Shown here in pieces: positions 1 to 32,000 of a stretch of 32,000 bases of DNA (its first letter is position 1; every line of letters starts with the position of its first letter). Source of the stretch: Aliivibrio fischeri ES114 (lineage in GTDB: Bacteria > Pseudomonadota > Gammaproteobacteria > Enterobacterales > Vibrionaceae). The notes under the pieces are model-generated. The model saw only the letters and a program-made list of their open reading frames with translations. It was not told the origin of the DNA and made no database searches. The stretch is from the NCBI RefSeq assembly GCF_000011805.1, contig NC_006840.2, one strand, 5' to 3'. The translations under genes were made by a program, and so were the position numbers.

Positions 1-465
1 CTTGCCAATTATCAGGGTACGTTATTATTAGTAAGCCATGACCGTCAGTTTGTTGATAACACAGTTACGACAAGTTGGATCTTCGAAGGTGAGGGCCAGA
101 TCGAAGAATTCGTAGGTGGTTATCACGATGCACAGCAACAACGTGCTAATGTACAGGCCGCTCGTGATGCAATGGCACCTAAAGTAACTAAGAAGAAGCC
201 CGAAACTGTTGAAGTTAAAGAAACAGCAGTGCAAGCGAAACCAAAGAAATTATCTTATAAGTTGCAGCGTGAGCTTGAACAGCTACCTGAACTTTTAGAG
301 AAACTAGAAAACGAAATTACAGAACTTCAAGAGAAAGTGAACGACGCAACTTTCTTCCAACAAGAGCCGAAGGTAACTGAACCTGTATTGGCTCGCTTGG
401 CTCAAGCAGAGCAAGAGTTGGAAGTAGCATTCGAGCGTTGGGAAGAACTTGAAGCTCTACAATAG
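1..465 (+). CDS. uup: ABC-F ATPase Uup, C-terminal fragment (5-prime end outside window)
   Basis: Frame 1 is open from base 1. The translation LANYQGTLLLVSHDRQFVDNTVTTSWIFEGEG... contains the ABC H-loop region (SHDR), followed by a charged coiled-coil tail (KKLSYKLQRELEQLPELLEKLENEITELQEKV) typical of Uup. uup lies upstream of rmf-fabA-ycbZ-matP as in E. coli. Confidence 0.75.
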   Translation, partial: LANYQGTLLLVSHDRQFVDNTVTTSWIFEGEGQIEEFVGGYHDAQQQRANVQAARDAMAPKVTKKKPETVEVKETAVQAKPKKLSYKLQRELEQLPELLEKLENEITELQEKVNDATFFQQEPKVTEPVLARLAQAEQELEVAFERWEELEALQ

Positions 466-473
466 GAAGTTAA

Positions 474-2111
474 ATGAGTAGTAAATTACAATTAACCACA
501 TTAGCTGTTTTGGTGTCTGCTGCGCTTCCTGCGCAAGCAGCACTTTATAAAGTGGTGGAAGTAGCTCCAGGTGTTTCTGGTAATGAAGTATATGGAACAG
601 CTATTCAACCAGGGGCCACAACTGATTCAAAAGGGTGTTTTGTTGATGATTGTGCTGAAGGGGCTAGTTATAAATTAGCAGGCGAAACTCGTAATCGTCC
701 TGATGGTTTTTCATATCGTGAAGAAGTTCCTTTCGCAATGGACAATTCATTTGCGTACATTGAAGATGATTACGATGGTTTTGAAGATTACTGTTTCTAT
801 CAATTAGGTTATGCTACGTGTGAATACTGGGCTTCTGATCGTTGGTCTAGTTGGTACAATGAGACATATAGTAGTAATACACCTAACTCATTAGCATTTA
901 TTGAAGGTACAGCGGTTCTACCTACTGATGCGAAAAATACAGTGATTAATTCACTTAATTCATCTGGTTCAGCTATTGGTAATTACAGTACTGCAACCGT
1001 TCGTAATACTCCTATTAATGGGGACATTACGGGATGGAAACAAGGGCGTCAATGGGCAACAAATGGAACTTACAGTGTTGGAAGCGTCTCTTCTCGTACA
1101 GGTACTGGCGGCGAACGTTATTATTATTTTTCAAAACCAGCAGTATGGAATGGAACAACTTTAAATGCAGTTAAATGGGCATATAATGATCAACAAGATG
1201 GAGATTATTACGCTCAAGGTAGTATGCGTGATTTATATGTGGATGGAACAACTTTTTATGGTGTTGGCTATAACAACTATAAAGACCAACATATGAATGC
1301 AACTATTTTTAAAGGAACGACTACAGATTTAACTAATCTTAACTCAGTTCAAATTAATAATGCTCAAGTAGATATTAGTGGTGATAATATTCACTCTAAC
1401 TCGGTAGCTACCAATATTAATAAGAACTTAGTTGTGGTTGGTCAAGCAAAACGTTCTGGTGGTTACCCGAAAAATGGTGCCGCATCGAATCGTTTGTTCA
1501 TTGTTCCTGATGCATCAGCAAGTTCAATTAATGCTTCCTTCTTCTATGGTGGTATCTTCTTTGATGGTGCTGGTGGTGAAATGGGTGGTATTAACAATTA
1601 CAATGAAATTGTTGGTCGTATTGACTCTGAGAATCACCGTGAATACGATGGCAAGCAACGTCGTCAACGTGCATTTATTTACCCGTATGGTGTAACACCT
1701 AAAGTAACAGTTCCTGCAGAAGTAACAGCAATTAATGATCGTAAAGCTATCTTTAAAAATAAAGCTTGGCTTCTTGATGATCTAACAAATGGTGGTTCTG
1801 AAAGCAGTAACAATAACCAATATCGTATCTATGATGCCAGTGACATCAATGATGCTGGTGTTATCTCAGCAACAGCAGTGAAATGTTCTGGTGGTTATGA
1901 CTCTACATCACATAACGCATATTGTGGAGATGGTAACGGAACTGAAAAAGTTGTGGCGGTTAAGTTAGTTCCAATTGCAGGATCTGATGCTTCTGCGATA
2001 GAACCTCGTAGCTATGATAGTACAGCAACTGAACGTAAAGGTGCTGGTTTAGGCTTTGGTGCTTTGACCATACTTGGTTTATTTGGTTTCATGCGCAAAC
2101 GAATTAAATAA
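474..2111 (+). CDS. Secreted DUF3466-like protein with GlyGly-CTERM-like sorting tail
   Basis: 545-aa ORF starting 8 nt after the uup stop. It has a signal peptide (LAVLVSAALPAQA/A) and an N/S/T/G/Y-rich body. The C-terminus GAGLGFGALTILGLFGFMRKRIK is a Gly-rich motif, a hydrophobic helix and a basic tail. A strong terminator follows. Confidence 0.7.
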   Translation: MSSKLQLTTLAVLVSAALPAQAALYKVVEVAPGVSGNEVYGTAIQPGATTDSKGCFVDDCAEGASYKLAGETRNRPDGFSYREEVPFAMDNSFAYIEDDYDGFEDYCFYQLGYATCEYWASDRWSSWYNETYSSNTPNSLAFIEGTAVLPTDAKNTVINSLNSSGSAIGNYSTATVRNTPINGDITGWKQGRQWATNGTYSVGSVSSRTGTGGERYYYFSKPAVWNGTTLNAVKWAYNDQQDGDYYAQGSMRDLYVDGTTFYGVGYNNYKDQHMNATIFKGTTTDLTNLNSVQINNAQVDISGDNIHSNSVATNINKNLVVVGQAKRSGGYPKNGAASNRLFIVPDASASSINASFFYGGIFFDGAGGEMGGINNYNEIVGRIDSENHREYDGKQRRQRAFIYPYGVTPKVTVPAEVTAINDRKAIFKNKAWLLDDLTNGGSESSNNNQYRIYDASDINDAGVISATAVKCSGGYDSTSHNAYCGDGNGTEKVVAVKLVPIAGSDASAIEPRSYDSTATERKGAGLGFGALTILGLFGFMRKRIK

Positions 2112-2130
2112 AACTTAATTAATAAGATTA

Positions 2131-2168
2131 AGCCTGAAGTCACATTATGTGGCTTCAGGCTTTTTTTA
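2131..2168 (+). terminator. Rho-independent terminator after the DUF3466-like gene
   Basis: Stem agcctgaag (2131-2139) pairs with cttcaggct (2153-2161), followed by a T7 run. Confidence 0.85.
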
Positions 2169-2311
2169 TACTTGAAAAACACACAAAATTAGCCGATTCT
2201 TAATATTGTCATCATGAAATGTTCATGATGAACCCTAACTAAATAAAAGGGTGAAGTAGTAAAGTAGTACATTTATGAAGCAACATGCTTTCCATCTATG
2301 AGGACTGAACT

Positions 2312-2485
2312 ATGAAGAGACAAAAGCGTGACCGTTTAGAGCGAGCACAATCACAAGGGTATAAAGCAGGCTTAAATGGCCGCTCATCAGAGCACTGCCC
2401 ATATCAATCAATGGATGCTCGTTCATGTTGGCTTGGAGGCTGGCGGGACGCAAGAGACGACAAACAGTCCGGTTTGTTTAAGTAA
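2312..2485 (+). CDS. rmf: Ribosome modulation factor
   Basis: 57-aa ORF absent from the ORF track: MKRQKRDRLERAQSQGYKAGLNGRSSEHCPYQSMDARSCWLGGWRDARDDKQSGLFK. This is the unmistakable Rmf sequence pattern. A GAGG lies upstream of the ATG, and the position next to fabA matches E. coli. Confidence 0.92.
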   Translation: MKRQKRDRLERAQSQGYKAGLNGRSSEHCPYQSMDARSCWLGGWRDARDDKQSGLFK

Positions 2486-2514
2486 ACCCATAAAATAAAA
2501 AGAATTTTAAAATT

Positions 2515-2544
2515 AAAGCCTCTATATGAGGCTTTAATTTTTTC
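2515..2544 (+). terminator. Rho-independent terminator of rmf
   Basis: Stem aaagcctc (2515-2522) pairs with gaggcttt (2528-2535), followed by aatttttt. Confidence 0.75.
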
Positions 2545-2642
2545 TAGAGTTTACGAAAAACGAGTTTAAGTAATCTAACACTTAGAGTAGGCAACATATG
2601 TTATAAAACAGTACTAACGCACTATAACTTATGGGAAGGGCG

Positions 2643-2672
2643 ATAAAAAAAGCTAGCACGAAGCTAGCTTTT
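2643..2672 (-). terminator. Rho-independent terminator of fabA
   Basis: Stem aagctagc (2650-2657) pairs with gctagctt (2663-2670). The A-run at 2645-2650 gives a T-run on the minus strand. Confidence 0.8.
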
Positions 2673-2692
2673 AATCATTCTAAAAAATTTAA

Positions 2693-3211
2693 TTAGAATG
2701 CAGATGTATCTTGGAAAAGACCAACTTTAAGGTCTTTTGCAACGTAGATTTCTTTACCATCAACAAGTACACGACCATCAGCTAGGCCCATAACCAGTTT
2801 ACGGTTAATAACACGTTTGAAATCGATTTCGTAAGTTACTTTTTTCGCAGTAGGAAGTACTTGGCCTGTGAATTTAACTTCACCCACACCTAAAGCTCGA
2901 CCTTTACCTTCGCCGCCAATCCAGCCAAGGAAGAAACCAACTAATTGCCACATAGCATCAAGGCCAAGACAGCCAGGCATTACTGGGTCGCCAGGGAAGT
3001 GACAATCAAAGAACCAAAGATCTGGAGTAATATCTAACTCTGCGATCACTTTACCTTTACCAAATGCGCCTTCAGTTTCAGACATCAGAGGGATACGATC
3101 CATCATTAGCATGTTTGGTGCTGGTAGTTGTGGACCATTTGGGCCAAATAATTCGCCACGGCTTGATGCTAGTAAATCTTCGCGATCATAAGAACTAGGT
3201 TTGTTTTGCAT
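2693..3211 (-). CDS. fabA: 3-hydroxydecanoyl-ACP dehydratase/isomerase
   Basis: 172-aa translation is near-identical in pattern to E. coli FabA ([32 protein letters not shown], active-site His/Asp context). Confidence 0.97.
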
Positions 3212-3241
3212 TAAAGTATTACTCCTAAATAAGTTGCAGAA

Positions 3242-3270
3242 ATTCTAGCTAACACTTGTACTCATATCAA
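3242..3270 (-). promoter_or_regulatory. fabA sigma70 promoter (-35 TTGATA, 17-nt spacer, -10 TAGAAT)
   Basis: The minus strand reads TTGATA (3270-3265), tgagtacaagtgttagc (17 nt), then TAGAAT (3247-3242). An AGGAG SD sits at 3227-3223. Confidence 0.6.
3247..3262 (-). promoter_or_regulatory. FabR-type operator in the fabA promoter spacer
   Basis: Minus strand AGTACAAGTGTTAGCT matches 14/16 against the E. coli fabA FabR site as I recall it (CGTACACGTGTTAGCT). Its position immediately downstream of the FadR box is the same. Confidence 0.55.
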
Positions 3271-3282
3271 GTCGGATCAGCG
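3266..3282 (-). promoter_or_regulatory. FadR operator overlapping the fabA -35
   Basis: Minus strand CGCTGATCCGACTTGAT compares with the FadR consensus ANCTGGTCNGACNTGTT. Against the E. coli fabA site AACTGATCGGACTTGTT the core matches 13/15. It overlaps the ycbZ stop codon. Confidence 0.6.
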
Positions 3283-4947
3283 CTGGTTAAACCAGTGTTT
3301 AATTCGACATAATAAGGCGGAACAATGAGTTGGATGATGTTCAACATCTTCAATATGTTGAGCAATTAAAGAGAAAACAGACTCATGTTCTTCTGACTGT
3401 AGTGGTAGCCCCAATAAAATCTCAACTGCTTCTTCAACGTTATTTACAGGGTAGATTGTAAATAAGTTGTCTTCTACAGCTTGAACGACATCATCGGAAA
3501 GTACAAGATTAATTCCATTTGTTGCTGGGATAATAACACCTTGTTCACCCGTTAACCCACGTTTTTGGCATAACTGGTAAAAGGCCTCAATTTTTTCGTT
3601 AACACCGCCAATAGGCTGAGCAGAACCAAACTGATCAACCGAGCCTGTAATGGCGATACTCTGAGTTATTGGTTTAATTGATAGGGCACTTAATAATGCG
3701 CACAGTTCAGCTAAGCTCGCGCTGTCACCATCAACTTCACAATAAGATTGTTCAAATACCATTGAAGCGGTAAAAGGTAAAGGTTCACGAGAATCAAGTT
3801 GGCTTAAGATATAAGCTTGCATGATCAACATGCCTTTAGCATGAATATTACCACCAAGTTCCACTTTGCGCTCAACATCAGATAGTTCACCATCACCAGT
3901 ATGTACAACACAAGAAATGCGTGAAGCTTCACCATAAGAAATAGGGTGCCCTGGAACAGATACGACGGTTAGCCCGTTAATTTGGCCAACTTTTTCACCT
4001 TGTGTTTCAATAAGAATATTGTTTTCAAGAATATCGTCTAACGCTCGTGATGGTAAATAAGATTCAATATAGTATTTAGATTCAATCGCTCGAATAAAAT
4101 CGGCTGCACAAATAGTTGTTTTTGACTCAGAAGCTAATGAAGCATGAGCTAGAAATGAATTTAACCAAATTAAACATAAGTTTAATCGAGTTTGATCTTC
4201 ACACTCACGCGCACCAACTTTTAATAAAGGCAATAGCGATAGGCCATCATTTAATGGTAAATGTCCGTTATCGACTAATATCGTATTAATGAGTTGAACG
4301 TAAGCAGTTACGCTGTCACTTGATATTTTTGTATCAAATTCGTACTCAGAGTACATTGACATGCCGGCAAGTAAGTCGGGTTCTAACTGTTCAATTTCAC
4401 CTAATAAAGCTCGGTCACCAACGATGAGTAATTTTACATCGACAGACAGTTGGTGGTTTGTTGCTTTAGGTGATTTAAGATCACTTGAAGGAATCGTTAT
4501 AGAACTGCCTTGAAGTACGCTTTTTAATCTAGGCCATAAGTATGGATTAGCAAGTAAGATACTTGGCGATATAATTAAAAAACCACCATTAGCTTGCTGA
4601 AGTAAGCCTGATTCTAAACTGTCAGATTTATTATGATAGATACCAAATAGCTCTGCTTCAGATGCACTTTCAGCAATAATGATTGGTACATCAGTATCCT
4701 GATCAACACGGTTCTTGCTATTATTCTTTAGCCATGTAGCTGCATATTCACGATAAACTCGATTATCTAATGCGGTTAGCTGAAGTATATTAATGCCATT
4801 GATTTGAGAGAAATTCGTCAGTGCTTGAACTAATCGAGGTTGCAAAGAGTAGGCGTCTTGAACTTCAGATAAGAGTGCATTATTCAAATCGTTTTCGATA
4901 TGCGCGAAATTTGGTGAAATTGTAAATGGCGTGTCTACTAACTGCAT
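3277..4947 (-). CDS. ycbZ: Lon-like S16 protease lacking the AAA+ module (YcbZ/LonH type)
   Basis: 556 aa with a C-terminal Lon proteolytic domain (catalytic-Ser context EVDGDSASLAEL, Lys context GGVNEKIEAF). It sits between fabA and matP exactly as ycbZ does in E. coli. Confidence 0.8.
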   Translation of the reverse strand: MQLVDTPFTISPNFAHIENDLNNALLSEVQDAYSLQPRLVQALTNFSQINGINILQLTALDNRVYREYAATWLKNNSKNRVDQDTDVPIIIAESASEAELFGIYHNKSDSLESGLLQQANGGFLIISPSILLANPYLWPRLKSVLQGSSITIPSSDLKSPKATNHQLSVDVKLLIVGDRALLGEIEQLEPDLLAGMSMYSEYEFDTKISSDSVTAYVQLINTILVDNGHLPLNDGLSLLPLLKVGARECEDQTRLNLCLIWLNSFLAHASLASESKTTICAADFIRAIESKYYIESYLPSRALDDILENNILIETQGEKVGQINGLTVVSVPGHPISYGEASRISCVVHTGDGELSDVERKVELGGNIHAKGMLIMQAYILSQLDSREPLPFTASMVFEQSYCEVDGDSASLAELCALLSALSIKPITQSIAITGSVDQFGSAQPIGGVNEKIEAFYQLCQKRGLTGEQGVIIPATNGINLVLSDDVVQAVEDNLFTIYPVNNVEEAVEILLGLPLQSEEHESVFSLIAQHIEDVEHHPTHCSALLCRIKHWFNQR

Positions 4948-5082
4948 GCTTACTTATGACTAAAAAATAAAATCGATTATACATGACATAATGTAAAACG
5001 TCTGATTTTTCAGAGCTTACATTAGCAATTAGATCAGAATCTCATATTTGTTGTTATTTAATTGAACTTGCCAGTGTCTACA

Positions 5083-5095
5083 GTTACACTGTCAC
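5083..5095. promoter_or_regulatory. matS-like site upstream of matP (12/13 to GTGACRNYGTCAC)
   Basis: GTTACACTGTCAC lies 33 nt upstream of the matP ATG, with a single mismatch at position 3. Confidence 0.35.
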
Positions 5096-5127
5096 CCAAC
5101 ATTTTCTTTTATAACGAGTGACTTATT

Positions 5128-5574
5128 ATGAAATACCAACAACTTGAAAACCTAGAAGCTGGTTGGAAATGGATGTATTTGTTCAATAAGCACCGTATGG
5201 GAGAATCTATTACTTGTTATATTGATTCAAGTGAACAAAAAAAGTGGGTTGATGAGTTTGTAAAACTTGAACATGAACCCGTTAAAGCGCTTGAGTGGAT
5301 TCAAAAACACATGAATCCAGATCTTGAAAATAAACTTAAACAAGCAATAAGAGCGAAACGTAAACGTCATTTTAATGCAGAACAAGAACATACACGCAAG
5401 AAATCGATAGATCTTGATTATCGAGTATGGGAAAAGCTTTCATTAAGAGCACAAGATTTAGATTCAACGCTATCAGATACCATCGAATATTTACTTAGTG
5501 AAGCGTCAAAAACAGAAAAGGTTAGCCGAACTGTTTCTTCATTAAAAGCAGACTTACATGAGCTCCTGAAATAG
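5128..5574 (+). CDS. matP: Ter macrodomain organiser MatP
   Basis: 148 aa: MKYQQLENLEAGWKWMYLFNKHRMGESITCY... plus a ribbon-helix-helix and coiled-coil C-terminus. This is the classic MatP pattern, with synteny to ycbZ. Confidence 0.93.
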   Translation: MKYQQLENLEAGWKWMYLFNKHRMGESITCYIDSSEQKKWVDEFVKLEHEPVKALEWIQKHMNPDLENKLKQAIRAKRKRHFNAEQEHTRKKSIDLDYRVWEKLSLRAQDLDSTLSDTIEYLLSEASKTEKVSRTVSSLKADLHELLK

Positions 5575-5608
5575 GAGGTTTTTTCATTGCTCCTAATGCA
5601 CTATAACT

Positions 5609-5644
5609 TGATTGAGTTATTTAATTAATCAAATAACTCAATCA
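5609..5644. terminator. 14-bp perfect inverted repeat between convergent matP and the yceB-like gene
   Basis: tgattgagttattt (5609-5622) pairs with aaataactcaatca (5631-5644). The right arm includes the stop codon and last codons of the lipoprotein gene. A second weak hairpin ctcct/aggag plus T6 lies at 5563-5584, right after the matP stop. Confidence 0.5.
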
Positions 5645-6179
5645 CTAGCTTATTGTTTTTTATAACTAAATTAGGTTCTGAGGACTTAATAAGAGATTCT
5701 TTAAGCTTATTAGAATCGAGCTTATATGCTGGTTCATTTGAAAGTGCGTAGCCAATAATTGAAACCGCAGGCTTTAAAAGAGCAGCAATATCTTGCGGTA
5801 ATTCGCCATTTTGATCTTCAAATTTTTCTAATTTAAGTGCTTTTAAATAAATTTCACCTGTTTTTTTATCGTATTCAGGAATCGCACTGAACTCTAGAGA
5901 TAAAGCTAAATTCTGGGTGAGTTGATTCATGATCTCAACATCAGCGGTTGTATTTGCATAAACAGCAATTCGATTAGCATCTACACGGCCAATAGTGACG
6001 TTAACATCCTCAACATTTACTTGCGCATAAAGCACGCCAGGGATACCGACAGATTTTTCAACATGAACTTCATTAGAAAGATAATCTGTCATTTCTTGTT
6101 CTGTAACTGAATAACTAGCACATCCAGATAATGAAAGAACACAAGACAGAGATAATAGCATTGATTTACAGTGATTCAT
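5625..6179 (-). CDS. yceB: YceB-like (DUF1439) lipoprotein
   Basis: The track ORF starts at 6218, but the ATG at 6179 gives MNHCKSMLLSLSCVLSLSGC with lipobox LSGC. The body aligns by eye with E. coli YceB (YSVTEQEM / VGIPGV...TIGR / EPAYKL / ...ELFD). Confidence 0.8.
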   Translation of the reverse strand: MNHCKSMLLSLSCVLSLSGCASYSVTEQEMTDYLSNEVHVEKSVGIPGVLYAQVNVEDVNVTIGRVDANRIAVYANTTADVEIMNQLTQNLALSLEFSAIPEYDKKTGEIYLKALKLEKFEDQNGELPQDIAALLKPAVSIIGYALSNEPAYKLDSNKLKESLIKSSEPNLVIKNNKLVIELFD

Positions 6180-6504
6180 GGAAGTCCCATATTGAATAGT
6201 AATTAGGTATTGTGACAATGTAACTATTTAAAAATATCGGATACAGTTTACTGGTAGATTAAAGTAATAACAAATTAAAACGTAAGATATCACCAAGTAT
6301 TGACTTAAAGTGTCATGATAACTTAGTAGAACGAGTGAATAGTAAAAATGACGATACGCCTTAAATGAGCGATTTAAAGAAATGAATCAGTAAACAGAAA
6401 GCTAAGACAGTACCAGAAGTATTAAAGAAACTTGAAACCATATAGAAACTAATAAAAAATAGCATTTTAGAGCCGGTTTGATCTGATAATTAACCTAATA
6501 CCTT

Positions 6505-6532
6505 AGTGCGCATTATGTATATTATGTTAAAT
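6505..6532 (+). other. dif: dif chromosome-dimer resolution site (XerC arm, central hexamer, XerD arm)
   Basis: AGTGCGCATTA TGTATA TTATGTTAAAT is 26/28 identical to E. coli dif GGTGCGCATAA TGTATA TTATGTTAAAT. The central region and XerD arm are identical. It lies in the only large non-coding gap, 1 kb from matP. Confidence 0.9.
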
Positions 6533-6635
6533 AGGCTTTAGGGTTAATATAGATTGTTGCTTGTAATACTGCACTATCTCTTGTCTTCACAGCTTTTAGC
6601 TTCAATTTAACCATAATCGTATTTACCATAAAATA

Positions 6636-6683
6636 GCTAATAATCATTAAATAATACTTCGTATTTATCTATTGATTATTAGC
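6636..6683 (-). repeat. 11-bp perfect inverted repeat, possible terminator of the kinase operon
   Basis: gctaataatca (6636-6646) pairs with tgattattagc (6673-6683), with a 26-nt loop. It starts 24 nt downstream of the kinase stop on the minus strand. Confidence 0.35.
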
Positions 6684-6706
6684 CTCATTCTTACAAGCTA
6701 AGTTAC

Positions 6707-8791
6707 TTAACAACTGTATTTGATTAAAATATCTGATAAGTCTTTTGCTCTGATTGGTTTTGATATGAAATCGTTCATACCAGCTTCCAAACACATTTCT
6801 TTTTCTGTCTCCATTGCATGAGCTGTGATTGCTATTATAGGCAGCTCTATACCTAACTTTCTTAATTCAGTTGTTGCACTGATGCCATCTTTAACTGGCA
6901 TCGATACATCCATAAGAACCACATCAAAAAAACAACCGTTTGTCTGATGTTTAAATATTGAAATGGCCTCTTCACCATTACTGACTATTGATACATGGTG
7001 ACCTTGTTTTTCTAGCAATATCTGAAGAACCGCCTGATTTGCTTTATTATCTTCTGCTAACAAGATATTTAAGCTACGCTGATTAACCAATTCTTTAGCT
7101 TCATTATTTAATTGTTTCGGTAAATCGCTGATTTCTTTTAAAGGCAGAGTTATTTTAAAAGTACTGCCTATATTTAATCGGCTCTCTACTGTTATCGTTC
7201 CTTGCATTAATTCAACTAAGCGCTTAATAATGGCTAAACCAAGACCAGTTCCACCGTATTTTCTAGTTATTGAACTGTCTGCTTGCACAAATGGTTTAAA
7301 CAATTGCTCTAATGTTGTTGAAGCAATGCCGATACCGGTATCACTAACTGATATGGATATTGAATTATTAGGTAGCTTCTCGATCTTAACAGCGACATGT
7401 CCATGATTAGTGAATTTAATTGCATTACCAACTAAATTGAAGATTACTTGGGATAACCTGGTTGCATCAGCAAAAACATATTTAGGTACATTTTGTGACG
7501 CCGTAACAGTTAAAGTTATTCCTTTATCTTTAGCTCTTGTATCTAGAAAATTAATAGATGTATTTAAAGATCTTAATAAATCAATTGGTTGTTCATTTAA
7601 AACAAATGTTCCCGCTTCAATCCTAGATATATCAAGTACATCACTGATTATTGTAAGCAGCAATTGAGAGGAACTTTCCATTTGATTTAACCAATCTAAT
7701 TGTTCTTCAGAAAGCAAGCTACTATGAAACACATCAACAAGACCAAGTATTGAGTTTAATGGTGTTCTAATTTCATGGCTCATCATAGCTAAAAATTGTG
7801 ATTTTGCTTTATTGGCTTTTTCAGCTTCAGTTTTAGCGGTTTGAATATCTCTGATTCGTTTTTTTCTCGCTGAAATATCTTTGGCCGTACCTCGGTAACC
7901 AACAAAAGTACCAAACTCATCAAAAAATGGTTTACCACTCAGGCTTAACCAAACTTTATTATTGAAAATATCAGGGTTCCATTCAACTTCGTGAAATGGC
8001 ACAAGCCTCTTCTCTGATTCAATTATCGTAGAATTAATGAAATCATTACTGATCAAGCTAAGTAGATTTTGAGAGATGATTGATGTGTTATTTATTTTGG
8101 TATCAGACAAGTAGGTAAAATTAAATTGAGGATCCGTTTCCCAAAACCAGTCACCAACGGTTTCAGCAAAGTCTTGAAATCGCTCTTTACTTAGAAAAAG
8201 TTCTTTTGTCTTCAGTGAAACCATCGCATTGAGGCGTTCTTTATAATCAATATCAATTACTGCTCGCTCAACTAATGGCATAAAGCGTTCTATTTTCTCT
8301 TTCTCGAGAGTTGAATAAGCCCCAAACTTAGAACATGCTAAAATAATAACAGCATAGCCAGAATGAGACTTTAAACCACATATTGCTACAGAAGAAAATA
8401 AGCTCTGTAATTCTGTATTTTTGAATAGAAATTCATTTGTTTTATGCGGTTGAAATAAGATGATAGTTTCATCATGACAGGCTCGATGAAAAAGATCGTT
8501 ATAACGCCATGTTAAATGATCGAAATACGGATTTGTTGATGCTAATACAGAGAAACTGTCTTTATCTGTAGATGAAACCACAATAGCATTATCGAATTCG
8601 ACAAATTCCTTAATGACATTTAATAAACCATTAAAAATATCTTCTTTTGTTTGAGCATCTGAAATTGCAGATACCCCTCGCAAAATAACTTGGTTTTCTT
8701 TATGAAGTTGGGCTTCACGTTCTTTACTTCGCTTTAATTCCAACAGTATCTCTTGAAATTGTTCTTTTTCAGAATGATTTTTCACAGACAA
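6707..8791 (-). CDS. Cytoplasmic hybrid sensor histidine kinase (NahK/VpsS-like, partner of the FIST/NosP protein)
   Basis: 694 aa with no TM segment. Domains in order: N-terminal coiled coil and GAF-like region, PAS (RFQDFAETVGDWFWETD), H-box MSHEIRTPLN, HATPase (G-boxes DTGIGI, GGTGLGL), C-terminal receiver (DVVLMDVSMPVKDG ... ITAHA). The TTG start lies 3 nt after the upstream gene's stop. Confidence 0.85.
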   Translation of the reverse strand: MSVKNHSEKEQFQEILLELKRSKEREAQLHKENQVILRGVSAISDAQTKEDIFNGLLNVIKEFVEFDNAIVVSSTDKDSFSVLASTNPYFDHLTWRYNDLFHRACHDETIILFQPHKTNEFLFKNTELQSLFSSVAICGLKSHSGYAVIILACSKFGAYSTLEKEKIERFMPLVERAVIDIDYKERLNAMVSLKTKELFLSKERFQDFAETVGDWFWETDPQFNFTYLSDTKINNTSIISQNLLSLISNDFINSTIIESEKRLVPFHEVEWNPDIFNNKVWLSLSGKPFFDEFGTFVGYRGTAKDISARKKRIRDIQTAKTEAEKANKAKSQFLAMMSHEIRTPLNSILGLVDVFHSSLLSEEQLDWLNQMESSSQLLLTIISDVLDISRIEAGTFVLNEQPIDLLRSLNTSINFLDTRAKDKGITLTVTASQNVPKYVFADATRLSQVIFNLVGNAIKFTNHGHVAVKIEKLPNNSISISVSDTGIGIASTTLEQLFKPFVQADSSITRKYGGTGLGLAIIKRLVELMQGTITVESRLNIGSTFKITLPLKEISDLPKQLNNEAKELVNQRSLNILLAEDNKANQAVLQILLEKQGHHVSIVSNGEEAISIFKHQTNGCFFDVVLMDVSMPVKDGISATTELRKLGIELPIIAITAHAMETEKEMCLEAGMNDFISKPIRAKDLSDILIKYSC

Positions 8792-8794
8792 TAC

Positions 8795-9979
8795 CTAATT
8801 ATGAAATAAAACGGTTGATACCATTAAGTTACCGTGAGCATTTTCCCCACCAGTAAAACGACCTTGTTCACCAAACGTAAATGGGCAAATATAAGGAGCT
8901 CCATGCATTGCCGCATTCACAGAATCACAGACATCTAACATAGAGGATTTAATGTGCATCATTGAACCGGCACAAAAAATATTAATGCCACCAATTGGAA
9001 CAAATTTCTCTTGTTTAAAATTCGTCGCGGAGTCAATGACCCGTTGAGGTCGTGATATGATTTGATCTTTTTCTCCATACATAACAAATACTTCTTCGCC
9101 TTCATATATATTAGCGAAGCATTCAATCCCTCCGTCATTCGTTATCTTAGTTGGATGTGCCAATTTAAAGTATGGAATATCATACATATAACCTGCAATA
9201 CGTCCGAATGGGTATTGAGCCATGTTTTCTAATAAATTAGTTTTTTTGTTTAACAAACAAGACATATTCGTCCACTCTTTATAAACCTCAAGAGCCGGAC
9301 GATTATCTATTTCATAAATGGTTCGTTGGTCAGTTTTCGTAGCTATGCCAGAGACATTTGAAGGTGCGTAACCCGAGTGAAATGAGTAAGAAACTTTACA
9401 AGAAGGATAGAAAACTGAAATGGAAATACCGCTTTTCACACAACCATCCTGAGTAAAGACACTCCATAAGCCTTGGTTATGATTATCTGCGGCAGTTCCC
9501 CCAATAAGTGGAACTGGAGAGCCAAAAAAAGTATCAATAACTGAAATTATTTTTTCTTCATGGCCTGAAGTTGCGTGTAATAATACTAATGAAGGTAATT
9601 CCCCTTCTCTACCACTATCTTTAATTGCTTCTTCTAATAAGTGGATGGTTAATGACTCTATATCATAGTGAGAAACAAATTGGCTGATACTTGTTCCATA
9701 GCAACCTAAACCGGAATCGAAAATTCCCCATACCGCTATGGAGTGGTCATCAGCAAATCCCTGATCGGTCATTATCCCTTGGCAAGACGTACACCCATGA
9801 ATTTTACTAGACGGAAACTGACTTTTTAGTGTCGAGATGATCGTTTCTTTATTATGTCTCTCAGTGAAATAACATAAAATTAAATTTGGAGCAGATTGTT
9901 CAGTAGCCATATTTCGAATACAGTCATATACGGCATCATATGAATTGTTTTTTTGCGAAACGCCACTAATTATCTTCAA
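8795..9979 (-). CDS. FIST-domain sensor protein (NosP-type, putative heme/NO sensor)
   Basis: 394-aa soluble protein with FIST_N/FIST_C-like layout. TTG start with GGAG 5 nt upstream. It is translationally adjacent to the hybrid kinase, the arrangement described for NosP-NahK and NosP-VpsS. Confidence 0.7.
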   Translation of the reverse strand: MKIISGVSQKNNSYDAVYDCIRNMATEQSAPNLILCYFTERHNKETIISTLKSQFPSSKIHGCTSCQGIMTDQGFADDHSIAVWGIFDSGLGCYGTSISQFVSHYDIESLTIHLLEEAIKDSGREGELPSLVLLHATSGHEEKIISVIDTFFGSPVPLIGGTAADNHNQGLWSVFTQDGCVKSGISISVFYPSCKVSYSFHSGYAPSNVSGIATKTDQRTIYEIDNRPALEVYKEWTNMSCLLNKKTNLLENMAQYPFGRIAGYMYDIPYFKLAHPTKITNDGGIECFANIYEGEEVFVMYGEKDQIISRPQRVIDSATNFKQEKFVPIGGINIFCAGSMMHIKSSMLDVCDSVNAAMHGAPYICPFTFGEQGRFTGGENAHGNLMVSTVLFHN

Positions 9980-10076
9980 AATTGCTCCAAATAGTCATAT
10001 TTATATGCATATTCTACATATTTATGTTCGAGCGATTGATTTTTGAACGTTATCTATTTAACCCTATGAAAAGAAA

Positions 10077-10532
10077 TTATTTTTTTGCAGTAAATGTGAT
10101 TTCTTTACTTTTTCCATCTGCTGTAATCACAACTAACCATTCCATTTCATTATGTTTACATTTAGGAACAAAGGTTGAATAAGACGCTACATCATCGCTC
10201 TTTAATTCTTTTGTGAATTTCAATATGCCCATATTCATGTCGACACCTTTCGCTTGAAGGTTAAAGGCAAGATCCTCACCTTTAATGTTAACAATCATTT
10301 CGGCATTTTGTTGTATCGGTCTTGAAGCAACATCAATAATGATTTGATTATTATCAATATTAATCAAACATGCTTGTTTCGTTACATCACATATATTTGA
10401 TAATTCACTATCCGATGTTAAACCACTTTCAGGAACGTAGGTAATTGTTCTCCAAGTAAATGCGGCGATTAAGACAAATAATAAGAAAATAAGTTGAAAT
10501 AAACGGGGGCCTGTTAACTTTTCCACTGCCAT
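10077..10532 (-). CDS. Small membrane-anchored protein of unknown function (single N-terminal TM, beta-rich extracytoplasmic domain)
   Basis: 151-aa ORF with TM LFQLIFLLFVLIAAFTW, three Cys and a GVDMNMG motif. It is divergent from ccoN and lies 97 bp upstream of the FIST gene on the same strand. Confidence 0.6.
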   Translation of the reverse strand: MAVEKLTGPRLFQLIFLLFVLIAAFTWRTITYVPESGLTSDSELSNICDVTKQACLINIDNNQIIIDVASRPIQQNAEMIVNIKGEDLAFNLQAKGVDMNMGILKFTKELKSDDVASYSTFVPKCKHNEMEWLVVITADGKSKEITFTAKK

Positions 10533-10803
10533 AGTTGTAAAAACCTTTGTTATCTAGTTCAAAAAAAGAGAAAAAATGTTGCTTAACCGTAAATTTAATG
10601 TGGCGACCAACTGTCATTCAATTTTTAAGTGAAGTATCATTGATGCCGAAAATGCCATTTTTGCATTAAAAAAGGATATTTCAAAATAAAAGAGTCACAA
10701 ATTTAATTATTTAGAAATAGAATTTTGGATGGCATTGCGGACATTATTGTTCGCACTAAGGAAAGTAAAGTGTAGTTAATAATAAAAGTGGAAGCATGCA
10801 ATT

Positions 10804-12234
10804 ATGAGCCAAGTACAGCAGCATGAACAAAACTACAACTATACCGTTGTTCGTCAGTTCTCTTTAGTTACCATACTTTGGGGTATTGTTGGCATGGGTG
10901 TAGGTGTACTAATTGCCGCTCAGTTAGTTTGGCCGCAACTAAATTTCGACACACCATGGCTAACGTATAGCCGTTTGCGCCCTCTGCATACCAATGCAGT
11001 AATCTTCGCATTCGGTACAAGTGCCCTGTTCGCAACATCTTATTATGTTGTTCAGAGAACTTGTCAAACACGTTTGTTTGGTGGTCCATTAGTTGCGTTC
11101 ACCTTCTGGGGATGGCAAGCAATTATTCTAGCAGCAGCAATTACGTTGCCTCTAGGTATTACATCAGGTAAAGAATATGCCGAATTAGAGTGGCCGATTG
11201 ATATCGCTATTACACTAGTTTGGGTTGCGTATGCTATCGTATTCTTTGGAACCTTGTTTAAACGTAAAACATCTCATATTTACGTAGCTAACTGGTTTTT
11301 TGGAGCCTTCATTTTAACCGTTGCTGTTCTTCATATTGTGAATAGTCTTGCGGTTCCTGTATCTCTAACAAAATCGTATTCAATGTACTCAGGTGCGGTC
11401 GATGCGATGGTTCAATGGTGGTACGGTCATAATGCGGTAGGTTTCCTTTTAACTGCAGGTTTCTTAGGTATGATGTATTACTTCGTACCGAAACAAGCTG
11501 AACGTCCAGTTTACTCTTACCGTTTATCTATTGTTCACTTCTGGGCATTAGTTTCTCTTTATATCTGGGCTGGTCCTCACCACTTACATTACACCGCACT
11601 ACCTGATTGGACACAGTCGCTTGGTATGGTGATGTCATTAGTCCTATTCGCACCATCATGGGGCGGCATGATTAATGGTATTATGACGTTATCTGGTGCT
11701 TGGCATAAGCTTCGTTATGACCCTATCTTACGTTTCCTAATTGTTTCTTTGTCCTTCTATGGTATGTCGACATTTGAAGGCCCAATGATGGCAATTAAAT
11801 CTGTAAATGCCCTATCTCACTATACTGATTGGACAATTGGTCACGTACACTCTGGTGCTTTAGGTTGGGTTGCAATGGTTTCAATTGGTTCTTTATACCA
11901 CTTAATTCCTAAGCTATTTGGTCAAGAACGTATGTACTCTGTATCACTAATCAATGTTCACTTCTGGTTAGCAACAATCGGTACCGTTTTTTATATTGTA
12001 GCAATGTGGATTTCTGGTGTAATGCAAGGCTTGATGTGGCGAGCAGTAAATGCTGACGGTACATTAACATACAGCTTTGTTGAATCATTAGAAGCATCAT
12101 ACCCATTTTACTTCGTTCGCTTTATAGGTGGTTTAATCTTCTTATCAGGAATGTTCTTACTTGCATACAATACATATAAGACCATTACTGCTCCGAAGAA
12201 CAGCCTTAAAGCAATTCCACAACCGGCACAATAA
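10804..12234 (+). CDS. ccoN: cbb3-type cytochrome c oxidase subunit I
   Basis: 476-aa polytopic protein with the CcoN signature [10 protein letters not shown] and conserved His ligands. Confidence 0.96.
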
Positions 12235-12246
12235 GGAGACCATGTT

Positions 12247-12858
12247 ATGAGTTCTAATCGTCATGAAATCATAGAAAAAAATGTTGGTCTTCTTGCGGTT
12301 CTTATCGTTGTTGCTATCAGTTTTGGTGCATTAGTTGAAATTACGCCTCTAATTTTCCAAAAACAGACAACGGAACCGGTAGAAAACCTACGCACTTATA
12401 CTGCGCTTGAAATGGAAGGCCGTGACATCTATATCCGTGAAGGTTGTAATGTTTGTCATAGCCAGATGATTCGTCCATTCCGAGCTGAAACAGAACGTTA
12501 TGGTCACTATTCTGTGGCTGGTGAAAGTGTTTGGGAACATCCATTTTTATGGGGTTCTAAACGTACAGGTCCTGACTTAGCTCGTGTTGGTCAACGTTAC
12601 TCTGATGAGTGGCACCGTGTTCACCTTATCAACCCTCGTGATGTTGTTCCTGAATCAAATATGCCTGGCTTCCCTTGGTTGGAAGAAAACGTACTTGATG
12701 GTGAACTAACATCGAAGAAAATCGCCATTTTCCGTGATAACTTTGGTGTTCCATACACTGAAGAAGACGTGAAAAATGCTTCAGAAGAAGTAAAAGGCAA
12801 GACTGAAATGGACGCATTAATTGCATACCTTCAGTCTCTTGGACATGCAATGAAGTAA
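12247..12858 (+). CDS. ccoO: cbb3-type cytochrome c oxidase subunit II (monoheme)
   Basis: 203 aa with an N-terminal anchor and heme motif [11 protein letters not shown]. Confidence 0.95.
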
Positions 12859-12868
12859 GGAGGTCCCT

Positions 12869-13054
12869 ATGGACGCTGGTACTATTCATGCAATTTGGAC
12901 GGTCATACTGTTTTTAAGCATGGTAGGCATTATTTTCTGGGCATACAGTAAAAAACAAAAAGCACGCTTTGACGAAGCTGCGAATTTAGTTTTTGCTGAT
13001 GAGGAAGAAAATACTACTTCAAGCAACAAAACGACAGGAGTTGACAAACAATGA
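12869..13054 (+). CDS. ccoQ: cbb3-type oxidase small subunit
   Basis: 61-aa single-TM protein between ccoO and ccoP. Its stop overlaps the ccoP ATG (ATGA). Confidence 0.85.
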   Translation: MDAGTIHAIWTVILFLSMVGIIFWAYSKKQKARFDEAANLVFADEEENTTSSNKTTGVDKQ

Positions 13055-14022
13055 GTACTTTTTGGAGTCTCTGGATAAGTGTCATTACCATTGGTACGTT
13101 GGTTGGTTGTGCTATTTTACTTCGATTCTGTTTAAAAAATACGACAGGCATTGAAGAAGGCGAAGACATGGGCCATGAATACGATGGTATTCGTGAGCTT
13201 AACAACCCATTACCAAAATGGTGGTCTTATCTTTTTTGGGCAACACTAATATTCTCGATTGTGTATTTAATCCTTTACCCGGGATTAGGTAACTTTAAAG
13301 GAGTGTTAGGTTGGACAAGTTCGGATCAAACCGTTCGAACAATTGAAGAATCTCGTGCATCTATTGAGCGCTCTCACAAAGAGAAAACATTGGATCAATT
13401 TGCACGAGAACTGGACGATGCAAATACGAACTTTGGTGAAACCTTTTCAAAACTTGCATATAAACCAGGAACGTCTGATTTCCGTGAAATTACAGACATA
13501 GCTAATGATGATGAAGCATTAAAAGTTGGACAACGTCTATTCTTACAAAACTGCTCTCAGTGTCATGGTTCTGATGCTCGTGGCATGATTGGCTTCCCTA
13601 ACCTAACGGATACAGCATGGTTATATGGTGGCGAACCGCAAGCTATCAAAACAACCATTATGGAAGGCCGTATTGGTAACATGCCAGCTTGGGGAGACGC
13701 TTTAGGTGCTGACGGTGTAAAAGAAGTTGTTTCTTATACGCTTAGCTTATCAGGCCGTAAAGTAAACGCTAAAGAAGCAGCAGCAGGAAAACAACGCTTT
13801 GTTGTCTGTGCCGCTTGTCACGGTACAGATGGTAAAGGTAACCCTGCATTAGGAGCACCTGACCTTACTGATCAGGACTGGCAATTCGGTGATTCACGAG
13901 CTGCTGTAACTGAAACTGTGACTAATGGTCGTCAAGGCGTTATGCCTGCATGGAAAGACGTATTAGGTGAAGAAAAAGTACAACTTCTATCTGCTTACGT
14001 TTGGAGCTTAAGCAACAAATAA
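13051..14022 (+). CDS. ccoP: cbb3-type cytochrome c oxidase subunit III (diheme)
   Basis: 323 aa with an N-terminal TM region and two CXXCH motifs (CSQCHG, CAACHG). Confidence 0.95.
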   Translation: MSTFWSLWISVITIGTLVGCAILLRFCLKNTTGIEEGEDMGHEYDGIRELNNPLPKWWSYLFWATLIFSIVYLILYPGLGNFKGVLGWTSSDQTVRTIEESRASIERSHKEKTLDQFARELDDANTNFGETFSKLAYKPGTSDFREITDIANDDEALKVGQRLFLQNCSQCHGSDARGMIGFPNLTDTAWLYGGEPQAIKTTIMEGRIGNMPAWGDALGADGVKEVVSYTLSLSGRKVNAKEAAAGKQRFVVCAACHGTDGKGNPALGAPDLTDQDWQFGDSRAAVTETVTNGRQGVMPAWKDVLGEEKVQLLSAYVWSLSNK

Positions 14023-14030
14023 AATAATAA

Positions 14031-14065
14031 AAGCCTCTGTATCATCAGAGGCTTATTCTTTTCTT
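14031..14065 (+). terminator. Hairpin/terminator after ccoP
   Basis: aagcctctg (14031-14039) pairs with cagaggctt (14046-14054), followed by a T-rich tail. A second 7-bp hairpin cttattc/gaataag follows. Confidence 0.6.
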
Positions 14066-14104
14066 ATTCGTTTTGAATAAGAGTCTTTTATAGGAATTAT
14101 TACT

Positions 14105-14584
14105 ATGCCTCAACCTTGGTATAAGCAGTTCTGGCCTTGGTTTCTCATTATCCTTCCAGCCACTGTTGTCGTTGCATGTATTTCAACATTTGTTCTTTTT
14201 GTCGAAAATGATGTTGATCTTGTTGCTGAAGATTATTACAAAAAAGGAAAAGCGATTAATGTTGATCTTTCTAAGATTAAAGTCGCTCAAGAGCTATCTA
14301 TTCACGCTCAAGTTCGTAACCTTAATAACGTTATTGAAATAAAGTTAGATAAAGGTAAGTTAGAACATAACCCAGCAATTAAAGCTATTTTTACTCATAG
14401 AACATTACCAAATCATGATTTTTCGCAAGTCTTAACTTCTGATGCGAAAGGCATTTACCGCATTACATTACAAGAACCTATTACCGGCCCTTGGTTTATT
14501 GAATTACTACCACATGACAGTTCATGGATGGTTCAAGGCCGAATTAACTTCCCTAGCAAAGACTTTTTCCCTTTAGGTAAATAA
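14105..14584 (+). CDS. ccoH: cbb3 oxidase assembly protein CcoH (FixH family)
   Basis: 159 aa with N-terminus PWYKQFWPWFLIILPATVVV typical of FixH/CcoH, located upstream of ccoI. Confidence 0.85.
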   Translation: MPQPWYKQFWPWFLIILPATVVVACISTFVLFVENDVDLVAEDYYKKGKAINVDLSKIKVAQELSIHAQVRNLNNVIEIKLDKGKLEHNPAIKAIFTHRTLPNHDFSQVLTSDAKGIYRITLQEPITGPWFIELLPHDSSWMVQGRINFPSKDFFPLGK

Positions 14585-14602
14585 TTAAAATAAGTAGACC
14601 AT

Positions 14603-16981
14603 ATGTCGAAGGAATGTTACCACTGCAATGAGCCTGTACCATCAGGCTCAAATTTTCATGTTGATATCTTAGGTGAAACTCGTGATATGTGTTGCCCAGG
14701 CTGTGAATCAGTAGCGCAAACTATCGTTGAAAATGGCCTGTCTTCTTATTATCAATATCGTACAGCTCCAGCAGATAAAGCAGATCTAATCCCTGAACAA
14801 TTAAAAGCACTTACTCATTATGATCATGAAGAAATTCAAAAAGAGTTTGTGAGAACAAATGATAATTATCGTGAAGTGACATTGTCACTTGATGGTGTAT
14901 CTTGTGCAGCATGTGCATGGCTAATTGAAAAACAACTTTCAGCTGCTAAAGGCATTCATCAAATTAAAGTGAATACTTCAACACATCGCGCATTGCTTAG
15001 TTGGAATCCAGAAGAAACTGAGCTTAGCTCCCTACTTACTTTAATTCATCAACTAGGCTATAAAGCAGCTCCTTTTGAAGCAGACAAACAAGAAGAAGAA
15101 TATCATCGTTCGATGAAGCAATATTTATATCGTTTAGGTATTGCTGGATTAGCCACAATGCAGGTAATGATGCTTGCTGTTGCTCTTTATCTTGAAGTAT
15201 TTGGTGATCTCGACGAAGAGTTCCGTAATTACTTACGCTATGTCAGTCTGGTTTTTGCAACGCCAGTAATGCTTTATTCTGCCTTACCATTTTACATGAA
15301 TGCGTGGCGTAGCCTTAAAGCACGAACATTAGGTATGGATGTCCCTGTTTCAATTGCTATGTTATTTGCTTATTTTGCAAGTGTCGTTGCAACTGTGACT
15401 GAAACGGGAGAGGTTTTCTTTGAATCTGTGGCGATGTTTACTTTCTTCTTATTACTTGGTCGCTTTCTTGAAATGCGTGCGAGAAGAAAAGCCGCAGCAA
15501 TTACAGGTAACCTCCTTAAACTTATCCCAGTAATGGCAACGTTATCTTCAGGAAAGCGAGTTCCGGCTCGTACATTAGATATAGACGATATTGTTGTTGT
15601 TCCACCAGGTGAACACCTTCCAGCTGATGGTATTGTTATTTCAGGAACAAGCGCTATTGATGAATCCATGTTTACCGGTGAATCAATGCCAATTGCAAAG
15701 AGTGAATCCGATACAGTTTATGCAGGTACGATCAATGGTGATGGCAACCTAACCATCAAAGTTACCAAAACAAAAGCAGACTCGCTCATCTCTAATATTG
15801 TGAAACTGCAAGATGAAGCGCAAATGTCCAAACCAAAAGTGGCAGAAATCGCCGATCTTGTTGCTCGCTATTTTGTTGCTGGAATATTGATAATCTCTGC
15901 ATTTACTTGGTTCTATTGGCATGAAACAAAACCAGATGACGCCTTTTGGATTATGCTTTCAGTACTTGTTGCAACCTGTCCATGTGCCCTTTCATTAGCC
16001 ACTCCGACAGCCATTACCTGTTCCACATCACGCTTAGCTCAATTTGGACTGATGTTACGTAGAGGACATGTTCTAGAAACGTTATGTAAAGTAAATCGTC
16101 TAGTTATAGATAAAACCGGAACTTTAACCGAAGGTAATATTCGCTTAGTTAAGGTGAATACATTCATTAATACGACTGAAGAAGAATGCAAAGCGCTTGC
16201 TGCAGAACTTGAATCTTTTGCTAATCACCCAATTGCACAAGCATTTTCATCATTTAGAAAGCCTGAAACTACCTATTTTGAGCGTGTTGAAAATGTTATT
16301 GGCTCTGGACTCATTGGCTATCACAATAACAGTGAATGGAAAATTGGTCATAAAGCGTTTGCAGCTCCGTCAACTCAAATTGCCGATGAAGATAACTATC
16401 AAGTTTGGTTATCTAAAGATAATCAAGTTGTAGCTGCATTTTCACTTGATGATCCAATAAGAAAAGAGAGTAAAGAGTTTATTGATGCTTTGCATAAGTT
16501 AGGCATCAAAATAACTATGCTTACTGGAGATAGTAGCTCTGCAGTATCTAAAGTTGCCAATGAATTGGATATTGATACAGTCGTTTCTGGCGCTTCTCCG
16601 CAAGGAAAATTGGAATATCTCACCTCATTACCAGAGCATGAAATTAGTTTAATGGTTGGTGATGGAATAAATGATGCACCGACTTTGGCTGGCGCTCATT
16701 TATCCATAGCTATGGGATCAGGAACTGATGTCGCTAAAGCTTCTGCGGATATGATTTTACTTGGCGATCAACTAACACGATTAATTGATGCTCGAGAATT
16801 AGCGATGAAAACACGTAAAATTATTCGCGAGAACTTAGCTTGGGCTTTAGGTTACAATGCAATCATTCTACCACTTGCTGTTATGGGATTAGTTGCACCA
16901 TATATTGCCGTTATCGGAATGTCTGGGAGCTCTATTATTGTAGTAACTAACTCATTGAGGTTATTAAAAGAAAATGGCTAG
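14603..16981 (+). CDS. ccoI: Copper-translocating P1B-type ATPase for cbb3 maturation (CcoI/FixI)
   Basis: 792 aa. N-terminal CYHCNEP...CCPGC Cys cluster, HMA domain (GVSCAACAW), TM CPC motif, DKTGTLT, GDGINDAP. It sits between ccoH and ccoS. Confidence 0.93.
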   Translation: MSKECYHCNEPVPSGSNFHVDILGETRDMCCPGCESVAQTIVENGLSSYYQYRTAPADKADLIPEQLKALTHYDHEEIQKEFVRTNDNYREVTLSLDGVSCAACAWLIEKQLSAAKGIHQIKVNTSTHRALLSWNPEETELSSLLTLIHQLGYKAAPFEADKQEEEYHRSMKQYLYRLGIAGLATMQVMMLAVALYLEVFGDLDEEFRNYLRYVSLVFATPVMLYSALPFYMNAWRSLKARTLGMDVPVSIAMLFAYFASVVATVTETGEVFFESVAMFTFFLLLGRFLEMRARRKAAAITGNLLKLIPVMATLSSGKRVPARTLDIDDIVVVPPGEHLPADGIVISGTSAIDESMFTGESMPIAKSESDTVYAGTINGDGNLTIKVTKTKADSLISNIVKLQDEAQMSKPKVAEIADLVARYFVAGILIISAFTWFYWHETKPDDAFWIMLSVLVATCPCALSLATPTAITCSTSRLAQFGLMLRRGHVLETLCKVNRLVIDKTGTLTEGNIRLVKVNTFINTTEEECKALAAELESFANHPIAQAFSSFRKPETTYFERVENVIGSGLIGYHNNSEWKIGHKAFAAPSTQIADEDNYQVWLSKDNQVVAAFSLDDPIRKESKEFIDALHKLGIKITMLTGDSSSAVSKVANELDIDTVVSGASPQGKLEYLTSLPEHEISLMVGDGINDAPTLAGAHLSIAMGSGTDVAKASADMILLGDQLTRLIDARELAMKTRKIIRENLAWALGYNAIILPLAVMGLVAPYIAVIGMSGSSIIVVTNSLRLLKENG

Positions 16982-17150
16982 TTTATATTTATTAATCCCT
17001 ATCGCGATCATGCTGGTTTGCGTCGCTGTCGCTATTTTCATCTGGGCAGTAAAAAGCGATCAATTTGAAGATTTAGATAGACAAGGTTCCGAAATCCTTT
17101 TTGATGAAGAGACGAAAGCCTCAGTAAAAGATAAAAAAAATGAACATTGA
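16974..17150 (+). CDS. ccoS: cbb3 oxidase maturation protein CcoS (FixS)
   Basis: 58-aa ORF absent from the track: MASLYLLIPIAIMLVCVAVAIFIWAVKSDQFEDLDRQGSEILFDEE... This is the canonical CcoS pattern. It overlaps the ccoI stop by 8 nt and the next gene's start by 11 nt. Confidence 0.9.
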   Translation: MASLYLLIPIAIMLVCVAVAIFIWAVKSDQFEDLDRQGSEILFDEETKASVKDKKNEH

Positions 17151-17814
17151 TTTTGTTGCTGCATTTTTTGTGGGCTTAATGGGTGCTGGGCACTGCATAG
17201 GTATGTGCGGCGGGATCTCTGCAGTAATTTCCATGAACGCTTCTACTAGCCGCTTTCCTAAGTGGCAATTTATAGTTTGTTACAATATTGGAAGACTCCT
17301 TTCTTACTCTATTTTTGGAGCTGTTATTGGTGGTGTTTTTGTGTCGATAGCCAGCGCAAGTCAAAGTTATAGTGCATTAGCTTATTTACGTATATTTGCA
17401 GGTTTACTAATGTGTTTACTTGCACTTTATATTGCAAACTGGTGGAAAGGCTTAGTTTATATCGAACTATTAGGTAAAAAATTATGGCACTACATCTCAC
17501 CTCTTACTAAGCCACTATTGCCTCTAAAAAGCCCATTTCATGCGGTTCCGTTCGGTTTTCTTTGGGGTTGGTTGCCTTGCGGATTGGTTTATTCCACACT
17601 AAGTTGGGCTGCAGTTTCTGGAAATGCCATTAATGGCTCACTATTAATGCTTTCATTCGGATTAGGAACTTTACCAGCAATGTTACTTGTCGGTCTTGGC
17701 GCAGAAGCACTAAAAAAATGGTTAAATCATGTTGTTACCAAAAATATTAGTGGATTGCTGTTAATGGGCTATGGTCTTCAAACGATATATATTGCGCTAA
17801 ATCAATTAAGTTAA
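17140..17814 (+). CDS. DsbD_2 / TauE-SafE-like polytopic membrane protein coupled to ccoS
   Basis: 224 aa with about 6 TM segments and N-terminal motif GAGHCIGMCGG. Its start overlaps ccoS. The same position (ccoS, this gene, then anr/fnr) is known from other gammaproteobacteria. Confidence 0.75.
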   Translation: MNIDFVAAFFVGLMGAGHCIGMCGGISAVISMNASTSRFPKWQFIVCYNIGRLLSYSIFGAVIGGVFVSIASASQSYSALAYLRIFAGLLMCLLALYIANWWKGLVYIELLGKKLWHYISPLTKPLLPLKSPFHAVPFGFLWGWLPCGLVYSTLSWAAVSGNAINGSLLMLSFGLGTLPAMLLVGLGAEALKKWLNHVVTKNISGLLLMGYGLQTIYIALNQLS

Positions 17815-17875
17815 TCGCAAAATTTTTGCATAGTCTTATTTTTATGCTACCACTTTAGTGCGACTTAGTTTAAAA

Positions 17876-17889
17876 TTGACCTATATCAA
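17876..17889. promoter_or_regulatory. FNR box (TTGAC-N4-ATCAA) immediately upstream of fnr
   Basis: TTGACCTATATCAA matches 9/10 to TTGAT-N4-ATCAA and is centred about 27 nt upstream of the fnr ATG. Confidence 0.6.
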
Positions 17890-17909
17890 ATATAAGAGCA
17901 TTGAATGAG

Positions 17910-18662
17910 ATGATGTCAGATAACTCAGCAAACAAACGAATTCAGTCAGGCGGTTGTGCTATTCACTGTCAAGATTGTAGTATCAGTCAGTTATGTATCC
18001 CATTTACTTTGAATGATTCTGAATTAGATCAGTTAGATGAGATCATTGAACGTAAAAAGCCTATTCAAAAAGGCCAAGAGCTATTTAAAGCTGGTGATGA
18101 ACTGAAGTGTTTATACGCTATACGTTCAGGCACAATCAAAAGCTATACGATCACAGAACAAGGTGATGAGCAGATCACTGCATTCCATCTAGCTGGTGAT
18201 CTCGTTGGTTTTGATGCAATTACGGAAGCTCAACACCCTAGTTTTGCTCAAGCTCTTGAGACATCGATGGTATGTGAAATTCCTTATGAAATCTTAGATG
18301 ATTTATCAGGAAAAATGCCAAAACTTCGTCAGCAAATCATGCGCTTAATGAGTAATGAAATTAAAGGCGACCAAGAAATGATTCTTCTTCTATCTAAAAA
18401 GAATGCAGAAGAACGTTTAGCGGCATTCCTTTACAATCTATCAACTCGTTTTCATCAACGTGGCTTCTCTCCAAGAGAATTCCGTTTAACAATGACACGT
18501 GGTGATATTGGTAACTACCTAGGTTTAACGGTTGAAACAATTAGCCGTTTATTAGGTCGTTTCCAAAAAACTGAAATGCTAACAGTAAAAGGCAAATACA
18601 TCACAATCAACGATCATGATGCCCTAGCTGAGCTTGCCGGTTCTGCGAAAGAAATTAAGTAA
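17910..18662 (+). CDS. fnr: Oxygen-sensing global regulator FNR
   Basis: Near-identical pattern to E. coli FNR ([23 protein letters not shown]..., [12 protein letters not shown]). The ATG at 17910 gives 250 aa as in E. coli. The track start at 17901 is a TTG. Confidence 0.96.
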
Positions 18663-18683
18663 ATCGTAAAAATTACTGCTTTT

Positions 18684-18722
18684 AAAAAGTGAGGTATATC
18701 TCTTGATGTACCTCACTTTTTT
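18684..18722 (+). terminator. Rho-independent terminator of fnr
   Basis: agtgaggta (18688-18696) pairs with tacctcact (18709-18717), followed by T5. Confidence 0.8.
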
Positions 18723-18812
18723 GCATCTAACTTCCCCACTTTCACTCCCTAACTGCTACAGTATAGATAACAGAACAGTTTTATGAATTTGGTTTTTACC
18801 AAGGAGGTTAGT

Positions 18813-19763
18813 ATGAACCGCTACCGTAAAATACTTGTTGCTGGGATCATAGATCAGGAAGAACAACCTGCACTAAAACGTGCATTAGATATTGCTAATC
18901 GAACTACAAAACCAAGTGAGATCACTCTGTTTTGTACTACTTATGATTTTTCTTATGAGATGACTTCTATGCTATCGGCTGATGAGCGGATGGCGATGCG
19001 TAATGGCGTAGTCTCACAAAAAGTAAAAATGCTTAATGATGTTATTGCTGATTATTCTAAATCAGATCATGTCACCATAACCATCAAAGTCGTTTGGCAT
19101 AACCGTCCTTATGAAGCCATCATTAATGAAATCTTCGATGACAGCTATAACATATTGATAAAGGCAACACGTCAACACGCAAAATTAGAGACCGTATTCT
19201 TTACGCCAACAGATTGGCATTTGTTACGCAAGTCTCCTATTCCTGTTTTATTGGTTAAAGAGCGCCCATGGCCTGAAAATGGTAACATTCTAGCCTCAGT
19301 ACATGTTGGGTCTGAAAACCCTGCACACTTACAACTGAATGATAAAATGGTTGATGAAGCCATCTATTTCGCTGAAGTGTTAAACTCAACACCTCACCTA
19401 GTTAATGCTTATCCATCAACACCACCATCTATTCATGTGGAATTACCTGAGTTTAATGCTGTGCAATATAAAGATGCTATTCGTGGTCACCATTTGACAC
19501 AAATGAAAGCATTAAGACAAAAATACGGTATTCCAGAAGAGCAAACTCACGTATATGAAGGGCCAACTGAAGAAGTCATTTCTGAAGTTGAAGACGAACT
19601 TACCGCAGGACTTGTAATTCTTGGCACAACAGGCCGAACGGGTTTGTCTGCAATTTTTATTGGTAACACTGCTGAAAACACTTTAGATTTACTTAACTGT
19701 GATATTTTAGCATTAAAACCAGATGGTTATATTAGTCCTTTGGACCCTAACCATATCAGTTAA
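18813..19763 (+). CDS. uspE: Tandem-domain universal stress protein UspE
   Basis: 316 aa from the ATG at 18813, preceded by AAGGAGG. The track start at 18783 lacks an SD. Collinear with E. coli UspE (YDFSYEMT, VVWHNRP, TPTDWHLLRK, LGTVGRTG-like). Confidence 0.92.
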   Translation: MNRYRKILVAGIIDQEEQPALKRALDIANRTTKPSEITLFCTTYDFSYEMTSMLSADERMAMRNGVVSQKVKMLNDVIADYSKSDHVTITIKVVWHNRPYEAIINEIFDDSYNILIKATRQHAKLETVFFTPTDWHLLRKSPIPVLLVKERPWPENGNILASVHVGSENPAHLQLNDKMVDEAIYFAEVLNSTPHLVNAYPSTPPSIHVELPEFNAVQYKDAIRGHHLTQMKALRQKYGIPEEQTHVYEGPTEEVISEVEDELTAGLVILGTTGRTGLSAIFIGNTAENTLDLLNCDILALKPDGYISPLDPNHIS

Positions 19764-19771
19764 ATGTCATT

Positions 19772-19807
19772 AAGGCCTAATTCTGAACAAGTATTAGGCC
19801 CTTTTCT
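19772..19807 (+). terminator. Rho-independent terminator of uspE
   Basis: ggcctaat (19774-19781) pairs with attaggcc (19793-19800), followed by cttttct. Confidence 0.7.
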
Positions 19808-19897
19808 CCCAAAATAATCCCGTCTAAACTCGCTTATTGATCTTGTTTGGGTATAATACCCGCCTTATCAGTTCCACCATTAGTTTAGAGTAAGTAA

Positions 19898-20821
19898 ATG
19901 AGCGAATTAACTAAAGCGCAGCAATACAATTTCAATAAGCTTCAAAAGAAAATCCGTCGTAATACTGGTAATGCTATTGCCGATTACAATATGATTGAAG
20001 ACGGTGACCGCATCATGGTATGTCTATCTGGTGGTAAAGATAGCTTCACTATGCTTGATATCTTAATGAGCTTAAAGAAAAGTGCGCCGATCTCATTTGA
20101 CTTAATCGCTGTAAACCTAGACCAGAAACAACCAGGTTTCCCTGCACATATTCTTCCTGAATACCTTGAGAAGTTAGGTGTAGAATACAAAATTGTAGAA
20201 GAAGATACCTATTCTATCGTTCAGGATAAAATTCCTGAAGGTAAAACAACTTGTTCTCTATGTTCACGTTTACGTCGTGGCATTCTTTACCGCACAGCAA
20301 AAGAACTAGGTGCAACTAAAATTGCTCTTGGTCACCATCGTGATGATATTCTTGAAACTATGTTCTTAAACATGTTCTACGGCGGTAAATTAAAAGGCAT
20401 GCCACCAAAACTAGTTTCAGACAATGGTGAGCACGTTGTAATCCGTCCTTTAGCGTACTGTCGTGAAAAAGACATTATCAAATACGCTGACATGCGTGAT
20501 TACCCTATCATCCCATGTAATCTTTGTGGTTCACAACCTAATATGCAACGTCAAAACGTTAAGCAAATGCTTAATACATGGGATAAGCAGTTTCCTGGAC
20601 GTATTGAGACTATGTTTACTGCAATGCAAAATGTAGTTCCAAGTCATTTAGCTGACTTTAATACGTTTGACTTTAAGAGCATTAACCGTGATTCAGGTGT
20701 TATTAACGGTGGTGATATTGGTTTTGATAAAGAAGAAATGCCAACATTACCCGTTGATGCTGACGATGCAGTTGCAGAGTTTGACCCATCATTAAAATTA
20801 GATGTTGTGAATGTAGATTAA
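19898..20821 (+). CDS. ttcA: tRNA 2-thiocytidine(32) synthetase
   Basis: 307 aa with PP-loop CLSGGKDS and Cys motifs [10 protein letters not shown] and CNLCGSQ typical of TtcA. Confidence 0.93.
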
Positions 20822-20835
20822 TTATCTAATACCAA

Positions 20836-20876
20836 ATAAAAAGGCGCAAACGTTAACTGTTTGCGCCTTTTTTTAT
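20836..20876. terminator. Bidirectional terminator between convergent ttcA and the envelope module
   Basis: aggcgcaaac (20842-20851) pairs with gtttgcgcct (20859-20868). An A-run lies upstream and a T-run downstream. Confidence 0.85.
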
Positions 20877-20892
20877 TTTGATTTTATTCGAA

Positions 20893-21540
20893 CTATTTTA
20901 CTAGCCATGGAGTAACTTTTAATGCTTCACCTGGTAAAATAAATTTCACATCATCTTTATACTTTCTAAGATCTACTGTTACTTTTCCATTATTAAGTGG
21001 CAGTACATCCCCTGTTGAAACAGCAACACCACTAGTGACAGCGTCACTAAAAACGAAGGTGATGCCTTCAACATCAGGCATGAAATATTTGGCAAACATT
21101 CCACCAATATCTGCAAGCATCGCATCCATTTGAACCGTTAAGTCTCTGAGTTCTTTAGCTGATACAGAATCACGGAAAGATTTATTTGCTAATACCTCCA
21201 TAGAGATATCACACTGTTTACCTTCCTCTGTTTGGATATAAACTAACGGATTAGCTGACTTTAAATTGTTATCGATTGGAAGAGGCAGTTCTTGGTTACT
21301 TGGAATTGTAAATTCCTCATAATGCTCTTCTTTTTCCATCCATGCCTTTGTAATTTGACAAGCTTTACCTGTTTTAGCGTCGTTAAAGAAAAGTGCCATA
21401 CGAACATCATCATGCCCTTCTTTCTGGTTCACTTTTAATTGATAGTAAAGCTTTGTATACGTAAAGCGGTACTGCTCAGCTTTCACAGGTAGTGCCAAAC
21501 ACAATAGTGACAACGTCGTCGCACTAATCCATTTTTTCAT
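20893..21540 (-). CDS. Secreted protein of unknown function (I recall such Vibrio proteins as DUF2987; unverified)
   Basis: 215 aa with signal peptide MKKWISATTLSLLCLALPVKA/E. The ATG lies 1 nt after the upstream gene's stop. Confidence 0.65.
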   Translation of the reverse strand: MKKWISATTLSLLCLALPVKAEQYRFTYTKLYYQLKVNQKEGHDDVRMALFFNDAKTGKACQITKAWMEKEEHYEEFTIPSNQELPLPIDNNLKSANPLVYIQTEEGKQCDISMEVLANKSFRDSVSAKELRDLTVQMDAMLADIGGMFAKYFMPDVEGITFVFSDAVTSGVAVSTGDVLPLNNGKVTVDLRKYKDDVKFILPGEALKVTPWLVK

Positions 21541-21541
21541 T

Positions 21542-22276
21542 TTATCTCCAGTATTGGCTGTTGTGGCGGATCATCGCTTGAATTTCTTCAACATATGCCT
21601 CACCACGCTCTGAGTAACGAATTAAGCCATTTGCTAATACGTTTGCCTCTTGTTCTGGTGTTAAGTTTTCAGGAGAAGCATGCAATTCCATACGGATTTT
21701 ACGAAGATCAGCATACGCATTATTGCGGTTTACATTCATAAAATAAGCATGTACCGCTTCTTGAGATGAATTAAACTTAGCCACTTCATGTACCGCACCT
21801 TCATTACGCTTACTTGGTACCACACCACAACCTTTAGTGTAACACCACTGACCGAAGTAGTTATTAGCCTCACGAGCAAAACGAGATGTGCCCCATGCAG
21901 ATTCATTAGCTCCTTGGCTAAGAACTAAAGGCGCAGGAATATAATCAACCTTAACAAGCATATTATTAAGCCACTCAGCCGTTACGCCTTTATCAGTTAG
22001 CTTTTCTTTGTATGCTTTTGATAACTCTGTAGCCTTTTCTAACTCTTTTGACGACAAAGCAGTATCGTTGTCGTTTTTGATAACTAAAGATTCAATAAAC
22101 GCACGCTCTTCTTTAACACGAGTATTTTCAGCAATAACCGCTGGATACATAAAGTTAAAAAAAGCGGCCTTTTTTTCTTTAACATCTTTAAATGCTTTAA
22201 AATCTGGCACTTCTTCTTTAGGTGTACATGCTGCCATCATTAATACAGTAGATAAAATTAAGATTTTTTTAATCAT
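21542..22276 (-). CDS. Bax-like glucosaminidase-domain (mannosyl-glycoprotein endo-beta-N-acetylglucosaminidase family) lipoprotein
   Basis: Signal plus Cys (MIKKILILSTVLMMAAC) and a glucosaminidase-like core (QGANESAWGTSRFAREANNYFGQWCY). An alternative GTG start at 22288 overlaps the upstream stop (GTGA). Confidence 0.75.
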   Translation of the reverse strand: MIKKILILSTVLMMAACTPKEEVPDFKAFKDVKEKKAAFFNFMYPAVIAENTRVKEERAFIESLVIKNDNDTALSSKELEKATELSKAYKEKLTDKGVTAEWLNNMLVKVDYIPAPLVLSQGANESAWGTSRFAREANNYFGQWCYTKGCGVVPSKRNEGAVHEVAKFNSSQEAVHAYFMNVNRNNAYADLRKIRMELHASPENLTPEQEANVLANGLIRYSERGEAYVEEIQAMIRHNSQYWR

Positions 22277-22284
22277 TATTAAAC

Positions 22285-23100
22285 TCACGCATTGAAAATA
22301 TCATTTTGAACAGATTGATCAGGTTTATCCTCATCATCTCCACTCTTATCTTTAACCATTACTTTTAAAGTAATACCAAACATATTGCGGTAAATAATCC
22401 CTTTCACGTTGAAAATGAAAGGCATAACTACAATCAAACCAACACCATATAATGCAATACCGAATACCAATGCCAGCATAATAACAATATGAATTAATAG
22501 CATAGACGCTAATTTTTTATTTGTTGCTCTAAATGAAAGTAGCAAAGCTTGTAGTGGTGATACTTTCTTTTCACAAACAAGCAAAATCGACATTCCAAAA
22601 GCCATAGATAGGTATAACGCAACCATAGGTAGATAAATATTTACCATGCCTTGCAGAACTTCAGACAAAATCGTAACTAGCGCCACCATTCCAGCTGAAG
22701 CTATCCCTTTAAAAATATAGCTTGTGCGACATTTTAGACCTGCTGCATGGCTCATTCCCATTAAACTTGCCCCAGCTGTTAATGGAGAAACAATAACTTG
22801 AGCACTCAAACCAGCAACAAATGCAGCATACGAAATCTTCGTCGTTAGCTCTGTTTCACCCAAAAATGCCTTAAACAAAACAGCTGGATCACCAAGTTGG
22901 ATTTGAAGCGCTAAAAAGAATACCGCCATATATGAGAATGTTAGCAATAGTATTGCTGGAGAAAAGACGAAAAAATGTTTAACCGTATTTTTCCAAGCTT
23001 CTTGAAGAACACTCACAGGACTTAACTCAAATTGACCTGAAACTGCCTTTTCAATACTGCCACCTAAGATAAACGTTTTCTCTTTTGGTTGTTCACTCAT
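22285..23100 (-). CDS. Polytopic inner-membrane protein of unknown function (about 6 TM, acidic C-terminal tail)
   Basis: Long ORF. The ATG at 23100 (MSEQPKEK...) is preferred over the TTG at 23115. Six hydrophobic segments and the tail KDKSGDDEDKPDQ. It is the first gene of a coupled three-gene unit. Confidence 0.65.
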   Translation of the reverse strand: MSEQPKEKTFILGGSIEKAVSGQFELSPVSVLQEAWKNTVKHFFVFSPAILLLTFSYMAVFFLALQIQLGDPAVLFKAFLGETELTTKISYAAFVAGLSAQVIVSPLTAGASLMGMSHAAGLKCRTSYIFKGIASAGMVALVTILSEVLQGMVNIYLPMVALYLSMAFGMSILLVCEKKVSPLQALLLSFRATNKKLASMLLIHIVIMLALVFGIALYGVGLIVVMPFIFNVKGIIYRNMFGITLKVMVKDKSGDDEDKPDQSVQNDIFNA

Positions 23101-23413
23101 TTCTGTGTACCACAATAAAACATGGGGCGATTATACGTATTTCAAAGCTTGAGTGCAGTATTCATAAAAAAGAAATTATCTAAATACAAAGTTATTTGTA
23201 ACAAATGACACCAACTTACTGATTTTCGTCTATAATAAAGCTCAAAATAGATACACAAACAGATTGAAAATCAACGACTTTTAAAAAAGTTTGCCATATC
23301 AAATAAAAAAAACTTTTCATATTGTGAGATGGGGTCTATTATGCGCCCGAAATCCCCATTTATAATCAACACTTAAACGCGGTATCACTACCCAAGGCGG
23401 AGATAAAAAGACA

Positions 23414-24532
23414 TTGAACGTTACACAACAATCCGAAAAAGAAGCAGTTATTAAATTAACTGGTATTTCTAAAAGCTTTGATGGCAAAGAAGTGATTTCT
23501 AATTTTGACTTAGATGTAAATCACGGTGAATTTTTAACAATTCTTGGTCCTTCAGGTTGTGGTAAAACCACAGTGTTACGCATGATCGCAGGTTTCGAAA
23601 CCGCTGATGCAGGAACAATTTTATTGGATTCGACAGATGTAACGTCAGTGCCCGCAGAACAGAGGCATGTGAATACCGTATTCCAAAGCTACGCCCTATT
23701 CCCGCACATGACGGTGTTTGAGAACGTTGCGTTTGGTTTACGTATGCAAAAAGTTGCAGAATCAGAAATTGAGCCTCGTGTAACAGAAGCTCTGCAAATG
23801 GTTCGTTTAGCTCAAATGGCAAACCGTAAGCCTCATCAGTTATCTGGTGGTCAACAACAACGTATCGCAATTGCTCGTGCAGTTGTAAACAAGCCTAAGG
23901 TTCTTCTTCTTGATGAATCTTTATCTGCGCTTGATTACAAACTACGTAAGCAAATGCAAATTGAACTTAAACAATTACAACGTCAATTAGGTATTACTTT
24001 TATTTTCGTAACTCACGACCAGGAAGAAGCTCTTTCAATGTCTGACCGTATTATCGTGATGCGTGATGGTGTTATTGAACAAGACGGTACTCCTCGTGAA
24101 ATATACGAAGAACCAAAGAACTTATTTGTTGCTCGCTTCATCGGTGAAATCAACGTATTTGCTGCTACAGTGCAAGAACGTCTTGATGAAAAACGTATTA
24201 AAGCAGAAATCGAAGATACTTCAGCTATCGTATATTGCGACCTTGATGTTGCTCCTGGCGATAAAGTGAAAGTATTACTTCGTCCTGAAGATTTACGCCT
24301 AGAAGAAATCAAAGAGTCTGATAATAAAGGCATCACTGGCTATGTACGTGAACGTACGTACAAAGGTATGACTTTAGACTCTGTACTTGAGTTAGATTCA
24401 GGTATGCGTGTAATGATCAGTGAGTTCTTTAATGAAGATGATCCAGATGTTGATCACTCTTTAGGTCAAAAAGTAGCAATTACTTGGGTTGAAAGCTGGG
24501 AAGTGGTGTTAGCAGATGAACAAGAAGTTTAA
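23414..24532 (+). CDS. potA: Spermidine/putrescine ABC transporter ATPase
   Basis: 372 aa, collinear with E. coli PotA ([28 protein letters not shown]). TTG start. Confidence 0.95.
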
Positions 24533-25373
24533 TCTCCAAAATATCATCATCACAATTATTGTTAGTTGGTTACTGCTGTTCGTTTTCATTCCAAATGTAA
24601 TGATCATCGGTACTAGCTTCTTAACTCGTGATGAAGCAAATTTAATCGAAATGACGTTTACGATGGATAACTATCTACGTCTTTTTGATCCACTATATGC
24701 AAAAGTGCTGTGGCATTCATTTTATATGGCCATTGTTGCAACGTTAATCTGTTTGGTTGTGGGTTACCCATTTGCCTACATCGTTGCAAAAATGCCTGAA
24801 AGATGGCGCCCATTTATGCTGTTTTTAATTATTGTTCCTTTTTGGACTAACTCATTAATCCGTACTTATGGGTTAAAAATTGTGTTAGGTACTCAAGGTA
24901 TTTTAAATAAAAGCCTAATTGCAATGGATATCATCGATAAACCATTACGTATTATGTACACAGAAACAGCAGTAATGATTGGTTTAGTTTACATTCTATT
25001 ACCTTTCATGATTTTGCCACTGTATTCAGCAATTGAAAAACTTGACGGTACTTACTTAGAAGCGGCTCGTGATCTAGGTGCAAACAAACTTCAAACTTTG
25101 TGGAAGATTGTATTGCCACTAACAATGCCAGGTATTATTGGCGGTTGTTTATTAGTGTTACTTCCAGCTCTTGGAATGTTCTATATTTCTGACCTATTAG
25201 GTGGTGCGAAAAACCTACTAATTGGTAACGTAATTAAGAGCCAAGTATTGAACGCACGTGATTGGCCATTTGGTGCAGCGACCAGTATCGCCCTCACCTT
25301 GGCGATGGCATTAATGCTTTATGCTTACTACCGTGCAGGCAAGTTATTAAACAAAAAGGCGGATCTAGACTAA
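24516..25373 (+). CDS. potB: Spermidine/putrescine ABC transporter permease
   Basis: 285 aa, collinear with E. coli PotB. Overlaps the potA end by 17 nt. Confidence 0.94.
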
Positions 25374-26143
25374 TGGGACGCACAATTAGATTTAGTTTTA
25401 TGAGTTTGGTATATCTTTTCTTATACCTACCAATCATCGTTCTGATTGCGAACTCATTCAACGCAAGTAAATTTGGTATGAAATGGGGCGGCTTCACTAC
25501 AAAATGGTATGAAGCGCTAGTAAACAATGACAGCTTAATGCAAGCAGCTTGGCACTCTATTACTATCGCAGTAATTTCAGGTACCGCTGCAACCATTATT
25601 GGTAGTTTAACTGCAGTTGCCCTTTTCCGTTATCAGTTTAAAGGCAAAAAGTTTGTTAATGGTCTACTGTTTGTTGTGATGATGTCTCCTGATATCGTGA
25701 TGGCAATTTCATTACTGGCTATTTTCCTTGTAATCGGTTTTGAGCTTGGCTTTTTAACACTATTAATCGCTCACATCACTTTCTGTTTACCATTCGTGGT
25801 AGTAACAGTTTATAGCCGCTTAAAAGGCTTTGATGTGAAAATGTTAGAAGCTGCACGTGATTTAGGTGCAAGTGAATGGGTAATTCTTAAACAAATTATC
25901 CTTCCTCTAGCAAAACCAGCTGTGGCTGCTGGCTGGTTATTAAGTTTTACCCTTTCATTGGATGATGTAATCATCAGTTCATTTGTAACGGGTCCAACTT
26001 ACGAAATTTTACCATTGAAGATTTACTCAATGGTTAAAGTAGGTATTTCACCTGAAGTGAATGCCTTAGCAACAGTAATGTTGTTTGTTTCTCTGATTTT
26101 AGTTGTACTTTCACAGCTATTAGCAAGAGAAAAAATTAAGTAA
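25373..26143 (+). CDS. potC: Spermidine/putrescine ABC transporter permease
   Basis: The true start is the ATG at 25373 (TAATG overlap with the potB stop), giving [22 protein letters not shown], collinear with E. coli PotC. The track start at 25262 is an artefactual extension inside potB. Confidence 0.94.
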   Translation: MGRTIRFSFMSLVYLFLYLPIIVLIANSFNASKFGMKWGGFTTKWYEALVNNDSLMQAAWHSITIAVISGTAATIIGSLTAVALFRYQFKGKKFVNGLLFVVMMSPDIVMAISLLAIFLVIGFELGFLTLLIAHITFCLPFVVVTVYSRLKGFDVKMLEAARDLGASEWVILKQIILPLAKPAVAAGWLLSFTLSLDDVIISSFVTGPTYEILPLKIYSMVKVGISPEVNALATVMLFVSLILVVLSQLLAREKIK

Positions 26144-26167
26144 TAGTTCTATTGTTTTAAATTAATT

Positions 26168-26197
26168 GTTTCATGCAAACCATCGTTTCATGTAAAC
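26168..26197 (+). repeat. Tandem 13-nt dyad-containing repeats GTTTCATGYAAAC (x2, 17-nt register)
   Basis: gtttcatgcaaac (26168-26180) and gtttcatgtaaac (26185-26197) are 12/13 identical. They lie between the potC stop and the internal terminator. Confidence 0.5.
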
Positions 26198-26207
26198 AAT
26201 AAATCTG

Positions 26208-26243
26208 GAAGACATGCCTTTTGTTCGACATGTCTTCTTTTTT
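26208..26243 (+). terminator. Intrinsic terminator/attenuator between potC and the first potD
   Basis: gaagacatg (26208-26216) pairs with catgtcttc (26229-26237), followed by T6. Confidence 0.7.
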
Positions 26244-26267
26244 ATCACTCTAATGGAGAGTCAATCA

Positions 26268-27302
26268 ATGAACAAAATGGCTGCGTTTTTTACTGGAACC
26301 GCCTGCGCTTTAGCACTAACAATGAATGTTGCAAACGCAAAAGAAAATGATGAATTGGTATTCATGAACTGGGGACCATACATCAACAGTGATATTTTAG
26401 AAGAATTTACTAAAGAAACTGGCATTAAAGTTATCTACTCTACTTATGAGTCAAATGAAACTTTATACGCTAAAATGAAGGCTCACAATAAAGGTTATGA
26501 CCTAGTTGTTCCTTCAACTTATTTCGTTGCAAAAATGCGTGACGAAAAAATGCTTCAACCAATTGATAAATCAAAACTATCAAACTTCACTCAATTGGAT
26601 ACGAACTACTTAGACAAGCCATTTGATCCTAAGAATGAATACTCTATTCCACACGTAGTGGCGATCACAGGTCTTGCTGTAAACACAGAAATGTATAACC
26701 CAGATGACTTCAATAGCTGGGGCGATCTTTGGAACCCTGAGTTTGAAGGTCAATTAATGTTAATGGATGATACTCGTGAAGTATTCCACATTGCATTACG
26801 TAAATTAGGTTACTCAGGTAACTCAACAAACCCGAAAGAAATTGACGAAGCGTATGCTGAGCTACAAAAACTAATGCCAAACGTATTAGTATTCAACTCA
26901 GACAACCCAGGTGCACCATACATGGCTGGCGAAGTTGGTCTTGGTATGCTTTGGAATGGTTCTGCAGCCGCCGCTCAAGCTGAAGGTTTACCTATTAAAC
27001 TTATCTTCCCTAAAGAAGGTGGTATCGGTTGGGTTGATAACTTTGCAATCCCTTCAGGCGCAAACAATGTAGAAGCAGCTCATAAGATGATCGACTTTTT
27101 ACTTCGTCCAGAAATCGCAGCACGCATTTCAGCAGATACTGGCTACCTAACAGCAGTTAAAGCATCAAACGACAAGTTTAAAGACGTTGCACCTCTGTTC
27201 CCATCACAAGAAGATTTAGACCGCGTTGAGTGGCAATCTGCAGTTGGTGACATGACAGTTAAATACGAAGAGTACTTCTTAAAACTGAAAGCCGGACAGT
27301 AA
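26268..27302 (+). CDS. potD: Periplasmic polyamine-binding protein, PotD paralog A
   Basis: The ATG at 26268 is preceded by GGAGAG, 7 nt upstream. Signal peptide ...LTMNVANA/K. PotD ligand-residue contexts are present (NWGPY, STYESNE, MDDTREVF, WNGSA, GWVDNFAIP). Confidence 0.9.
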   Translation: MNKMAAFFTGTACALALTMNVANAKENDELVFMNWGPYINSDILEEFTKETGIKVIYSTYESNETLYAKMKAHNKGYDLVVPSTYFVAKMRDEKMLQPIDKSKLSNFTQLDTNYLDKPFDPKNEYSIPHVVAITGLAVNTEMYNPDDFNSWGDLWNPEFEGQLMLMDDTREVFHIALRKLGYSGNSTNPKEIDEAYAELQKLMPNVLVFNSDNPGAPYMAGEVGLGMLWNGSAAAAQAEGLPIKLIFPKEGGIGWVDNFAIPSGANNVEAAHKMIDFLLRPEIAARISADTGYLTAVKASNDKFKDVAPLFPSQEDLDRVEWQSAVGDMTVKYEEYFLKLKAGQ

Positions 27303-27325
27303 CCTAACCCTTACTGAACCTTACT

Positions 27326-27354
27326 AATGGCAGCGTATATCGCTGCCATTTTTG
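27326..27354 (+). terminator. Rho-independent terminator after potD paralog A
   Basis: aatggcagcg (27326-27335) pairs with cgctgccatt (27341-27350), followed by ttt. Confidence 0.75.
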
Positions 27355-27450
27355 ATCTCCCTCGCACAAATTTCCTTACAAACTAATTTATATTACCTTG
27401 ATTTAAGCCAAGTTATTGATTTGCAATGACATGCAGTCTCCTGCAAAAAT

Positions 27451-27459
27451 TGCTATAAT
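27451..27459 (+). promoter_or_regulatory. Extended -10 element (TGcTATAAT) for potD paralog B
   Basis: TGCTATAAT lies 45 nt upstream of the ATG at 27504. No good -35 is visible. Confidence 0.4.
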
Positions 27460-27503
27460 GCGCGCTCAATTATGGATACTCCCCTCATATATAGGAGAAG
27501 GAA

Positions 27504-28547
27504 ATGAAAAAGTGGACAACTCTCGTCTCTACAGGACTGTGCGCTGCAGCCTTAATCGCTGGTAATGCACAAGCTGCAGATAAAGAGCTCTATTTTTATA
27601 ACTGGTCAGAATACATTCCAAATGAAGTTCTTGAAGACTTCACTAAAGAAACTGGTATCAAAGTTTACTATTCGACGTATGAGTCGAATGAAAGCATGTA
27701 CGCTAAATTAAAAACTCAAGGTTCTGGATATGATCTAGTTGTTCCTTCAACTTACTTTGTGTCGAAAATGCGCAAAGAAGGTATGCTACAAAAGATTGAT
27801 AAATCTAAATTACCTCATTTCAAAGACTTAGATCCAAACTACCTAAATAAGCCTTTTGATCCAAATAACAACTACTCTATTCCTTACATTTGGGGCGCAA
27901 CAGGTATCGGCGTAAATGCTGATATGATGAACCCGAATGAGCTTCATTCTTGGAACGATTTCTGGGATGAAAAATGGCAAGGTCAGTTAATGATGATGGA
28001 TGACTCACGTGAAGTGTTCCATATCGCATTAACTAAACTTGGTTACTCAGCAAATACAACAAATCCTGAAGAAATCAAAGCCGCTTACGAAGAACTGAAA
28101 AAACTAATGCCTAACATTTTGGTGTTTAACTCAGACTTCCCTGCAAACCCATACTTAGCGGGTGAAACAAGTGTTGGTATGCTTTGGAACGGTTCTGCTT
28201 ACATGGCTCGTGAAGAAGGTGCAAACATTCAAATCGTATGGCCAGAAAAAGGCGCTATCTTCTGGATGGATAGCCTAGCAATTCCTGCTGGTGCAAAAAA
28301 CATCGATGCTGCACACGAAATGATGGATTTCTTACTACGTCCTGAAAACGCCGCTAAAATTGCATTAGAAATCGGCTACCCAACACCAGTGAAATCAGCA
28401 TACCCTCTTTTACCTAAAGAGTTTGCTAATGATCCAAACATCTTCCCTCCTCAATCTGTAATGGATTCAGGTGAATGGCAAGACGAAGTTGGTGAAGCAA
28501 GTACGCTTTATGACGAATACTTCCAAAAGCTAAAAGTTGATATGTAA
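27504..28547 (+). CDS. potD: Periplasmic polyamine-binding protein, PotD paralog B (closest to E. coli PotD)
   Basis: AGGAGAAGG SD and signal peptide ...AGNAQA/A. Matches E. coli PotD motifs: YFYNWSEYI, STYESNE, MDDSREVF, IFWMDSLAIP. Confidence 0.92.
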   Translation: MKKWTTLVSTGLCAAALIAGNAQAADKELYFYNWSEYIPNEVLEDFTKETGIKVYYSTYESNESMYAKLKTQGSGYDLVVPSTYFVSKMRKEGMLQKIDKSKLPHFKDLDPNYLNKPFDPNNNYSIPYIWGATGIGVNADMMNPNELHSWNDFWDEKWQGQLMMMDDSREVFHIALTKLGYSANTTNPEEIKAAYEELKKLMPNILVFNSDFPANPYLAGETSVGMLWNGSAYMAREEGANIQIVWPEKGAIFWMDSLAIPAGAKNIDAAHEMMDFLLRPENAAKIALEIGYPTPVKSAYPLLPKEFANDPNIFPPQSVMDSGEWQDEVGEASTLYDEYFQKLKVDM

Positions 28548-28580
28548 TACCCATCTATTACATCGTAATACAACACATTT

Positions 28581-28618
28581 AAAAGCCAATGAATCTAATG
28601 ATTTATTGGCTTTTTTTA
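28581..28618. terminator. Bidirectional terminator between potD paralog B and cobB
   Basis: gccaatgaatc (28584-28594) pairs with gatttattggc (28600-28610) with one mismatch, followed by T7. Confidence 0.75.
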
Positions 28619-28629
28619 TTTTTTAAAAG

Positions 28630-29343
28630 TTATATTTCTAATAGTTCCGAAACCAACTCAGGTACTAACTCACCCGCTTTACCATAACGTTTCTCTTCAA
28701 ATTCATCATCTACAGCACTTGGCTCCAAGTTAATCTCAATAGTATGTGCGCCATGTAAACGAGCTTCATGCACAAAGCCAGCAGCTGGATAAACTGAACC
28801 TGACGTACCAATCGAAATAAATAAATCCGCCTGATTTAACGCTTCATGGATTCTGCCCATTTCTAATGGCATTTCACCAAACCATACGACATGAGGACGT
28901 AACTGAGCTGGTATTTGGCAACAATGACAAAAATCACCAGTATGAATATCATCAGTACACTCAAACACTTGATTCGATTCTTCACAACGAATCTTGTTTA
29001 ACTCACCATGCATATGAATCACATTTGTGCTTCCACCGCGCTCATGTAGATTATCAATATTCTGAGTCACGATTGTCACCGTACCATCCAACTCTTTTTC
29101 AAGTTTAGCGAGTGCTTTATGGGCTGCGTTAGGTTGAATATTATCGCTTTTCAACAGAGCTCTACGTTTATTATAGAAATCCTGCACTAAATCCGGGTCA
29201 TTCAAAAAACCTTCTGGTGTTGCAACGTCTTCAATTCGATGGTTTTCCCATAACCCGTCACTAGCACGAAAAGTTTGGATCCCCGACTCAGCCGATATCC
29301 CAGCACCAGTTAAAATTACGATATTCTTATACGGAAATAACAT
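28630..29343 (-). CDS. cobB: NAD-dependent protein deacylase (sirtuin), short form
   Basis: The ATG at 29343 (AAGGA SD 8 nt upstream) gives [33 protein letters not shown]... Collinear with E. coli CobB, including the Zn-ribbon Cys pairs. The track N-terminal extension has no support. Confidence 0.93.
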
Positions 29344-29453
29344 GACATCATCCTTAATCAATTTGATTCTTGCTGAAACTCTACCATGAATAACATTACA
29401 GTTTCTATGGATACCAAAAACAAACACCTAAGCTACTTTATTCAGCACAGCCC

Positions 29454-29469
29454 CTCCATTACAATGGAG
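29454..29469. promoter_or_regulatory. Palindrome CTCCATT-AC-AATGGAG upstream of the LysR gene (candidate LTTR operator)
   Basis: 7-bp inverted arms at 29454-29460 and 29463-29469, 32 nt upstream of the ATG at 29501. An ATGG-N6-CCAT dyad overlaps it on the right. Confidence 0.35.
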
Positions 29470-29500
29470 TCAACCATACTAATAATGAATAGAGATATAC

Positions 29501-30412
29501 ATGTTAAAGCAAGCCAAACAAATGATTGTGTTCAACGCCTTAACTCAACAACAAAGCTTTACCAAAGCCGCACAGCTTCTTGATATATCTCGAACTCAAG
29601 TAAGCCAACAAATTCAATTATTAGAAGAACGTTTAGGTGTCCAATTGGTTCAACGTACAACACGTTCATTTTCTCTAACTGAAGCAGGACAAACCTTCGC
29701 AGTTCATTGCGCTAATATCGCCGATGAAATTAACGAAGCTGAAAATGAATTGCTGACCAATATTGATAACTTGCAAGGTAAATTACGTGTTGGTATCGCG
29801 CAATCATTTGCTACCAACCACATTCTTCCTTACCTATCAGAGCTGCACCATGCTTATCCACAACTAAATATAGAGATCACTTTGTTCGATCATAAGATCG
29901 ATGTGATTGCAGAGCAATTAGACTTATGGATAGGTGTCATGGATTCCCCACCAGAAGGATTTGTTGCACGTCACCTAATTGATTGCCACTTTGTATTAGT
30001 TGCAAGTCCGCTATACCTGGCAAAGCAAGGGATCCCTTACCATCCTTATGACTTAAAAAAGCATAATTGCTTAACCTATATCAGTAGAGAGCGTAAAGAT
30101 GACGTCTGGGGTTTTCATAAAGAGGATGAAAACCTCCAGATAAAAGTGTCTGGTAACTACCGTATTGACTCAGCTGATGCCATTCGTAATGCCACCATAG
30201 CAGGTAATGGTATTGGTTATATTGCCACTTATCTTCTTTCTGATGAATTGCAAGCAGGTAAACTTGTTCAACTCTTGCCTGATTGGGAATTAAACCAATC
30301 AATGCCCCTATATGCCGTTTATCCAAGACGAAAATTCTTGCCTAAGAAGGTACATGTTTTCATGGAATTTGTTCGTCAGCATATTAATGAAACACAAATT
30401 GGTAAAATTTAA
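29501..30412 (+). CDS. LysR-family transcriptional regulator
   Basis: 303 aa with an N-terminal wHTH (FNALTQQQSFTKAAQLLDISRTQVSQQIQLLEERLGVQLVQRTTR) and a LysR substrate-binding domain. Divergent from cobB. Confidence 0.9.
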   Translation: MLKQAKQMIVFNALTQQQSFTKAAQLLDISRTQVSQQIQLLEERLGVQLVQRTTRSFSLTEAGQTFAVHCANIADEINEAENELLTNIDNLQGKLRVGIAQSFATNHILPYLSELHHAYPQLNIEITLFDHKIDVIAEQLDLWIGVMDSPPEGFVARHLIDCHFVLVASPLYLAKQGIPYHPYDLKKHNCLTYISRERKDDVWGFHKEDENLQIKVSGNYRIDSADAIRNATIAGNGIGYIATYLLSDELQAGKLVQLLPDWELNQSMPLYAVYPRRKFLPKKVHVFMEFVRQHINETQIGKI

Positions 30413-30574
30413 TCATTTTACTGATGGGATTATTAATCAAAAATCCACCACAATTGTTTCATATAATAAAAACTAACTTCTAAATATGTGATAAAAGCCT
30501 CAATTAAGAGGTTTTTGTCTACTAATCCAACAAATAAGCCTTTTTTTGTTATCACGATGTTTTTAGCTTAACAA

Positions 30575-30590
30575 TTTGATCCTTGTCACA
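30575..30590. promoter_or_regulatory. CRP-like site (TTTGA-N6-TCACA) upstream of nupC
   Basis: tttgatccttgtcaca matches 9/10 to TGTGA-N6-TCACA. TAGAAT lies at 30605-30610. A weaker half-site TGTGA lies at 30487-30491. Confidence 0.3.
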
Positions 30591-30651
30591 TTTTTATTTT
30601 TGAATAGAATACCTCCGCAATCATTACACTAGATACTTTTGGAGTTTGACC

Positions 30652-31872
30652 GTGAACTTTTTGGTCAGTATTTTAGGCATTGTTTGCCTATTCGCGATTG
30701 CAATTCTTTTCTCAGAAAACCGTCAAGCCATAAAATGGAGAACAGTATTAGGTGCTTTCCTAATTCAACTGTTATTTGCCGGTTTTATCTTATACGTTCC
30801 TATTGGTCGAACTATTCTAAATAGTATTTCTATGGCAGTATCAAGCATTATTGATTATGGTCGTGTAGGTACAGAATTCCTTTTTGGTGATCTTGCACAG
30901 TACAAACTGGGCTTCATTTTTGCCGTCAACGTTTTACCTACGATTGTATTCTTCTCTGCTCTTATCTCAGTACTCTATTACCTAGGTGTTATGGGTTGGG
31001 TTATTCGCACCATTGGTGGCGGATTACAACGCTTCTTAGGTACAACTCGTACAGAATCTATGTCTGCAACCGCAAATATTTTTGTTGGTTCTGTTGAAGC
31101 ACCACTGGTTGTTCGCCCTTTCCTTGCAAAAATGTCACGCTCTGAACTGTTTGCTGTTATGGTTGGTGGTCTTGCCTCTGTAGCTGGCGGTACAATGGTT
31201 GGTTACGCAGGATTAGGTGTTGAACTTAGATACTTAATTGCCGCAAGTTTCATGTCAGCACCTGCTGGCCTAATGATGGCAAAACTTTTGGTTCCTCAAA
31301 CAGAAGAAATCAATGAAGCAGAACAATACTCAGAAGATGAAGTTGATGATGCTCCAGTAAACATTATTGATGCCGCTTCACAAGGTGCATTAAATGGCTT
31401 ACAAATTGTATTTGCTGTTGGTGCGAGCTTATTAGCTATTATTAGCTTAATTGCACTACTAAATGGTGGCTTACATAAATTAGGATTATTTGTTGGCTTA
31501 GACAATTTAAGCTTAGAGTTAATCTTTGGTTACCTATTTGCACCTGTAGCATGGTTAATCGGTGTTCCATGGTCAGAGGCAACAATTGCAGCAAGTCTAA
31601 TCGGTAAAAAAATTGCGATTAATGAATTCGTAGCTTTTGCTGATCTAATGGCAGTAAAAGATCAATTAAGTGAACATTCTCAAGCTATCGTTACCTTTGC
31701 CTTATGTGGCTTTGCTAACTTAACCTCTATTGCAATGTTAATGGGTGGTTTAGGAGGTGTAGTACCAAGCCGTCGCCCTGATATCGCACGTTTAGGTATG
31801 AAAGCAATCTTTGCAGCAACATTAGCAAACTTAATGAGTGCAACCGTTGCAGGCATCTTCCTGTCTTTCTAA
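30652..31872 (+). CDS. nupC: Concentrative nucleoside transporter (NupC/CNT family)
   Basis: The GTG at 30652 has GGAG 7 nt upstream (the track TTG at 30646 is only 1 nt from the SD). Collinear by eye with the V. cholerae CNT (LPTIVFFSALISVLYYLGVM, NIFVGSVEAPLVVRPF, FALCGFANL). Confidence 0.92.
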   Translation: MNFLVSILGIVCLFAIAILFSENRQAIKWRTVLGAFLIQLLFAGFILYVPIGRTILNSISMAVSSIIDYGRVGTEFLFGDLAQYKLGFIFAVNVLPTIVFFSALISVLYYLGVMGWVIRTIGGGLQRFLGTTRTESMSATANIFVGSVEAPLVVRPFLAKMSRSELFAVMVGGLASVAGGTMVGYAGLGVELRYLIAASFMSAPAGLMMAKLLVPQTEEINEAEQYSEDEVDDAPVNIIDAASQGALNGLQIVFAVGASLLAIISLIALLNGGLHKLGLFVGLDNLSLELIFGYLFAPVAWLIGVPWSEATIAASLIGKKIAINEFVAFADLMAVKDQLSEHSQAIVTFALCGFANLTSIAMLMGGLGGVVPSRRPDIARLGMKAIFAATLANLMSATVAGIFLSF

Positions 31873-31887
31873 TAGTAAGTAAGACAA

Positions 31888-31926
31888 TAAAAAGCCACTT
31901 GTGAGTAATCATAAGTGGCTTTTTTC
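31888..31926. terminator. Bidirectional terminator after nupC
   Basis: aaagccactt (31891-31900) pairs with aagtggcttt (31913-31922). An A-run lies upstream and a T-run downstream. Confidence 0.8.
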
Positions 31927-31943
31927 GTTAATGAAGAACGTAA

Positions 31944-32000
31944 TTACAGCTTAGTCATTCGATTTAGAACAAATGAGTCAATAGCTCCATCAACTGTTTT
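31944..32000 (-). CDS. 3-prime end of an unidentified convergent gene (runs off the window)
   Basis: The minus-strand frame is open from the window edge: ...KTVDGAIDSFVLNRMTKL, stop at 31946-31944. The bidirectional terminator fits a convergent gene. Too short to identify. Confidence 0.3.
   Translation of the reverse strand, partial: KTVDGAIDSFVLNRMTKL

Follow-up and report, generated by a model that had tools for sequence, protein, structure and literature searches.

In the 32,000-nucleotide stretch of Aliivibrio fischeri ES114 DNA analysed here (the window), an intergenic region contains a 28-bp sequence that closely resembles dif, the site of Xer recombination. The locus raises the question whether this sequence is indeed the dif of chromosome I, whether mobile elements enter the chromosome there, and whether the site stands alone or is accompanied by other conserved DNA.

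The dif of chromosome I and its terminus context

The site lies on the plus strand at 6505–6532 and reads AGTGCGCATTATGTATATTATGTTAAAT, with the 11-6-11 architecture AGTGCGCATTA-TGTATA-TTATGTTAAAT: an XerC-binding arm at 6505–6515, a central region at 6516–6521 and an XerD-binding arm at 6522–6532. The central region, TGTATA, is the canonical one of beta- and gamma-proteobacteria (Val et al. 2008, PMC2533119). Direct comparison with E. coli dif (GGTGCGCATAA-TGTATA-TTATGTTAAAT) bears out the 26/28 identity first read from the sequence. Architecture, central hexamer and XerD arm are the same, and both differences, at positions 1 and 10, fall inside the XerC arm (9/11), where they are substitutions typical of Vibrionaceae; the E. 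coli site likewise lies in the terminus, near matS. No other sequence on either strand of the window matches E. coli dif with three or fewer mismatches, and such a match arose in none of 100 dinucleotide shuffles.

Against V. cholerae dif1, 26 or 27 of the 28 positions are identical, the number varying with the strain taken. From AGTGCGCATTATGTATGTTATGTTAAAT, which we take to be the dif1 sequence, the 28-mer differs at a single position, as had been claimed, and from dif2 it differs at five. The claim does not hold for the chromosome I site of V. cholerae N16961, listed in two papers as AGTGCGTATTATGTATGTTATGTTAAAT, to which the match is 26/28; dif1 differs from the window at position 6 of the central region (TGTATG) and, in the N16961 listing, also at position 7 of the XerC arm.

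The original prediction called the site unannotated, which is correct for the sequence records but not for the literature. The exact 28-mer was predicted as the dif of V. fischeri ES114 chromosome I, at position 1,446,504, and also as that of MJ11 chromosome I, at position 1,461,498 (Kono et al. 2011, BMC Genomics 12:19, PMC3025954, Additional file 2). The difference between dif and the GC-skew shift point, in the units of that paper, is 0.918 for ES114 and 0.007 for MJ11. Besides E. coli dif, the nearest known sites are thus V. cholerae dif1 and these V. fischeri predictions (Kono et al. 2011; Carnoy & Roten 2009; Val et al. 2008). In Kono et al. a single dif is given for each chromosome, the site of V. 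fischeri chromosome II being AGTGCGCATTATATATCTTATGTTAAAT, with the central region TATATC. The dif site is thus an ordinary one that is already known, and because it was predicted in 2011 it brings nothing new when considered alone.

Within the window the GC skew is noisy, with values of +0.058 to the left of dif (z 2.8) and −0.020 to the right (z −2.0). The local cumulative skew, which is driven mainly by gene orientation, is noisy as well; it changes sign at dif and has a positive stretch at 12–20 kb. On the replicon as a whole, the identical 28-mer of MJ11 (CP001139.1, 2,905,029 bp) is found at 1,461,499, or 50.3% of the record, and dif lies at 49.1% and 48.5% in two further complete A. fischeri chromosome I records, all of which presumably begin near oriC. 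The MJ11 coordinate derived here agrees with the published one (1,461,498), and it is the shift point of Kono et al. that places the whole-replicon skew switch at this site rather than far away.

The surroundings are those of a Ter region. The gene for the Ter macrodomain protein MatP (5128–5574, plus strand) gives a full-length match to its profile (NCBIfam NF003471, E 6.7e-70; Pfam MatP and MatP_C), encodes a protein identical to that on A. fischeri chromosome I records, and ends 931 bp from dif, in keeping with the distance of about 1 kb originally given. Six matS-like sites occur in the window against 0.04 expected, and they cluster around dif, with four of the six within 2.2 kb of it. These four have one mismatch each, at 4307–4319 (GTTACGCTGTCAC), at 5083–5095 (GTTACACTGTCAC, 32 nt before the matP start codon), at 6212–6224 (GTGACAATGTAAC) and at 7495–7507 (GTGACGCCGTAAC), and all carry the identical symmetric change (GTKAC...GTMAC); the two perfect copies lie further off, at 14876–14888 (GTGACATTGTCAC) and 21035–21047 (GTGACAGCGTCAC). 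In V. cholerae, matS is more diverse than in E. coli and its density peaks at dif1 and dif2 (Espinosa et al. 2024, PMC11564523), a published peak with which the four sites near dif are consistent. Only one KOPS (GGGNAGGG) is present in the 32 kb, at 2633 on the plus strand and pointing towards dif (0.59 expected); this count is uninformative because the window is too short and the genome has only 37% GC. As had been noted, dif occupies the only large gene-free gap. Its 488 bp (6219–6706) form the largest stretch of the window that lacks an open reading frame of at least 60 codons, a 580-bp gap at 2112–2692 being taken up by rmf (57 residues).

Judging from its homologues, E. coli dif and V. 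cholerae dif1, the site would be bound by XerC over its leftmost 11 bp and by XerD over its rightmost 11 bp. As FtsK moves towards dif at septation, it would activate XerD, leading to strand exchange at the borders of TGTATA and so to resolution of chromosome dimers. Binding of this 28-mer by XerC and XerD, and its dependence on FtsK, are likewise assigned by homology; xerC, xerD and ftsK do not lie within the 32-kb window. We estimate the probability that 6505–6532 is the dif of A. fischeri chromosome I at about 0.96.

Mobile elements at the site in sister strains

No inserted element is present in the window: the intergenic 488 bp that contain dif are bordered directly by a DUF1439 lipoprotein gene (5625–6218, minus strand) and by a gene for a hybrid histidine kinase (6707–8791, minus strand). 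The window is colinear with MJ11 and is 100% identical over 20,456 bp to an uninterrupted contig from run SRR3826941 (locus L009). When 16 loci from other A. fischeri assemblies are aligned by synteny, synteny ends exactly at 6504/6505 or 6532/6533 wherever extra DNA is present. Inserts of sister strains therefore begin at the borders of dif, which supports the view that ES114 has an unoccupied attachment site for integrative mobile elements exploiting Xer (IMEX). Among 24 sister-strain contigs at least 13 are occupied, and nine are empty like the window.

Integrase-less inoviruses with Zot, RstB, Phage_CRI and Phage_GPA domains account for three kinds of insert. One kind has a Zot/secretin/Phage_GPA set, a second has a tandem Phage_CRI/DNA_bind array, and a third, of which the right end alone is seen, has a CTX-like RstB/Zot pair. 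The left junctions of the first two kinds join the XerC arm of the chromosome to 7 or 11 nt of phage central region (AGTGCGCATTA-TGAGAGC-TTATGTAAAAT and AGTGCGCATTA-TGTGCCCTGAG-TTATGTTTAAAT); at the right junction the full dif is restored in all three. The crossover points thus fall at the inner border of the XerC arm. With a hybrid left junction and an intact dif regained at the other end, the inoviruses resemble the IMEX sites of the CTX-, VGJ- and TLC-phage types in V. cholerae. The central region of the site decides which IMEX can integrate.

A second arrangement is found on the XerD side of dif. A corticovirus-like prophage of about 11.5 kb, with the coat protein domains P2_N/P2_C, has a full dif to its left; to its right stands AGGGCGTTCAC-TGTATA-TTATGTTAAAT, in which the XerC arm is degenerate. 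Genomic islands occupy the same side in two different strains (loci L002 and L014), with one junction seen for each. These XerD-side elements, with a full dif on the left and a degenerate copy on the right, were matched to no described IMEX class.

The XerC side has a visitor of another type. A 3.3-kb insertion sequence that is absent from the window occurs in three sister-strain loci (L005, L007 and L011); it encodes an ISNCY/IS1202 transposase (NCBIfam NF033594, E 4e-156) and two passenger proteins that match no family, and it has TGT...ACA ends. Its distance from the XerC arm is 5 bp, and the end nearer the transposase gene faces dif. In two independent contexts it is bounded by 5-bp duplications, ATCTT in L005 and CCACT in L011, each of which abuts the XerC arm. 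IS1202-family elements of the ISAjo2/ISAba32 subgroup have been described as "dif site hunters" (Harmer, Pong & Hall 2023, PMC10132070; bioRxiv 10.1101/2022.12.17.520857), and the present element fits that description. The elements in those papers are mostly about 1.5 kb long and Aliivibrio is not mentioned, whereas the element described here is 3.3 kb long, carries passenger genes and resides in Aliivibrio.

The phage junctions at the XerC-arm border suggest, if indirectly, that Xer recombination uses this dif in vivo. The insertion pattern of the IS1202-family element is a further independent indication, also read from junction sequences, that mobile elements treat the 28-mer as an XerC/XerD site.

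Integration of an IMEX itself creates extra dif-like sites, and hybrids of that sort are present in the sister strains; one may therefore ask whether the 28-mer of the window is an attL or attR junction, or a decoy left by a mobile element, with the working dif elsewhere on the replicon. We regard this as extremely unlikely. The 28-mer is a full consensus dif within uninterrupted core-genome synteny that is common to the empty strains, it lies at the published GC-skew shift point, and every insert in the sister strains abuts that same 28-mer. Moreover, each chromosome has a single dif in the survey of Kono et al., and that of chromosome II differs in its central region (TATATC).

Taken as the dif of chromosome I, these 28 bp form a much-used gateway in a model symbiont, through which at least six kinds of mobile DNA have entered, and the comparison of sister strains supplies clean attL and attR junctions for these elements.

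A conserved module on the XerD side of dif

The original prediction recognized only one dif-like sequence. This is accurate for full sites, of which there is one in the 32-kb window and one in each of 119 related loci, but it overlooks two inverted half-sites resembling the XerD arm at 6605–6631. The next-best dif-like 28-mer of the window, with eight mismatches, lies here on the minus strand (6621–6648). Such a match has a probability of about 0.002 in shuffled intergenic sequence. It is not due to chance but is part of a conserved module that flanks dif.

In BLAST comparisons with phage records, the flanks of V. cholerae CTX prophages match the locus in two pieces, one being dif and the other a flank motif that is 27/28 identical, while the intervening 72–88 nt are unrelated. 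A scan of a genome collection with the 27-mer pattern GTGCGYATTATGTATRTTATGTTAAAT yielded 119 loci, all from Vibrionaceae (Vibrio, Photobacterium, Aliivibrio, Enterovibrio, Grimontia and Salinivibrio). The core ATTT[AG]CCATAAA[AG]T is present in at least 103 of the 119 species representatives, 57–162 nt past the XerD arm. It is always on the XerD side, always inverted, and occurs exactly once per locus. When the XerC side or the opposite strand is examined as a control, the best agreement with the core has 9–15 mismatches, and the XerC-side flank shows no conserved motif in these controls. Most loci that lack the module have foreign-looking DNA directly to the right of dif, or a flank too short to tell.

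In the window the module begins after a spacer (6533–6604) whose sequence is unconserved between species but whose length is constrained. Site A, the dif-proximal half-site (6605–6616, minus strand), reads ATTTAACCATAA on the plus strand, which corresponds to the XerD arm with one extra base. Site B (6621–6635, minus strand) is the invariant core; it reads ATTTACCATAAAATA on the plus strand and TATTTTATGGTAAAT on the minus strand, and it contains TTATGGTAAAT, a 10/11 match to the XerD arm. A hairpin or palindrome follows at 6636–6683, with a stem of GCTAATAATCA and TGATTATTAGC (6636–6646 paired with 6673–6683) and a 26-nt loop. The flank of V. cholerae dif1 has sites A and B and the hairpin as in the A. 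fischeri window.

Conservation is strictest at site B, where 15 consecutive columns carry about 2.0 bits each across 103 species. The inner bases T1 and G5 of the XerD arm, described as crucial by Miele et al. 2022 (PMC9226527), are kept in site B. Site A is less strict, with the consensus ATTAAACATAA and a match of 9–10/11 to the XerD arm: 14–17 nt nearer to dif than site B, a sequence with no more than two mismatches to ATTTAACATAA is found in 86 of 102 species and one with no more than three in 101 of 102, compared with 9 of 202 control windows at the latter threshold.

The constraint on spacer length takes the form of helical phasing. Distances from dif to site B cluster at about 57, 68, 79, 89, 100 and 111 nt, the window having 88 nt. 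With one value taken per spacer cluster (n = 64–65), the Rayleigh R is 0.67–0.70 at periods of 10.5–10.8 bp, for a helical repeat of about 10.7 bp, and none of 2000 permutations evaluated over periods of 5–20 bp reached the observed R.

The module also accompanies the dif of second chromosomes. It is present at three Vibrionaceae sites of this kind, filed as plasmids in PLSDB, with the central regions TCTATC, TGTATA and TCTATC and the module at +110, +135 and +100 nt, respectively. Within Salinivibrio, about 100 nt following the core are 82–89% identical between chromosome 1 and the chromid, and the spacer is not. A V. cholerae site whose central region is that of dif2 has the module as well, but this record was rejected as an independent case because its flank is the dif1 flank sequence apart from an indel. 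Beyond the family, no inverted half-site resembling the XerD arm (two or fewer mismatches) was found within 500 bp of the dif of one E. coli strain or of one Pantoea megaplasmid, and none of 21 dif-like sites borne by phages had a close match to the core. When viral contigs were scanned for sites of the dif2 type, the hits were dif-like sites on phages, mostly GGGGCGCATTAGAACCATTATGTTAAAT, that lack the module; they serve as a negative control only.

What lies to the right of the module varies greatly, with 27 different gene families across the loci, and for this reason the motif is not part of a neighbouring gene. A 41-residue open reading frame called across 6522–6647 in one assembly was likewise discarded, since the spacer length varies out of frame and the sequence is unconserved. 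The flanking module is therefore conserved, statistically robust and linked to dif rather than to neighbouring genes. An earlier study of dif1 and dif2 flanks in Vibrio species reported no conserved motifs (Val et al. 2008, PMC2533119). Literal-sequence searches of open-access papers with the 28-mer and the core motif returned no relevant paper, and no description of an extra XerD-type site beside a Vibrio dif was found in that literature. As far as the open-access literature was checked, the module is undescribed.

Possible functions of the module

The hairpin suggests one explanation that would make no use of Xer proteins. Folded as DNA, the hairpin of the window has an energy of −8.5 kcal/mol (z = −3.3). 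Across species the median is 13 paired bases against 6–7 in controls, and stems of at least 10 pairs are found at 70 of 94 loci, where the controls have 0 of 94 and 3 of 92. The stem sequences vary between species. The module could thus be only an intrinsic terminator on the minus strand, formed by the hairpin and TATTTTAT, for the convergent gene on the right, the likeness to XerD sites being incidental. Most species have their first right-hand reading frame on the minus strand; on that strand the hairpin leads into a T-rich tract, and the stem mismatches are of the kind that wobble pairing would tolerate in a minus-strand transcript (44, against 17 for the plus strand). A terminator would, however, need neither 15 invariant bases, nor a second XerD-like half-site 14–17 nt onward, nor a helical phase with dif, and a 10/11 likeness to the arm of the adjacent dif is very unlikely to arise by chance. 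A terminator scan called none at the module, the stem being AT-rich. That the module is nothing but a terminator appears unlikely; that the hairpin also acts as a minus-strand terminator is probable.

The opposite strand offers a second possibility, namely a sigma-70 promoter (TTAACA-N16–18-TAAAAT) that is directed away from dif and drives a short structured RNA, once per chromosome. A promoter scan calls TTAACC-16-TAAAAT at 6607–6634, a −35-like hexamer (at least 4/6) stands at a distance of 16–18 nt in 79 of 103 species but at about 16% of control positions, and the two Salinivibrio replicons resemble each other over about 100 nt after the core but not in the spacer. However, what would be the −35 falls on site A, and the invariant bases would sit in the promoter spacer, which is not conserved in promoters. 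There is no plus-strand T-tract after the hairpin, and the stem mismatches favour the minus strand. In addition, a search of 6150–6800 against Rfam gave no credible family, and most right-hand genes would be antisense to the transcript. We consider this account quite improbable. On the minus strand, an extended −10 promoter (TGGTAAATA) was rejected as an explanation of the motif, its last base being variable across species.

Finally, the geometry of the locus recalls that of a phage attachment site. In CTX-type phages, attP is made up of a pair of inverted dif-like sites separated by about 90 nt, and the pairing of dif with the module resembles this attP1/attP2 arrangement. At least one genomic island (locus L002) has a copy of its own, with a 69-nt spacer that is in phase, site B and the hairpin. 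The module might then be a functionless scar of an ancient CTX-type element. Neutral DNA would hardly remain invariant across six genera beside a randomized spacer, nor would it hold a helical phase or persist at both chromosomes, and because of this conservation a neutral scar is very unlikely. An origin as an IMEX remnant was also rejected, since at least 103 of the 119 Vibrionaceae species have the module next to dif and it occurs at the dif of second chromosomes too.

We tentatively propose instead that the module is a Vibrionaceae-specific, cis-acting accessory of the Xer/FtsK system that operates at the dif of both chromosomes; this is our preferred reading, though less likely than not to be right. 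Sites A and B would be occupied by additional XerD, alone or together with XerC, and these proteins would reach the recombinases on dif across a loop of about 60–135 bp; helical phase would matter because the two complexes would touch across so short a loop. Such contacts could keep dif closed until FtsK approaches from the XerD side and strips off the extra recombinases. This would gate the resolution of dimers as well as events that do not need FtsK, IMEX integration among them, and the hairpin would shield the dif complex from convergent transcription.

Known Xer systems provide partial parallels to the proposed accessory. The plasmid Xer sites cer and psi likewise have extra cis DNA beside the Xer core site. 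Their accessory DNA, of about 150–180 bp, is on the XerC side and binds PepA together with ArgR or ArcA, whereas the module lies on the XerD side and is to that extent not of the cer/psi type. The XDS sites of Bacillus subtilis are XerD-only sites (Karaboja et al. 2021, as cited in PMC10945525). The module is like them in having half-sites that resemble the XerD arm but lack a proper XerC arm. XDS are scattered in the terminus region and are not known to be phased with dif. From XDS and from cer/psi alike, the module is set apart by the combination of two tandem inverted half-sites, helical phase, a position 57–135 nt from the XerD arm and a hairpin.

Standard dif cassettes, of 28–34 bp, recombine without the flanking module. 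If the module is confirmed and is indeed undescribed, dif1 and dif2 of V. cholerae, which make up the best-studied Xer/IMEX system, have a conserved and phased cis-element that is absent from those cassettes. Should the proposed accessory role be true, measurements made with minimal sites, whether of the control of recombination, the avoidance of chromosome fusion or the frequency of phage integration, could need rereading.

Sites and genes bordering dif

One matS-like site (window 5083–5095) precedes the start codon of matP by 32 nt, a placement that raises the possibility of autoregulation; another (window 6212–6224) overlaps the start of the ORF for a DUF1439 lipoprotein. All four imperfect matS-like sites in the window carry the same symmetric change, G to T and C to A. 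Beyond the XerD arm of dif, the first operon (window 6707–9979, minus strand) encodes a FIST-domain protein and a hybrid histidine kinase, and its genes are convergent on dif. The match of the FIST-domain protein to NosP-like proteins is weak (E 3e-15), below the family cut-off.

Elements inserted beside dif in sister strains

A 3.3-kb element of the IS1202/ISNCY family is found at dif in three loci from other strains of A. fischeri (L005, 11361–14680; L007, 11380–14712; L011, ~14046–17366). The insertions lie 5 bp outside the XerC arm and show 5-bp duplications (ATCTT, CCACT); the element carries two passenger ORFs of 395–398 and 133 residues that have no family match. With this cargo, it appears to be a new addition to the “dif site hunters” already in the literature, and the papers describing that group make no mention of Aliivibrio. 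In two of these loci it belongs to an array (L007, 14718–20447; L011, 17366–20456) in which an IS element is followed by two tandem 3.16-kb inovirus-like units with Phage_CRI and Phage_DNA_bind domains, a second IS copy, and then dif. The first copy is flanked by two different pentamers, ACCTT and CCACT, a mismatch suggesting that the IS copies later recombined with one another.

The XerD side is occupied by other elements. A corticovirus-like prophage of ~11.5 kb, with a P2_N/P2_C coat protein, is integrated there at two further loci (L003, 11395–20447; L010, 14027–20456 [CP160629.1, ~1,436,472–1,448,011]). Its left site is a full dif, and its right site is AGGGCGTTCAC-TGTATA-TTATGTTAAAT, in which the XerC arm is degenerate. 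Genomic islands have junctions in two more strains (L002, 11374–11560; L014, ~14016–14060). The L002 island, also on the XerD side, contains integrase, VspR, and GmrSD-like genes; at the right junction of the L014 island only a degenerate dif remnant, GTAGATTAGTTAAAT, is present.

The conserved module flanking dif

Two inverted half-sites resembling the XerD arm, together with a hairpin, form a conserved flank module (window 6605–6683) on the XerD side of dif, at a position that preserves helical phase. The prophage separates this module from the full dif, and the L002 island brings its own 69-nt spacer, core motif, and ~20-bp hairpin. Among 119 species representatives of the Vibrionaceae, at least 103 carry the module (loci beyond the window: L017–L137, L160–L162, and L164), and it is present at second-chromosome dif sites as well. 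It was absent near the single dif checked in each of one E. coli and one Pantoea, and no description of it was found in the searchable literature.

Within a lineage, the module is common to the dif regions of both chromosomes. In V. cholerae, dif1-type and dif2-type flanks (L017 and L164) are identical over more than 100 nt. Between chromosome 1 and the chromid of Salinivibrio (L028, L040, and L075 compared with L160 and L161), the core and the next 100 nt are 82–89% identical; the spacers are 28–62% identical. Such sharing suggests concerted evolution of the two dif regions or exchange between them.
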